Below are positions 1-64,000 of a stretch of DNA of 64,000 bases, in pieces; positions within the stretch are counted from its first letter, which is position 1, and each line of letters starts with the position of its first letter. The stretch is from Actinomycetota bacterium. GTDB lineage: Bacteria > Actinomycetota > UBA4738 > HRBIN12. The stretch is from positions 292-64,291 of the forward strand of contig DASTPT010000033.1 of assembly GCA_035762085.1 (NCBI GenBank). The letters run 5' to 3'. A program made the position numbers and the translations under genes. The notes beneath the pieces are model-generated. The model saw only the letters and a program-made list of their open reading frames with translations, was not told the origin of the DNA and did not search any database.

Positions 1-579
1 TCCACCAGATCGGCACCGTCCCGTTCCTCGACCCATGGGTGGCGGGCGGCGTCGGGGATGCCGTACCGGTCGTGGACGATCGGGAACACCGAGGAGTCGT
101 AGCGCAGCCCCTCCTCGAGCATGACGTCGAGCGCCCACAGCGTGTCCTTCACGACCGAGTACGTCGGCGCGCGGTACCCGAGGACGGCCTCGCCGGTCAA
201 GTCCTCGACGAGGCCCTTCGCTCGCCGCAGGTCCTCGCGGAACGCCTGGGGGGTCATCGCGGTGATCGGCCGGTGGTCGTACCCGTGGATCCCGACCTCG
301 TGCCCGGCGTCCAGGATGTCCCGCACCAGCTCGGGACGGCGCTCGGCCACCCAGCCGAGGACGAAGAACGTCCCCCGCACGTCGAACTCGTCGAGCAGCG
401 ACAGCAGTCGTCGGGTGTTCGGCTCCACGCGCTGCTCCATCGAGGCCCAGTCGTTGGGATCCACGACGCCGCGGAAGGCCTCGACGTGGAAGTAGTCCTC
501 GACGTCGACGCTGAACGCGCTGACGACGTCCGGACGTGGCTGGTCGCGGAGGTCGACGACCCCCTCGGGCATGCTCATG
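1..579 (-). CDS. Polysaccharide deacetylase family protein (N-terminal part; gene continues beyond window start). Motif FSVDVEDYFHVEAF is typical of the EPS/PEP-CTERM-locus deacetylase subfamily.
   Basis: Reverse-strand translation from ~579 reads MSMPEGVVDLRDQPRPDVVSAFSVDVEDYFHVEAFRGVVDPNDWASMEQRVEPNTRRLL...GIHGYDHRPITAM... The ORF track omits it because it runs off the window. Start could be either of two ATGs (MSMP). Confidence 0.7.
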
Positions 580-815
580 GTCACTCGACGATAGGGAGAG
601 GACCTCAACCACGCATGCGTGCGGCGACGTATCCCAGCTCACACGCCTGCATGAGGCCGCGGGGGGTCCGAGGGAACGCCCCAGGTCGCGGCCTCGTTCG
701 CGGCCGCGGAGGTCGTCGTATATGCGGGGCACGATTTCTACCCCAATCGCCAGATGTGTGAACGAGCACCCGAAGGGGAGACTGACTGAACACGTTTTCG
801 CGCGGCCCGCTCGAT

Positions 816-2231
816 ATGGCCGACGAACCCGCGCGACCGGCAGGGGGTACCGTGGCAGCGCTCCGAAAGCTCGAGATCGAGGTTCCAGCACGCGGTCGGG
901 TCTCTCCCCGGCCGCTGGTGCTCAGTCTCGTCCCGGCGCTGGATGCTGGTGCGCTCCTCGCCGCGGTGGTCGTGTCCGGTGGCGACCCGGTGTTCATCGC
1001 CGCCGCGGTGCTGACGTTCCTGGTGCTGAACGTGGACACCTCTCGGGCCTACCGGCTCGACCCGCGGGTCGGGCACGAGATGGGGTGGCTGCTCGGCCGC
1101 CTGGGGGTCCCCCTGCTCGTCCTGGTCTGGCTCGTGTCGGTCGACCTGGTCCCGTGGCTCGGCCCCGTTCGGGACCTCGACCGGCTGGTCGTTGCCGGCT
1201 CGCTCGGCGCCGCGGCGGTGCTCGTGGGCCGCGTCGTCGCCTACGCGATCAGCCGCTCGGCGAAGTCGCGCCGAATCATCTCGGAGCGGGCGCTCGTCGT
1301 CGGGACCGGGCCCGTCGGCGTCGAGATCGCGATGGCGCTCGAACGGCACCCCGAGTACGGTCTGGACCCGATCGGCTTCATCGACGGCCCGACCGCCGAG
1401 GACCTGCCGTACCCGCTCCTCGGCGGGCCGCACGACCTCGAGCGCGTGGTCGAGGAGTTCAACGTCCACCGGATCGTCGTCGCGTTCGGCCGGGGCAAGG
1501 ACCGCGACATGGCCACCCTGCTCCGGAGCCTGGAGACGCTCCGGATCGAGGTCCACATCGTGCCGCGGTTCTTCGAGCTCGGCTCGATCCCGCACGGCGC
1601 CGCGGACGACCTGCGCGGCCTCCCGCTCGTCCACCTGCGCCGACCCGCGTTCCGAGCGCTCCCGCGCGCGTCGAAGCGCGTGTTCGACGTCGCCGTCTCG
1701 CTGTTCCTCCTCCTCCTGCTCTCGCCGATCCTGATCGCGTCCGCCGTGGCCGTGAAGGCGACCAGCCCCGGGCCGGTCCTGTTCCGGCAGCTCCGGATCG
1801 GCAAGCGCGGCGAGCCGTTCGAGATGCTGAAGTTCCGCACGATGACCGTCGAAGAAGAGACCGAGCCGAGCTGGACGATCGAGCACCACCGGGTGACGAG
1901 GATCGGCAAGCTGCTCCGGCGCACCAGCCTCGACGAGCTCCCGCAGCTGTTCAACGTCCTCCGCGGCGACATGTCGCTGGTCGGCCCCCGGCCGGAGCAG
2001 CCGCACTTCGCCGAGGCCTTCGGCGCCTCGGTGCCGACCTACGCGGACCGGACCCGTGTCGAGGGCGGCATCACGGGGCTCGCGCAGGTGCACGGCCGCA
2101 GCCGGGACATCGACTCGATCCCCGAGCGCGCCCGCTTCGACAACTCGTACATCGAGAACCGGTCGCTCTGGGGCGACATCTTGATCCTGTTCCGGACGCT
2201 CGAGGTCGTCTTCCGCGGCGACCGGAGCTGA
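816..2231 (+). CDS. Exopolysaccharide polyprenyl-phosphate glycosyl-1-phosphate transferase (WbaP/bacterial sugar transferase family).
   Basis: 471-aa ORF. N-terminal TM segments, then C-terminal FDVAVSLFLLLLLSPILI...PGPVLFRQLRIGKRGEPFEMLKFRTM...DELPQLFNVLRGDMSLVGPRP, the canonical sugar-transferase signature. No RBS seen at the ATG, so the start is uncertain. Confidence 0.85.
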   Translation: MADEPARPAGGTVAALRKLEIEVPARGRVSPRPLVLSLVPALDAGALLAAVVVSGGDPVFIAAAVLTFLVLNVDTSRAYRLDPRVGHEMGWLLGRLGVPLLVLVWLVSVDLVPWLGPVRDLDRLVVAGSLGAAAVLVGRVVAYAISRSAKSRRIISERALVVGTGPVGVEIAMALERHPEYGLDPIGFIDGPTAEDLPYPLLGGPHDLERVVEEFNVHRIVVAFGRGKDRDMATLLRSLETLRIEVHIVPRFFELGSIPHGAADDLRGLPLVHLRRPAFRALPRASKRVFDVAVSLFLLLLLSPILIASAVAVKATSPGPVLFRQLRIGKRGEPFEMLKFRTMTVEEETEPSWTIEHHRVTRIGKLLRRTSLDELPQLFNVLRGDMSLVGPRPEQPHFAEAFGASVPTYADRTRVEGGITGLAQVHGRSRDIDSIPERARFDNSYIENRSLWGDILILFRTLEVVFRGDRS

Positions 2232-2250
2232 AGGCCCCGGGTCCCGGCTC

Positions 2251-3210
2251 CTAGCGCTCCGCCGCCGGCATCGCCGCCACCGCCCGGAATGCCGAGACCG
2301 TGCGCGTGAGTCCCTCGCGGAGCGGGACGACGGGCTCCCAGCCGAGCGCGGACCGCGCGAGCGAGATATCGGGGCGCCGTACCTCGGGGTCGTCGACGGG
2401 CCGCTGGGTGAAGACGATCTCGGAGCGGCTGCCGGCGGCCTCCCGCACGAGCTCGGCGAGCTCGAGGACCGTCACCTCGTTCGGGTTGCCCAGGTTGACC
2501 GGCCCCATGATGTCTGCCCCGAGGACCCGCCAGATGCCCTCGATCAGATCGTCGACGTAGCAGAGCGAGCGCGTCTGGCTCCCGTCGCCGTGGACCGTGA
2601 GCGGCTCGCCGCGGAGGGCCTGCGTCACGAAGTTCGGAACGGCCCGGCCGTCGTCCAGGCGCATCCGGGGGCCGTAGGTGTTGAAGATCCGGACGATCCG
2701 CACCGGCAAGCCTCGCGCCCGGTGGTAGGCCATCGTCGCGGCCTCGGCGTAGCGTTTCGCCTCGTCGTAGACGGACCTCGGGCCGATCGGGTTCACGTTG
2801 CCCCAGTACGACTCGGGCTGCGGGTGGACCTTCGGGTCCCCGTACACCTCGGACGTGGACGCGAGGAGCACGCCGGCGCCCTTCGCCTCGGCCAGGTCCA
2901 GGCAGTGGAACGTGCCGAGCGCGCCGACCCTCAGCGTCTCGATCGGGTGCTCGAGGTAGTCCGGCGGTGAGGCCGGCGAGGCGAGGTGGAGGACCCAGTC
3001 GACCGGTCCGTCCACCTGGAGCGGCTCGCTCACGTCCGCCTCGACGAACGCGAACCGCTCGTGCCCGCGGGCGTCCGCGAGGTTGTCCGAGGCGCCCGTC
3101 AGCAGGTTGTCGACGCACACGACGTCCCAGCCCTCGGCCAGGAGCCGGTCGCCGAGGTGCGAGCCGAGGAAGCCGGCGCCCCCGGCAATCACCGCGCGCG
3201 GGGTCGTCAC
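2251..3210 (-). CDS. uxs: UDP-glucuronate decarboxylase (UDP-xylose synthase), SDR/NAD-dependent epimerase-dehydratase family.
   Basis: 319 aa. [10 protein letters not shown] Rossmann motif, YxxxK region (YDEAKRYAE), and the overall UXS-like pattern. 4-bp overlap with the upstream ugd. Confidence 0.8.
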
Positions 3211-4580
3211 GTCTCCAGCGTGTCCGGCGTGCGGGCGACCGGTCGCCCGTCACCGTTCGGCTCGGCCCGCGTCGGGTGCACCGGCGGCCGGCCCATCGCA
3301 TAGTACGTGAACCCGGCGGCAGCCGCCGCGTCGGCGTCGAGCGCGTTCCGCCCGTCGACGATGACCGGGTAGGCCATCAGGTCCCGGAGCCGGCCGAGGT
3401 CCAGGTCGCCGAACTCGGGCCACTCGGTCGCGACGACCAGGCAGTGGGCGTCCGTCGCGGCCTCGTAGAGATCGCTCGCGATCTGCAGCTGGGGCAGCTC
3501 CTGCTTCGCGCTCGCGGCCGCCTGCGGGTCGAACCCGACGACCTGTGCGCCGTCGTCCAGCAGCCGCCGGGCCAGCGCGAGCGCGGGGGAGAAGCGGACG
3601 TCGTCGGTCCCGGGCTTGAAGGCCAGCCCGAGGACCGCCACGCGCTTGTTCTCCAGGTTCCACAGGGCCTCCTCGACGCGCGCGCTCGCCGCCGCGACGG
3701 CCTCGTCGTTCAGCCGCGCCACCTCGCGCATCAGCGGGAACTCGTACCCGAGGCGCGCCGAGAGCCGCTCGAGCGCCATGACGTCCTTCGGGAAGCAGTA
3801 GCCGCCGTAGCCGAGCCCCGCGTTCAGGAACGCCCGCCCGATCCTGGGGTCGGCGCCCATCACGTCGGCCACGGCGGTCACGTCGGCCCCGGCGCGCTCG
3901 CAGATCCGCGCGAGCGCGTTCGCGAACGAGATCTTGAGCGACAGGAAGGCGTTGCTCGCGTGCTTCGCGAGCTCGGCCGTGGCGATGTCGGTCTCCATCA
4001 GCCGGTGGCCGCGGTCGGTCAGCGGTCGGTACACGCGACGCAGGACGTCTCGGGCGTGATCGGACTCGACGCCGATCACGATCCGGTCCGGCTCGAGCGC
4101 GTCCTGGAGCGCGGTCCCCTCGCGGAGGAACTCGGGGTTCGAGGCGACGTCGAACAGGAACCCCGGCCGCTCGCGGCCGAGCGTGATGCGGACGCGCTCC
4201 GCCGTGCCCGCCGGGACCGTCGACTTCTCCACGACCACCACGCCGTCGGGCGCGTATCGAGCGATCGCCCGCGCGGAGCCCTCCATCGCCACGAGGTTCG
4301 CCTCGCCGTTCGCTCGCGCGGGTGTTCCGACGCAGACGAAGACCACCTCGGCCTCCTTCAGGGCCTCCGACGCGTCGATCGTGAACATGAGCCTTCCGGC
4401 GGCCTGCTCTCGACGGAGCGCCTCTTCGAGGCCATCCTCGAAGAACGGCGAGATGCCTCCCGTGAGCTGCGAGATCTTCTCCTCATCGATGTCGGTTCCG
4501 ACGACGTCGTGACCCAAGCTGGCGAAGGCCACGCCCGTGACGAGCCCGACGTGTCCGGTTCCCATGACGGTGATCTTCAT
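3207..4580 (-). CDS. ugd: UDP-glucose 6-dehydrogenase.
   Basis: Internal start [14 protein letters not shown] (Rossmann), preceded by [17 protein letters not shown] and C-terminal UDPG-dehydrogenase motifs. The 476-aa track ORF was trimmed to the ATG at 4580. Confidence 0.88.
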
Positions 4581-4647
4581 GTCGTTCCTCGCTCTCGCGG
4601 CGGCGGCTCTGAGCACCCGGAATCGGTCGACGATCATGCGGGTGTCC

Positions 4648-4675
4648 GATCCGCGCAGGGGAACCTGCGCGGATC
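4648..4675. promoter_or_regulatory. Perfect 12-bp inverted repeat GATCCGCGCAGG-ggaa-CCTGCGCGGATC in the divergent intergenic region between ugd and the first secreted paralog; candidate operator or RNA hairpin.
   Basis: Read directly from the sequence (coordinates +/-1). Confidence 0.4.
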
Positions 4676-4938
4676 ACCCCACGAGGCTACCGGGAAGCCG
4701 CCGGACGCGCCGACCCACGAGCGTCGTAGCGACGATACCGCCGACACCGTAGCCCGTGGGGTGCCATCCGGCGGCCGGCGGTGGGCACCCCGCGCACACG
4801 CGACGCGCGGATCGCAGGTCCGTGCGGTACGCGTCGTACGGCGGACGCCCGATGGCGGTGCCTCGCGCACACGGTACGGTGCGGGAGGCGTGCGCCCGCG
4901 CGTGCGCGTAAGCCTGACTCGACATCGGATCCGGGAGG

Positions 4939-6918
4939 GTGATCATGACGGACGGGGGACCTATCGGCGCTTCCACGGAACCCACCAGGCGGAGGCGTCG
5001 GAGGGGCCCTGTCCGGAGCGGGCTCGGCGCCGTCCTGCTGTCAGCGCTCCTCGTCGCCTCGCCCGTCACGGCCGGGGTGGCGGTCGGCGAGACCTCCGGA
5101 ACGTCCCGTGAGGACCCGAGCCGCACCGCCGTGCGGTCCCCATCGGACCGAGGTCGAACCGACGGGAGCGTGGCGACGACGCGATCCGAGCGCCGACAGC
5201 AGCGCAGGCTCGAGCGACGGGTCGCCCGGGAACTGCTCGCCGCCGCGGCGGCGGCCGTCCCGACCGAGACCGCCACGCTCGTTCGGGCCGTCGACACCTC
5301 CAAGTGGAACCCAGCGAGCCCCGACCCGTCCGGGGTGACCTACCGCCCATCGAGGGACCGCCTCATCGTCGTCGACTCGGAGGTGGACGAGCAGACCGGC
5401 GCGGGCTATCACGGGGTCAATCTCTGGGAGGTCACGCGCGCCGGCGTCGTCACGGACACGGGTACGACCCTGCCCTACACCAACGAGCCAACGGGGGTGG
5501 GGTTCGACCCCGCGACGGAGACGCTGTTCGTCTCCACCGACGTCGGGAACAAGATCTTCGTCGTCCGGGCCGGACCGGACGGTCGCTTCGGCACGTCCGA
5601 CGACACCCGGACCACGATCGACACGAAGGCGTACGGGCTCGGCGACACCGAGGACCCCGCGTACGACCCGGTGAGCGGCCATCTGTTCTTCGTGAACGGG
5701 ACGACGGCAGACGTGTACGACCTCGACCCCGTGAACGGGGTGTTCGGCGACGGCGACGACCGCATCAGCCATTTCGACGTGACGCAGTACGGGGCGCGCG
5801 ACACGGAGGGCCTCGCGTTGGATCCCGAGCGCGGCACGCTCTTGGTCGGCGATCGCCCCTCGGACAAGATCTTCGAGGTCACGAAGGCGGGAGCCCTGCT
5901 GCGCATCATCAACGTCGGCGGCATCGCCGGACTGCGCAGGATCTCGGGGCTCGGGGTCGCGCCGGCCACCGTCGGATCGGGGCTGCACTACTGGATCGTC
6001 GACCGTGCGGTCGACAACGGGCCGGATCCGAGGGAGAACGACGGCATGATGTTCGAGATCTCCGTGAGCGGCGGAGGCACGCCCGCGAACACACCGCCGA
6101 CGGTAAACGCCGGCCCGGACCAGACGGTGACGCTCCCGAGTCCCGCCACCCTGCAGGGGACCGTGAGCGACGACGGGCTGCCGGATCCGCCCGGGGCGAC
6201 GACGAGCGCGTGGTCGAAGGTGAGCGGGCCGGGGACCGTGGTCTTCGCCAACGCGTCCTCCGCGTCGACGAGCGCCACGTTCTCGACCGACGGCACGTAC
6301 GTGCTCCGGCTGACCGCCGACGACTCGGCCGCCCAGACCTCGGATCAGACGACGGTGACCGTCTTGCCCGAGGGCGGCGGCGGCCCCGGCGGCGTGATCG
6401 AAGTGCCCGTCTCGGTGGGAGCGGACGACGCCGAGGAGACGGCGGCGGGTCGGGTGCGGCCGGCGAGCTCCGACCTCGAGCTGGTTCAGGAGTCCACGAT
6501 CCAGACGGTCGGCCTGCGTTTCGACGGCGTGCCGATCCCGATCGGCGCGACCGTCACGAACGCCTACGTCCAGTTCCGCTCGGACGAGGTCGGGAGCGTC
6601 GCGACGTCCCTGGTCATCAGCGGCGAGGCGGCCGACGATGCGGCCCCGATCGTGAAGACCCTCCGGAACATCTCATCGCGGCAGCGGACCGCCTCGGCCG
6701 TCGGCTGGGAGCCTCCGCCGTGGCTCCAGAGGAATCTGGCCGGCGCCGATCAGCGGACGCCGAACCTCGCCGCGGTGATCCAGGAGATCGTGAGCCGAAC
6801 GGGCTGGACGTCGGGGAACGCCGTGGTCCTGATCGTCGAGGGGTCTGGCAAGCGAACGGCGGACTCGTTCGAAGGCTCGTGGGCACCGATCCTCCACGTC
6901 GAGTATCAGACCGGCTGA
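4939..6918 (+). CDS. Secreted multidomain protein: Arg-rich (Tat-like) signal peptide, phytase-like/SdiA-regulated-type beta-propeller, PKD-like Ig domain, and an unassigned ~170-aa C-terminal jelly-roll-like domain.
   Basis: 659 aa. N-terminus TRRRRRRGPVRSGLGAVLLSALLVASPVTAG. Repeated D(P/T)EG(I/L)A blade motifs (DTEGLALDPERGTLLVGD; YWIVDRAVDNGPDPRENDGMMFEISV). PKD-like block NAGPDQTVTLPSPATLQGTVSDDGLPDP...GTYVLRLTADD. Paralogous to the next two genes. Confidence 0.7.
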   Translation: MIMTDGGPIGASTEPTRRRRRRGPVRSGLGAVLLSALLVASPVTAGVAVGETSGTSREDPSRTAVRSPSDRGRTDGSVATTRSERRQQRRLERRVARELLAAAAAAVPTETATLVRAVDTSKWNPASPDPSGVTYRPSRDRLIVVDSEVDEQTGAGYHGVNLWEVTRAGVVTDTGTTLPYTNEPTGVGFDPATETLFVSTDVGNKIFVVRAGPDGRFGTSDDTRTTIDTKAYGLGDTEDPAYDPVSGHLFFVNGTTADVYDLDPVNGVFGDGDDRISHFDVTQYGARDTEGLALDPERGTLLVGDRPSDKIFEVTKAGALLRIINVGGIAGLRRISGLGVAPATVGSGLHYWIVDRAVDNGPDPRENDGMMFEISVSGGGTPANTPPTVNAGPDQTVTLPSPATLQGTVSDDGLPDPPGATTSAWSKVSGPGTVVFANASSASTSATFSTDGTYVLRLTADDSAAQTSDQTTVTVLPEGGGGPGGVIEVPVSVGADDAEETAAGRVRPASSDLELVQESTIQTVGLRFDGVPIPIGATVTNAYVQFRSDEVGSVATSLVISGEAADDAAPIVKTLRNISSRQRTASAVGWEPPPWLQRNLAGADQRTPNLAAVIQEIVSRTGWTSGNAVVLIVEGSGKRTADSFEGSWAPILHVEYQTG

Positions 6919-6934
6919 CCCTGCCGCGGCGGGG

Positions 6935-7843
6935 TTAGAACGAGATCTCGACCAGGATCCCGTCGTTCTCGTCGGGGTCGGCGGAGTTGTCCACGCGTCG
7001 GTCGACGATGTACAGGTGCTTGGCGTTCGAGTCGCTCGCCTTCCCCCAGGCGAGTCCTGCGGGGGAGTGCAGCTCGAGCGGGTCCCCGTTCTGCGTCACC
7101 TCGATCGTCTGGACGAGCGCACCCCTGATCGTGGTCTCCGTCACGTGCCAGTTCTGACGGTTGCTCACGATGAACAGCGTGTCGCTCGAGGGCCGGTACT
7201 CGATCCCCTCGGGATTCGGTTGGTTCAGGGCCGGCGTGTCCGTGTTGAAGCTCCTGACCCGGTCGTCGCCCTTCGGGCCCACACCGTCGAAGATGCCGTT
7301 GCGCCCCGGGCTCAACCGGAAGACCTTGGCGTCGGTCCCCTCGGAGATGAACAGGAAGCCGCCACCGAGGGCGACTCCCTCGGGGTCATTGCATCCGAAA
7401 CGCCTCGTGCCGAACGACCTGACCTTGTCGTCCCGCGTCCCGAACCTGCGGTCCTTCCCGGGGCGGACGAAGAAGATCTTGTCGATGTCGTCGTCGGAGA
7501 AGATCAGCTGCTTCTTCGTCGCGTCGAGGCCCGCGGGCTCCTTCGAGAACCTGGTCGTGGCGAACGTCTTGAGCAGCTCGCCCGTCCTCGAGACGATGAA
7601 GACGTTCTTCTTCTTCCACACCTTCGTCTCCTCGACCTCCGCGTCGGAGACGTAGATCTTGCCGCCGCGGAGCGCCACGCCGGAGGGGTCGGGGCTCGGC
7701 GGGTTGAACGCAGACGTTTCGATGACCTGGACGATGTCGGCCTGGACGGCGACGCCGGCAGATGCCGGACCAGCGGCCACGGCGGCGATGAACGGAACGG
7801 CCACCGCGACGATGAGCATGAGGTGGAGCGGGCGTGTGGGCAT
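6935..7843 (-). CDS. Secreted phytase-like/SdiA-regulated-type beta-propeller protein (paralog 2).
   Basis: 302 aa. Clear signal peptide MPTRPLHLMLIVAVAVPFIAAVAAGPASAGVAVQA. Motifs FNPPSPDPSGV, DPEGVALGGGFLFISEG, DPEGIEYRPSSDTLFIVSN, YIVDRRVDNSADPDENDGILVEISF shared with the paralogs. Confidence 0.75.
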   Translation of the reverse strand: MPTRPLHLMLIVAVAVPFIAAVAAGPASAGVAVQADIVQVIETSAFNPPSPDPSGVALRGGKIYVSDAEVEETKVWKKKNVFIVSRTGELLKTFATTRFSKEPAGLDATKKQLIFSDDDIDKIFFVRPGKDRRFGTRDDKVRSFGTRRFGCNDPEGVALGGGFLFISEGTDAKVFRLSPGRNGIFDGVGPKGDDRVRSFNTDTPALNQPNPEGIEYRPSSDTLFIVSNRQNWHVTETTIRGALVQTIEVTQNGDPLELHSPAGLAWGKASDSNAKHLYIVDRRVDNSADPDENDGILVEISF

Positions 7844-7911
7844 GTCGGCAGTCTACAAAATGCTCGTCGCGAGGCCTTCCTGGAGCGCGGATCGGCGGCC
7901 GCAGGCCGCGG

Positions 7912-8805
7912 CTAGAGCGCGACCTCGAAGACTCTGCCGTCGTTCTCGTCGGGGTCGGCCGCGTTGTCGACCCCGCGATCCGCGATCCAAAGGTGCTTCA
8001 CGTTCGGGCCGGTGCTTCCCGGTGCCCACGCCAGGCCGGCGGGGGAGTGGAGGCCGAACCCCGCGGTGTCGTACGTCGCGACGAGCCTGCCCCTGATCGT
8101 CACCTCGGTGATGTCGGAGTTCCGGCGGTTGCTCACCAGGAACACGGTGCCGCTTGAGGGGCGGTACTCGATCCCCTCCGGGTCCGGCTGGCCGAGGGTC
8201 TTCGTGTCGGATCGGCGGACGCGGTCATCGCCCGCCGGGGCGACCCCGTCGAAGATCCCGTTGGGGCCCGGCTTCAGCCGGAAGACCTCGGCCTTCGCCC
8301 CGTCCGCGATGAACAGGAACCCGCCGCCGAGCGCGATGCCTTCCGGGTCGCGCGAACCGAACGGCCGGGTCGCGAAGGACCGGACCTTGTCGTCCCTCGT
8401 ACCCCACTTGTGGTCCTTGCCCTTGCGGACGAAGAAGATCCGATCCCTGTCGTCGTCGGACACGATCAGCGTCTTCTTCCTCACCTCGAGGCCGGTGGGC
8501 TCGATCGAGAACCTCGTGGTCTTGAATGTGCTCAGGAGGTCGCCGTCGGGCCCGAACCTGAAGACGGTCTTGCCCTGGAACCACGGCGTCTCGTCCACCT
8601 CACAGTCGGACATCAGGAGCCTCCCGCCGCGCAGGACCGCCATGCCGGCGGGGTCGGGGCTCGGAGGCGAGAACGATGAGGTGTCGATGATCTGGATCAG
8701 CGTGGGTGCCTCGGGGACGCCGCCAGAGGCGGTTGGAAGGCCCCCGGCCACCATCCACGTCGTGGCCACCGTGAGGGCGAGCGCGCGGGCGATCGGGACA
8801 CGCAC
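7912..8805 (-). CDS. Secreted phytase-like/SdiA-regulated-type beta-propeller protein (paralog 3). Start uncertain: a GTG giving signal peptide VRVPIARALALTVATTWMVAGGLPTASGG (8805) versus an internal ATG at 8754.
   Basis: Motifs FSPPSPDPAGM, DPEGIALGGGFLFIADG, DPEGIEYRPSSGTVFLVSN, LWIADRGVDNAADPDENDGRVFEVAL. The track ORF extends to 9027 but the upstream part shows no signal peptide. Confidence 0.65.
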   Translation of the reverse strand: MRVPIARALALTVATTWMVAGGLPTASGGVPEAPTLIQIIDTSSFSPPSPDPAGMAVLRGGRLLMSDCEVDETPWFQGKTVFRFGPDGDLLSTFKTTRFSIEPTGLEVRKKTLIVSDDDRDRIFFVRKGKDHKWGTRDDKVRSFATRPFGSRDPEGIALGGGFLFIADGAKAEVFRLKPGPNGIFDGVAPAGDDRVRRSDTKTLGQPDPEGIEYRPSSGTVFLVSNRRNSDITEVTIRGRLVATYDTAGFGLHSPAGLAWAPGSTGPNVKHLWIADRGVDNAADPDENDGRVFEVAL

Positions 8806-8877
8806 GGCGAGCCGGAGTCTACACGCGTTGGTACCCGAGGCCGCCTCTACGATGACGGCGCGAAGAGGGGAGGTCGG

Positions 8878-9799
8878 GATGCAGCGGTCCGGACACGGCC
8901 CGACGATCGGCAGCGATCGGCGCTCGCGCCTTGCCCCGCACGTGTGGGCGGATGTGGTCGGTATCGCGCTGCTCCTCGCGCTGTGCGCCGTGACGCTGGC
9001 CGCGTCGAGGGGCGACCGAAGCCGCATGCTGCTCCTGCTGCTCGGCGTCGCGACGGCCCTCGCGGCCGGTCGGGTGCTCGGGTCGGTGCATCGCGCCGTG
9101 GTCCCGGCGATCGTCGTCGTGGTGGCGCTCTCGGTGGCGATCGGGGCGGCGTCCTCGGCCGGTCGTGGGGCGCTCCTCGGGTACGACGCCGCCGTCGTGA
9201 CGCTCGCCCTGATCGGCGCGATCGCCGCCGCGATGCTCGCCGTCGGCTCGATCCGCTTCCGGTGGGCCGCCGCCGTTGCGCCCAGGTGGCCTCGCGCCGC
9301 GATCGCCGCGGCGGCGCTCGTCTTCGTCGCGGTGCTCGCGACGACGATCGCGCTCGGCGCGACCTACCGGGAGGAGCCCGAGGCCGTCCGCGTGATCCGA
9401 GAGGATCGGGTCGCGTTCTGGCACGCAGCGCTCGAGATCCTGTCGGAGCGTCCCGCAGGCGTCGGCCCCGGGCGGTTCGACGACGTGCCGCCTCGGTTCC
9501 TCCCCGAGGGCGACGTCCGCTGGGCCGACCACGATGTCTTACAGCAGGGCGCCGAGCTCGGCTGGGCCGGCCTGATCCTCACCGTGTTGCTGTTCCTGTG
9601 GGGGTTCGCGCGCCTTTGGCTCCACCCGGCGCCCGACGCGTACGTCGTCCTCGGGGCGGCGGCCCTCGTGGTCCTCGGGATCGCCGCGTCGACGACCCAC
9701 GTGCTCCACGCGCCCATCGTCCCGCTTGTGACGGCACCGCTCGTCGGCTCGGCGCAGTCGATCACGCGTCACCTCTGGCGCAATGCGGTCGTGCAGTGA
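8878..9799 (+). CDS. Short O-antigen-ligase-like (Wzy_C-type) polytopic membrane protein.
   Basis: ATG preceded by AGAGGGGAGG RBS. About 6 predicted TM helices plus the loop motif RVAFWHAALEILSERPAGVGPGRFDD...LQQGAELGWAGL. The upstream 300 aa of the track ORF are antisense to paralog 3 and were rejected. Confidence 0.55.
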
Positions 9800-9866
9800 C
9801 CCCGTTGGGATGGACTCTGAGCGGGGGGATGGGGCGGCCGAGCTGGCCGCCCCCGCTCCGCTTCGT

Positions 9867-10457
9867 CTACGCAGCGCCCTCGACCCAGACGCTGGTGGAC
9901 GCGATCCCGGTGCAGACGAATACGTCGGCGACGTTCAGGATGCCGTCACCATCGTCCTGCCACATGCCCGTGACACCGGTCACTCCAACGCCAGTATCCG
10001 TTGCGTCGTTCGGCGCCTTGAGTCCGACCTCGACGACGACCTTCTTGGCCGGCTTGCCCTTGTTCGCCACCTGCGTTGAGGTGAAGAACCCCTTCCAGGT
10101 CATTCCAGTCACGTCGCCGAAGGCGAGGCCGTTCGACTCGCATCCGCCGTCCGCGACCAGGGTCGTCGCGAGGTTGTTGGACGAAGGCATCTTGGAGGGT
10201 CCGCCGAACGCGCCATTCGTGCCCCAGGTCGCCTTCCGAACCGTCAGCGCGGCCGGATTGCTGGTACCCACGAGCACGAACTGGTACTCCCTCCACTTCG
10301 TGGTCGACGTGGGGTGGAGGGTGAACTGCGCCTTTGTCGAATCGCCGGCGTTGATCTTCCCCTTGAGCACCGTGAATCCCTGCATCGAGAACAGGCAGGA
10401 TGTCGACAGTAGCGCCAGCACCCCGACCAGCGCCACCACCGCGATCTTCTTCTTCAT
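9867..10457 (-). CDS. Lipoprotein of unknown function.
   Basis: Internal ATG MKKKIAVVALVGVLALLSTSC (lipobox L-S-T-S-C), preceded by GGAGAGGAG RBS. The longer track ORF has an Arg-rich non-signal N-terminus. Confidence 0.6.
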   Translation of the reverse strand: MKKKIAVVALVGVLALLSTSCLFSMQGFTVLKGKINAGDSTKAQFTLHPTSTTKWREYQFVLVGTSNPAALTVRKATWGTNGAFGGPSKMPSSNNLATTLVADGGCESNGLAFGDVTGMTWKGFFTSTQVANKGKPAKKVVVEVGLKAPNDATDTGVGVTGVTGMWQDDGDGILNVADVFVCTGIASTSVWVEGAA

Positions 10458-10572
10458 CCGGACTCCTCTCCCGGCGCTACGCGCGCCGAAGCCCCGACAA
10501 ACGCTTCTCGCGCGGAGCGTGACATTTCCCATGTCACCGCGCAAACTGGCCGAACCCCTACCCCAGACCCCC

Positions 10573-10604
10573 GTTGACCGCCTGGCACTCACGTGGTTAT
10601 CCTG
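10573..10604 (+). promoter_or_regulatory. Putative groES promoter: TTGACC (-35), ~17 bp, then TGGTTATCCT (-10-like), immediately upstream of CIRCE.
   Basis: Read directly from the sequence; assigned from its position relative to CIRCE and groES. Confidence 0.4.
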
Positions 10605-10631
10605 TTAGCACTCACGACCCTGGAGTGCTAA
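10605..10631 (+). promoter_or_regulatory. CIRCE element (HrcA operator): TTAGCACTC-N9-GAGTGCTAA, a perfect match to the consensus.
   Basis: Sequence ttagcactcacgaccctggagtgctaa, 17 bp upstream of the groES start; followed by AAGGAGGGAAGG RBS. Confidence 0.95.
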
Positions 10632-12641
<2,010 letters not shown>

Positions 12642-12658
12642 GATCCGCAGATGGCGAC

Positions 12659-12700
12659 GGGGGGGCCGGGCGTGCCCGGCCCCCTCGTCGTCTTCATCTG
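12659..12700 (+). terminator. Intrinsic terminator after groEL: GGGGGGCCGGG-cgtg-CCCGGCCCCC followed by tcgtcgtcttcatct.
   Basis: 10-11 bp GC stem, 4-nt loop, T-containing tail 18 nt after the groEL stop. Confidence 0.6.
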
Positions 12701-12909
12701 GGCGCCCCGGTGCACCAGGTGCACCAGGACCTTGGACGATCCGGACGCCGGCGGGGCCCTCCGGCCTTCCCGGGCTTGCACCGTTCCTCGGCTGGAGCGA
12801 TGTCCCCGGCGGCGTCCGGTCGTATCCCGACGGTAGGACCGGCCCCTCGCTTATCGCATCCGACCGGGGCCGTATCCCGACTACCGCAAGCGGACGGGCT
12901 CCCGCGGGG

Positions 12910-13308
12910 TCAGTCGGGCTGGCGTTCGAGCCCCGTCTTCGCCATCCCGACGACCAGGCCGATCGCGTAGACGACGGCGGCCCCGCACAGGAACCACCAC
13001 AGGCGCGGCGAGCGGCCGTCCATCGACCCCGCGAACGCCGCGCCGGCGCCGAGCACCGCGATCCCGGCGGCCGTGAACACGAACGCCCAGGAGAACCACC
13101 AGCGCGTCTCGATCTGCACGGCGACGAGGACGTACATCATTGCGAACCCGAACGCCTGGACCGCCGACATCCGCACCCACGCGTACTCCACGAGCGGCAC
13201 CTGGTCGCCGAGCGTCTCGGTCACCCACGCGGGGAACAGCCCGGCCGAGATCGCCCAGGCGAGGAGCCCCGCCGCCTCGAGGTACAGGACCCTGCGCAGG
13301 AGGTTCAC
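12910..13308 (-). CDS. Small integral membrane protein (about 3-4 TM helices), function unknown.
   Basis: GTG start preceded by GGGAGGA RBS. Hydrophobic segments LYLEAAGLLAWAISAGLFPAW, AFGFAMMYVLVAV, WAFVFTAAGIAVLGAGAAFAG, LWWFLCGAAVVYAIGLVVG. The longer track ORF would overlap the neighbouring gene's upstream region. Confidence 0.5.
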   Translation of the reverse strand: MNLLRRVLYLEAAGLLAWAISAGLFPAWVTETLGDQVPLVEYAWVRMSAVQAFGFAMMYVLVAVQIETRWWFSWAFVFTAAGIAVLGAGAAFAGSMDGRSPRLWWFLCGAAVVYAIGLVVGMAKTGLERQPD

Positions 13309-13414
13309 GGCCGCATATCCTCCCAGGTCGCGGCAGGGGCGCCTTGGTAGGATGACCGACCGGGAGCCCCCCACGGGCTCCCGTTCCGTGACCACCCGAC
13401 CCACGAGGGAGCAC

Positions 13415-14812
13415 ATGACCGACACGCCCCGGGTCGCGGTCATCGGGCTGGACTGCGCGACCCCCCAGCTCCTGTTCCGCGACTTCGCCACCGAGACACC
13501 GAACATCCACGAGCTGATGCAGCGCGGAATGCACGGCGACCTCGAGAGCATCACCCCGCCGATCACCGTCCCGGCCTGGGCCTGCGCGATGACCGGCAAG
13601 ACGCCGGGCCAGCTCGGGATCTACGGGTTCCGCAACCGCAAGGACACGACCTACGACGGCCTGTCGATCGCGCACTCGGGCTCGATCAAGGAGCCGGCGG
13701 TCTGGGACCTGCTCGGGCAGAAGGGGCTCCGCTCGATGCTGATCGGCGTGCCGCCCTCGTTCCCGCCGCCGAAGGACTTCCCCGGCTGGCGCGTCGGGTG
13801 CTTCCTCACCCCGGCGTCGGCCGATCGCTGGGCCTACCCGCAGGAGCTCGAGACCGAGATCGTCGAGGAGCTCGGCGGCGAGCACGACTACATCTTCGAC
13901 ATCCCGGACTTCCGCAAGGCCGGGTTCGACGTCGTCCTGGACCAGGTCTTCAAGATGACCGAGCGCCGGTTCCTGGCGGGGCGCCGGCTCGCCCGGACGA
14001 AGCCGTGGGACTTCTTCATGCTGTGCGAGATCGCGCTCGACCGGCTCCACCACGTGTTCTGGCAGCACTGGGACCCGACGCACCCGCTCCACGAGCCGGG
14101 CAACAAGTACGTGACCGCGTTCCAGGAGTACTACCGGTTCCTGGACCAGCAGGTCGCCTCGCTCCTGGAGGTGCTGCCCGAGGACGTCGTCACGATCGTG
14201 ATGAGCGACCACGGCGCTCGTCCGATGATGGGCGGCCTGTGCTTCAACGACTGGCTGATCCGCGAGGGCTACCTGACGCTCGAGGACGAGCCCGAGCAGG
14301 TCATCCCGATCAAGGAGGCCAAGATCGACTGGAGCCGGACCGTCGCGTGGGGCGACGGCGGCTACTACGGCCGCCTGTTCCTGAACGTCAAGGGCCGCGA
14401 GCCGCAGGGCCAGATCGAGCCCGCCCGCTACGAGTCCGTGCGCGATGAGCTGATCCAGAAGCTCGAGGCGCAGACCGGCCCCGACGGCGAGCCGCTCGGC
14501 ACCCGCGTGTTCAAGCCGCAGGACGTCTACCCGGACGTCCGCGGGGTGGCGCCCGACCTGATCGTCTACTTCGGCGACCTGTCGTGGCGCTCGGTCGGCT
14601 CGGTCGGCAACGCGAGCGTCTACACGTACGAGAACGACACCGGCCCGGACGGGGCCAACCACGACCGGGCGGGGATCTTCGCGATGGCGGGCCTGCCCGG
14701 GCAGCGGACGGGCGAGGTGAAGGGCCTGAACCTGATCGACGTCGGCCCCTCGATCCTCAGCCTCTACGGCATCGAGACGCCCGAGGGGGCGGTCGGAAGG
14801 AGCTTCCTGTGA
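13415..14812 (+). CDS. Alkaline-phosphatase-superfamily type I phosphodiesterase/nucleotide pyrophosphatase-like protein, cytoplasmic (no signal peptide).
   Basis: Internal [20 protein letters not shown], preceded by GAGGGAG RBS. Nucleophile/metal motif [16 protein letters not shown] (TxPxxxxxxTG) typical of PF01663-type enzymes. GTGA overlap with the downstream cysC. Confidence 0.7.
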
Positions 14813-15435
14813 CGCATCAGAAGGGGTTCACCGTGTGGTTCACCGGGCTGTCGGGCTCGGGCAAGTCGACGATCGCGGAGATGCTCTACCACGAGTTCCA
14901 GGCGCGCGGCATGAAGACCGAGATCCTGGACGGCGACGTCGTCCGCCAGAACCTGAGCAAGGGCCTGGGGTTCAGCAAGGAGGACCGCGACACGAACATC
15001 CTGCGGATCGGGTTCGTGGCGAACCTGCTCACGCGGAACGGGGTCGCGGCGATCTGTTGTCCGATCAGCCCCTACAAGGCGACGCGCGACGCGAACCGCG
15101 AGCTGATCGGCGACTTCGTCGAGGTCTACGTGCACGCCACGCTGGAGGAGCTGGCCTCCAACCGCGACCCGAAGGGCCTGTACAAGAAGGCGATGGCGGG
15201 CGAGATCAAGGGCTTCACCGGCGTCGACGACCCGTACGAGGCCCCCGAGGACCCCGAGCTCGTCGTCGACACCATGGTCGAGACCCCCGAGGAGTCCCTC
15301 CAGAACGTGCTCACGAAGCTGAAGGACCTCGGATACCTCGAGGACGACACGAGGCTCGTCGAGGGCGACCGTCTGCACTCCGGGATGACCGACCTGCGGG
15401 TCCACGGCTCGGGGCACGTCGTCAAGGAGCACTGA
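14809..15435 (+). CDS. cysC: Adenylyl-sulfate (APS) kinase.
   Basis: GTG start with GGAAGGAG RBS. P-loop [48 protein letters not shown]-type motif. Confidence 0.9.
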
Positions 15436-15492
15436 GGAACCGTCGCCGCCGCCCTCGGGCGGCGTGGTACCTTCCCCGCATGGAGGACGTCT

Positions 15493-15520
15493 GACGCCCA
15501 CCCGGCAACGGGTGGGCGTC
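15493..15520 (+). promoter_or_regulatory. Perfect 11-bp-stem hairpin GACGCCCACCC-ggcaac-GGGTGGGCGTC between cysC and the guaB-like gene, 23 nt upstream of the ATG.
   Basis: Read directly from the sequence. No U-tract follows, so it is not a classic intrinsic terminator. Confidence 0.45.
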
Positions 15521-15542
15521 GCTGCATCCTGGGGGAGACGCG

Positions 15543-16703
15543 ATGGAGATCGAGATCGGCAAGGGCAAGGCGGCGCGCAGGGCGTACGGGTTCGACGAGG
15601 TCGCGATCGTGCCCTCGCGACGGACGCGAGACCCCGACGACGTCGACATCTCCTGGGAGATCGACGCGTACGCGTTCCCGCTCCCGATGATGGCCAGCGC
15701 GATGGACGCGGCCGTGAGCCCGGCGACCGCGATCGAGGTCGGCCGCCTGGGCGGGCTGGCGTGCCTGAACCTCGAGGGCCTGTGGACGCGGTACGAGGAC
15801 CCCGCGCCCGTCTACGAGGAGATCGCCTCGCTGCCCGACGAGAAGGCGACCCGCCGGATGCAGGAGCTGTACCAGGAGCCGGTGAATGAGGAGCTGATCG
15901 GGCGGCGGATCCAGGAGATCAAGGACGCCGGCGTGACCTCCTGTGCCTCGCTCACGCCGCAGCGGGTGGCCCGGTACCAGCAGCTCGTGCTCGACGCCGG
16001 GCTCGACGTCCTGGTGATCCAGGGCACGGTCGTCTCCGCCGAGCACGTCAGCACGCACTCCGAGCCGCTGAACCTGAAGGAGTTCATCCGCTCGTTCGAC
16101 CTGCCGGTGATCGTGGGCGGCTGCGCGTCGTACACGACGGCGCTCCACCTGATGCGGACGGGGGCGATCGGCGTGCTCGTCGGCGTCGGCCCGGGCAACG
16201 CGTGCACCACGCGCGGTGTCCTCGGCGTGGGCGTCCCGCAAGCGACGGCGATCGCCGACGCCGCGGCCGCTCGGATGGAGCACCTGCGCGAGACCGGCCG
16301 CTACTGCCACGTGATCGCGGACGGCGGGATGCGGACGGGGGGCGACGTCGCGAAGGCGATCGCGTGCGGCGCCGACGCCGTGATGATCGGTTCGCCGCTC
16401 ACGCGCGCGTACGAGGCGCCCGGCCGGGGCTACCACTGGGGGATGGCAACGTTCCACAGCACCCTGCCCCGCGGCGCCCGCGTGAAGACCCAGCAGGTCG
16501 CCAGCCTGGAGGAGATCCTTCTCGGCCCAGCGCACGAGAACGACGGCACGTTCAACCTGTTCGGCGCCCTCCAGACGTCGATGGCCACCACGGGCTACGC
16601 GACGATCAAGGAGTTCCAGAAGGCGGAGCTGGTCGTCGCGCCGTCGATCAAGACCGAGGGCAAGACGTACCAGACCCAGCAGCGGGTGGGGATGGGGCAC
16701 TGA
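15543..16703 (+). CDS. IMP dehydrogenase-family protein (GuaB3-like: TIM-barrel IMPDH catalytic fold without CBS insert).
   Basis: 386 aa. [13 protein letters not shown]..., [65 protein letters not shown]. Confidence 0.8.
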
Positions 16704-16707
16704 CGGC

Positions 16708-18252
16708 GTGAGCGCGCAGCACCCCCGGCCGGTCCTCGTCGTCGACCTCGGCGCGCAGTACGCCCAGCTGATCGCGCGGCGGGTTCGCGAGTGCCACGTC
16801 TACTCGGAGATCGTCGCGCACGACGCGACGGTCGAGGAGATCCGCGCGCGGCGGCCCGCCGGCCTGATCCTCTCGGGCGGGCCGGCGTCCGTGTACGAGG
16901 AGGGGGCGCCCTCGGTCGATCCGGCGCTGTTCGAGCTCGGCGTGCCGGTCCTCGGGATCTGCTACGGGCACCAGCTCATGGCGCGGACGCTCGGCGGCGA
17001 GGTGGCGGCGACCGGGCAGCGCGAGTACGGGGGCACCACCCTCCACGTGACCGAGCGCGGCACTCTGCTGCTGGACCTGGCGCCCGAGGAGCCCGTCTGG
17101 ATGAGCCACGGCGACGCCGTCACCCGTGCGCCGCACGGCTTCCGGGTCACGGCACGCACGGAGCAGATCCCGATCGCGGCGATGGAGGATCCCGAGCGCG
17201 GCCTGTTCTCCGTGCAGTTCCACCCAGAGGTGGCGCACACGCCGAAGGGGGTCGCCGTGATGAAGCGGTTCCTCTACGACGGCTGCGGCCTGCTGCCCGA
17301 CTGGACGCCCGCGAACGTGATCGAGCGCGGCGTCGAGGCGATCCGTGCACAGGTCGGCGACGCCCGCGTCCTGTGCGCGCTGTCCGGCGGCGTCGACTCG
17401 GCCGTGGCGGCGCTGCTCGTGCACAAGGCGGTGGGGGACCAGCTGACCTGCGTGTTCGTCGACACCGGCCTGCTCCGCGAGGGCGAACCCGAGCAGGTCG
17501 AGGAGACCTTCGGGCGGCACTTCAAGGTGCCGCTCGAGCACGTGAAGGCTGCCGACCGGTTCCTGGCAAGGCTGGCCGGCGTCACCGATCCCGAGGACAA
17601 GCGCAAGCGGATCGGCACCGAGTTCATCCGGGTGTTCGAGGAGGTGGCGCGCGAGCACGCGGACGCAAGGTTCCTCGTGCAGGGCACGCTGTACCCGGAC
17701 GTGATCGAGTCGGGGTCGAAGACGGCGGCCACGATCAAGAGCCATCACAACGTCGGCGGGCTGCCCGAGGAGATGGACCTCGAGCTCGTCGAGCCGCTGC
17801 GCGACCTGTTCAAGGACGAGGTCCGTCGCGTCGGCGCCGAGCTCGGCCTGCCCGAGGAGATCGTCCAGCGCCAGCCGTTCCCCGGCCCCGGGCTCGCCGT
17901 GCGGATCGTGGGCGAGGTCACATCGGAGACGCTCGCGATGGTCCGGGGTGCCGACCACATCGTGCGGGAGGAGATCAGGCGCGCCGGCCTGGAGCGCGAG
18001 ACCTGGCAGGCGTTCTGCGTCCTGTTGGCCGAGGTCCGGAGCGTCGGCGTGATGGGCGACGGGCGCACGTACGAGCATCCGGTGATCCTGCGCGCCGTCA
18101 CGAGCGAGGACGCGATGACCGCCGACTGGGCGCGGCTGCCGCACGAGGTCCTGGACCGGATCGCGAGCCGCGTGATCCGCGAGGTCCCCGGCGTGAACCG
18201 TGTCGCGTACGACGTGACGAGCAAGCCCCCCGGCACGATCGAATGGGAGTGA
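16708..18252 (+). CDS. guaA: GMP synthase (glutamine-hydrolysing).
   Basis: 514 aa. GATase (GICYGHQL) plus ATP-PPase SGGVDSAV and the C-terminal dimerisation domain ending TIEWE. Confidence 0.95.
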
Positions 18253-18932
18253 CCCGGCTCCGACGCTCGCCGCCCGCGCTCGCCGCCGCGCTGCTCGTCC
18301 TGGTCTCGGCGGCGTGCACCCGGGGTTCCGAGCCGGCCTCGGCCGCGTCGGGCTCGCCGGCCGCGACGTCGCCGAGCCCGACGCCGTCGCCGTCGCCGGA
18401 GGGCGACGAGGTCCGCACCGCGGTCGGCGGCGTCTCGACCGTCCGTCGCGAGGTCGTCCTGCCGCCCGAGCTGCTGCCGTACCCTTACACGACGCCCACG
18501 CCCGCGCCCGAGCGCACGGAGCTGGACGGCACGTACATCCGCATCCTGACGTTCGAGGAGGCCGGCGGCTTCCGGTACGCGATCCCGCGCCGGTGCCTGC
18601 GCTGCATCCCGTACAAGCTCGACCCCGGCGTCCACACCCTCGTGATCCACGAGGGCGCGTTCTACGTGAACCATCAGCTCTCGGGATTCACGGATCTCGG
18701 CCACGTCCAGATCGAGGCCGAGCGCGCGGCCTTCTTCAACGATCCGATCTGCCCCCAGGCCCGCGGGGTCTACACCTGGACGCTCGACGGCAGGGAGCTG
18801 CGCCTCTCGCTCGTCGACGACCCGTGCTTCCCGGGCCGGGCCGAGGACCTCACGTTCTCGCCGTGGATCCGCGTGAACCCGTGCGTGTATCGGATCGACG
18901 ACCTCTGGCCGGCCGCGCTCGGCTGCGTCTGA
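18243..18932 (+). CDS. Lipoprotein of unknown function (Pro/Ser-rich linker then Cys-containing domain).
   Basis: [25 protein letters not shown] lipobox. Start overlaps the guaA stop (alternative GTG at 18249). Confidence 0.55.
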
Positions 18933-18975
18933 GGGATCGGGCGGGCGCGGCGGTCGGGGGCGACCGAACCGAAGC

Positions 18976-19644
18976 TCAGGCGCTCACGCGCTCGGCGAAC
19001 ACGACCAGCCGCTGGGCCGCCGAGAACCGCGGGTTGCACGTCGTGAGCACGAGCGTCGGCTCCTTCGTCTGGTCGAGGACCCATCCCTCGGACGGCAGGA
19101 TGATCTGGCGGCGTGTGACCCGGTACTCGAACACCCCGTACTCGGTCTCCAGCGTGATGCGGTCGCCCTCGCGGAGCCTGTCCAGGTCCCAGAACGGCGC
19201 GCCGTACGTGGTGCGGTGCCCGGCGATGCCCACGCGCCCCCTGTCCTCCCACGGGTACGCCGTCTGCGTGTAGTGGCCGGGGCCCTTCTTCAGGGCCTCG
19301 GTGCCGGTGCCTTCGACCACGACCATGTCCAGATCCATCCGCGGGATCACGAGGATCGCGACCGCCCTGCCCGGCACCTTGACGACCTCGTCCGCGGACG
19401 GTCCCGCCGAGGGATCCAGGGTCGCGACGCTGCCCTCGAAGCCCTCGCGCAGGTCGGACTGCGCCCGGCTCGTGGTGAGCCCCGTGCCCCACAGCAGCCA
19501 CCCGAGGTAGCCGCCGATCGAGAGCGCGGCCAGCAGGAACAGGACGCCGACGACCCGCAGGACGCGGCCCCGATGGCCGCGGCGGCGCGGGGCCGTCCCG
19601 GCCTGGGGGAGCGCGTCGTCGGCGACGGTCGGTGAGCCCTGCAT
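18976..19644 (-). CDS. Class E sortase (transpeptidase).
   Basis: 222 aa. N-terminal TM anchor, TLVLTTCNP (TLxTC) active-site motif, HYTQTAYP...GHRTTYGAPF. Confidence 0.85.
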   Translation of the reverse strand: MQGSPTVADDALPQAGTAPRRRGHRGRVLRVVGVLFLLAALSIGGYLGWLLWGTGLTTSRAQSDLREGFEGSVATLDPSAGPSADEVVKVPGRAVAILVIPRMDLDMVVVEGTGTEALKKGPGHYTQTAYPWEDRGRVGIAGHRTTYGAPFWDLDRLREGDRITLETEYGVFEYRVTRRQIILPSEGWVLDQTKEPTLVLTTCNPRFSAAQRLVVFAERVSA

Positions 19645-19708
19645 CGTTCCAGTGTCGCAGAGTTCGGCCCCGAACTTGAGGGTCGCGAGGGCCCCCTAGA
19701 ATCTCCTC

Positions 19709-21898
19709 GTGGCCACCGTTTCCCCCCTGCTCGAGTCCCTGAACCCCGTTCAGAGCGAGGCCGTCCTGCACACCGAGGGGCCGGTCCTGATCGTCGCGGG
19801 CGCGGGATCGGGCAAGACCCGGGCGCTCACCCACCGGATCGCGTACCTGATCCGCGAGCACGGGGTGAGCCCGTACGCGATCCTCGCGATCACGTTCACG
19901 AACAAGGCCGCGCGCGAGATGGCCGAGCGCGTCGAGGGCCTCCTCGGCCAGCGCATCGCGAGCGGCATGTGGATCCTGACGTTCCACTCGGCGTGCGCCC
20001 GGATCCTCCGCCGCGAGCACGAGCACCTCGGCCTGCCGAGCAGCTTCACGATCTACGACGACGGCGACACCGAGCGCCTGATCGCCGGTGTCCTGAGGGA
20101 CCTGAACCTGGATCCGAAGCGCTTCCCGCCCCGCGCGATGGCCGCCGCGATCGGTCGGGCGAAGGACCACGTGGTCTCGGCCGGCGAGTTCGCGGGGGCG
20201 GCCGGCAACTTCTACGAGCAGACGATCGCGAGGGTCTACGCGGCCTACGAGGAGCGCAAGCTCGCGGCGGGCGCGCTCGACTTCGACGACCTCATCGCGG
20301 AGGTCGTGCGGCTGTTCCGCGAGCATCCCCCCGTGCTCGAGCACTATCAGGAGTGGTTCCGCTACATCCTGGTGGACGAGTACCAGGACACGAACCGCGC
20401 GCAGTACCAGCTGGTGAACCTGCTGGCGGCGAAGTACCGGAACGTCTGCGTGGTGGGCGACGCCGATCAGGGCGTGTACTCGTGGCGCGGCGCGACGATC
20501 CAGAACCTCCTTGACTTCGAGCGCGACTACCCCGACGCCGCGGTGTTCCTGATGGAGCAGAACTACCGCTCCACGTCGAACATCCTGGCGGTCGCGAACG
20601 CGCTGATCCAACACAACCTCCAGCGGAAGCCGAAGAGCCTGTGGACCGAGACCGAGGGCGGCGAGCTCGCGGTCCGCTTCCGCGCCGACAACGAGCACGA
20701 GGAGGCGCTGTTCGTCGCCGAGGAGACGCACCGGCTCGTCGAGGAGGAGGGGTTCCGGTACGCGGAGGTCGCCGTGTTCTACCGGACGAACGCGCAGAGC
20801 CGCGTGCTCGAGGACGTGTTCATGCGGGCCGGCACGCCCTACCGGGTGGTCGGCGGCGTCCGGTTCTACCAGCGCAAGGAGATCAGGGACGTGCTCGCGT
20901 ACCTGCGGGTCCTCGTGAACCCGCAGGACGTGATCGGCGCCCGGCGGGTCGTCAACACGCCGAAGCGCGGGATCGGCGACCAGACCGTCGCGGCGCTCGA
21001 GGGCTTCGCGGCCGTCGAGGCGATCTCGTTCCTGGAAGCCTGCCGGCGCGTGGACGAGATCGCCACGCTCCAGCCGCGGGCGAAGGGCGCGGTCGCGGGG
21101 TTCGTCGGCGTGATGGACCGCCTCCACGAGGCGCTCGACTCCGGCGCCGGACCGCAGCGCATGGTCGAGGCCGCCGCGACCGAGTCGGGCTACCTGCTCG
21201 AGCTCGAGGCCGAGCGCACCGTCGAGGCCGAGGGACGGATCGAGAACATCCGGGAGCTCGGCGGCGTGGCGGCCGAGTTCGAGGCACGGTTCCCCGGGGG
21301 GGAGCTCACGGACTTCCTCGAGTCCATCTCGCTGGTCTCGGAGCAGGACGAGTACGACGAGGAAGCGGGCAGCGTCACGCTCATGACGCTGCACATCGCG
21401 AAGGGGCTGGAGTTCCCGGTCGTGTTCATCATCGGGATGGAGGACGGCGTCTTCCCCCACTACCGCTCGATGGGGGACCAGGCCGAGCTGGAGGAGGAGC
21501 GTCGGCTCGCCTACGTCGGCATCACCCGGGCGCAGCGACGTCTCTACCTGTGCCACGCGTGGAGCCGCACGCTGTTCGGGACGACCTCGTACAACCCGCC
21601 GTCGCGGTTCCTCGGCGAGATCCCGGGCGAGCTCCTGCGGTCGCTCGAGGGCGATGAGGAGGAGGGAGGGTCGATCATCGGGGCCGGTGGGCGCTCCCCC
21701 ATCCGCGAGGCCGTGATCACCGGCCGGCGCGAGCCGTTGCAGATCGGCGCCGGCGACACCGTCCTGCACGACAAGTGGGGGGAAGGGGTGGTCCTGGACG
21801 TGAGCGGCATGGGCGCCGACGCCGAGGCGACCGTTCGCTTCGAGGAGGCGGGGGAGAAACGGCTCCTGTTGGCGTACGCTCCGCTCCGCAAGGGATGA
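19709..21898 (+). CDS. pcrA: ATP-dependent DNA helicase PcrA/UvrD family.
   Basis: 729 aa. LIVAGAGSGKTRALTHRIAYL, ILAITFTNKAAREM, helicase motifs throughout. GTG start with TAGAAT hexamer 6 nt upstream and no RBS. Confidence 0.92.
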   Translation: MATVSPLLESLNPVQSEAVLHTEGPVLIVAGAGSGKTRALTHRIAYLIREHGVSPYAILAITFTNKAAREMAERVEGLLGQRIASGMWILTFHSACARILRREHEHLGLPSSFTIYDDGDTERLIAGVLRDLNLDPKRFPPRAMAAAIGRAKDHVVSAGEFAGAAGNFYEQTIARVYAAYEERKLAAGALDFDDLIAEVVRLFREHPPVLEHYQEWFRYILVDEYQDTNRAQYQLVNLLAAKYRNVCVVGDADQGVYSWRGATIQNLLDFERDYPDAAVFLMEQNYRSTSNILAVANALIQHNLQRKPKSLWTETEGGELAVRFRADNEHEEALFVAEETHRLVEEEGFRYAEVAVFYRTNAQSRVLEDVFMRAGTPYRVVGGVRFYQRKEIRDVLAYLRVLVNPQDVIGARRVVNTPKRGIGDQTVAALEGFAAVEAISFLEACRRVDEIATLQPRAKGAVAGFVGVMDRLHEALDSGAGPQRMVEAAATESGYLLELEAERTVEAEGRIENIRELGGVAAEFEARFPGGELTDFLESISLVSEQDEYDEEAGSVTLMTLHIAKGLEFPVVFIIGMEDGVFPHYRSMGDQAELEEERRLAYVGITRAQRRLYLCHAWSRTLFGTTSYNPPSRFLGEIPGELLRSLEGDEEEGGSIIGAGGRSPIREAVITGRREPLQIGAGDTVLHDKWGEGVVLDVSGMGADAEATVRFEEAGEKRLLLAYAPLRKG

Positions 21899-23157
21899 GA
21901 CGCCACCGTCGACACGGCGTGCCCGCGCTGACGCTCCTGGCGGGCGTCGTGGTCTCGTGCGGCTCGGTGGAGGCGTCGTTCCCCCGTTCGGAGCGCGCCG
22001 CCGCGACGTTCGAGCTCGCAGCCGTGGCCGCCGAGGCCTGCACGATCTCGGGCACCGGGGGCGACGACGTCCTGCGGGGCACGTCGCAGGGCGACACGCT
22101 GTGCGGGCTCGGCGGCCACGACGTCCTGATCGGGCGCGGAGGAGGCGACACGCTGATCGGCGGCCCGGGGAGCGACGGGCTCTACGGCGGCGGCGGCGCG
22201 GACTCGCTCGACGGCGGCGGCGACATCGACCTCCTCGACGGAGGGCCGCGCCGCGATGCCTTGGACGGTGGCGCCGGTGGCGACCGGTGCGACCCGAAGC
22301 AGCACGACCGCGCGACCAGCTGCTGGGGGCCCGGATCGTCCCCCGTGATCGCCGCGGCCGGCGACATCGTCTGCGCCCCGGGCGCCTCGCCCAGCGAGAC
22401 CGCGTGTCAGCACGAGGCGACGTCGAAGCTGCTCGCTCGGCGCGACCCCTGGCTCGTCCTCACGCTCGGCGATAACCAGTACGAGGACGGAGCCCTCGAG
22501 GACTTCCGGCGGTCCTACTCGGCGTCGTGGGGGCGCGTGAAGGCGATCACGCGACCCTCGGTCGGCAACCACGACTACCACGTCGCCGGCGCCGGGGACT
22601 ACTTCTCGTACTTCGGCCCGCCCGCGGGCCGGCGCGGCAGGGGGTACTTCAGCTTCGACGTCGGCGATTGGCACGTGGTCGCGCTCAACTCGAACTGCGG
22701 CGAGGTCGGCGGCTGCGAGAGGGGGTCGCGCCAGGAGAGGTGGCTCCGGCAGGACCTGGCCGCGCATCCATGGACGTGCACCCTCGCCTACTGGCACCAC
22801 CCGAGGTTCTCCTCGGGGCTCCACGGCAACAGCGCGGCCTCGGCCGCCTTCTGGCGGGCCCTGTACGACGCCGGCGCCGACGTCGTCCTGAACGGGCACG
22901 ACCACACGTACGAGCGGTTCGCACCGCAGGATCCGAGGCAACGCCCCGATGGCAACGGCATCCGGGAGTTCGTCGTCGGGACCGGTGGCCGGAACCTCTA
23001 CGCGTTCGGTGGTCCGGAGCCCAACAGCCAGGTCCGCAACAACCACACGTTCGGCGTGCTCGAGCTCACGCTGCGCGCCGACGGCTACGACTGGCGGTTC
23101 CTGCCCGCCGCGGGCGGCTCGTTCGAGGACTCGGGCAGCGACACGTGTAGCGCATGA
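21895..23157 (+). CDS. Lipoprotein: N-terminal RTX/hemolysin-type Ca-binding Gly-Asp repeats fused to a calcineurin-like metallophosphoesterase (purple-acid-phosphatase-like) domain.
   Basis: ATG overlaps the pcrA stop (ATGA). MRRHRRHGVPALTLLAGVVVSCGS. Repeats GGDDVLRGTSQGDTLCGLGGHDVLIGRGGGDTLIGGPGSDGLYGGGGADSLDGG. MPE motifs GDNQYEDG, GNHDY, VLNGHDHTYER. Confidence 0.75.
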   Translation: MRRHRRHGVPALTLLAGVVVSCGSVEASFPRSERAAATFELAAVAAEACTISGTGGDDVLRGTSQGDTLCGLGGHDVLIGRGGGDTLIGGPGSDGLYGGGGADSLDGGGDIDLLDGGPRRDALDGGAGGDRCDPKQHDRATSCWGPGSSPVIAAAGDIVCAPGASPSETACQHEATSKLLARRDPWLVLTLGDNQYEDGALEDFRRSYSASWGRVKAITRPSVGNHDYHVAGAGDYFSYFGPPAGRRGRGYFSFDVGDWHVVALNSNCGEVGGCERGSRQERWLRQDLAAHPWTCTLAYWHHPRFSSGLHGNSAASAAFWRALYDAGADVVLNGHDHTYERFAPQDPRQRPDGNGIREFVVGTGGRNLYAFGGPEPNSQVRNNHTFGVLELTLRADGYDWRFLPAAGGSFEDSGSDTCSA

Positions 23158-23861
23158 CGCCGCTGTTCGACCTCGCCCGCTCCGACTGCGAGCGCACGGG
23201 CGCGGGCCTGCTCGCCCAGCCGGTCAACACGGTCTCGAGCCTGACCTATCTGCTGGTGGGGCTGTGGATCCTCGGGCTCTCGGCCAGGTCCCCGGGTCGG
23301 CGGGTCGAGCTGGCGGTCTTCGGCGTGGCGGTCGCGCTGAACGCCGTCGGGGGCCTCGCGTTCCACGGCGTGCAGGCGTGGGGGGCGCGCTGGATCCACG
23401 ACGTCTCGATCGTCGCGGTGCTGGGGTTCGTCGTGGCGTTCGGCGTCGCCCGGCTCCTCGACCGCCCGACGCGGTGGACGATGACGGCCTTCGGGATCGG
23501 CCTGGCGGCGCTCGGCGCGGTGATCGCGCTGTGGCCGGGGACGGTGCAGGGGCTCTCGGGGGTGCTGGCCGTGGCCGCCGGCGCGACCGAGGTCGTCGAG
23601 TACCGGCACGAGATGCCCGGTCTCCGGCGCGAGGGCTTCTCGGCTCGCCGCCTCGCGCGGCTGTCGGTGCTGGCGGTGCTCGGTCTGGCCTCGGCGGCCT
23701 TCCTCGTCGGCCGGACCGACGCCTGGCTCTGCAACCCCGACAGCACGTTCCAGTGGCACGCGATCTGGCACGCGCTCTCGGCCGCGGCGATGGGGCTGTA
23801 CGCGTACGGTGCGATCGAGCCGCACCCGGCGCCGCCGGCTAGTGCAGCTCGAGCCGCCTGA
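23154..23861 (+). CDS. Polytopic membrane protein with conserved His in TM helices (ceramidase/PAQR-like fold is a guess).
   Basis: 235 aa. ATGA overlap with the upstream gene. Motifs AFHGVQAW and FQWHAIWHALSA. 6-7 TM segments. Confidence 0.5.
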   Translation: MTPLFDLARSDCERTGAGLLAQPVNTVSSLTYLLVGLWILGLSARSPGRRVELAVFGVAVALNAVGGLAFHGVQAWGARWIHDVSIVAVLGFVVAFGVARLLDRPTRWTMTAFGIGLAALGAVIALWPGTVQGLSGVLAVAAGATEVVEYRHEMPGLRREGFSARRLARLSVLAVLGLASAAFLVGRTDAWLCNPDSTFQWHAIWHALSAAAMGLYAYGAIEPHPAPPASAARAA

Positions 23862-24321
23862 GACCGCGCTCCTGGTCCCACGCGAGGGCGTGGCTCCTGC
23901 CCTCCCCGAACACCGTGTAGCCGGCCGAGGTCACCTCGACAGAGAAGCAGTGGTACTCGGGCTCGTCGGGAGCCCAGTCGATCCGGGCGCGGATCGCGTC
24001 TCGGAACGCAAGGCGGACGCCGGGATCCTGCTCGTCGACGACCCGCCCGTAGAGCTTGATGTCGCCGCCGGGGTTCATCCGGTCGCTCGGCGCGCTGTGC
24101 ACGACGACGCGAGGGTCCCGGAGCAGATCGAGCGCCTTCCTCGAGCGCCACATCATCGAGACGAACAGCCGGCCGGCCGCGAAGTCCGGCTCGTTCGGGC
24201 TGATCCGGGGCGAGCCGTCCCGGCGGAGCGTGCCGACGAGGACCACCTCGTCCTTCGCGAACCGGTCCCTCGCCAGCCCCGCGATCTCGGGGCACCCCCG
24301 CTCGAACGCGTCCCAGCGCAT
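23839..24321 (-). CDS. Pyridoxamine 5'-phosphate oxidase-family (FMN/F420-binding split-barrel) protein.
   Basis: 160 aa. EVVLVGTLRRDGSPRISP..., general PNPOx-like pattern. Confidence 0.55.
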   Translation of the reverse strand: MRWDAFERGCPEIAGLARDRFAKDEVVLVGTLRRDGSPRISPNEPDFAAGRLFVSMMWRSRKALDLLRDPRVVVHSAPSDRMNPGGDIKLYGRVVDEQDPGVRLAFRDAIRARIDWAPDEPEYHCFSVEVTSAGYTVFGEGRSHALAWDQERGLRRLELH

Positions 24322-24325
24322 CGGA

Positions 24326-25321
24326 TCACCCCGCGGGAACGGGGTCGGGCAGCGGGTCGTTCCGCTCGAACGCGGTGATGTTCGCGAGGGTCGTGTCGGC
24401 GATCTCGCGGAGCGCCTGCTCCGTGAAGAACCCCTGGTGGGCGGTGATCAGCACGTTCGGGAACGTCAGCAGCCGCATCAGGACGTCGTCGAGGATGATG
24501 CGCGCCGACAGGTCCTCGAAGAACAGGCCCGCCTCCTCCTCGTACACGTCGAGCCCGAGCGCGCCGATCCGCTCGGACTTCAGGCCCTCGATGACGGCGG
24601 CGGTGTCGACGAGCCCACCCCGGCTCGTGTTGATCAGGACGGTCCCGGGTTTCATCGTCCCGACCGCGCGGGCGTCGATCAGGTGGTGCGTCGCCGGCGT
24701 GAGCGGGCAGTGCAGCGAGATGACGTCCGAGGTGCGAAGCAGGTCGCCGCAGTCGACGTAGCCCACGCCCTCGGCTCGGAGCTCCTCGTTCGGCTTTGGA
24801 TCGAAGGCGATGACCCGGCAGCCGAACCCCAGCATGATGCGGGCGAACGCCCGGCCGATCGCCCCGGTGCCGACGACGCCGACCGTCCGCCCGTGCAGTC
24901 CGGCGCCGAGCAGGCCGTCGAGCGCGAAGTTGCCTTCGCGCACACGCACGTAGGCGCGGTGAACCTTGCGGTCGAGCGCCAGGATCAGGGCGGCGGCGTG
25001 CTCGGCGACGGCGTGCGGCGAGTACGCGGGGACGTGCGTCACCGCAAGGCCGAGCCGGGCGGCCGCCTGGACGTCGACGTGGGTGTAACCGGCCGAACGG
25101 AGCGCGAGCATCCGGGTGCCGCCGTCGGCGAGCCGCTGGATGACCTTGTCGCTCAGCTCGTCGTTCACGAACGGGCACAGGACGGGGAAGCCGTCGGCGA
25201 GCGAGACCGTCTCGAGCGTGAGCCGGGGCTCGAGGAACACCAGCTCGTGGCCGAACCGGGCGTTCGCGGCCCCGAGGAAGTCGACGTCGTGGCGCTTCGC
25301 GCTGAAGACCGCGACCCGCAT
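24326..25321 (-). CDS. ldhA: D-isomer-specific 2-hydroxyacid dehydrogenase (D-lactate dehydrogenase-like).
   Basis: 331 aa. GVVGTGAIGRAFARIMLGFGCRVIAFD Rossmann, catalytic R...E...H region (TSRGGLVD, ITAHQGFFT). Confidence 0.8.
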   Translation of the reverse strand: MRVAVFSAKRHDVDFLGAANARFGHELVFLEPRLTLETVSLADGFPVLCPFVNDELSDKVIQRLADGGTRMLALRSAGYTHVDVQAAARLGLAVTHVPAYSPHAVAEHAAALILALDRKVHRAYVRVREGNFALDGLLGAGLHGRTVGVVGTGAIGRAFARIMLGFGCRVIAFDPKPNEELRAEGVGYVDCGDLLRTSDVISLHCPLTPATHHLIDARAVGTMKPGTVLINTSRGGLVDTAAVIEGLKSERIGALGLDVYEEEAGLFFEDLSARIILDDVLMRLLTFPNVLITAHQGFFTEQALREIADTTLANITAFERNDPLPDPVPAG

Positions 25322-25326
25322 GGCGT

Positions 25327-25493
25327 CAGCGGAAGAGAGCGATGTAGCCGGCCACGACGATCACCACGCCCGCGACGATCGGCGCGATGACCCACGCCAG
25401 GCCGAGGCGCCCCCGGTAGGGGCCCAGCGTCCCGACCTTCGTCGTGGGCTTCAGCCCCGGCGGTCGGAACCGGACGCGCTTGTTCCCGAACAT
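25327..25493 (-). CDS. Putative 55-aa single-TM membrane protein (MFGNKRVRFRPPGLKPTTKVGTLGPYRGRLGLAWVIAPIVAGVVIVVAGYIALFR).
   Basis: Hand-translated, below the track cutoff. GGTGGGA upstream of the ATG. Ends 3 bp downstream of ldhA on the same strand. Confidence 0.35.
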
Positions 25494-25506
25494 CCCACCG
25501 AGTATC

Positions 25507-26844
25507 TCAGCCGACCACCCGATACAGGTGCCAGCGGTCGGGGACGCCCTTCAGTTCGTGCTCGCCGGCGTCCTCGAAGACCAGCCCCGAGCCCGCCACG
25601 AGGTCCTTGACGGTGCGCGATACCACGACCGTTGACGGGTTCGCTGTGGCGCAGATCCGCGCCCCGATGTGCACAGCGATCCCACGCACCGCGTCGCCGT
25701 CGACCTCGACCTCCCCCGTGTGCACGCCCGCCCGGATCTCGATCCCAAGGTCGCGGACGGCGTCCGCGATCGCTCGGGCGCACTGGACCGCTCGTGCCGG
25801 TCCGTCGAAGGTGGCGAGGAACCCGTCGCCGGCGGTGTCGATCTCGCGCCCCCGGTGCCTCGCGAGCTCGCCTCGTGCCCTCGCGTGATGTGCAGCGAGC
25901 AACTCCTTCCAGGCACGGTCCCCGAGCGCTGCGGCCTGCTCGGTCGAGCCCACGATGTCGGTGAACAGGACCGTGGTCAAGATCCGGTCCGCGTGCTCGC
26001 GGGGGTGGAGTCGGGAGACGAACCCGCGGACAGCTGCCATGAACGCCTCGTGGGTCTCGTCGTCGACCCACGTGAACTCGCCGCGCATGCTCGAGAGCTC
26101 GCGGAGCTCGGCGCGGCGGATGTGGCGGGCCACGAACTCGGCCGGCCCCCGCGCGTCGGGGGAGAACAGGACGAGCGTCGGAACGCGGACCGCGGGGAGC
26201 ACGTCCGAGACGTCGGCTTCCATCGACATCCGGTAGAAGGCCATCGCGGCACCGGGGGACAGGCTCCGACGCATGTGGACGACGAACCAATCGCGGAACG
26301 CCTCGTCATCGGCGACGCCCGGAGCCTGCGTCCTCAGCAGCTCGTGGAAATACGATCGCTCACCCCAGCGCTCCCGGACCTCTCGGAGTGTCTCGCGCCA
26401 CTCGGCCTCGGATGGGGCCCACGGGTAGTCGGGAGTGGGGCGTCCCTTGACGGAAGGCTTGAGCAGGATGAGCCCCGACGTCCGCTCGGGATAGGTGGCC
26501 GCGAAGAGGGTCGTGATCCGGCTTCCCTCCATCCCGCTCCACAGGACCGCGTGCTCCGAGCCGACCGCATCCATCACCGCCCGGACGTCGTCCATCCGGG
26601 TCTCGAGCGTCGGCACCCCGCCGACTCGGTCGGACAGGCCGGTGCCGCGCTTGTCGAGCATCAGGAGCCTGCCATCCTCGGCGAGCCCGAGAACATGGCG
26701 GACGAGGAGCGGCTGGTCCCACGTCGACAAGAGGTCGCCGGTGATCCCCCGGACGAACACGAGGTCGATCGGACCGTCCCCCACCACCTGATAGGCGATG
26801 CTGACCTCGCCGCTCCGGGCGTAGTGGACCTCGGGGACCTCCAT
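25507..26844 (-). CDS. Alpha/beta-hydrolase fused to class III adenylyl/guanylyl cyclase catalytic domain (LipJ/Rv1900c-like), copy 1.
   Basis: 445 aa. N-terminal hydrolase fold (MLDKRGTGLSD, HAVLWSGMEGS). C-terminal cyclase VLFTDIVGSTE...EIDTAGDGFLATF...GVHTGEVEV...AVHIGARI. Confidence 0.8.
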   Translation of the reverse strand: MEVPEVHYARSGEVSIAYQVVGDGPIDLVFVRGITGDLLSTWDQPLLVRHVLGLAEDGRLLMLDKRGTGLSDRVGGVPTLETRMDDVRAVMDAVGSEHAVLWSGMEGSRITTLFAATYPERTSGLILLKPSVKGRPTPDYPWAPSEAEWRETLREVRERWGERSYFHELLRTQAPGVADDEAFRDWFVVHMRRSLSPGAAMAFYRMSMEADVSDVLPAVRVPTLVLFSPDARGPAEFVARHIRRAELRELSSMRGEFTWVDDETHEAFMAAVRGFVSRLHPREHADRILTTVLFTDIVGSTEQAAALGDRAWKELLAAHHARARGELARHRGREIDTAGDGFLATFDGPARAVQCARAIADAVRDLGIEIRAGVHTGEVEVDGDAVRGIAVHIGARICATANPSTVVVSRTVKDLVAGSGLVFEDAGEHELKGVPDRWHLYRVVG

Positions 26845-26845
26845 G

Positions 26846-28213
26846 TCAGGCCACCACCCGGTAGAGACGCCAGCGGTCGGGCACGCCCTTCAGCTCGTGC
26901 TCGCCCGCGTCCTCGAAGGCGAGGCCGGAGCCCACCGTCAGGTCCTTCACCGTCGAGGAGACGAGCACCTCCGACGGTCGGGCGAGTCCGCCGATCCTCG
27001 AACCGATCACGACCGCGACGCCCCCGGCCTTGCCCGCGATCGTCTCGACTTCGCCCGTGTGGACGCCCGCCCGCACCTGCACCCCGAGCGACCGAACCGC
27101 GTCGGCGACCGACTGGGCGCACCGCACCGCCCTCGCCGGACCGTCGAACGTGGCGAAGAAGCCGTCGCCCGCCGTGTCCACCTCGATGCCCCGGTACCGG
27201 CTGAGGAACGAGCGGACGATCGCGTGATGCCGCTCCACGACGTCGCCCCAGCCTCGGTCGCCCAGCTCCGATGCCCTGGCCGTCGAGTCGACGATGTCCG
27301 TGAAGAGCACGGTCGCGAGCACGCGGTCGAGGGCGAGCTGCTCGGTCGCGAGCTCATCGACGAATGCCCGGATCTCCTCCACGACCTGGTCCTGTCTGCC
27401 GGGAGAGACCGGTGCCCAGTCGCCCGGCGGAAGGATCACGAGTCGGGAGGAGCCGACCATCCGCTCGGTGACGTCCCGCGCCTGCAGGACGACGTGCGAG
27501 TCCTCGCCCGGGTCGTGGCTCAGCACGGGACAGATGAGCAGGGTCGGTACGCTCACCGCGGGGAGGATCGCTCGCGCATCCGTCTCGTACCACATCTGCT
27601 CGAAGCGGACCGCCTCGCCCGGCGACATCGAGTACCGGAAGTACTTCGCGGCCCAGGCGACCCACTCCTCGTCGTCGGCGACCGAGGAGATGTCACCCCG
27701 AAGGAGCTCCTTCGCATACGCGTGGGTGCCCCAGGTGGTTCGGAACAACTCGACCGCCCGAGCCTCCTCCTCTGAGGGCCAGCCCCACGGGTAGTCGGGT
27801 GCCCAGGCCGTCCTCGCGTACGGTCCGATCCACACGAGACCCATCGTCCGGTCCGGGTACGTCGCCGCGAAGAACGAGGCCAGCGCCCCGCCCTCGCCCT
27901 CGCCGATCAGGACCACGCGCTCGGAGCCGACCGCGTCGAGGACCGCCCGCAGGTCGTCGGTACGGGTCTCGAGATCGGAGAGCGGCGACGCACGCTCGGA
28001 GAGCCCGCTCCCACGCTTGTCGAACCGGATCAGGCGTCCGATCGACGCGAGGTTCCGGTTGTACCTCGCCGCCCATGAGAGCTCGAGCTCGACCTCCACG
28101 TGCGTCGCGTAGCCACCGACGTACGCGATGTCGGGCGTTCCCTCGCCGACGGTCTGGTAGGCGATGTGCACCCCGTCGCGGGTGATCGCGTAGCGCGTGT
28201 CGGGGAGCTGCAT
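26846..28213 (-). CDS. Alpha/beta-hydrolase-class III cyclase fusion (LipJ-like), copy 2, tandem paralog.
   Basis: Internal [44 protein letters not shown]; cyclase [11 protein letters not shown]...[13 protein letters not shown]...GVHTGEVE. 1-nt gap to copy 1. Confidence 0.8.
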
Positions 28214-28230
28214 CCGCGTATCCTCCGCCG

Positions 28231-28242
28231 GGCCGTACGGCC
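28231..28242. promoter_or_regulatory. Perfect 12-bp palindrome GGCCGTACGGCC in the divergent region between LipJ-like copy 2 and the B12-binding-subunit gene, followed by a TAGACT hexamer ~10 nt before the ATG.
   Basis: Read directly from the sequence. Confidence 0.35.
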
Positions 28243-28285
28243 GTCGCAAGGGGGTCGGAGCCCCTCGGCTAGACTGGGCCGCGCC

Positions 28286-28690
28286 ATGGCAGCCAAGCAC
28301 CGCATCGTGATCGCGAAGCCCGGCCTCGACGGGCACGACCGAGGGGCGAAGATCGTCGCCCGGGCGCTGCGCGACGCCGGGTTCGAGGTCATCTACACCG
28401 GGCTGCACCAGACGCCGGAGCAGATCGTCGAGACCGCGATCCAGGAGGACGCGGACGCGGTCGGGCTGTCCCTACACTCGGGCGCGCATATGACGCTGTT
28501 CCCGAGGGTCGTGGCCGGCCTGCGAGAGCACGGCGTCGGCGAGGTGATCGTGTTCGGCGGCGGGATCATCCCGAAGGACGACGTGGCGAAGCTCGCCGAC
28601 GTCGGCGTCGAGCGCATCTTCACCCCGGGCGCGTCGACGCAGGAGATCGTCGACTGGCTCCGCGAGCGGCTCTCCGGTGTGGGGGCCTGA
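28286..28690 (+). CDS. Methylmalonyl-CoA-mutase-type cobalamin-binding small subunit (B12-binding domain protein).
   Basis: [39 protein letters not shown] (DxHxxG B12 motif)...GGGIIPKDD. Confidence 0.85.
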
Positions 28691-29836
28691 GTGGACCTGT
28701 ACGAGTATCAGGGCAAGGAGCTGTTCAAACGGCACGGGATCCCCGTGCCGCGGTTCATCATCGCCGAGAACGCGGAGTCGGCGCGCGCGGCGACCGAGAT
28801 CCTCGGCGGGCGCTCGGTCGTGAAGGTCCAGGTGCAGGTCGGCGGTCGCGGCAAGGGCGGCGGGGTCGTCCTGGCCGACACGCCCGACGAGGCCGAAGCG
28901 GCGGCCGAGCGAATGTTGCGCGAAGGCTTCCAGGGGCACCGAGTGAACCGCGTGCTCGTCGAGGAGCGCCTGTCGATCGGGCGCGAGTTCTACGCCGCGA
29001 TGCTGCTGGATCGCTCGACCGGCACGGATCTCGCGATGGTCGCGGCCGAGGGTGGGATCGACATCGAGGAGCTGGCGCGCACCCGCCCCGAGGCCCTGCG
29101 GCGGCTCCACATCGACCCCGAGATCGGGATCCATCCGTACCACCTGCGCGCGCTGACGGGCGCCCTGCCGTCGGAGGCGCGGGACCTCGTCGAGAACATC
29201 CTCGCCGGCCTGTACGACGTCCTCGTGAAGGAGGACGCGACGCTGGTCGAGGTCAACCCGCTCGTGCTCCTGACCGACGGGCGCGTGTTCGCCCTCGACG
29301 CGAAGGTGACGGTCGACGACAACGCGCTGTGGCGCCAGCCCGAGATCGAGATGCTCCGGACGGTCTTCCCGATCAACCGGCTGGAGTTCCTCGCGCGCGA
29401 AGCCGGCCTCCAGTACGTGAAGCTCGACGGGCAGGTCGGGATCATCGGCAACGGCGCCGGACTCGTGATGTCCACGCTCGACGTCGTGCAGCAGGCCGGA
29501 GCGGGTGCGGCGAACTTCCTGGACGTGGGCGGTGGCGCCAGCGCGGACGCGATCGCCACCTCGCTCGAGGTCATCCTGTCCGACCCGAACGTTCGGTCGG
29601 TGCTCGTGAACATCTTCGGCGGCATCACGCGATGCGACCTGGTCGCGCACGGCCTGCTCGAGGCGCTCGAGCGCGTCCAGCCCACGGTCCAGATCGTGGT
29701 CCGGCTCGACGGGACGAACGCCGAGGAGGGCCGCAGGATCCTCGAGGACGCCGCGCATCCGCGGATCGTCGTCGCCGGAACGATGCTCGAGGCCGCGCAG
29801 CGGGCGGCCGAGCTCGCGACGGGGGTGACGGCGTAG
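28691..29836 (+). CDS. sucC: Succinyl-CoA synthetase beta subunit.
   Basis: 381 aa. [23 protein letters not shown]-grasp, [15 protein letters not shown]. Confidence 0.95.
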
Positions 29837-30720
29837 TGGCGATCCTGGTGGATGGGTCGACGAAGGTCGTGGTCTCGGGTCTGACCGGCCGGGAGGGCAG
29901 GTTCCACGCGCTCCGGAACCGCGCCTACGGGACGAAGGTCGTCGCCGGCGTGACGCCGGGCAAGGCCGGCCAGGACGTCGAGGGCATCCCGGTGTTCGAC
30001 ACCATCGCCGACGCCGTGGCCGAGACCGACGCGAACACCTCGCTGATCTTCGTGCCGCCGCGCTTCGCGACGGAGGCCATCCTCGAGGCCGCCGACTCCG
30101 AGCTCGACCTCATCGTGTGCATCACCGAGGGGATCCCGGTCCGCGACATGGCGCGGACGGCGAGCTACCTGAGGGGGAAGCCGTCCTCGCTCGTCGGCCC
30201 GAACTGCCCGGGCGTGATCAGCCCTGGCAAGGCGAACGTGGGCATCATCCCCGGCGAGATCTGCGCTCCCGGGCGCGTCGGGCTGGTCTCGCGGAGCGGG
30301 ACCCTCACGTACCAGATCGTGCACGAGCTGACGCAGCGGGGGATCGGCCAGTCCACGTGCGTCGGCATGGGCGGCGACCCCGTTCACGGAATGGGGTTCC
30401 TCGAGTCGCTCGCGCTGTTCAACTTCGACCCGGCGACCGACCTGGTCGTGATGATCGGCGAGATCGGCGGCGACGACGAGGAGCGCGCGGCCGAGTACAT
30501 CGCGCAGGAGATGACGAAGCCGGTCGTCGCGTACATCGCCGGCTTCACGGCGCCGCCCGGGAAGCGGATGGGGCACGCGGGCGCGATCGTCACCGGCTCG
30601 CGCGGCACGGCGCGGGCGAAGGCCGAGGCGCTCGAGGCGGCCGACGTCCCGGTCGGCCGGACGCCCACCGAGGTCGCCGGGCTCGTCGAGTCCCGGCTGT
30701 CGGAGACCGCCACGCCGTGA
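29836..30720 (+). CDS. sucD: Succinyl-CoA synthetase alpha subunit.
   Basis: GTG overlapping the sucC stop. [30 protein letters not shown], catalytic His region GHAGAIV. Confidence 0.93.
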
Positions 30721-32090
30721 CGGCCTCGGCGGCGGGGCCCGGCTCGGTCCGGTCCCGGATCGTCGTCGGATGGGGGAGGGCGAGCCTGCAAGGTCTCCTC
30801 GCGTTCGCCGCACTCGCCGGCCTCTCGTGCGTCGCCGCGGTCGGCGTGTACCTCCTGGACCTGCCGGGACTCTCGCTCGGCGAGGCGTTCAGGATCGGCG
30901 GACTGTATCTGGCGGTCTTCCATCGCGTGCCGATCCGGTTCTCGGCCGCGGAGTCGGCGCTCGGCGGCCTGGTGGATGCTCCCGTGGGCGCCGACGCCGC
31001 GCGGCTCCAGGCCGAGGTCGCGTTCGCGCCGCTCGCCGCGACCGCGCTCGCGGCCTGGCTCCTGTGGAGGGCCGGCCGCGCGGTGGCGACGGTTGTCGGA
31101 GGCGGTCCGCTCCAGCGGGCTCTGCACGGTGCCAAGGTCGCTCCCGCGTACGCGGCGGCGGTCTTCCTCGCTTCGCTCCCGTCCCGCGTCGGCGTCTCGC
31201 GGGTCGAGGCCGTCACCTCGGGCGTGCTCGATGTGCGCCCCTCGGCGCCGCAGGCGTTCCTGCTGCCGCTGGCGCTGGCCGCGCTGGCCGGCGCCGGGGG
31301 CGGATGGTGGACCGCGTCCGAGGAGCCGGAGAGCCGACGGCTGCGGGGCCTGCTCGCGGGGGGTTGGACGATGCTCGTCGTCGGGATCGGGCTCGCGTAC
31401 GCCGGGCTGGTCGTGGCAGGGGTCGTCCGGCCCGACGGTCCCGAGGCGGTCCTCACGCCGACGACGGGCGGCTACTACCGCGCCGTCTTCGACCGTCCGG
31501 ACGTGGGAGCCGTCGTGCTCGTGCATCACCTCGCCGTCGCGCCGAACGAGGGGGCATGGGCGCTCACGCCCGCGATGGGCGGGTGCATCGGCGTCCTCCG
31601 GGATCGCGACGTCGCGGACCCGTTCCTGTGCTACGGACGCTTCCCGCTCGAGACGCCTCTCGGTACGCCGCCTCCCAGCTCGTGGCTGCAACCGAGCGAG
31701 TGGGTCCGGTTCGGCGACGCCCCCGCCGCATACTTCCTCTTCCTGATCGCGCCGGCGGCCGCCACGCTCGCGGGCGGTTGGCGGGCGGTGTCCTCGATCG
31801 GGGACGTGGACGGCTCGATCCCCCGCGCGCTGGTGCTCGGCGCGGGGGCCGGTGTCGTGTTCTCGGCGCTCCTGGCCGTCGTGAGCTGGGCCGGATCCGC
31901 CTCGGCGTGGGGGTCCCTCACGGTGGGGCTGGCGACGGACGAGGGTGCGGTGCGCATCGGCCCGGACCTGCGCGCGACCGTCCTGCTCTCGCTCGTGTGG
32001 GGCGTCGTGGGAGGCGCGCTCGGCGCGGCGTTCAGGGCAGGTCCACCGAGGTGGACAGGAGTCCCGCCAGAAGCGCGACGGCCAAGCTGA
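30717..32090 (+). CDS. Hypothetical polytopic membrane protein (Ala/Gly/Leu-rich, >=8 TM).
   Basis: GTG overlaps the sucD stop. No recognisable domain. Last 59 nt overlap the convergent downstream gene. Confidence 0.45.
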
Positions 32091-32688
32091 TCGCGATGCC
32101 CACCAGGAGCATCGCGCGTGCGGTCTTCGGGTCGGCCTCCCGGTTCACGAGCCACGCGATGAGCCCGCCCAGCCACCCCAGGAAGATCGGGAGCAGCCAC
32201 CAGGCGCCGTTCACCGGCTTGCGGACCGGCACGCCGAGCGATGCCTGCTCCCCGCTCGGGACCTCGGGCACCGCCGCCCGGCCGGAGGTCATGCCGACCT
32301 CGGCGCGGTAGGGCTCCATGCTCGCGTACATCGACCACGCCTGACGCCAGCCGTCGTCGGTCCGCGGGAACCGGCGCACCGGCGCCCCTGGCTGCAGGCG
32401 GTCCCAGATCCCGAAGAAGTCGATGCCGTACCCGAGGAGGTACCGCTGCCCCGAGTGGCTGTACTGCAGCGCCTCGTCCTCGGGGCGCATCGCGGCCGGC
32501 GCGGGCGTCTGCCAGGACGGCGCGGGGGCGGCCTCTGGCGCGGGCGGGGCCGGGACGGCGGCGGGTCTGGCAGGCGTTCCGGGCTGCGTCCCGTACGCCG
32601 GCGCCCCGCGCTCGAGCGCCGACCCACAGTACCGGCAGGCGGTCGCGTCGTCCGGGACCTGCTCCGCGCAGTAGGGGCACGTCTTCAT
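32032..32688 (-). CDS. Zinc-ribbon domain protein with Pro-rich linker and C-terminal TM helices.
   Basis: MKTCPYCAEQVPDDATACRYCGSAL; C-terminal WWLLPIFLGWLGGLIAWLV. Confidence 0.55.
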   Translation of the reverse strand: MKTCPYCAEQVPDDATACRYCGSALERGAPAYGTQPGTPARPAAVPAPPAPEAAPAPSWQTPAPAAMRPEDEALQYSHSGQRYLLGYGIDFFGIWDRLQPGAPVRRFPRTDDGWRQAWSMYASMEPYRAEVGMTSGRAAVPEVPSGEQASLGVPVRKPVNGAWWLLPIFLGWLGGLIAWLVNREADPKTARAMLLVGIAISLAVALLAGLLSTSVDLP

Positions 32689-32775
32689 GGCGTCGGCATC
32701 GTACCCGCGGACGATGGCGGGAAGCGAGGAACCCGGCCACGTGCGGCCGGGTTCCAGGGGGCGAGCGGGTGCGCC

Positions 32776-33237
32776 CTAGGCGAGCCCCTCGTTCGTGGGC
32801 GCGGCTGGCATCGCCGCCGGCTCCTGGAGGCGCATCCAGGCACCGTACGCGACGCCGAGCGCGAGGATCAGCCCGATGAACGCGCCGAAGGCGGGCTCGT
32901 TGGTCACCGCGTAGATGAACTTGATGAGGACGAGCGCGGCGACCGCGAAGCCGAGATAGGCGCTGATCCTCGAGGCCGGCTGGCCGACGTTGACGTCCGT
33001 CCCGGCGACCTGCAGCCCCTCCCAGACGATGAGCGCGATGAGCACCAGGCCGCCGAGGAGCCCGAAGAAGCCGCCGCTTCCTCCCCACATGTTCTCCGAG
33101 AGACAGAGGACGTCGGCGACACACACCTCCTGCCATGCGAAGAAGGAGAAGATGAGCAGCAGGATCCCCGAGCCGAGCAGGACCTTGCTCCCCATCGACA
33201 TCTTCGACATGTCGAAACCGGAGCTGCTCTGCGCCAT
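32776..33237 (-). CDS. Small membrane protein, 4 TM, unknown function.
   Basis: ATG preceded by AAAGGAGA RBS. 153 aa. Confidence 0.6.
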   Translation of the reverse strand: MAQSSSGFDMSKMSMGSKVLLGSGILLLIFSFFAWQEVCVADVLCLSENMWGGSGGFFGLLGGLVLIALIVWEGLQVAGTDVNVGQPASRISAYLGFAVAALVLIKFIYAVTNEPAFGAFIGLILALGVAYGAWMRLQEPAAMPAAPTNEGLA

Positions 33238-33307
33238 GAAGTCTCCTTTCGCGACGTCGCCAGGTTGCGACCCGCGTAATTAGATTGCCCGGCGGGGACC
33301 GAGTCAA

Positions 33308-33898
33308 CTACGTGGGCACCGATGCCGCACGACGGGCGCGGATCTCGACCAGGGTGCTCGTGCAGGCGATCGCTCCGCCGGCGAAGGCCACCCACGGCCC
33401 GATCCACGTGCGCGCGAACGCCGGCGGATGCCACACGGAGAGCAGCGCGGCGACGCACGCGACGCCGGCGAGGACCGCGATCGCGGTGTCGAGGAAGGAG
33501 GGAGGCCGGAGCAGCGCTCGGCGCGCGCCCCACGCGAGGAGCGCGAGGACGACGGCGACGACCGTGAGCGTCGCCCATCGGATCGGCTCGCCCCACGCGC
33601 CGAACGCCCCCGATCCGACCCCGAACCGGCTCCACGGCAGCACCGTCCCGAGGAGCGCCAAAGCGAGACCGGCGCCGGCGATCAGCTGCAGGACCGTGAC
33701 GGGCGGGCGGACGATCCTCGGCAGGTCCGAGCCGAAGGGCTCGGGGAGACACTCGGCGCCGAGGACCTCGCCCCGCACCGGCACGGCGCACGACAGGCAG
33801 AGGGGGCGCCCGCACCCCTCGCACCGAGCGACGGCGGACCGCGTGGGGTGCTGGTCGCAGCGCTCGAGGCTCCTGGTGCTCCGCTCCTCCACCGGCAC
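33308..33898 (-). CDS. B-box-type zinc-finger membrane protein. Start uncertain: the track start at 34012 would overlap the divergent purN by 40 bp; an internal GTG around 33898 is proposed.
   Basis: ERCDQHPTRSAVARCEGCGRPLCLSCAV Cys/His cluster followed by 4 TM helices. Confidence 0.4.
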   Translation of the reverse strand: MPVEERSTRSLERCDQHPTRSAVARCEGCGRPLCLSCAVPVRGEVLGAECLPEPFGSDLPRIVRPPVTVLQLIAGAGLALALLGTVLPWSRFGVGSGAFGAWGEPIRWATLTVVAVVLALLAWGARRALLRPPSFLDTAIAVLAGVACVAALLSVWHPPAFARTWIGPWVAFAGGAIACTSTLVEIRARRAASVPT

Positions 33899-33971
33899 GG
33901 CGAAAGCGTAGCGCCTGCGTTGGCCGGGACGTGTTCGACGGCGACGGTCGCCTGCGCTAGCGTGGACGGAC

Positions 33972-34586
33972 GTGAACGCCCGCCTCGCGGTGCTCGCCTC
34001 CGGGACCGGCACGAACCTCCAGGCCCTGATGGACGACCCCGCCGTCGGCCCGCACGTGGCGCTCGTTGTCTCGGACCGTGCCCAGGCGATGGCGCTGCGG
34101 CGCGCGCGGGACCGCCAGATCGCGACCGCGGTCTGCCGTCCGGCGGATCATCCCGACCGGGCGGCCCACGACCGCGCGCTCCGTGACCTCCTGATGGCCG
34201 AGGGCATCGACTGCGTCGCGCTCGCCGGCTACATGCGGATCGTGGGGCCCGAGCTCATCGCGGCGTTCCCCGAACGGATCGTGAACCTGCATCCTGCGCT
34301 CCTGCCGGCCTTCCCCGGGATGCGCTCGGTGGCAGACGCCCTCGAGTGGGGCGTGAAGGTCACCGGGGTCACCGTGCACCTGGTGGACGAGGAGGTCGAT
34401 CACGGACCGATCGTGGCGCAGGAGCCCGTCCCGGTCCTGCCCGGCGACGACCTCGACTCGCTGCTCGCCCGCGTGCACGAGACCGAACACGAGATCTTCC
34501 CCAAGGCGGTCCGCGCCCTCGTCGAGGGGCGGCTGAAGGTCGAGGGTCGTGTGGTGCACGTCCTCGAGGAGGAGGGTGAGGGATGA
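33972..34586 (+). CDS. purN: Phosphoribosylglycinamide formyltransferase.
   Basis: 204 aa. LAVLASGTGTNLQAL, NLHPALLPAFPG, formyl transferase. Confidence 0.92.
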   Translation: MNARLAVLASGTGTNLQALMDDPAVGPHVALVVSDRAQAMALRRARDRQIATAVCRPADHPDRAAHDRALRDLLMAEGIDCVALAGYMRIVGPELIAAFPERIVNLHPALLPAFPGMRSVADALEWGVKVTGVTVHLVDEEVDHGPIVAQEPVPVLPGDDLDSLLARVHETEHEIFPKAVRALVEGRLKVEGRVVHVLEEEGEG

Positions 34587-36121
34587 GCGACGTCCGTCCT
34601 GTCCGCAGGGCGCTGCTTGCCGTCTACGACAAGTCCGGGGTCGTCGAGCTCGCGCGCGCGCTCGTCGAACAGGGGGTGGCGCTCGTCTCCTCGGGCGGGA
34701 CGGCGCAGACGCTCCGCGACGCCGGCATCCCGGTCACCCCGGTCGAGGAGGTCACCGGCTCGCCCGAGATGCTCGACGGGCGGGTCAAGACGCTCCACCC
34801 GAGGATCCACGCAGGGATCCTCGCCGATCGCCGCAAGCCCGACCACGAGGCCCAGCTCGCCGAGCACGGGATCGAGCCGTTCGATCTGGTCGTCGTGAAC
34901 CTCTACCCGTTCCGCGAGACCGTCGCGAGCGGCGCCGGCCCCGAGGACGTCATCGAGAAGATCGACATCGGTGGCCCGACGATGGTGCGGGCCGCGGCGA
35001 AGAACTTCGAGTCGGTCGGCATCGTCGTGAGCCCGGCCCGGTACGGGGACGTGCTGGAGGAGATCCGACGCCAGGGCGGCCTGACCCGGGAGCTGCGACG
35101 GACGCTCGCGGCCGAGGCCTTCGCGCACACCGCGGGCTACGACGCCGCCGTGGCGGGCTGGTTCGCCGCCGAGCCCCAGACGCTCCCGGGCTTCGTCGGC
35201 ACGGCGTTCGAGAAGCTCGAGGATCTGCGCTACGGCGAGAACCCGCACCAGCGCGGCGCGCTGTACGCGGAGGCCGCCGGGCCCGGCCCGCTCGGCGGCG
35301 CGCAGGTGCTGATCGCCGGCAAGGAGATGTCGTTCAACAACTGGCTGGACCTCGATGCGGCGTACGCGCTCGCCGCGGGGTTCGAGGAGCCCGCCGCGGT
35401 CATCGTGAAGCACAACAACCCGTGCGGGGCGGCGGTCGGCGGCTCGCTGGCCGACGCCTACGGGCGCGCGTTCGAGTCCGACACGGTCTCGGCGTTCGGC
35501 GGGATCGTTGCCTTCAACCGCGAGGCCGGGGAGGACGCCGCGCGCGCGATGGCCGACGTCTTCACCGAGGTCGTCGTGGCGCCCGCGTTCACCGAGGGCG
35601 CGCTCACGGCGTTCGGCGCGCGGAAGTCGCTGCGCGTCGTCCGGGCGCCGCTGCCGGCCGCCGGAGGGCTCGACGTGCGGCTCCTGCCGGGCGGGGCGCT
35701 CGTGCAGGACCGCGACGTCGTCGCCGAGCGGCGCGAGGACATGGAGGTCGTCTCGGACCGCGAGCCCACCGAGGACGAGTGGCGGGACCTCCTGTTCGCG
35801 TGGACGGTCGCCATGCGGGTCAAGTCGAACGCGATCGTGTTCGCTCGGGAACGGGCGACCGTCGGCGTCGGCGCCGGGCAGATGTCGCGGGTGGACTCGT
35901 CGTTCCTGGCCGTCCGCAAGGCCGGCGATCGTGCGAAGGGCGCCGTGATGGCGAGCGACGCGTTCTTCCCGTTCCCCGACGCGGTCGAGGTCGCGGCCGA
36001 GGCCGGCGTCACGGCCGTCATCCACCCCGGCGGCTCGATCCGCGACGACGACGTCCTGTCGGTCGCGCAGTCGCGCGGGATGGCCGTGGTGGTGACCGGC
36101 CGGCGGCACTTCCGACACTGA
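34583..36121 (+). CDS. purH: Bifunctional AICAR transformylase/IMP cyclohydrolase.
   Basis: 512 aa. ALLAVYDKSGVVELARAL (MGS-like), AICARFT domain. ATGA overlap with purN. Confidence 0.95.
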   Translation: MSDVRPVRRALLAVYDKSGVVELARALVEQGVALVSSGGTAQTLRDAGIPVTPVEEVTGSPEMLDGRVKTLHPRIHAGILADRRKPDHEAQLAEHGIEPFDLVVVNLYPFRETVASGAGPEDVIEKIDIGGPTMVRAAAKNFESVGIVVSPARYGDVLEEIRRQGGLTRELRRTLAAEAFAHTAGYDAAVAGWFAAEPQTLPGFVGTAFEKLEDLRYGENPHQRGALYAEAAGPGPLGGAQVLIAGKEMSFNNWLDLDAAYALAAGFEEPAAVIVKHNNPCGAAVGGSLADAYGRAFESDTVSAFGGIVAFNREAGEDAARAMADVFTEVVVAPAFTEGALTAFGARKSLRVVRAPLPAAGGLDVRLLPGGALVQDRDVVAERREDMEVVSDREPTEDEWRDLLFAWTVAMRVKSNAIVFARERATVGVGAGQMSRVDSSFLAVRKAGDRAKGAVMASDAFFPFPDAVEVAAEAGVTAVIHPGGSIRDDDVLSVAQSRGMAVVVTGRRHFRH

Positions 36122-36167
36122 CCTGCGGTCGACCTCGCCTTCCGGCACGGGGGATAGGATTCCTCCC

Positions 36168-37037
36168 ATGACGGCGAGGATCATCGACGGAAAGGCGATC
36201 GCCGCGCAGGTCCGCGCCGAGGTCGCCGTGCGCGCGAAGGGGCTCAGCGAGCGGGGCGCGCAGCCGGGGCTCGCCGCGATCCTCGTCGGCGACCACGCGG
36301 CGTCCGCGATCTACGTCGGGATGAAGCAGAAGGCGTGCGCGGAGGCCGGCATCCTGTCCGAGCGGGTCGACCTGCCGGGCGACGTCCCCGAGGCCGAGGT
36401 CCTGGCCGAGATCGACCGTCTGAACAAGGATCCGCGGATCAGCGGGATCATCGTGCAGCTCCCGGTGCCGGACCACGTGTCCGAGTTCGCCGTGCAGCAG
36501 GCCATCGACCCGGCGAAGGACGTCGACGGGCTGAACCCCACGAACGTCGGGTTCATGTCGCGTGGACACCCCGTGTTCCTGCCGGCCACGCCGTTCGGGA
36601 TCGTCGAGCTCCTCGTGCGTTCGGAGGTCCCGATCGAGGGCGCGGACGTGTGCGTGGTCGGCCGCGGGGACCTGGTGGGGATGCCGCTCGCGATCATGCT
36701 CGCGCAGCGCCACGAGCGCGCGAACGCGACGGTGACGATCTGCCACACGCGGACCCGAGACATCGCCGAGCACACCTCGCGCGCCGACATCGTCATCGCC
36801 GCGGCCGGCAAGGCCGAGATGGTCACGGCGGACATGGTGAAGCCCGGCGCGACCGTGATCGACGTCGGAACGAACCGGGCGCCGGGCGGCGGCCTGGTCG
36901 GCGACGTGCATTTCGAGGGCGTGAAGGAGATCGCGGGCGCGATCACGCCGGTCCCCGGCGGGGTCGGCCCCATGACCGTCGCGATGTTGCTCGTCAACAC
37001 GGTGACCGCCGCGGAGCGGCAGGCCGCCGAGCGGTGA
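36168..37037 (+). CDS. folD: Bifunctional 5,10-methylene-THF dehydrogenase/methenyl-THF cyclohydrolase.
   Basis: 289 aa. IIDGKAIAAQVR...LAAILVGDHAASAIYVGMKQKAC...VVGRGDLVGMPLA. Confidence 0.95.
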   Translation: MTARIIDGKAIAAQVRAEVAVRAKGLSERGAQPGLAAILVGDHAASAIYVGMKQKACAEAGILSERVDLPGDVPEAEVLAEIDRLNKDPRISGIIVQLPVPDHVSEFAVQQAIDPAKDVDGLNPTNVGFMSRGHPVFLPATPFGIVELLVRSEVPIEGADVCVVGRGDLVGMPLAIMLAQRHERANATVTICHTRTRDIAEHTSRADIVIAAAGKAEMVTADMVKPGATVIDVGTNRAPGGGLVGDVHFEGVKEIAGAITPVPGGVGPMTVAMLLVNTVTAAERQAAER

Positions 37038-37957
37038 CGCCCCACAGCCGGCTGGAGCGGCTGGTCCGCTCCGGGACCTTCTGCGTGACCGCCGAGGTCG
37101 TCCCGCCGCGGTCGGCGAACGGCGACGTGGTCCGGGCGCAGGCTCGCGAGCTGGTCGGGTACGCGGACGCCGTGAACGTGACGGACAACCCCCGAGCGGC
37201 CGCGCACATGTCGCCGGTCGCGGGGGCCGCGATCGTGGCGGCGGCGGGTCTCGAGCCGACGATCCAGATCACGTGCCGGGACCGGAACCGCCTGGGACTC
37301 ACCGCGGACCTGCTCGGCGGGTGGGCGCTCGGGGCCCGGAACCTGTTCTGCCTGACCGGGGACCCGGTCGGGGTGGGCGACCAGCCCGACGCGGCGACCG
37401 TGAACGACCTCACGGTCGAGGAGCTGGTGCGTCTGGCGGCAAACCTGCGAGACGAGGGCCGCCTGCCGTCGGGGACCGAGGTCGCCGACCCGCCGCGCTA
37501 CTTCATCGGCGTAGCCGACGTGCCGCTCGCAACCTCGTACGACCCCGCGCGCCTGGAGGTCAAGCTCGACGCGGGGGCGACGTTCGTGATGACCCAGATC
37601 GTCTACGACGTGGAGGCGCTCGCGGCGTGGGTCCAGATCGCGCGGTCCCGTGGGACCGTCGAGCGAGCGTCGCTGATCGCCGGCGTCGCACCGCTGTCGA
37701 GCGCGAAGCAGGCGAGGTTCCTGAACGAGAAGGTCCCGGGCGTCGCGGTGCCCGCCGACCTGATCGCCGCCCTCGAGGACGCCGGGCCAGACGCCGCCGC
37801 CGTCGGCATCGCCCAGTGCGTCGAGGTCGTCGAGCGCCTGCGCTCGCTCGAGGGGATCGCCGGCGTGCACGTGATGGGCATGGGCCACGAGGAGGGCGTC
37901 CGCGCGGTCGTCGAGGGCGCGGACCTGCTCCCACGGCCGGCCACCGTGCCCGTCTAG
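37034..37957 (+). CDS. metF: Methylenetetrahydrofolate reductase-like (MetF family) protein.
   Basis: GTG overlapping the folD stop. FCVTAEVVPPRS...NVTDNPRAAAHMSP...ITCRDRNR typical of MTHFR TIM barrel. Confidence 0.75.
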   Translation: MTPHSRLERLVRSGTFCVTAEVVPPRSANGDVVRAQARELVGYADAVNVTDNPRAAAHMSPVAGAAIVAAAGLEPTIQITCRDRNRLGLTADLLGGWALGARNLFCLTGDPVGVGDQPDAATVNDLTVEELVRLAANLRDEGRLPSGTEVADPPRYFIGVADVPLATSYDPARLEVKLDAGATFVMTQIVYDVEALAAWVQIARSRGTVERASLIAGVAPLSSAKQARFLNEKVPGVAVPADLIAALEDAGPDAAAVGIAQCVEVVERLRSLEGIAGVHVMGMGHEEGVRAVVEGADLLPRPATVPV

Positions 37958-37991
37958 ACTGCCGTCAGCCCATCGTCAGGAGGAGAGAACG

Positions 37992-38447
37992 ATGGCCGAG
38001 ACCGTCACGATCGAGGGCCGCCCGTACCTGAAGCGCAACCCGCTCGGCGTGCTGGGGCTGAGCTTCATCACGATCGGCATCTACTTCCTGTACTGGTACT
38101 ACAGGATCAACGACGAGATCCGGATGGTCGAGCACGACGACACGATCGACCCGACCCGGTCACTCATGGCGATGCTGTTCGGATGGCTGATCATCGTGCC
38201 GCCGTTCATCGCGATGTGGAACACCGCGAACCACGTGCGGCAGATGGAGGAACGGCTGGGTATCCGGCAGGTCCTGGAACCGGCCATCACCATCGTCGTC
38301 ATGTTCATCTTCGCGTTCGTGAACGGGACCTACATCCAGGAACACCTGAACCGGTCCTGGGACGTGGCGTCCTCGGGTGGCCGGCCGGCGATGACCCCGC
38401 CGCCGCCCCCGATCCCCCCCGCGCCTCCCACGCCTCCCACGCCTTGA
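37992..38447 (+). CDS. DUF4234-like small membrane protein with Pro-rich C-terminal tail.
   Basis: AGGAGGAGAGAA RBS. LGLSFITIGIYFLYWYYRINDEI motif. Confidence 0.6.
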   Translation: MAETVTIEGRPYLKRNPLGVLGLSFITIGIYFLYWYYRINDEIRMVEHDDTIDPTRSLMAMLFGWLIIVPPFIAMWNTANHVRQMEERLGIRQVLEPAITIVVMFIFAFVNGTYIQEHLNRSWDVASSGGRPAMTPPPPPIPPAPPTPPTP

Positions 38448-38448
38448 G

Positions 38449-39567
38449 CTAGGAACGCTCGTCGATCGGCGCCCAGCGCTGGTGCCGGGGGCCGACGTAC
38501 TCGGAGTCCGGCCGGATCACGCGGTTGTCCTCGTACTGCTCGCGGACGTGAGCCGTCCAGCCGGTCATCCGGGCGATCGCGAAGATCGGCGTCATGAGAT
38601 CGGTCGGGATGCCGAGCGTGTGGTACACGCTGGCGGCGTAGAAGTCGACGTTTGGGTGGAGCCCCTTCTGCTCGGCCACCGTGCGCTCGATCTCGTCCGA
38701 GATCAGGAACCACCGCAGGTCGCCGTGCCGCTCACCGACCTCGCGGGACAGGCGTTTCAGCACGGCCGCGCGAGGGTCCATCGTCTTGTAGACGGCGTGG
38801 CCGAACCCCATGATCTTCTGCTTGCGCGCCAGGCGGTCGGCGACGTAGGCCTCGGCGCGCTGGGGGGTGCCCACCTCCTCGAGCATCTTCATGGCCTCCT
38901 CGTTCGCGCCGCCGTGCAGCGGTCCCTTCAGGCAGGCGATCGCGCCGGTGATCGCCGAGAACATGTCGGCGAGCGTGGAGGCGATGATCCGTGCGGTGAA
39001 CGTGGAGGCGTTCATCGTGTGGTCGGCATAGAGCGTGAACGTCGTGTCGAGCACGTCGGCGTCCTCCTGCGACGGCTCCTCGCCGAGGAGCATCGTGAGG
39101 AAGTTGGCGGCGTGCGGCAGCTTCGGGTTCGGGGGCACGACCTCCAGACCGGTACGCATCCGGTGGTACATCGCGAGCAGCGTGGGCGTCTTCGAGATCA
39201 GCCGGAGGGCCTTGCGCTCGTTCGCCTCGGCCGAGTTGTCCCAGCCGTCAGGGTCGTAGGCCGAGGCGGCCGACACGCTGGTCCGGAGCATGGACATCGG
39301 CGAGGTCTGCTGCGCGAGGGTCGGCATCAGGTTCCGGAGGAACCGGGAGACCTCGCGCTCCTCGACCATGAAGTCCGTGAGCTCGTCGAGCTCGGCGCGG
39401 TTCGGCAGGTGGAGGTGGTGCAGGAGGTAGACGGTCTCCTCGAACGTGGCGTTGCGCGCCAGGTCCTCGATCTCGTAGCCCACGTACCACAGACGCCCGC
39501 GGGAGCCATCGATGTCCGAGATGCTCGTCGCCGCCGCGACGACCTCGCGCAGTCCCTTCTCCGTCAC
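38449..39567 (-). CDS. gltA: Citrate synthase (short Gram-positive/archaeal-type, ~372 aa). Alternative upstream ATG at 39642.
   Basis: GLREVVAAATSISDIDGSRGRLWYVGYEIEDLA; GPLHGGANEE; MGFGHAVYKTMDPRA. Confidence 0.88.
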   Translation of the reverse strand: MTEKGLREVVAAATSISDIDGSRGRLWYVGYEIEDLARNATFEETVYLLHHLHLPNRAELDELTDFMVEEREVSRFLRNLMPTLAQQTSPMSMLRTSVSAASAYDPDGWDNSAEANERKALRLISKTPTLLAMYHRMRTGLEVVPPNPKLPHAANFLTMLLGEEPSQEDADVLDTTFTLYADHTMNASTFTARIIASTLADMFSAITGAIACLKGPLHGGANEEAMKMLEEVGTPQRAEAYVADRLARKQKIMGFGHAVYKTMDPRAAVLKRLSREVGERHGDLRWFLISDEIERTVAEQKGLHPNVDFYAASVYHTLGIPTDLMTPIFAIARMTGWTAHVREQYEDNRVIRPDSEYVGPRHQRWAPIDERS

Positions 39568-39734
39568 GCCATCACCCGCTCCATCGCTCGACCGTCCCCT
39601 GGCCGGGGTGAACCCGATGAGCCTACCGCGGACGGCCGTCATGGTCGGAAGGTCGCCACGGCTCCCGGCCCGGTCTCCCGGCACGGTCGAGCGACTAGGA
39701 TGCGGGGGTTCGACGACCCCAAGGAGCCTTCGAC

Positions 39735-40658
39735 ATGCGCATCACGATCATCGGGAGCGGGTTCGTGGGCCAGACCGCGGCCATGCGGCTGGTGGAGCGC
39801 GGCCTCGGCGAGATCGTCCTGATCGACATCGTCGAGGGGCTGCCGCAGGGCCTCGCGCTCGACATGAAGGAGTCGAGTCCGGTCGTTGGGTTCGAGCCCG
39901 CCGTGGTCGGCACGAACGACTACGCGGACACCGCGGGCTCCGACGTGGTGGTGATCACCGCCGGGTTCCCTCGCCAACCGGGGATGAGCCGGATGGACCT
40001 GCTCGGCAAGAACGCCGGCATCGTGCGCAGCGTCGTCCAGCAGGTGGCGCCCGGCTCGCCCGACGCGATCGTCATCGTGGTCACGAACCCCCTCGACGAG
40101 ATGACCTACCTGGCCGCCGAGGTCTCGGGGTTCCCCAAGGAGCGCGTGATGGGGATGGCAGGAGTGCTGGACTCGGCGCGGCTCCGCTACTTCATCGCCG
40201 AGGAGCTGGGCGTCTCGCCGCTCGACGTCGAGGCGATGACGCTGGGCTCGCACGGCGAGGCGATGGTCCCGCTGCCGCGACAGGCCAGCGTCGGGGGCAA
40301 GCCGCTCACCGAGCTCGTGGACGACGCCACGCTCGAGCGCCTGTACTCGCGCACGCGGGACGCCGGCGCCGAGATCGTCGCGCTGCTGAAGAAGGGGAGC
40401 GCGTACTACGCGCCCTCGGCCTCGGTCGCGAAGATGGTGGAGGCGATCGCCGCGGGCTCGGACGAGGTTCTCCCCGTGTGCGCGTGGACGACCGGCCAGT
40501 ACGGGATCGACGGCGTCTACGTCGGGGTCCCGGCCCGCCTGTCGCGCCGCGGCGTGGAGGAGATCGTCGAGCTCGACCTGAACGACGACGAGATCGGAGC
40601 GCTCCGGGCAGCGGCCGAGGGCATCCGGGCCAAATGCCTGGACCTGTCCCAGGTGTGA
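39735..40658 (+). CDS. mdh: Malate dehydrogenase (LDH-like MDH).
   Basis: MRITIIGSGFVGQTAA, VVITAGFPRQPGMSRMDLL, 307 aa. AAGGAG RBS. Confidence 0.92.
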   Translation: MRITIIGSGFVGQTAAMRLVERGLGEIVLIDIVEGLPQGLALDMKESSPVVGFEPAVVGTNDYADTAGSDVVVITAGFPRQPGMSRMDLLGKNAGIVRSVVQQVAPGSPDAIVIVVTNPLDEMTYLAAEVSGFPKERVMGMAGVLDSARLRYFIAEELGVSPLDVEAMTLGSHGEAMVPLPRQASVGGKPLTELVDDATLERLYSRTRDAGAEIVALLKKGSAYYAPSASVAKMVEAIAAGSDEVLPVCAWTTGQYGIDGVYVGVPARLSRRGVEEIVELDLNDDEIGALRAAAEGIRAKCLDLSQV

Positions 40659-40660
40659 GC

Positions 40661-41317
40661 TCAGGGCGCCGGCGCCGGGTCGGCCGCAGCGGCGTCCCCC
40701 GGCGGGATCGGTGCGGCCGCCCGCTGCCTGACCCACAGGAGGCCCAGCGCGCCGCCGACGTCGATCAGCACCCCGCCGACCACGGCGACCGCGACCCCGG
40801 GCCCCAGGTCCACCCGCAGCTGATCGCCGATCTGCTCCTCGAGCTCGGCCCGGATCGCGGCGGGGTCCTCGCCGAGCTGCTCGGCCAGGCCGGTCGCCAT
40901 CTCGTCGAGCCCCTCCGAGCCGCCGAACCGCGCGTCCGCGCGCATCGCCACCGACAGCGCGAGCGCGATGACGAGCGCCCCGAGCGTGGCGATACCGAAA
41001 GCGATCGCCCTGCGCGTCTCGGTCCCGGGCACCAGGCGCATCGCGAGCATGCCGACCAGCGCGAGCGCGGCGGAGGCTAGTACGACCTTGCCCTCCCAGA
41101 CGTCGACGCCCTTCACGGCGACGTCCAGCGTGCCCTGTTCGTCCCCCGGGAAGCCCAGGATCGCCCAGTCCAGCACGGCCCCCAGCCCAGCAACCACGGC
41201 CCCCGCGACCAGGAACAGGAAGCCCCAAAGGCGGATCGGCGTGGGGCGTGCGGTGGACAGGATCTCGGGACGTTCGGGCACGTTGGGCAGTGTCCCACGG
41301 CCGCGGTGGGGGTCCAA
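40661..41317 (-). CDS. Hypothetical membrane protein (4 TM, acidic C-terminal region).
   Basis: 218-aa track ORF; no recognisable domain. Confidence 0.4.
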   Translation of the reverse strand: MDPHRGRGTLPNVPERPEILSTARPTPIRLWGFLFLVAGAVVAGLGAVLDWAILGFPGDEQGTLDVAVKGVDVWEGKVVLASAALALVGMLAMRLVPGTETRRAIAFGIATLGALVIALALSVAMRADARFGGSEGLDEMATGLAEQLGEDPAAIRAELEEQIGDQLRVDLGPGVAVAVVGGVLIDVGGALGLLWVRQRAAAPIPPGDAAAADPAPAP

Positions 41318-41365
41318 GCAGCGTGCCTACGATGGCGCCGGAAGCCGTTGAGAGGATGGCGCGTG

Positions 41366-42220
41366 ATGGGCGACCTGCGTGAGATCGACGCGGCGGAGAT
41401 CACCCGGACCGTCCGGGAGCTCTGCATGGAGATCAACTACACGGTGCCCGAGGACCTGGTCGCGGCGGTGGCGCGAGCGCGCAAGGACGAGGAGTCCGCG
41501 CTCGGCCGCCAGATCCTGGACCTCGTGCTTCGCAACGCCAAGCTCGCCGCCGAGGGCGAGTACCCGTACTGTCAGGACACCGGCTCGACCGTCGTGTTCA
41601 TCGACGTCGGGCAGGACGTCCACATCGTCGGCGCCGACCTCGCCGACGCGATCGACGAGGGCGTCCGCACGGGGTACACGGACGCGTACCTCCGGAAGTC
41701 GATCGTCGACGACCCGCTCTTCGAGCGCAAGAACACCGGCGACAACACACCGGCGTTCGTCCACACGCGGATCGTCCCCGGCGACCAGATCAGGATCCAG
41801 GTGGATGCGAAGGGCGGCGGCTCGGAGAACAAGGGCAAGCACGCGATGCTGAAGCCCTCGGACGGCCTGGAGGGCGTGACGAGGTTCGTGCTCCAGGCCG
41901 TCGTCGACGCCGGGCCCGACGCCTGCCCACCCGGGATCATCGGGGTCGGCATCGGCGGGAACTTCGAGTACTCGGCGATCCTGGCCAAGCGCGCGCTGAT
42001 GCGCAAGGTCGGCCAGCCGAATCCCGAGCCGCGCATCGCGGACCTGGAGGCGGACCTGTTCGAGAAGTGCAACGCGCTCGGCATCGGGCCGCAGTCCCTG
42101 GGCGGGACGCAAACGGTCCTGGCCGTGCACGTCGAGATGATGCCGACGCACATCGCGTCGCTGCCCGTGGCGGTGAACATCGAGTGCCACGCGCACCGGA
42201 CCGGAACGAGGGTGATCTGA
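41366..42220 (+). CDS. fumA: Class I (Fe-S) fumarate hydratase, alpha subunit (hydro-lyase, tartrate/fumarate family).
   Basis: Internal ATG MGDLREIDAAEITRTV with GAGAGGATGG RBS. YPYCQDTGSTVVFIDVGQD; GIGGNFE. Confidence 0.88.
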   Translation: MGDLREIDAAEITRTVRELCMEINYTVPEDLVAAVARARKDEESALGRQILDLVLRNAKLAAEGEYPYCQDTGSTVVFIDVGQDVHIVGADLADAIDEGVRTGYTDAYLRKSIVDDPLFERKNTGDNTPAFVHTRIVPGDQIRIQVDAKGGGSENKGKHAMLKPSDGLEGVTRFVLQAVVDAGPDACPPGIIGVGIGGNFEYSAILAKRALMRKVGQPNPEPRIADLEADLFEKCNALGIGPQSLGGTQTVLAVHVEMMPTHIASLPVAVNIECHAHRTGTRVI

Positions 42221-42221
42221 G

Positions 42222-42836
42222 ATGACCGTGGAGCTGCTGGAGGACGGCAGGAAGCGGATCCGCGCGCCGCTCACCGACGAGGACGTCCGTCAGCTCGAGG
42301 CCGGTGACGTGGTGCTGATCTCGGGCGTGATGTACGCGGCGCGCGACGCCGCGCACAAGCTCCTCGTCGAGATGCTCAACGCCGGGCGGGAGCTGCCGTT
42401 CGACCCGACCGGGCAGATCGTCTACTACGTCGGCCCGTCGCCCGAGAAGCCGGGCCACGCGATCGGCTCGGCCGGGCCGACCACTGCGAGCCGGATGGAT
42501 ACGTACACGCCCCGGATGCTCCAGGTCGGGCTGAAAGGGATCGTCGGCAAGGGCGGCCGAGGACCGGCGGTGCGCGAGGCGCTGCAGAAGCACACGGGCG
42601 TCTACATGGCCGCGCTCGGCGGTGGGGGCGCGCTCGCGGCGCTCCAGATCCGTGCCCAGAAGGTCATCGCGTTCCCCGAGCTCGGCCCGGAGGCGATCCG
42701 CCAGATGGAGGTCGAGGACTTCCCGGTCTGGGTCATCGACGACTGCCGTGGGCAGGACTTCTACGGCCAGGCGGTGGCGCCCTGGCGCAAGGACGACCTG
42801 CTCCCCGAGGAGTTCCGCCTGCCGGCGAACGCGTAG
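42222..42836 (+). CDS. fumB: Class I (Fe-S) fumarate hydratase, beta subunit.
   Basis: 204 aa. LISGVMYAARDAAHK..., GKGGRGPAVREAL. Confidence 0.88.
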   Translation: MTVELLEDGRKRIRAPLTDEDVRQLEAGDVVLISGVMYAARDAAHKLLVEMLNAGRELPFDPTGQIVYYVGPSPEKPGHAIGSAGPTTASRMDTYTPRMLQVGLKGIVGKGGRGPAVREALQKHTGVYMAALGGGGALAALQIRAQKVIAFPELGPEAIRQMEVEDFPVWVIDDCRGQDFYGQAVAPWRKDDLLPEEFRLPANA

Positions 42837-42873
42837 CCGGCCGATCGCCGGATCGGCGTAGCATCGGAACGCG

Positions 42874-43038
42874 ATGGGCGACGCACCCGAGAGACCGGGC
42901 CCGCGCAGCTTCTTCACGAACTGGCGCGAGTACGACGGCTCGTTCGGGCGGAAGCTGCAGCTCACGATGCGGAACCGGACGCGGGCGATCCTCCTGCTGA
43001 AGGGGTGCTGCGGACACCCGGGCGAACCCGGATGCTGA
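42874..43038 (+). CDS. Candidate 54-aa ORF MGDAPERPGPRSFFTNWREYDGSFGRKLQLTMRNRTRAILLLKGCCGHPGEPGC with Cys-rich C-terminus (hypothetical).
   Basis: Hand-translated; not in the track. Weak GGAA RBS. Sits alone in the 260-bp gap after fumB. Confidence 0.25.
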   Translation: MGDAPERPGPRSFFTNWREYDGSFGRKLQLTMRNRTRAILLLKGCCGHPGEPGC

Positions 43039-43096
43039 CAGGTCCCTTCCGGGGACCCCGGTCGGGGTCCGGAGGCGGATCACCCGCACTGACGCG

Positions 43097-43309
43097 CTAC
43101 CGCTTCGATCGCGTCTTCGGGCGAGGCTTCGCGATCACGCGAACGCTGCCCGCGCTCGGCGTGAACGTCGACTCGTGGCCGTCCTCCCACCGGACCCGGT
43201 AGCGCACGCCTACCTCGCCCTGGATGACCTCCAAGACCTCCCCCTCGCGCGTGGGGGTTCCGACGGTCTCGGACTCGACGACGATGTGGTCACCGACCTT
43301 CGCCTGCAT
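43097..43309 (-). CDS. DUF1918-like small protein.
   Basis: 70 aa. MQAKVGDHIVVESETVGTPTREGEVLEV...YRVRWEDGHESTFTP. Confidence 0.6.
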   Translation of the reverse strand: MQAKVGDHIVVESETVGTPTREGEVLEVIQGEVGVRYRVRWEDGHESTFTPSAGSVRVIAKPRPKTRSKR

Positions 43310-43409
43310 CTCGCCCTCCGTCAGCGTCGACCGACAGCATGGTTGTACCTCGGAGCGGGGCGGAGCGCGAGTCCGCCGGTCCCGCGGCCGAGAGGGCCTT
43401 CGTCCGATG

Positions 43410-44212
43410 TCAGAAGCGGTCGAACAGGATCGAGCGCTTCACGTCCTGGATCGCCTTCGTGACCTCGATCCCGCGCGGGCACGCCTCCGTGCAGTTGAAC
43501 GTCGTCCGGCACCGGAACACGCCGGTCTTGTCCGACAGGATCTGCAGCCGCTCCTTCGCCGCCTGGTCGCGCGAGTCGTAGATGAACCGGTGCGCCTGGA
43601 CGATCGCGGCGGGCCCGACGTACTCCTCGTCGCCCCAGAAGATCGGGCAGGACGTCGTGCAGCACGCGCACAGGATGCACTTCGTCGTGTCGTCGAAGCG
43701 GTGCCGGTCTTCGGGCGACTGGAGCCGTTCGCGGTCGGGGTCGCCCTCGTCGTTGATCAGATACGGGAGCACCGACCGGTAGCCAGCGAAGAACGGCTCC
43801 ATGTCGACGATCAGGTCCTTCAGCACCGGGAGGCCGCGGATCGGCTCGACGGTGACCTTCGGGACCACGTCGCGGACCAGGACCTTGCACGCCAGCCGGT
43901 TCGCCCCGTTCACCATGACGGCGTCCGAGCCGCAGATCGCGTGCGCGCACGAGCGCCGCAGCGCGAGCGTGCCGTCGTGGTACCACTTCACGGTATGCAG
44001 GGCGTCGAGGAGCCGGTCGTTGGGGTCGGCCTCCACCGTGAACTCGTCCCACCACGACTCGTCGCCGCGCAGCTCGGGGTTGTAGCGGCGGATCTTCAGC
44101 GTGAGGCTGACCCTGCCGGACCCCCCGGCCTGACGCTGGTCGGAGCCCTCGAGCACATCGCCCACGGACCCGTTCATCTGCCCTACCGCCTCCGCTCCTC
44201 GAGGGCTCGCCA

Positions 44213-44213
<1 letters not shown>
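43410..44213 (-). CDS. sdhB: Succinate dehydrogenase iron-sulfur subunit.
   Basis: CAHAICGSDAVMVNG, CILCACCTTSCP, CTEACPRGI clusters. ATGA overlap with sdhA. Confidence 0.93.
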
Positions 44214-45945
<1,732 letters not shown>

Positions 45946-45949
<4 letters not shown>

Positions 45950-46392
45950 ACGGCACCCGACCATCTGCTGGGGTCGAACGTGAACACCACGACCGTGCCC
46001 AGCACGAAGAGGATGAAGCCCAAGGTGTAGAAGACCATGTTGACCGCGAACCGCGCCCCGGGGGGTCGCACGTAGTCCTGGACGACGACGCGCAGGCCGT
46101 TGATCCCGTGGATCAGCGCGAGCGACAGCATCGCCCAGTCCCACGATTGCCAGAACACGTCGTCCCAGCGGACCGCGACGAACTCGAAGTTGACGCGGTC
46201 GATCCCCTCGTCGAGCACGTGCATGATCAGCACGTGGCCGACGGCCAGGAACAGCAGCACCACGCCCGAGATCCGCATGAACAGCCACGCCCACAGCTCG
46301 AAGCCGCCGGCCGGCCGCTCGCGCGTGCCCCGCGTGCCGAGGACGCCGCGGGGCGCCTGGATCTCCGTCCGCTCCTCCGTGTGGGCCGACAT
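45946..46392 (-). CDS. sdhD: Succinate dehydrogenase hydrophobic membrane anchor subunit.
   Basis: 148 aa. 3 TM. Overlaps sdhA and sdhC by 1-4 nt. Confidence 0.7.
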
Positions 46393-46787
46393 CACAGCCA
46401 CCCCACGAGCTCGAGCGTGCCCTTGATGATGATCCAGGAGATCGGGATCATGGCCAGCACGAAGATGCCGGTCGACAGCAGCGAGAGCTGCTTCATGTAG
46501 CGTGTCGTGTTCGGCCAGAAGTCGAAGAGCATGATCTTCACGCCGTTGAGCGCGTGGTACAGCACCGCGGCCACCAGCCCGAGCTCGAGCAGCCGCACGA
46601 ACCAGTTCTGGTAGACGGACTCGACACGGTCGTAGGCCTCGGGGCCCCAACCGATGATGGCCGTGTCCACGATGTGGACGAACAGGAACAGGACGATCGC
46701 CACGCCGGTGATCCGGTGGGCGAGCCACGACCACTGTCCCGGGCTTCCCCTGTAGAGGGTTCCGACGTCCGACTTGCGCTTCGCCAC
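46392..46787 (-). CDS. sdhC: Succinate dehydrogenase cytochrome b subunit.
   Basis: 131 aa. [24 protein letters not shown] start with GGGGGGA RBS. Confidence 0.75.
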
Positions 46788-46964
46788 GTGCGTCCCCCCG
46801 TTCGCCGCGTTGCGTTCCCTCGTAATGTAACGCGCCCCGCGGAGTCCCCGGTGGCCGCGGCGTCTCCGCGGCCCGCAGCCCCCACTCCACTGCGTCGATC
46901 ACCGCGCCCTTATGGGCTTCGGTCCCGAGGCGCTCGGGCCCCCGGACCCCTCGATGACCTGGGG

Positions 46965-47600
46965 TCAGGCGACGCGCAGGGCGACCATGAGGCCGTCGCG
47001 CGTGGGAACGATCGTATGCAGGTACCGCTCGTCCTCGGCGATCAGGGCGTTGTGCTCGAGGACGGCCCGTGTGTCGGCACGTGCCGGCTCGGCCTCGGTC
47101 ACGCGGCCGTACCACAGGACGTTGTCGCACAGGTAGAGGCCGCCGACGCGGACGCGGTCGCGGGCGGCGAGCCACGCGTCCGGGTAGCCGTCCTTGTCGA
47201 TGTCGTTGTAGACGACGTCGAACTCGCCCTCGGCGGCGTTCAGGTGTCGGACGGCGTCGCCAACGTGCCACCGGACCGCCCCGTCCAGGCCGGCGCGTCG
47301 CAGGTAGGCGAGGGCCTTCGGCTCGTTCGCCGGGTCGCCGTCGGTGCAGTGGACCTCGCCGTCCGTGCCGACCGCCCGGGCGAACCAGTAGGCCGAGTAC
47401 CCGTAGCCCGAGCCGAGCTCGAACACCCGGCGGGCGCCCACGCCGCGCGCGAGCACCTCGACGGCCGATCCGACGAGCCGGCCGACGATCGGGAAGCCGT
47501 TGCCGCGGGCCTCCTCCTCCATCTCGAGCAGCACGGCCTCGTCGTGCCGTACCAGGAGCGATCCCATGTACGTCTCGATGCGCGGATCCACGATGTCCAT
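46965..47600 (-). CDS. Class I SAM-dependent O-methyltransferase (caffeoyl-CoA OMT-like).
   Basis: C-terminal 211 aa of the 1124-aa track [31 protein letters not shown]. The remainder of the ORF is antisense to the mutase gene. Confidence 0.75.
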
Positions 47601-47633
47601 GGCGTTGCATGCTATCCCGCTACGCTGTGGCGC

Positions 47634-49217
47634 ATGACCGAGGAGCGGCGCGTCACGGACTCGGGCATCGAGCTGCACCCGCTGTACGGTCCCGAGGACC
47701 TGCGCGAGCTCGACCCGACCCGGGACCTCGGCGCGCCGGGGGAGCCGCCGTTCACGCGCGGTCCGTACCCGAGCATGTACCGCGGCCGGCCGTGGACGAT
47801 GCGCCAGTACGCGGGGATGGGCACCGCCGCGCAGACGAACGCCCGATTCCGCTACCTGCTGGAGCACGGTCAGACGGGGCTCTCGGTCGCGTTCGACCTG
47901 CCCACGCAGATGGGCTACGACTCCGACCATCCGCGCGCCGAGGGCGAGGTCGGCCGGACCGGGGTGGCGATCGACACGATCGAGGACCTGCGACGGCTGT
48001 TCGAGGGGATCCCGCTCGACCGGGTCTCGACCTCGATGACGATCAACGCGACCGCGCCGACCCTGCTGCTCCTGTACGAGCTCGTCGCGGAGGAGCAGGG
48101 CGTCGCCCCGTCCGAGCTCTCGGGCACGGTCCAGAACGACATCCTGAAGGAGTACGCGGCGCGGGGGACGTACATCTACCCGCCGCAGCCCTCGATGCGG
48201 CTGGTCACGGACCTGTTCGGGTACTGCGGCGAGCGCATCCCACGCTGGAACACCATCTCGATCAGCGGTTACCACATGCGCGAGGCGGGGGCGACCGCCG
48301 TCCAGGAGGTCGCGTTCACGCTCGCGAACGGCATCGCCTACGTGCAGGCGGCGCTCGACGCCGGGCTGGAGCTCGACGTGTTCGCGCCACGGCTGTCGTT
48401 CTTCTTCGCCTGCCACATGCACTTCTTCGAGGAGGTCGCGAAGTTCCGCGCGGCGCGGCGCCTGTGGGCCCGGATCATGACCGAGCGCTTCGGGGCCACC
48501 GACCCCCGGAGCCTGGCGCTGCGCTTCCACACCCAGACCGGCGGCGCGACGCTCACGGCGCAGCAGCCGCAGAACAACGTCGTCCGCACCTCGCTCGAGG
48601 CGCTGTCGGCGGTGCTCGGGGGGACCCAGTCGCTGCACACCAACTCGTTCGATGAGGCGCTGGCGCTGCCCACCGAGCAGGCCGCGAAGCTCGCGCTCCG
48701 CACGCAGCAGGTCCTGGCGCTCGAGACGGGGATCTCGAACGTGGCCGACCCGCTCGGAGGCGCCTACTTCGTCGAGGCGCTCACGACCGAGCTCGAGTCG
48801 CGTGCCGACGAGTACCTGGAGCGGATCGACGGGATGGGAGGCGCGATCGGCGCGATCGAACGGGGGTTCTTCCAGGACGAGATCCACGAGGCCGCCTTCC
48901 GCCTGCAGCGGGCGGTCGAGTCGGGGGAACGCGTCGTCGTCGGCGTGAACCGCTTCGAGGAGCCGGAGGAGCGTTCCGTCCTGATCCAGCGGATCGACGA
49001 CGACGAGGTCGCGCGGCAGGTCGGGCGTCTCCACCGCGTCCGTGAGGAGCGGGACGGCGCCGTCGTCGAGCGCGCCCTCGCGGAGGTCGAGGCCGCGGCC
49101 CGCGGCACGGAGAACCTGCTCCCGCCGATGCGGGAGGCGTTGCGTGCCCGAGCCACGCTGGGCGAGGTCTCGGACGTGCTCCGCCGCGTCTTCGGCGAGC
49201 ACCGCGTCTCGCGCTGA
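47634..49217 (+). CDS. Methylmalonyl-CoA mutase family catalytic (large) subunit lacking a B12-binding domain.
   Basis: 527 aa. [61 protein letters not shown]. Ends before the B12 domain. Confidence 0.9.
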
Positions 49218-49352
49218 TAGGCGGGGAGCGCGCACACCTTCACCCAGGTGGAAGCTATGCAAGAGTCCGTAGAACCTCGTCAGGTCGCACCGTTTCGGGT
49301 ATCGTCCCTCCCGTTGGCGGAACGACCGCCACGGAACGGAAGGAGAATGGCG

Positions 49353-50024
49353 ATGCGGAAGCGGTTCTTCGGACTCGCGGTGGCGGCGTCCTTGGCGATC
49401 TCGGCGATCTTCGTCGGGACGGCGAGCGCGGCCTCCAAGGCCAGGCTGAACGTGGTGCACGGGATCCCCGGCGTCGACGTGAACGTCTGCGTCAACGGCA
49501 CCGAGGCCATCCCCGACTTCAACCCCGGCGAGGTCGTCACGGGCGTTGCGCTCGCCGCGGGCACGTACGACCTGAAGATCGTCGCGCAGGCCGACGACTG
49601 CGCAGACCCGGCGATCCTGTCGGCCAACGACGTCGAGCTGATGGCGGGCAAGAACTACAGCGCCGTCGCACACCTCGACGAGGGCGGCGACCCGACGCTC
49701 GCGCTGTTCAGGAACAACGTCAAGGCGCTCCCGAAGGGCACGGCTCGCCTGACCGTGCGCCACGCGGCCGCGGCCCCCGAGGTCGACGTGTGGGCGAACG
49801 GCTCGGTCCTGCTCCGAGACGTCCCGAACGGCGCATCGGCCACGATGAAGGTCCCGACCGGCGTCTACGCGACCTGGGTGTCGCTGCCGGACAAGTACCA
49901 GCCGGTCATCGGCCCCGACGTGTTCAAGCTGCGCAAGGGCATGGCCTACCAGGTGTACGCCTGGGGCAACGGTACGGCGGGCTTCGACTTCGCGGTCGTC
50001 GCGATCGAGGTCGGCGTCAAGTAA
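49353..50024 (+). CDS. Secreted DUF4397-like protein.
   Basis: GGAAGGAG RBS. Signal peptide MRKRFFGLAVAASLAISAIFVGTASAAS. Repeat halves. Confidence 0.6.
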   Translation: MRKRFFGLAVAASLAISAIFVGTASAASKARLNVVHGIPGVDVNVCVNGTEAIPDFNPGEVVTGVALAAGTYDLKIVAQADDCADPAILSANDVELMAGKNYSAVAHLDEGGDPTLALFRNNVKALPKGTARLTVRHAAAAPEVDVWANGSVLLRDVPNGASATMKVPTGVYATWVSLPDKYQPVIGPDVFKLRKGMAYQVYAWGNGTAGFDFAVVAIEVGVK

Positions 50025-50039
50025 CGCCCGAACGTCCCG

Positions 50040-50092
50040 CTGCGGCCCGGCCGGGTGGACCCGGCCGGGCCGCAGCCTTCGGCTAGGCTTGC
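50040..50092 (+). terminator. Intrinsic terminator: 16-17-bp perfect stem CTGCGGCCCGGCCGGG-tgga-CCCGGCCGGGCCGCAG followed by ccttcggctaggctt.
   Basis: Immediately after the DUF4397 stop; weak U-tract. Confidence 0.6.
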
Positions 50093-50097
50093 CGGCC

Positions 50098-50787
50098 ATG
50101 GACATCTCAGTGATCGGCGGGACGGGCGAGGAGGGGTTCGGCCTCACGCTGCGTCTCGCCCGCGCAGGCGAGCACGTGATCATCGGCTCGCGCTCGGCCG
50201 AGAAGGGCGCGACCACCGCGGACAAGGCCGTCGAGATCCTCGGCGGCGACGCGAAGGTGAGCGGGACGACGAACGAGGAGGCCGCCGAGCGCGGCGACGT
50301 GGTCTTCGTCACGGTCCCGTTCGGCGGACAGGCGGACATCTACCGGGCGGTCAAGGCCCACGTCGCGGCCGGGAAGATCGTCGTCGACTGCACGAGCCCG
50401 CTCGCGACGGCGGTCGGCGGCCGCGCGTGGCACGTGGTCCGGCCGTGGCACGGCTCGGCCGCGGAGCAGGCGAAGGCGATCCTCGACCCCGGCGTGAAGA
50501 TGGTGGCCGCGTTCCACACCGTGAGCGGCGAGCAGCTGCAGGACCTGTCGCGTCCGATGGACAGCGACGTGTTCGTCTGCGGCACCGACAAGGAGGCGAA
50601 GGCGACGGTCGGCGAGCTGATCGACCGGATCCCGGAGCTGCGGTGGGTGGACGCGGGCGACCTGACCCAGGCGCGGATCGTCGAGACGATGACCGCGCTG
50701 CTGATCTCGGTGAACCGTGCGTACAAGATCCACGACGCGGGGTTCCGGGTGACCGGGCGCGACGCCTGGGGTCGTCCGGGGGCATAG
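50098..50787 (+). CDS. NADPH-dependent F420 reductase-like NAD(P)-binding protein.
   Basis: MDISVIGGTGEEGFGLTLRLARAGEHVIIGSRSAEKG... Track start TTG at 50089; ATG at 50098 preferred. Confidence 0.7.
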   Translation: MDISVIGGTGEEGFGLTLRLARAGEHVIIGSRSAEKGATTADKAVEILGGDAKVSGTTNEEAAERGDVVFVTVPFGGQADIYRAVKAHVAAGKIVVDCTSPLATAVGGRAWHVVRPWHGSAAEQAKAILDPGVKMVAAFHTVSGEQLQDLSRPMDSDVFVCGTDKEAKATVGELIDRIPELRWVDAGDLTQARIVETMTALLISVNRAYKIHDAGFRVTGRDAWGRPGA

Positions 50788-50819
50788 CTCGTCTCGCGGG
50801 TAGGGCGTCGGCGTGCTGC

Positions 50820-51566
50820 TCAGCGCACGTCGGCGGGTGAGCCCTCGGACGGCCGCGGCCGGCCGGCCAGACGCGAGCCGGCGACACGGTGGATCCCGTA
50901 CGCCAGCCCGAGGACGATCAGCACGTCGCCCACGCTGACGACGTTGGCGAACGGCAGCCAGGACGGCGTCGGGACGACGTCGCCGAGGAAGAGCAGCTTC
51001 GGGTCCGCCAGCACGGCGGCGTTCGTGAAGAGGTCCGGGTCGGTCGTGATCCCGGCGACCTCGAGCGCGCGCGCGGAGACGGGCATTACCCCGCCGTTCG
51101 CAAGGATCGCCGTTAGGTTGCACGCGGCGCCGAGCCCCACCACCCACATCCCGGGCACGTCCCGGTTCCGCCACACCCACGCGAGCCCGAGCGGGTAGGC
51201 CGCCACGTTGAGGGCGATGCGCCACGAGGTCTCCTCGCCGGGGAACGCGATGAGCACGACCTGGGCCCCGAGCGCGAGCCACAGGAGCCATGGTGACCGC
51301 AGCTGCAGGGTCCACAGGCGCCGCAGGCGGCCCCCCCCGAGCGGGACGAGCGCCACCGCGAGGACCAACAGCACGACGAGGATCACCGAGCAGCTCCGCT
51401 CCGTCCGGGTGTCGCCCAGCGTACCGGCGATGTCGCCGCGTCGGGACGCCCTCACGGGCGTCGGCGCGACATCCCACATCTGCTGTCCCCCGTCCGGGGG
51501 CCACGTCGCGAGCGGATGGCTACGGAGGATTGGTGCCCGCGACCGATGTGACGCCGGCCACGACAC
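50820..51566 (-). CDS. DUF5317-like membrane protein; start uncertain (internal ATG ~51482 possible).
   Basis: 4-5 TM, unknown function. Confidence 0.45.
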   Translation of the reverse strand: MSWPASHRSRAPILRSHPLATWPPDGGQQMWDVAPTPVRASRRGDIAGTLGDTRTERSCSVILVVLLVLAVALVPLGGGRLRRLWTLQLRSPWLLWLALGAQVVLIAFPGEETSWRIALNVAAYPLGLAWVWRNRDVPGMWVVGLGAACNLTAILANGGVMPVSARALEVAGITTDPDLFTNAAVLADPKLLFLGDVVPTPSWLPFANVVSVGDVLIVLGLAYGIHRVAGSRLAGRPRPSEGSPADVR

Positions 51567-51641
51567 CGGTACGGTGCACCTACGGACGAGCGCGGACGAC
51601 GGGTCCGCGCTGGCGCCGAAGGCGAAGGAGGTGACCGAGCG

Positions 51642-51734
51642 ATGAGGCAGAGGCTCCGCCGTCTCTGGTACTCGCCCGCGCTGCTCCTGGTGTTGGCCTT
51701 CGTCCTTGGGGCGCCGAAGAAGATCCCGCGCTGA
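51642..51734 (+). CDS. Candidate 30-aa hydrophobic peptide MRQRLRRLWYSPALLLVLAFVLGAPKKIPR upstream of the sensor kinase.
   Basis: Strong GAAGGAGGTGA RBS 6 nt upstream of the ATG. Preceded by the GCGCGGAC-gacgg-GTCCGCGC hairpin. Confidence 0.4.
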   Translation: MRQRLRRLWYSPALLLVLAFVLGAPKKIPR

Positions 51735-51792
51735 GCGCCGGAGCGCGTCCGAGCCTCAACCCCGCGGCCCGGGGAGCCGATTCACCGTACGG

Positions 51793-53292
51793 ATGAGCGC
51801 TGCACTGCCGTCCGCCGATGCCGTCAGCGCCCACCCCGACCGTGGGCGCCTGTTCGCCGCCGCCGTCTCGGTGGGGGGCCTCGCGGTCCTCGCCGCGCTC
51901 ATCCCGCGGATCGACACGGCGGCGATCCGCGCCGACCCCGCCGTGTTCTGGCTCTGCGCCGGACTGGCGATCGCCGGCGAGCTCCTGCCGATCCGGGCGC
52001 CGCGGGCGGGCCAGGTCGAGGAGATCGGGATCTCGACCACGTTCGGCATGGCGATCCTGTTGACGTTCGGCACGGCCGCCGCGGCGGCGGTGTTCGGGTT
52101 CGCGTCCCTCGTGGGCGACGTCGTGAACCGCAAGTCCCCGTGGAAGACCGTGTTCAACGTCGCGCAGTACGTGCTGTCCGTGGCGGCCGCGGGAGTCGTC
52201 TACACCATCCTCGGCGGGCCGCACGAGATGTCGGCGGCGGTGCTCGGCCCGCTCGCGCTGGCGGCGGCCGCGTTCCTGGCGGTGAACGACGGGCTCACCG
52301 GGACCGCCATCGCGCTCTCGCGGGGGGTGTCGATCCGGGCGTACCTGCTGGACGACCTGGTGTTCCAGGCGGCGACCGCGGCGGCCCTGTGCGCCCTCGC
52401 GCCCGTCGTGGTCGTGCTGGCCGAGACCGATGTGTGGCTGGTCCCGCTGATGGTGGTGCCGGTCGCGGCCGTCTACCTGGGCGCGACCGCCTCGCTCCAC
52501 AACACCGAGCTCGTCCACCGGCTGGAGCGCGCGCTCGAGCAGGAGAAGGAGCTCGGCCGCATGAAGGACGACTTCGCCGCGGTCGTCTCGCACGAGCTCC
52601 GGACGCCGCTCACCTCGATCCAGGGCTACATCAAGACGGTGCTCCAGCTCGGCTCGCGGCTCGCGGACCGGGAGGAGCGCTCGTTCCTCGAGGCGGCCGA
52701 CCGTCAGAGCGAGCGGCTGCGCCGGCTGATCGACCAGTTGCTCGCGGTCTCCCGGCTGGAGTCCGAGGTCGAGCCGCTCACGCTCACGCCGGTCTCCGTC
52801 CCCGACGTCGCGCGCCACGTGGTCGAGGAGCTCAAGGCGAGCGGGCACGGCCAGACGTTCGACCTGCGGTTCGAGCCCGATCTGCGGATCGTCGAGACCG
52901 ACGAGGGCAAGGTGTACCAGATCGTCTCGAACCTGGTCGAGAACGGGCTGAAGTACTCGCCCCCCGACACGAAGATCACCGTGCGCGGCGCGGGGATGGG
53001 CGACGGCGTCGTCGTCTCGGTCGAGAACGAGGGGGACGGCATCCCCGAGGACGCGCAGGAGCGGATCTTCGACCGCTTCTACCAGGTGGACAGCTCGGCC
53101 ACGCGAAGCGTCGGCGGCACGGGGCTCGGGCTGTACATCTGCCGGAAGCTGGCCGACGCGATCGGCGGGCGTCTGTGGCTCGAGCGCAGCGGACCCGACG
53201 GGACGGTGTTCCGGCTGTGGATACCCGACGGCCCCCCCGCCGCGGCGGAGGACGCCGACCCACCCACCGTGGAGGCCGGCGTCAGTCGATGA
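51793..53292 (+). CDS. Sensor histidine kinase with ~8-TM N-terminal sensor domain (orphan: no response regulator adjacent).
   Basis: HisKA VVSHELRTPLTSIQGY. HATPase N/G boxes VSNLVENGLKYS, DRFYQVD, GGTGLGLYICRKLA. Confidence 0.85.
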   Translation: MSAALPSADAVSAHPDRGRLFAAAVSVGGLAVLAALIPRIDTAAIRADPAVFWLCAGLAIAGELLPIRAPRAGQVEEIGISTTFGMAILLTFGTAAAAAVFGFASLVGDVVNRKSPWKTVFNVAQYVLSVAAAGVVYTILGGPHEMSAAVLGPLALAAAAFLAVNDGLTGTAIALSRGVSIRAYLLDDLVFQAATAAALCALAPVVVVLAETDVWLVPLMVVPVAAVYLGATASLHNTELVHRLERALEQEKELGRMKDDFAAVVSHELRTPLTSIQGYIKTVLQLGSRLADREERSFLEAADRQSERLRRLIDQLLAVSRLESEVEPLTLTPVSVPDVARHVVEELKASGHGQTFDLRFEPDLRIVETDEGKVYQIVSNLVENGLKYSPPDTKITVRGAGMGDGVVVSVENEGDGIPEDAQERIFDRFYQVDSSATRSVGGTGLGLYICRKLADAIGGRLWLERSGPDGTVFRLWIPDGPPAAAEDADPPTVEAGVSR

Positions 53293-55006
53293 CCGCGAGC
53301 GTCTGACCGACCTGCACGGTCTGACCGGCGTCGATCGGGAGGTCCGAGACCACGCCCTCGCGCGGGGCGGGGATCGCGTTCTCCATCTTCATCGCCTCGA
53401 GGATGCAGATCACGTCGCCGGCCTGGATCTCCTGCCCGGGCTCGACGAGGACGCGGAGGATCGTCCCCTGCATCGGCGCGGCGATCACGCTGTGCACGTG
53501 CTCGCCGCCGTGGCCGGCGTGCCGGGCGGGCGGCTTCGGCGCGTGGTCCCGCCGGTGGTCGTAGATCCGGATCGGGACGCGCCGCCCGTCCATCTCCACG
53601 AGCAGCTCCGCCGGGACGCCGCGCGGCTCGCCGGCCGCGGCCCGCGACCAGTCGACGCCCGGGAGCTCGGCCTCGCGCAGCGCCTGCTCGAGCCACGTCG
53701 TCGTGTGCGCCGCGCGCCGGAACTCCTGCGTGTTCAGGATCCATCGGTGGAGCGGGATCGTGGTGGGGACGCCCTCGACGTGGAACTCGTCGAGGGCTCG
53801 GAGCATGCGCCGGCGAGCGCGCTCGCGGTCCTCGCCCGACACGACCAGCTTCGCGAACATCGAGTCGTAGTCGGCCGGGATCTCCCTGCCCTCCCGGATC
53901 CCGGCGTCCACGCGGACGAACGGTCCCGACGGCTCGCGGTACGCGCTCACCCGCCCGGGTCCCGGCAGGAAGTTGCGGGTCGGGTCCTCGGCGTTGATGC
54001 GGCACTGCATCGCGTGGCCCCTGGGCGGGAAGGCGTCGGTCTCCACCCGCTCGCCGAGCGCCACGCCGATCTGCAGCGCGACGAGGTCCAGACCCGTGAC
54101 CATCTCGGTCACGGTGTGCTCGACCTGCAGGCGGGTGTTCATCTCCAGGAAGTAGAACCGACCGTCCTCGTCGACGATGCACTCGACCGTGCCGGCGTTC
54201 ACGTAGCCCGAGGCCTTCGCCAGCGCGATCGCCGCCTCGCCGAGCCGCGTCCGAAGTTCGGCGTCGACGATCGGCGAGGGCGTCTCCTCGATCAGCTTCT
54301 GGTGCCGGCGCTGCACCGAACAGTCGCGCTCGCCGAGGAACGCGATCGTCCCGTGGGCGTCCGCGAGCACCTGCGCCTCGACGTGGTGGCCGTGCTCGAT
54401 GTAGCGCTCGAGGAAGACCTCGGGTCGGCCGAAGTAGGACGTTGCCTCGCGGGTGGCGCGCGCGAGCGCGCCCGCCAGGTCCTCGGGCTTGCGGACCACG
54501 AGCATGCCGCGGCCTCCGCCGCCGAAGGCGGCCTTCACCATCACGGGGTAGCCGATGCGCTCGGCCTCGGCGGGCGCATCGTCGACGTTCACGGGCTCGA
54601 TCGTCCCGGGTACGATCGGCACGCCGGCGCGCTCGGCCGCCTGTCGCGCCGCCGCCTTGTCACCCATCGTCTCGATCGCCTCGGGCGAGGGCCCGACGAA
54701 CACGTACCCGGACTCGATCACGGCCTGTGCGAAGTGGGCGCGCTCGGACAGGAACCCGTAGCCCGGGTGGATCGCGGTCGCGCGGGCCTTGCGCGCGGCC
54801 TCGAGGACCGCGCCGATCGACAGGTACGAGTCGGCGGCGAGCGCGGGACCGATGTGGTGCGCCTCGTCGGCCATCTCGACGTGGAGGGCGTCCCGATCCG
54901 CGTCGGAGTACACCGCGATCGAGCGCAGGCCGAGCTCACGCACGGTGCGGATGATGCGGACCGCGATCTCGCCGCGGTTCGCGATCAGGATGCGCGTCTT
55001 GGCCAC
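53282..55006 (-). CDS. accA: Acetyl/propionyl-CoA carboxylase alpha subunit (biotin carboxylase + BCCP).
   Basis: 574 aa. ILIANRGEIAVRIIRT; ATP-grasp; C-terminal EAMKMEN biotinylation motif. Confidence 0.93.
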   Translation of the reverse strand: MAKTRILIANRGEIAVRIIRTVRELGLRSIAVYSDADRDALHVEMADEAHHIGPALAADSYLSIGAVLEAARKARATAIHPGYGFLSERAHFAQAVIESGYVFVGPSPEAIETMGDKAAARQAAERAGVPIVPGTIEPVNVDDAPAEAERIGYPVMVKAAFGGGGRGMLVVRKPEDLAGALARATREATSYFGRPEVFLERYIEHGHHVEAQVLADAHGTIAFLGERDCSVQRRHQKLIEETPSPIVDAELRTRLGEAAIALAKASGYVNAGTVECIVDEDGRFYFLEMNTRLQVEHTVTEMVTGLDLVALQIGVALGERVETDAFPPRGHAMQCRINAEDPTRNFLPGPGRVSAYREPSGPFVRVDAGIREGREIPADYDSMFAKLVVSGEDRERARRRMLRALDEFHVEGVPTTIPLHRWILNTQEFRRAAHTTTWLEQALREAELPGVDWSRAAAGEPRGVPAELLVEMDGRRVPIRIYDHRRDHAPKPPARHAGHGGEHVHSVIAAPMQGTILRVLVEPGQEIQAGDVICILEAMKMENAIPAPREGVVSDLPIDAGQTVQVGQTLAVID

Positions 55007-55056
55007 GGGTCGCTCCGGCTCGCGATAATCGCCTCACGCCGAACGGGAGTCAAACC

Positions 55057-55842
55057 TTGCCCTTGTCCGAGGCCGCGCTGCGCTCCGCCCTCCGGCGGAT
55101 CGGCTCGGATGCACCCGTGCGGTTCGATGAGGTTACCGGGTCCACGCAGGCCACGGCGTTGGAGCTCGCCGAGGCCGGGGCGCCGGCGTGGACGCTCGTC
55201 GGCGCCGGGCACCAGACGCGGGGGCGTGGACGCCTGGGCCGACGCTGGCTCGATCGGCCGGGCGCGCTCCTGTTCTCGGTGGTGGTGCGCCCCGAGCTCC
55301 CCCCCGAGCGGGGCGGGCTCGTGACGCTCCTGGCCGGCGTCGGGATGGCGGACGCGCTCCGCGCCAGCGGCGGCTCGCCCGTCCGGTGCAAGTGGCCGAA
55401 CGACCTGCTGGTGGGCGACGCGAAGGTCGGCGGGATCCTCGCGAGCGCCCGTCCCCGGGGCGACGTCCTCGCCTACGTGGTCCTCGGCGTGGGGGTGAAC
55501 CTCGGGGCGGCCCCAGACGTCCCGAGGGCCGGCGCGCTCGCCGATGCCGACCCCGCCGAGGTCCTCGGCGCGTTCCTCGAGGGGTTCGCGAGAGATCTGG
55601 ATCCGCATCGTCGGACGTTCGCCGAGGACGTGCTCGAGCGCTACCGGGCGATGTGCGCGACGCTCGGTCGACGCGTCCGCGCGACAACGACCGAGGGGGA
55701 GGTCGTCGAGGGCGAGGCGGTCGATGTCGACGACGCGGGCGGCCTCGTCGTGCGGACGAACGCGGGGCGACGGGTCGTGCGCTTCGGCGAGGTGGAGCAC
55801 CTGCGCGACGGCGCGTTGCCGGGCGGCGGGACCCCGGGATAG
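55057..55842 (+). CDS. birA: Biotin--[acetyl-CoA-carboxylase] ligase (group I, no HTH).
   Basis: TTG start. GHQTRGRGRLGRRW, KWPNDLLV...GGILAS. Confidence 0.8.
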   Translation: MPLSEAALRSALRRIGSDAPVRFDEVTGSTQATALELAEAGAPAWTLVGAGHQTRGRGRLGRRWLDRPGALLFSVVVRPELPPERGGLVTLLAGVGMADALRASGGSPVRCKWPNDLLVGDAKVGGILASARPRGDVLAYVVLGVGVNLGAAPDVPRAGALADADPAEVLGAFLEGFARDLDPHRRTFAEDVLERYRAMCATLGRRVRATTTEGEVVEGEAVDVDDAGGLVVRTNAGRRVVRFGEVEHLRDGALPGGGTPG

Positions 55843-55851
55843 GGTCCCGAT

Positions 55852-56487
55852 ATGCCGTTCCCGCGCCGCCTGCTGATCGAAGGGGAGGAGCTGGTCCTCG
55901 ACCTCCGCCCGCACTGGATCGCCCTCGTGATGCCCGGCGTCGTGACGGCGCTCGTCGTGATCGGGTACCTCGTCGCGCTCGGCTACGCGCCGGACGAGGG
56001 TGCGGGGCGCTCGGCCATCGTGTGGGGCGGGCTCGTCCTGGGTCTCGCCGTCCTGGTCTGGTATCCGCTGCGGGCGTTCATCGCGTGGGTGACGTCGAAC
56101 TTCGCGGTGACGACCGACCGCATCATCCATCGCGAGGGCTTCATCGCGAAACGGTCGATGGAGATCCCGCTGGAGGCCATCAACGACGTCCGGTTCCAAC
56201 AGTCGGTCCTCGAGCGCATGGTCGGCGCCGGCGACCTGATCATCCAGTCGGCGAGCGAGTACGGGCGCAACGTGTTCGCGAACGTCCGGAACCCCGAGCA
56301 CGTCCAGCGCACGATCTACCAGCAGGGCGAGCTGAACAAGCAGCGGATGTACCAGGGCGACACCGGCCCCTCGCGGTCGGCGCCCTCCGTGACCACCGAG
56401 CTGCAGCGCCTGGCCGAGCTGCGGGACCGCGGCGTCCTCACGGAGGCCGAGTTCCAGAACCAGAAGAAGAAGATCCTCGGCGGATGA
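55852..56487 (+). CDS. Membrane-anchored bacterial PH-domain (YdbT/bPH_2-like) protein with C-terminal SHOCT domain.
   Basis: 2 TM. REGFIAKRSMEIPLEAINDVRFQQSVLERMVGAGDLII. C-terminal LQRLAELRDRGVLTEAEFQNQKKKIL. Confidence 0.65.
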   Translation: MPFPRRLLIEGEELVLDLRPHWIALVMPGVVTALVVIGYLVALGYAPDEGAGRSAIVWGGLVLGLAVLVWYPLRAFIAWVTSNFAVTTDRIIHREGFIAKRSMEIPLEAINDVRFQQSVLERMVGAGDLIIQSASEYGRNVFANVRNPEHVQRTIYQQGELNKQRMYQGDTGPSRSAPSVTTELQRLAELRDRGVLTEAEFQNQKKKILGG

Positions 56488-56530
56488 TCGGCGGGGGTGC
56501 GACCCCCGACCGGAACCGGGGGATGACGTC

Positions 56531-57016
56531 ATGACGATCGTGAGCGAGACGCCGTTGCCGGGCGTCGGCGTCCGGTTCGAGTTCCAGACGTCGTCCGGGC
56601 GCCGGGTGGCGGTGATCCACCACCGGTCCGGACGCAAGGAACTGACCGTGGACGACGTCCGCGACCCGGACGCGTCCCGCGAGCTCCTCAGCCTGGACGA
56701 GCAGGACAGCCGCACGCTCTCCGAGCTACTCGGCGGGTCGCAGATCGCGCGCGAGCTCGACCAGCTGCAGCAGCGGATCTCGGGGCTCGGGATCGACTGG
56801 CTCCCGGTCCTGGAGGGATCGCCGTTCACCGGCGGGACGATCGGCGACACGCAGGCGAGGACCCGCACGGGCGTCTCGATCGTCGCGGTGCTCCGCGGCG
56901 ACGAGGCCGTGCCGGCGCCGGGACCCGACCAGGTCCTCCACGCGGACGACACGCTGGTCGTCGTCGGCACCCCACGAGGGATCGAGGAGCTGGCCGTTCT
57001 GCTCCGCACCGGGTAG
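56531..57016 (+). CDS. TrkA-C (RCK_C) domain cation:proton antiporter regulatory subunit (KhtT-like).
   Basis: 161 aa. LPVLEGSPFTGGTIGDTQARTRTGVSIVAVLRGDEAV. Confidence 0.65.
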   Translation: MTIVSETPLPGVGVRFEFQTSSGRRVAVIHHRSGRKELTVDDVRDPDASRELLSLDEQDSRTLSELLGGSQIARELDQLQQRISGLGIDWLPVLEGSPFTGGTIGDTQARTRTGVSIVAVLRGDEAVPAPGPDQVLHADDTLVVVGTPRGIEELAVLLRTG

Positions 57017-57020
57017 CGCG

Positions 57021-58175
57021 GTGCACGGGCCGCTGTTCCTCCTCGAGCTGGGAGGCGTCGTCCTGCTCCTGGCGGTGCTCTCGCGCATCGCGGGCAGGTT
57101 CGGGTTCTCGCCGATCCCGCTCTACCTGGTCGCCGGTCTGGCGTTCGGCGAGGGTGGCGTCATCCCGCTGGTCACCGCCGAGGAGTTCGTCGAGGCGGGG
57201 GCGACGATCGGGCTCGTGCTGTTGCTGTTCTCGCTGGGGCTCGAGTACTCGGCGCAGGACCTGATGCGCAGCCTGCGGGAGGGGGCGGGCGTCGGCGGAG
57301 CCGACATCGTCCTCAACGCGGTCCCGGGGTTCCTGGCCGGCCTCCTGCTCGGGTGGGGCCTGCTCGCGGCGACCGTGCTCGCGGGCGTGACCTACATCTC
57401 GTCATCGGGCGTCGTCGCCAGGCTCCTCGACGACCTTGGGTGGATGGGGAACCGCGAGACCTCGACGGTGCTCGGCGTCCTGGTCTTCGAGGATCTCGCG
57501 ATGGCGATGTTCCTGCCGATCGTGAGCATCCTGCTCACGGGGGGTCAGGCCTCCGAGATCGCCCTGGAGGCGGCCCTCGCCGGGGTGCTCGTCGCGGGGA
57601 TCCTCGTGCTGGCGTCGCGGTACGGCGACGTGCTCAGCCGCGCGATCGCGGCGCGCTCGGACGAGGCCTTCCTCCTGGCCGTGCTCGGGATCCTGCTGGT
57701 CGTCGCCGGCTCGGCCGAGGCCGTGAACGTCTCGGCCGCCGTCGGCGCGTTCCTGACGGGCATCGTGGTCTCGGGGTCGGCGGCCTCACGCGCCCGGAAC
57801 CTGATCCGCCCGCTCCGAGACGTCTTCGCCGGCGCGTTCTTCCTGTTCTTCGGGTTCCAGGTAGACCCGGCGTCGATCCCCTCGGTCGCGATCCCGGCGG
57901 TGCTCCTCGCCGCCGTCGGGGCGGCGACGAAGCTCGCGACCGGGTGGTGGGGCGCGCGCCGGGCGGGGGTCGGCGAGCGGGGACGTCGACGCGCCGGGTG
58001 GGTGCTCGTGGCTCGAGGCGAGTTCTCGATCGTGATCGCCGGCCTGGCGGTCGCGGCCGGGCTGGAGCCGAAGCTCGGTCCGCTCGCCGCGACGTACGTC
58101 CTCCTCCTGGCGGTCGTCGGCCCGCTCGCCACGCACCTGCTGCACCGCGCCGCGAGCGGCGCGACGCGCGGCTAA
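57021..58175 (+). CDS. CPA2-family cation:proton antiporter membrane subunit (KhtU/KefB-like).
   Basis: GTG start. 384 aa, ~12 TM. GLEYSAQDL, VLVFEDLAMAMFLPIV. Confidence 0.75.
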   Translation: MHGPLFLLELGGVVLLLAVLSRIAGRFGFSPIPLYLVAGLAFGEGGVIPLVTAEEFVEAGATIGLVLLLFSLGLEYSAQDLMRSLREGAGVGGADIVLNAVPGFLAGLLLGWGLLAATVLAGVTYISSSGVVARLLDDLGWMGNRETSTVLGVLVFEDLAMAMFLPIVSILLTGGQASEIALEAALAGVLVAGILVLASRYGDVLSRAIAARSDEAFLLAVLGILLVVAGSAEAVNVSAAVGAFLTGIVVSGSAASRARNLIRPLRDVFAGAFFLFFGFQVDPASIPSVAIPAVLLAAVGAATKLATGWWGARRAGVGERGRRRAGWVLVARGEFSIVIAGLAVAAGLEPKLGPLAATYVLLLAVVGPLATHLLHRAASGATRG

Positions 58176-59170
58176 GAGTCCCGCCGGACCGCCGGGAGGT
58201 CCTCCTCGCCGATCATGAGCACGAGGTCGCCCTGTTGCAGGACGTGGTCCTGCGGCGGGTTGGCGGTGATCTGGCCGCCCGGGTGGCGGATCGCCAGGAC
58301 GGGCGTCGAGCCGATCGCCTCGGCGATCGACCGTCCGGCCGTCTGGGAGCCGGCCTCGATCCGCAGCTCCTCCAGACGTAGCGAGGTCGCGCCGCCGGAC
58401 TCGACCTCGACGACGTCGGCGGCGCGGGGGTGGAGCGCGACGAGCGCCATGTGCCGGCCGCTGCTCACGAAGGGCGACACGACGCGGTCCGCCCCGGCCT
58501 TCAGCAGCCGGGCGTCCGAGCCGCGCTCCGAGGCCCTCGCGACGATGAACAGGTCCGGGTTCAGCGAGCGCGCCATGAGCGTGATGTAGACGTTCGTCGC
58601 GTCCGAGTCGACGGCGCACACCAGTCCGCGCGCCCGTCGGACCCCCGCGCGGAGCAGCACCTCCTCCTCGGAGGGGTCCTCGATCAGGTACGGCACCGCG
58701 TCCTGGTCCATCCGCTCCTGCAGGTCCTCCTTCGGGTCGATCACGACGAAGGAGACGCCCTCGGCCTCGAACTCCCGGGCGATCGCCCGGCCGACCCGCC
58801 CGTACGCGCAGATCAGGTAGTGGTCCGACAGGCCGTCGATCCGCCGCTGCATCCGTCTCCTCCTCGCTCGCTCGCCCCACTGCCCCTCGATGACCCACTG
58901 CGCCGCGAGCGCGATCGTGATCAGCACGAGCGCGACCCCGATCGCGATCACCGAGAGCGTGAACACCCGACCCGCGTCGTCGAGCGGCCGGACCTCGCGG
59001 AAGCCGACCGTGGTGAAGGTGGTGACCGTCATGTAGAGCGCGTCGAGGAACGGCCATCCCTGTAGGAGCATGTAGCCGCTCACCCCGTACGCGAGCGCGA
59101 CCACGAGCGCCAGCATCGCCCAGCGGATCCGCCGGAACCCCTCGCTCGAGGTCGCCACGTTCGCGAGCAT
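58172..59170 (-). CDS. RCK-domain-gated ion channel (2TM pore + TrkA-N + TrkA-C; MthK-like) with atypical filter TTVGFRE.
   Basis: Internal ATG MLANVATSSEGF. Pore helix/filter ALYMTVTTFTTVGFREV. Rossmann ICAYGRVGRAIAREF. Confidence 0.75.
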   Translation of the reverse strand: MLANVATSSEGFRRIRWAMLALVVALAYGVSGYMLLQGWPFLDALYMTVTTFTTVGFREVRPLDDAGRVFTLSVIAIGVALVLITIALAAQWVIEGQWGERARRRRMQRRIDGLSDHYLICAYGRVGRAIAREFEAEGVSFVVIDPKEDLQERMDQDAVPYLIEDPSEEEVLLRAGVRRARGLVCAVDSDATNVYITLMARSLNPDLFIVARASERGSDARLLKAGADRVVSPFVSSGRHMALVALHPRAADVVEVESGGATSLRLEELRIEAGSQTAGRSIAEAIGSTPVLAIRHPGGQITANPPQDHVLQQGDLVLMIGEEDLPAVRRDS

Positions 59171-59222
59171 ACCGGCGCGCCACGGCGGGACGATCGAGCC
59201 CGGACCGTGCGAGGATCGACCC

Positions 59223-60395
59223 GTGGAGCCGAGGGTCGCCGTCGTCGGCATCGGGCACGCCGGGTTCGCCGCGATCGCCGCCGGCGTCTCGTACAAGGAG
59301 CTGATGTTCGAGGCCGCGCAGCGCGCCGCGTTCGACGCCGGCATCGACCCGCGCTCCGAGGTCGACTCGTTCGTCTGCTGCTCCGAGGACTTCCTCGAGG
59401 GGACCAGCATCTTCGACGAGTACGTGCCCGATCAGCTCGGCGCCGCGCAGCGGCCGGTGCACACGGTCGCGGGGGACGGGCTGCTCGGCGTGGCGACCGG
59501 GATCATGCTGATCCGCTCGGGCATCGCCCAGGTCGTGGCCGTCGAAGCGCACAGCAAGGCCTCGGACATCGTGACGCTCGGCCAGATCGAGGCGTTCGCG
59601 CTCGACCCGGTGTGGAACCGGCCGCTCGGCCTGTCGACGGCGGCGGTGGCCGGGCTCGACATGAACGCGTTCCTCGAGCGCACCCGGCTCACCGAGGAGC
59701 ACTGCGCGATGGTCGTGGCGAAGAACCGGCGGAACGCGCTCGACAACCCGCGCGCCGCGTACCCGGCCGACCTGGACCTGGGGCAGGTGGAGGGCTCGGC
59801 TCCGGTCTCGTGGCCGCTCCGCGAGCTCGAGGTCGCCGCCCCGGCGGACGGGTGCGTCGTCGCGATCCTCGCGGCCGAGGACCGGGCCCGCGACCTCACC
59901 GAGGGCCCCGCGTGGGTCCTGGGCGCGGGATGGTCCTCCGGCGCGGCCTCGCTCGAGAGCCGGGCCTGGGGGGAGGCCGACGGCGTCGCGCTGGCCGCGC
60001 AGATGGCCTTCCGGCAGGTCGGCATCCGGGACCCCGCCGAGGAGATCGACCTCGCCGAGGTCGACGACACGTACGCGTACCGCGAGCTCCAGCACCTGGA
60101 GGCGCTCGGCCTGGCCACGGCGGATGAGCTCGCCGAGCTGCTCGAGGAGGGCGAGCTCGAGGCCGACGGCGCCCTGCCCGTGAACGTCTCGGGCGGCGCA
60201 CTCGGCTCGGGCGACCTGTTCGAGGCGAACGGGCTCGCCCGTCTGCAGGAGTGCGTCGAGCAGCTCCGTGGCGAGGCCGGCGAGCGACAGGTGGACGAGG
60301 TCTACACGGCGGTCGCGCAGTCCTGGCTGGGGGTGCCCTCGACGACGGGGGCGGTGGTCGTGCTCGCCAACGACGAGGGTGCGGGCGGCGGATGA
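59223..60395 (+). CDS. Thiolase-fold (SCP-x/Ltp-type) protein apparently lacking the nucleophilic Cys.
   Basis: 390 aa. VAVVGIGHAGF...TVAGDGLLGVATGIML where thiolases have N-x-x-C-G-S-G; C-terminal GGALGSGDLFEANG. Confidence 0.7.
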   Translation: MEPRVAVVGIGHAGFAAIAAGVSYKELMFEAAQRAAFDAGIDPRSEVDSFVCCSEDFLEGTSIFDEYVPDQLGAAQRPVHTVAGDGLLGVATGIMLIRSGIAQVVAVEAHSKASDIVTLGQIEAFALDPVWNRPLGLSTAAVAGLDMNAFLERTRLTEEHCAMVVAKNRRNALDNPRAAYPADLDLGQVEGSAPVSWPLRELEVAAPADGCVVAILAAEDRARDLTEGPAWVLGAGWSSGAASLESRAWGEADGVALAAQMAFRQVGIRDPAEEIDLAEVDDTYAYRELQHLEALGLATADELAELLEEGELEADGALPVNVSGGALGSGDLFEANGLARLQECVEQLRGEAGERQVDEVYTAVAQSWLGVPSTTGAVVVLANDEGAGGG

Positions 60396-60748
60396 TCGGC
60401 CGCGTCGAGCACGTGTGGTTCTGGGTCGCCGACCTCGACCGAGCGATCGCGTTCTACGCCGAGGTGCTCGGCCTCCCGCTCGTCCGGCGCGAGGGGAACG
60501 AGTGGGCGGAGCTGGACGCCGGGCCGATCCGATTGGCCCTGCACGCGGGCGCCGGGGACGGCCGCGAACCGGGCGGCACGGTCGTGTTCGAGGTGGGGGA
60601 CCTCGACGCGACGAGGCTCGCGATGCAGACGCGCGGCGCGTCGTTCGGGGACGAGGGCGAGGTCGAGGGGATGGCCCGGTTCGCCTCGTTCACGGACCCC
60701 GACGGGAACCGGATGCAGCTGATCGAGCACGTCGGGGACCGTCGATGA
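60392..60748 (+). CDS. VOC-family (glyoxalase/bleomycin-resistance/dioxygenase fold) protein.
   Basis: ATGA overlap. MIGRVEHVWFWVADLDRAIAFYAEVLGL. Confidence 0.75.
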   Translation: MIGRVEHVWFWVADLDRAIAFYAEVLGLPLVRREGNEWAELDAGPIRLALHAGAGDGREPGGTVVFEVGDLDATRLAMQTRGASFGDEGEVEGMARFASFTDPDGNRMQLIEHVGDRR

Positions 60749-62442
60749 GGCGCCGGGCCGCCGTCGTCGGCGCGGGCATGACGCGGTTCGTGCGCCGCGC
60801 GCAGGAGACCGGCAAGGAGCTCGCGTGGGAGGCGGCGCGCGCGGCGCTCGGCTCGTGCGACCTCACGCTCGAGGACGTCGACGCCGTGTGCCTGACGAGC
60901 GCGCCCGACGCGTTCGACGGTGTGCACAAGAAGGGGGAGTACCTGTCCGAGGGCGCGGGCGCATGGGGCAAGCCGTGCATCCGCACCTACGTCGGCGGCG
61001 GCAGCGGGGTGTTCGCGGGGATCCAGGCCTGGTACACGGTCGCGAGCGGGATGGCCGACGTCGCGCTCGTCGTGGCCGAGGAGAAGATGTCCTCGACCCA
61101 GCCGCACCCGCAGGGCGCGTTCCTCACGATCTTCGACAACGTCCTCGAGCGGCCCCTCGGCCCGAACCTGCTGTGGATCTTCGCGCTCGAGATGAACCGC
61201 TACATGAGCGTCCACGGCCTCGACAAGCGGGACATCGCCGCGGTGGCGGTGAAGAACAAGCGGAACGCCGTGGGGCATCCCTCGGCGCTCCTCGGGCAGG
61301 CCGAGATCACCGTCGAGGACGTGCTCGCCTCGGAGACGCTCGCGTGGCCGGTGCAGCGCCTGGACGTGTCCCCGATCAGCGACGGCGCGGCGGCGCTCGT
61401 CGTCGCGGCCGAGGGCGTCGCCGAGCGCATCACCGACCGCCCCGTCTGGATCGAGGGCGTCGGCTGGAACCTGGACACCGCGTACTGGACGAACCGCGAC
61501 CTGGTCTTCCCCGAGTACGTGGCGAACGCGGCGCGGATGGCCTACCGGATGGCCGGCGTCACCGAGCCGCGGAAGCAGATCCACGTCGCCGAGCCGTACG
61601 ACCCGTTCGACTACAAGGAGCTCCACCACCTGGAGGGGCTCCTGCTCTTCGACCGCGGCGCGGCCCCCGAGGCGGCCCGAGACGGCGTCCTCGACCGCGA
61701 CGGCGACCTGCCGAGCTGCCCGAGCGGCGGTCTGCTCGGCGTGGGCAACCCGATCGCCGCGGCCGGGCTGATGAAGCTCGCGGAGCTCTTCTGGCAGCTC
61801 CGGGGCGAGGCGGGGGACCGACAGGTCCCTGGGACGCCGGAACGGGGCGTCGCGCAGGCGTGGGGCGACCTGATGCAGGTGGGGACCGTGGTCGTCATGG
61901 GGGTGGACGAGCACCGCGGGGCGAGCGACGGCGCGGGGCCGACCCCGCCCGCCGAGCCGGCGGGCCGCGGCCTGTCCGAGACCGAGTTCCGCTCGGCCGT
62001 CGGGGCCGTCGAGCACGCCGTCGACGCGCGGTACGAGTGGGATACGGGCGTGGCGGTCGGTCGCTTCCTCGAGGGCCTGCGCGAGGGGCGGATCCTGGGG
62101 CGCTCGTGCTCCGTGTGCGAGCGCGTGCTCGTGCCGCCGCGGATGTTCTGCGAGCGGTGCTTCCGTCCGACCGACGCGTGGGTGGAGGTCGAGACCACCG
62201 GGACGGTGCAGACGTACTCGATCTGTCACGTCGCGTGGGACATGCGGGCGCTCGACGAGCCCGAGCTGCCCGCGGTGGTCTCGATCGACGGGTCCGACGG
62301 CGGGTTCCTCCACGTGCTCGGCGACGTCGACCCCGCCGACGTCGCCGTGGGGATGCCCGTCGAGGCGGTCTGGAAGCACGTCGGCGAGCGCGAGGGCTCG
62401 ATCCTGGACATCGCCTACTTCCGGCCGAGGAGGGACGCCTGA
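60745..62442 (+). CDS. Fusion of a thiolase-fold (SCP-x/Ltp2-like, GGGSG in place of CGSG) domain and a C-terminal DUF35 Zn-ribbon/OB-fold domain.
   Basis: ATGA overlap. AAVVGAGMTRFVRR, YVGGGSGVFAGIQA. C-terminal CSVCERVLVPPRMFCERCF...DGGFLHVLGDVD. Confidence 0.7.
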   Translation: MRRRAAVVGAGMTRFVRRAQETGKELAWEAARAALGSCDLTLEDVDAVCLTSAPDAFDGVHKKGEYLSEGAGAWGKPCIRTYVGGGSGVFAGIQAWYTVASGMADVALVVAEEKMSSTQPHPQGAFLTIFDNVLERPLGPNLLWIFALEMNRYMSVHGLDKRDIAAVAVKNKRNAVGHPSALLGQAEITVEDVLASETLAWPVQRLDVSPISDGAAALVVAAEGVAERITDRPVWIEGVGWNLDTAYWTNRDLVFPEYVANAARMAYRMAGVTEPRKQIHVAEPYDPFDYKELHHLEGLLLFDRGAAPEAARDGVLDRDGDLPSCPSGGLLGVGNPIAAAGLMKLAELFWQLRGEAGDRQVPGTPERGVAQAWGDLMQVGTVVVMGVDEHRGASDGAGPTPPAEPAGRGLSETEFRSAVGAVEHAVDARYEWDTGVAVGRFLEGLREGRILGRSCSVCERVLVPPRMFCERCFRPTDAWVEVETTGTVQTYSICHVAWDMRALDEPELPAVVSIDGSDGGFLHVLGDVDPADVAVGMPVEAVWKHVGEREGSILDIAYFRPRRDA

Positions 62443-62921
62443 TGCTCGAGAAGGTCTCGCGGCCAGCGTCGGTGCGGCGGTGGCCCGGCGCGATCCCGGT
62501 CGGCCACCGCTACACGCCCGGCCGTGCCGGCGAGGTCTTCTTCACGGCGCTCCGCGACGGGGGCGTGCTGCTCGGTTCGCGGTGCTCGCGCTGCGATGTT
62601 GTGTACGCGCCGGTCCGAGCCTTCTGCGAGCGGTGCTTCTCGGAGCTGGCGCCGGACACGGAGGTCGGCCCGGGCGGCGAGCTGACGTCCTTCACGATCG
62701 CGTTCGTCGACGTGGACGGCCGCCCGCTCGACGTGCCCATCACGTACGGGCTCGTCCGTCTGGACGGCGCCGACACGGTGCTCCTGCACGTCGTCCTCGA
62801 CGTCGACGACGAGCCGCTCGAGATCGGCCAGCGCGTCGAGGCGGTCCTGCGACCCGAGGGCGACCGGACGGGCTCGATCCTCGACATCGAGGGCTTCCGG
62901 CCGGCGGGTCCCGGTTCCTGA
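62442..62921 (+). CDS. Stand-alone DUF35 (Zn-ribbon + OB-fold, ChsH2/BbsA-like) protein.
   Basis: ATGA overlap. CSRCDVVYAPVRAFCERCF...TYGLVRLDGADTVLLHV. Confidence 0.7.
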   Translation: MLEKVSRPASVRRWPGAIPVGHRYTPGRAGEVFFTALRDGGVLLGSRCSRCDVVYAPVRAFCERCFSELAPDTEVGPGGELTSFTIAFVDVDGRPLDVPITYGLVRLDGADTVLLHVVLDVDDEPLEIGQRVEAVLRPEGDRTGSILDIEGFRPAGPGS

Positions 62922-62954
62922 GGTCGCCGACCGGGCCGCTCGTATGCTGGCGCG

Positions 62955-64000
62955 GTGAGCCAGGCGGTGTGCGAGCGATGCGGCGCGCCACTGCCCGATG
63001 GCGCCCGGTTCTGCCCGTCCTGCGGGTTCCCCGTCGGCGCGCCGCCCCCCGAGGAGCGCAAGGTCGTCACGGTCATCTTCGTCGACCTCGTGGGCTCGAC
63101 GAAGCTCTCCTCGCGGATCGATCCCGAGCGCTACCGCGAGGTCCTCGCCGCCTACTACCGCGTCGTGAGCGAGGAGCTCGAGTCGCTCCGTGGCCGCGCG
63201 GTGAACCTGGCCGGCGACGCCGTCGTCGGCGTCTTCGGCATCCCGCAGGCGCACGACGACGACGCCCTGCGGGCCGTGCGCGCCGGGCTCGCGCTCGTCG
63301 ACCGCATCGGGCGGGTGGGCGAGGCGCTCGCGCTGCCCTCGCCGCTCCGGGTCCGCGTCGGGATCAACACCGGCCCGGTCGCGATCGGCTCCGAGGCCTC
63401 GGAGCAGGGGCTGCTGTTCGGCGCGACCGTGAACCTCGCGGCGAGGATCCAGCAGGCGGCCCGCCCCGGCGGGGTGCTGGTCGCCGAGACGAGCTGGCTG
63501 CTGACCGTCGAGCACGTTGAGTACGGCGAGCCCCTGCGGATCGAGGCCCGAGGGTTCGACGACGTCCCGACCGCGTGGCCGGCGCTGCGGCTGGCGCCAC
63601 GGACCTCGCGACGAACGATCCCGCTCGTGGACCGCCGGCGCGAGCTCCGGCTGCTGACCGACACCTTCGAGGGCGTGCGCGAGACGGCCCGCGGGCACCT
63701 GGTCACGCTGCTCGGCGAGCCCGGGATCGGCAAGAGCCGGGTGGCGCAGGAGTTCCTCGACCGACTGCCGGAGCCGACGACCGTGCTCGTCGGTCGCGCG
63801 AGCCCGTTCGGCGAGGACGTCACGTTCGCGCCGCTCGCGCAGATGCTCCTCGGCGTGATCGGCGAGGAAGCGGGCGCCACCGACGGACGCCTCCGCCAGG
63901 CTCTGGAGCGACTCGTCGAGGGGTGCTGCCCGCCGGAGGAGTCGGACACCGTCGCGGCGCGGCTCGGGATCGCGCTCGGCCTCGGCTCGAGGAGCCGGGA
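62955..64000 (+). CDS. Large regulatory protein, N-terminal part (extends past window): Zn-ribbon, class III adenylyl/guanylyl cyclase domain, AAA/NB-ARC ATPase P-loop.
   Basis: GTG start (~62955). CERCGAPLPDGARFCPSCG; VTVIFVDLVGSTKL...NLAGDAVVGVFG; LLGEPGIGKSRV. Confidence 0.7.
   Translation, partial: MSQAVCERCGAPLPDGARFCPSCGFPVGAPPPEERKVVTVIFVDLVGSTKLSSRIDPERYREVLAAYYRVVSEELESLRGRAVNLAGDAVVGVFGIPQAHDDDALRAVRAGLALVDRIGRVGEALALPSPLRVRVGINTGPVAIGSEASEQGLLFGATVNLAARIQQAARPGGVLVAETSWLLTVEHVEYGEPLRIEARGFDDVPTAWPALRLAPRTSRRTIPLVDRRRELRLLTDTFEGVRETARGHLVTLLGEPGIGKSRVAQEFLDRLPEPTTVLVGRASPFGEDVTFAPLAQMLLGVIGEEAGATDGRLRQALERLVEGCCPPEESDTVAARLGIALGLGSRSR

Follow-up and report, generated by a model that had tools for sequence, protein, structure and literature searches.

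Adjacent Rv1900c/LipJ-like alpha/beta-hydrolase-cyclase fusions with non-canonical purine pockets in an uncultured soil actinobacterium

Introduction

The closest described counterpart of the two genes considered here is Rv1900c (LipJ) of M. tuberculosis, a class IIIc cyclase in which an alpha/beta-hydrolase-fold domain precedes a class III cyclase domain. In adenylyl cyclases, purine recognition relies on a Lys acting as hydrogen-bond donor to N1 and an Asp acting as acceptor from the adenine 6-amino group, whereas guanylyl cyclases carry Glu at the first of these positions and Cys, Ser, Thr, His, Ala, or Gly at the second (PMC4215837). Two interface sites are expected in a class III homodimer (PMC4174876), and half-of-sites asymmetry is described for Rv1900c itself (PMC4174876; PMC5699072). 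Rv1900c has His at the position of the canonical Asn and is an active cyclase, which is taken in PMC4886424 and PMC4174876 to show that the Asn is dispensable. With respect to the hydrolase moiety, PMC10865251 lists LipJ among characterised esterases, citing Kumari and Kaur 2021.

Two further systems offer points of comparison. The receptor-type hydrolases KAI2/D14 of plants and RsbQ of Bacillus employ the alpha/beta-hydrolase fold for signalling, not metabolism. The Ser-His-Asp triad is intact in all three, and each hydrolyses its ligand. In the mammalian C1/C2 cyclases, two related cyclase domains are likewise encoded side by side, with the catalytic residues split complementarily between them. 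Here, we describe a pair of adjacent hydrolase-cyclase genes within a 64,000-nucleotide stretch of an actinobacterial contig (DASTPT010000033.1, positions 292 to 64,291; hereafter the window), along with the residue patterns, family statistics, and synteny that bear on their function.

The gene pair and its place in the LipJ family

Both genes lie on the minus strand. Copy 2 (26846..28213) encodes 455 amino acids from an ATG at 28213 and ends with a stop codon at 26846-26848; copy 1 (25507..26844) encodes 445 amino acids from an ATG start and has its stop codon at 25507-25509. At their junction (26842..26848, minus strand), TGAcATG, the coding strand reads TGA-C-ATG, so that a single nucleotide separates the copy 2 stop from the copy 1 start, as the initial annotation had stated, and the two are probably carried on one transcript and translationally coupled. 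Although the open reading frame list counts the copy 2 frame from its first GTG (26846..28408), the start at 28213 is backed by a GGAGGA ribosome-binding site (Shine-Dalgarno; 28221..28226, minus strand), 7 nt upstream of the ATG, and by homologue N-termini that align at the same point; a 99%-identical protein from an independent sample was also called with the same 455 amino acids. Both frames have a GC3 of 0.89, consistent with coding sequence, and homology and GC3 both favour the minus-strand frames over the plus-strand open reading frames opposite the genes (25669-27204 and 26843-27775), which are high-GC artefacts. A scan of 25200-28500 for sigma-70 promoters and intrinsic terminators found none, a scan of this kind being uninformative for a high-GC actinobacterium.

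The two proteins share 49% identity over their full length (E 7e-134), distributed unevenly between the N-domains (38%) and the cyclase domains (67%). The pair had been described as tandem duplicated; the genes are indeed adjacent, but the duplication is not recent, each copy having closer relatives elsewhere. Neither the two copies nor copy 2 and the upstream paralogue at a related locus (L081) share a tract of raised synonymous identity that would point to recent gene conversion.

The proposed kinship with Rv1900c is correct. Pfam assigns Abhydrolase_1/Hydrolase_4 and Guanylate_cyc domains to both copies, and the closest solved structure for both cyclase domains is that of Rv1900c/LipJ (1ybt/1ybu), with E 1.5e-51 and 59% identity for copy 1, and E 1e-46 and 55% identity for copy 2. 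When copy 2 is modelled with AlphaFold (pLDDT 92), the model fits 1ybu_B at a TM score of 0.95 and an rmsd of 1.0 A. The other solved cyclase domain of a hydrolase-family protein, 3mr7, is distant (E ~1e-7 to 1e-11) and ranked sixth. The NCBIfam model for bifunctional lipase/adenylate cyclase LipJ (NF058673) is matched from end to end (model positions 6-448 of 449) by residues 2-442 of copy 1 (374.4 bits) and residues 2-452 of copy 2 (331.2 bits), against an equivalog cutoff of 800. Both copies are thus LipJ-like hydrolase-cyclase fusions in the broad sense, collinear with LipJ, and neither is a LipJ equivalog, since the scores fall below 800 bits and the Rv1900c residue pattern is absent. At the Lys position, the position 11 residues before the conserved Arg (Arg minus 11), and the Asn position, that pattern is Asn/Asp/His in Rv1900c and in relatives 80-84% identical to its cyclase domain, as against Asp/Ala/His in copy 1 and Asp/Lys/Val in copy 2; both copies also differ from Rv1900c in a loop before the G-x-A-V segment that is four residues shorter. 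A search with the 1ybt cyclase-domain sequence returned only fragments (143-282 aa, 72-87% identical) and no full-length Rv1900c. The family as a whole comprises more than 4,000 clusters (50% identity) at E<=1e-30 against copy 1, a figure to be taken as an upper bound because some clusters may match one domain only.

Catalytic residues of the cyclase domains

The cyclase homology domains occupy 25510..25986 in copy 1 (~aa 287-445) and 26849..27325 in copy 2 (~aa 297-455), both on the minus strand. Each contains the metal-binding Asp pair (D296/D340 in copy 1; D306/D350 in copy 2) and the conserved Arg (R396 and R406), as do Rv1900c and the homodimeric adenylyl cyclases Ma1120, Rv1625c, Rv1264, and CyaC, with which the fold is also shared. 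The Lys-Asp pair and the Asn of these four enzymes are all replaced. With the pocket columns fixed by Ma1120 wild type and its engineered KDA-to-EGY mutant (5d0g), the Lys position (Lys in Ma1120, Asn in Rv1900c) reads D336 in copy 1 (25837-25839) and D346 in copy 2 (27176-27178), and the Arg minus 11 position, where canonical enzymes have Asp, reads A385 (25690-25692) and K395 (27029-27031). The adenine-specifying pair is therefore absent from both proteins, being Asp/Ala in copy 1 and Asp/Lys in copy 2, compared with Asn-Asp in Rv1900c, in which the Lys is likewise unconserved. The Asn position, four residues before the Arg, reads His in copy 1 (H392, 25669-25671), as it does in Rv1900c, and Val in copy 2 (V402, 27008-27010). 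The alignments confirm all residue calls of the initial annotation, namely the metal-binding Asp, Asp at the Lys position, and His or Val at the Asn position, and in none of them does either copy show the canonical Lys, Asp, or Asn in its expected place. Its account of the purine pocket was right for the Lys position and overlooked the Arg minus 11 position. The deviations are typical of the family and do not set the pair apart: of 150 diverse representatives, 91 have His at the Asn position, making it the family consensus, and 61 have Asp at the Lys position.

Each copy lacks three of the six residues of a canonical cyclase, and copy 2 has few close relatives as well as a frameshifted variant in another sample (P0124), features that might be expected if one or both copies were decaying or inert pseudo-cyclases. 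Several observations make that reading very unlikely. Both frames are uninterrupted and have the GC3 expected of coding sequence, and the metal Asp pair and Arg are retained; among aligned close relatives, the metal Asp residues are found in 347 of 348 sequences and the Arg in all 348, and across the diverse representatives these residues are kept in about 90%. For the cyclase domain of copy 1, dN/dS is 0.10-0.15 against its three closest orthologues and 0.32 against those 75-77% identical. For copy 2, besides the 99%-identical protein noted above, the motifs persist in relatives down to 61-66% identity. By analogy with Rv1900c, both copies are probably active cyclic-nucleotide cyclases.

Charge-swapped purine pockets across the family

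Beyond the two copies, Asp at the Lys position covaries with Lys or Arg at the canonical Asp position, amounting to a charge swap. Among the 150 representatives, 41 pairs are acid-base, 39 base-acid, five acid-acid, and none base-base, and a rough tree implies at least nine switches of orientation. The Asp...Lys/Arg pair characterises about a quarter of the diverse representatives and the majority of the close relatives of copies 1 and 2; Asp at the Lys position alone is present in 327 of 348 aligned close relatives, a count that includes two reference domains. One feature that goes beyond earlier knowledge is the division of the family into canonical Lys-Asp and mirror-image Asp-Lys/Arg pockets with strong covariation.

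One interpretation of the swap is that it alters the substrate, so that the proteins would be guanylyl, dual-specificity, or other-NTP cyclases instead of adenylyl cyclases. Both columns are specificity positions according to the Ma1120 KDA-to-EGY mutant (5d0g), Asp-Ala and Asp-Lys share a guanylyl-cyclase-like polarity, and the strength of the covariation, together with the repeated switching, is consistent with such a role. On the other hand, Asp lacks one methylene relative to the Glu found in guanylyl cyclases, and the covariation may represent a structural salt bridge whose orientation is irrelevant. For Rv1900c, Sinha et al. reportedly found in 2005 that N342 and H402 do not contact the substrate and are dispensable, and that guanylyl cyclase activity is a minor side activity. 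We regard an altered substrate as possible, albeit unlikely. A broader version appears more doubtful still: the Asp...Lys/Arg pocket might define a large uncharacterised class III subclass of inverted polarity, perhaps preferring GTP or another NTP, in which dead hydrolase domains would act as non-hydrolysing small-molecule receptors diversified via tandem arrays.

N-terminal alpha/beta-hydrolase domains

The alpha/beta-hydrolase-fold domains correspond to 26005..26844 in copy 1 (~aa 1-280) and 27344..28213 in copy 2 (~aa 1-290), both on the minus strand. In copy 1, alignment to the esterases 4uhc and 8v16 and the family columns place Met105 (26530-26532), not Ser, at the nucleophile position, and the segment covering the His position, S-M-R-G-E-F-T-W, contains no His, with Glu256 (26077-26079) in its place. 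In copy 2, the nucleophile position is Gly106 (27896-27898) within G-E-G-E-G-G, as judged against the GFSMG of an arylesterase and the family columns, and the His position is Trp266 (27416-27418) in the segment G-D-W-A-P, where intact members have G-x-D-H. The His column of the family was placed by copy 2 coordinates, copy 1 having an insertion. As the Ser nucleophile and the His are both absent, the N-domains would be unable to hydrolyse esters by the canonical mechanism, and the identity of the acidic triad residue is moot; both are thus predicted to be catalytically dead as canonical esterases, contrary to the esterase function initially considered for them.

These replacements are nevertheless maintained. 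The Met and Glu of copy 1 are kept in orthologues down to 75% identity, and the Gly/Trp features of copy 2 persist in relatives to 61% identity, the 61% relative having Phe for Gly. Across the family, Ser and His are both kept in 47 of the 150 representatives and in 121 of 346 close relatives. The upstream paralogue of L081 and the Variovorax gracilis J22R24 homologue (L048) have both residues as well. Purifying selection on the N-domains (dN/dS ~0.1; 0.09-0.19 for copy 1) indicates that they probably serve sensing or regulation and are not esterases. Mean identity among the representatives is 38% for N-domains versus 53% for cyclase domains, a difference in divergence that suggests a sensor-like pattern. 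Among the structures that match the fold of the copy 2 N-domain are PFE esterase, haloperoxidases, and KAI2/D14; target-normalised TM scores are mostly 0.8-0.88. The likeness to KAI2/D14 and RsbQ (sequence matches E ~1e-6 to 1e-3; fold TM ~0.8) may be taken as a functional analogy only: unlike these proteins, the window copies have no catalytic Ser or His, and their N-domain is covalently fused to an output domain.

The name of the matched NCBIfam model implies bifunctional esterase/lipase-cyclases. The match extends over the full length, LipJ appears among characterised esterases in PMC10865251, and roughly one third of family members keep Ser and His. The bit scores of both copies, however, lie far under the equivalog cutoff, Met and Gly replace the Ser, the His is missing from both, and even the close Rv1900c-like fragments (80-84% identical in the cyclase domain) have Ala, Ser, or Val instead of His at that column. 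Bifunctionality of this kind is therefore most improbable for the two copies, although the listing of LipJ as an esterase and the NCBI name make some non-canonical hydrolytic activity conceivable.

Locus organisation and paralogue turnover

The pair occupies an islet of variable content within the chromosome core. On one side, the islet is bordered by B12-binding/sucCD genes, of which the B12-binding-domain gene (28286-28690, plus strand) is divergent from copy 2 across a 72-bp gap. On the other, 13 nt downstream of copy 1, lies a 55-aa open reading frame (25326..25493, minus strand) containing a hydrophobic segment that resembles a single membrane span. This small frame has no NCBIfam match, is 76-95% identical in related loci (L001, L002, L003, L006, L008, L081, and L082), and, in every relative examined, closes off the variable cyclase islet at its distal end. 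A Pfam scan of about 45 likely genes in the window revealed no cNMP-binding effector, and neither a phosphodiesterase partner nor a ligand emerged from the genes scanned, which counts against the mode of action proposed below.

An orthologue of copy 1 occupies the same syntenic site in all eight genomes compared, with 73-91% identity in the seven others, making copy 1 a conserved resident of the islet. Its company varies: at the eight syntenic loci, between zero and three other full-length paralogues flank the copy 1 orthologue, upstream or downstream. In the closest genome, whose copy 1 orthologue is 91% identical, the upstream slot is filled by a different paralogue, 52% identical to copy 2; in L081, the junction is kept as TGAcGTG although the upstream gene is a different paralogue; and in L082, L001, and L002 the copy 1 orthologue has no upstream partner. 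As for copy 2, it is an accessory paralogue specific to its lineage, and its charge-swapped Asp...Lys pocket is typical of the family; a relative 66% identical to it stands as a singleton in an unrelated context. Elsewhere, arrays of two to four copies are common. Residence in variable tandem arrays of an uncultured soil actinobacterium distinguishes the copies from Rv1900c.

This turnover bears directly on whether the two proteins work as an obligate or preferential heterodimer with one catalytic and one regulatory site, as in mammalian C1/C2. The two genes lie side by side on one strand, the 1-nt gap suggests translational coupling, the copies differ at the pocket and Asn positions, 67% identity between the cyclase domains makes a mixed dimer sterically plausible, and half-of-sites asymmetry is described for Rv1900c (PMC4174876; PMC5699072). 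Unlike C1/C2, however, both copies retain the same set of two Asp and one Arg, leaving an obligate heterodimer with one dead site unsupported. No complementary loss of catalytic residues between the copies is seen, the partner slot varies over the eight syntenic loci, and a relative of copy 2 is found alone. The regulatory-subunit arrangement raised in the initial annotation thus finds neither complementary residue loss nor co-conserved genes. From these comparisons, the copies do not appear to be a fixed or obligate pair, and we consider a dedicated heterodimer improbable, while occasional heterodimerisation is conceivable.

Proposed mode of action and implications

Taken together, we find it reasonably probable that copy 1 and copy 2 are two separate Rv1900c/LipJ-like signalling proteins, most likely homodimeric cyclases with dead N-domains serving as regulatory modules and no obligate pairing. 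In each, the N-terminal alpha/beta-hydrolase-fold domain is followed by a long helix and then by the class III cyclase domain, through which the protein would dimerise in the manner of Rv1900c. Each interface site would draw the metal-binding Asp pair from one chain and the purine-pocket pair and Arg from the other. The enzymes would make a 3',5'-cyclic purine nucleotide; cAMP is the most probable product, with cGMP possibly substantial or dominant. The N-domains would most likely gate the cyclase dimer, as modules for ligand binding or regulation. The predicted activity and product are carried over from Rv1900c, whose cyclase domain shares 55-59% identity with those of the two copies and has Asn-Asp as its pocket pair. 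It weighs against this proposal of separate homodimers that genes 1 nt apart and probably coupled could yield proteins that are produced together and mix.

In most respects the pair is ordinary, belonging to a very abundant family whose archetype, Rv1900c, was already known to tolerate non-canonical residues. The locus illustrates the turnover of signalling paralogues within a fixed chromosomal slot. That most family members have a hydrolase domain without catalytic Ser and His, yet conserve it, favours a role in sensing and speaks against annotation that spreads the 'bifunctional lipase/cyclase' label. Asp-Lys members are not known to have been assayed, so that cAMP is only a presumed product for a considerable proportion of the bacterial proteins predicted to be 'adenylate cyclases'. 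Variovorax gracilis J22R24 (L048) is a cultured host of an Asp-Lys member, in which the question of specificity is directly testable. Should the inverted pockets favour GTP, cGMP-type signalling would be common in soil bacteria.

Organization of the gene pair

Two minus-strand fusion genes follow one another head to tail, copy 2 running from an ATG at 28213 to 26846 and copy 1 from an ATG at 26844 to 25507; the coding-strand junction reads TGA-C-ATG, so that 1 nt separates them. An alternative GTG start at 28408 would lengthen the copy 2 ORF, but 28213 is preferred because GGAGGA is located 7 nt upstream of its ATG, the N-termini of homologues line up with this start, and a 99%-identical protein from another sample is also called at 455 aa. 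In both frames GC3 is 0.89, the coding signature expected of a high-GC genome (window GC ~71%). The plus-strand ORFs at 25669-27204 (511 aa) and 26843-27775 (310 aa) lack supporting homology and were rejected as high-GC shadow ORFs.

Each copy matches Abhydrolase_1/Hydrolase_4 followed by Guanylate_cyc in Pfam, and the two are 49% identical overall (38% in the N-domain, 67% in the cyclase domain). The top solved match of both cyclase domains is Mycobacterium tuberculosis Rv1900c/LipJ (PDB 1ybt/1ybu; E 1.5e-51 and 1e-46), and the AlphaFold model of copy 2 (pLDDT 92.1, pTM 0.71) superposes on 1ybu_B with a TM score of 0.95 and an rmsd of 1.0 A. The NCBIfam LipJ model covers both proteins end to end, which, together with the ORFs, Pfam domains and Rv1900c match, confirms the initial annotation of two adjacent LipJ-like fusions 1 nt apart. 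However, their scores (374 and 331 bits for copies 1 and 2) fall below the model cutoff of 800, and they belong to a broad LipJ-like fusion family without being LipJ equivalogs.

This family is very large. Two word-indexed searches returned at least 8000 candidates each, and in a full HMMER scan, 1.84 billion cluster representatives yielded 4,483 clusters at E<=1e-30, the best 150 of which, essentially all full-length fusions, serve below as diverse representatives. Relatives occur in soil metagenome-assembled genomes of Actinomycetota, Chloroflexota, Rokubacteria/Methylomirabilota, and Proteobacteria.

Hydrolase domains

The N-domain of the copy 2 model resembles aryl-esterases, haloperoxidases, and the receptor hydrolases KAI2 and D14 (target-normalised TM mostly 0.8-0.88), and neither copy has the residues of a catalytic hydrolase. 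Met105 of copy 1 aligns on the nucleophile Ser of esterases 4uhc and 8v16, and Gly106 of copy 2 takes the place of the Ser in the arylesterase G-F-S-M-G motif; where intact members carry G-x-D-H around the catalytic His, the segment is R-G-E-F-T-W in copy 1 and G-D-W-A-P in copy 2. Both N-domains are thus very probably hydrolase-dead, and a canonical serine-hydrolase mechanism would be impossible. Ser and His are both kept in 47 of the 150 diverse representatives and in 121 of 346 close relatives.

The dead state is stable and under selection. The Met and Glu persist in copy 1 orthologues down to 75% identity, and the N-domain dN/dS of these is 0.09-0.19. Copy 2 relatives keep G-E/Q-G-E-G-G down to 66% identity and, in all cases down to 61%, P-P-G-D-W/P, with Phe occupying the nucleophile position in the 61% relative. 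Among fragments with 80-84% identity to the Rv1900c cyclase domain, His is likewise missing from the catalytic His column. LipJ is nonetheless listed among characterised esterases (PMC10865251), and its NCBIfam label is bifunctional. Querying with the Rv1900c cyclase domain returned no full-length Rv1900c, only proteins of 143-282 aa at no more than 87% identity (P0391-P0510), many of them 255 aa long.

Cyclase active sites

Active-site columns were set by alignment to Rv1900c and the canonical adenylyl cyclase Ma1120, plus a 348-sequence family alignment. A specificity mutant of Ma1120 (engineered 'KDA to EGY'; PDB 5d0g) identifies three base-specifying columns: the Lys preceding x-x-G-D-G-F, the Asp located at Arg minus 11, and the Arg minus 1 residue. 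The metal-binding Asp pair is D296 and D340 in copy 1 and D306 and D350 in copy 2; the Lys position is D336 and D346, the Asn position (Arg minus 4) H392 and V402, and the Arg R396 and R406, respectively. All residues read in the initial annotation were correctly assigned; to these is added the Arg minus 11 pocket position, A385 in copy 1 and K395 in copy 2, which it did not include. Neither copy has a canonical adenylyl cyclase pocket.

Set against the rest of the family, these residues are not exceptional. Of the 150 diverse representatives, 138 and 134 retain the respective metal-binding Asp residues and 136 retain the Arg; 91 have His at the Asn position, 10 have Asn, and 10 have Val. Pocket pairs number 33 Lys-Asp, 31 Asp-Lys, 12 Asn-Asp (as in Rv1900c), 9 Asp-Arg, and 3 Asp-Ala. 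By charge, 41 pockets are acid-base, 39 base-acid, 5 acid-acid, and none base-base, a covariation with a Fisher's exact p of 6e-19 when kinship is ignored, and a rough neighbour-joining tree implies at least 9 switches between the acid-base and base-acid classes. Since Asp-Lys predominates among close relatives (259 of 348 aligned sequences), the copy 2 pocket is the local consensus. Copy 1 orthologues at least 84% identical share its Asp-Ala/His, and in those at 75-77% the pocket is Asp-Lys and the Asn position holds Ser; the copy 1 combination is a recent derivative state. No account of an Asp-Lys subclass was found in the searchable literature, which omits most subscription journals.

A third class III cyclase of different architecture lies on the plus strand from 62922 to 64000, continuing past the window end. 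It carries an N-terminal zinc ribbon (CERCGAPLPDGARFCPSCG), the cyclase domain, and then a P-loop ATPase (GEPGIGKS). In its cyclase domain the Lys position is Asn, while the Asn and Arg are canonical (GATVNLAARI); its top NCBIfam match, a TOMM kinase/cyclase fusion model, is far under cutoff.

Locus variability and turnover

The window is chromosomal core, with groEL, guaA, sortase, pcrA/uvrD, sucCD, purN, purH, folD, citrate synthase, mdh, fumarase, and sdh. The cyclase islet is bounded on one side by a divergent B12-binding-domain gene, beyond which lie sucC and sucD, and on the other by a conserved 55-aa ORF (MFGNKRVRFRPPGLKPTTKVGTLGPYRGRLGLAWVIAPIVAGVVIVVAGYIALFR; 25326-25493, minus strand, 13 nt downstream of copy 1), with a D-2-hydroxyacid dehydrogenase gene (24326-25321, minus strand) between it and a PNPOx-like gene. 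The 55-aa product, which has a basic N-terminus plus a hydrophobic stretch resembling a single membrane span, had no match in an NCBIfam search; its conservation is 76-95%, and in 7/7 related genomes it lies at the islet's far end. Elsewhere in the window, a plus-strand calcineurin-like metallophosphoesterase gene (21775-23157), with RTX-type calcium-binding repeats in its N-terminal region, adjoins the gene for a ceramidase/HlyIII-like membrane protein (23154-23861).

The same flanking frame recurs in seven other genomes, each with a copy 1 orthologue (73-91% identical), and the companions differ. In locus L081, the closest related contig, which holds the 91% orthologue, the upstream paralogue (6653-7999) is only 52% identical to copy 2, has intact Ser/His (GVSEGG, GVH), an Asp-Arg pocket and Val at the Asn position, and is joined by TGAcGTG, the same junction type as TGAcATG in the window; this points either to an older array that lost members differentially or to replacement in the manner of a cassette. 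Locus L082 has nothing upstream and, downstream, an SDR gene, two more fusions, and a stand-alone cyclase domain; L001 has three paralogues downstream, and L006 a Lys-Asp paralogue upstream. A second fusion is absent from the locus in L002 and L008, and L003 lacks one downstream, its contig ending just upstream of the gene with the upstream slot outside. The L008 orthologue (6001-7334) aligns in two pieces (6001-7089 and 7164-7334), raising the possibility of an interruption or a frameshift. Within the islet, L081 (9340-9968) and L082 (14108-14742) carry a PIN/RHH toxin-antitoxin pair; the window has the D-2-hydroxyacid dehydrogenase gene instead.

Among the matches listed, close relatives of copy 2 are few: one is 99% identical, two are fragments at 87-89%, another at 66% is a singleton beside polysaccharide-synthesis genes, and the rest reach no more than 61%. 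In P0124, a metagenomic relative (~89% in the N-domain), the frame is lost exactly where the cyclase domain starts and the tail matches the alternative frame of window ORF 27007-27357; either the gene is a frameshifted pseudogene or that sample contains a sequencing error. Elsewhere, at 14 of 80 loci, a 6-kb span holds two to four copies, mostly a few nucleotides apart, and such loci combine intact with dead hydrolase domains. No sign of recent gene conversion was seen between copies 1 and 2. Given the variable companions of copy 1 and the solitary copy 2 relative, the pair is neither a recent duplication nor a conserved two-gene module. The resident gene is copy 1; copy 2 is an accessory. An obligate heterodimer of the two is improbable.

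Proposed activity and implications

Both copies are probably active cyclases. On the basis of 55-59% identity and the structural match to Rv1900c, each would form an Rv1900c-like cyclase-domain dimer, in which one chain would supply the metal-binding Asp pair and the other the pocket pair and Arg, yielding a cyclic purine nucleotide. The His of Rv1900c is already taken in the literature to show that the Asn is dispensable for cyclase activity (PMC4886424). Adenine recognition in adenylyl cyclases involves a hydrogen bond from the Lys to N1 and another from the 6-amino group to the Asp, while in guanylyl cyclases the first position is Glu and the second Cys, Ser, Thr, His, Ala, or Gly (PMC4215837). 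Because the Asp-Ala and Asp-Lys pockets have guanylyl-cyclase-like polarity, a shift of substrate choice towards GTP is conceivable; however, Asp is shorter than the Glu of guanylyl cyclases, and the pocket covariation may merely keep a salt bridge. In addition, Rv1900c N342 (Lys position) and H402 (Asn position) reportedly make no substrate contact.

Family mean identity is 38% in the N-domain versus 53% in the cyclase domain, and a conserved yet faster-diverging N-domain is the pattern of a variable sensor on a conserved output. Together with the KAI2/D14 likeness, this favours a ligand-binding or regulatory role, and the N-domain may, with roughly even chances, be a sensor or regulatory module. 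A cultured betaproteobacterium, Variovorax gracilis J22R24, carries a family member (L048, 6001-7329) whose pocket is Asp-Lys, whose Asn position holds His, and whose hydrolase motif is intact (GASEGG/GADH); this bacterium offers a practical system for probing cyclase specificity.
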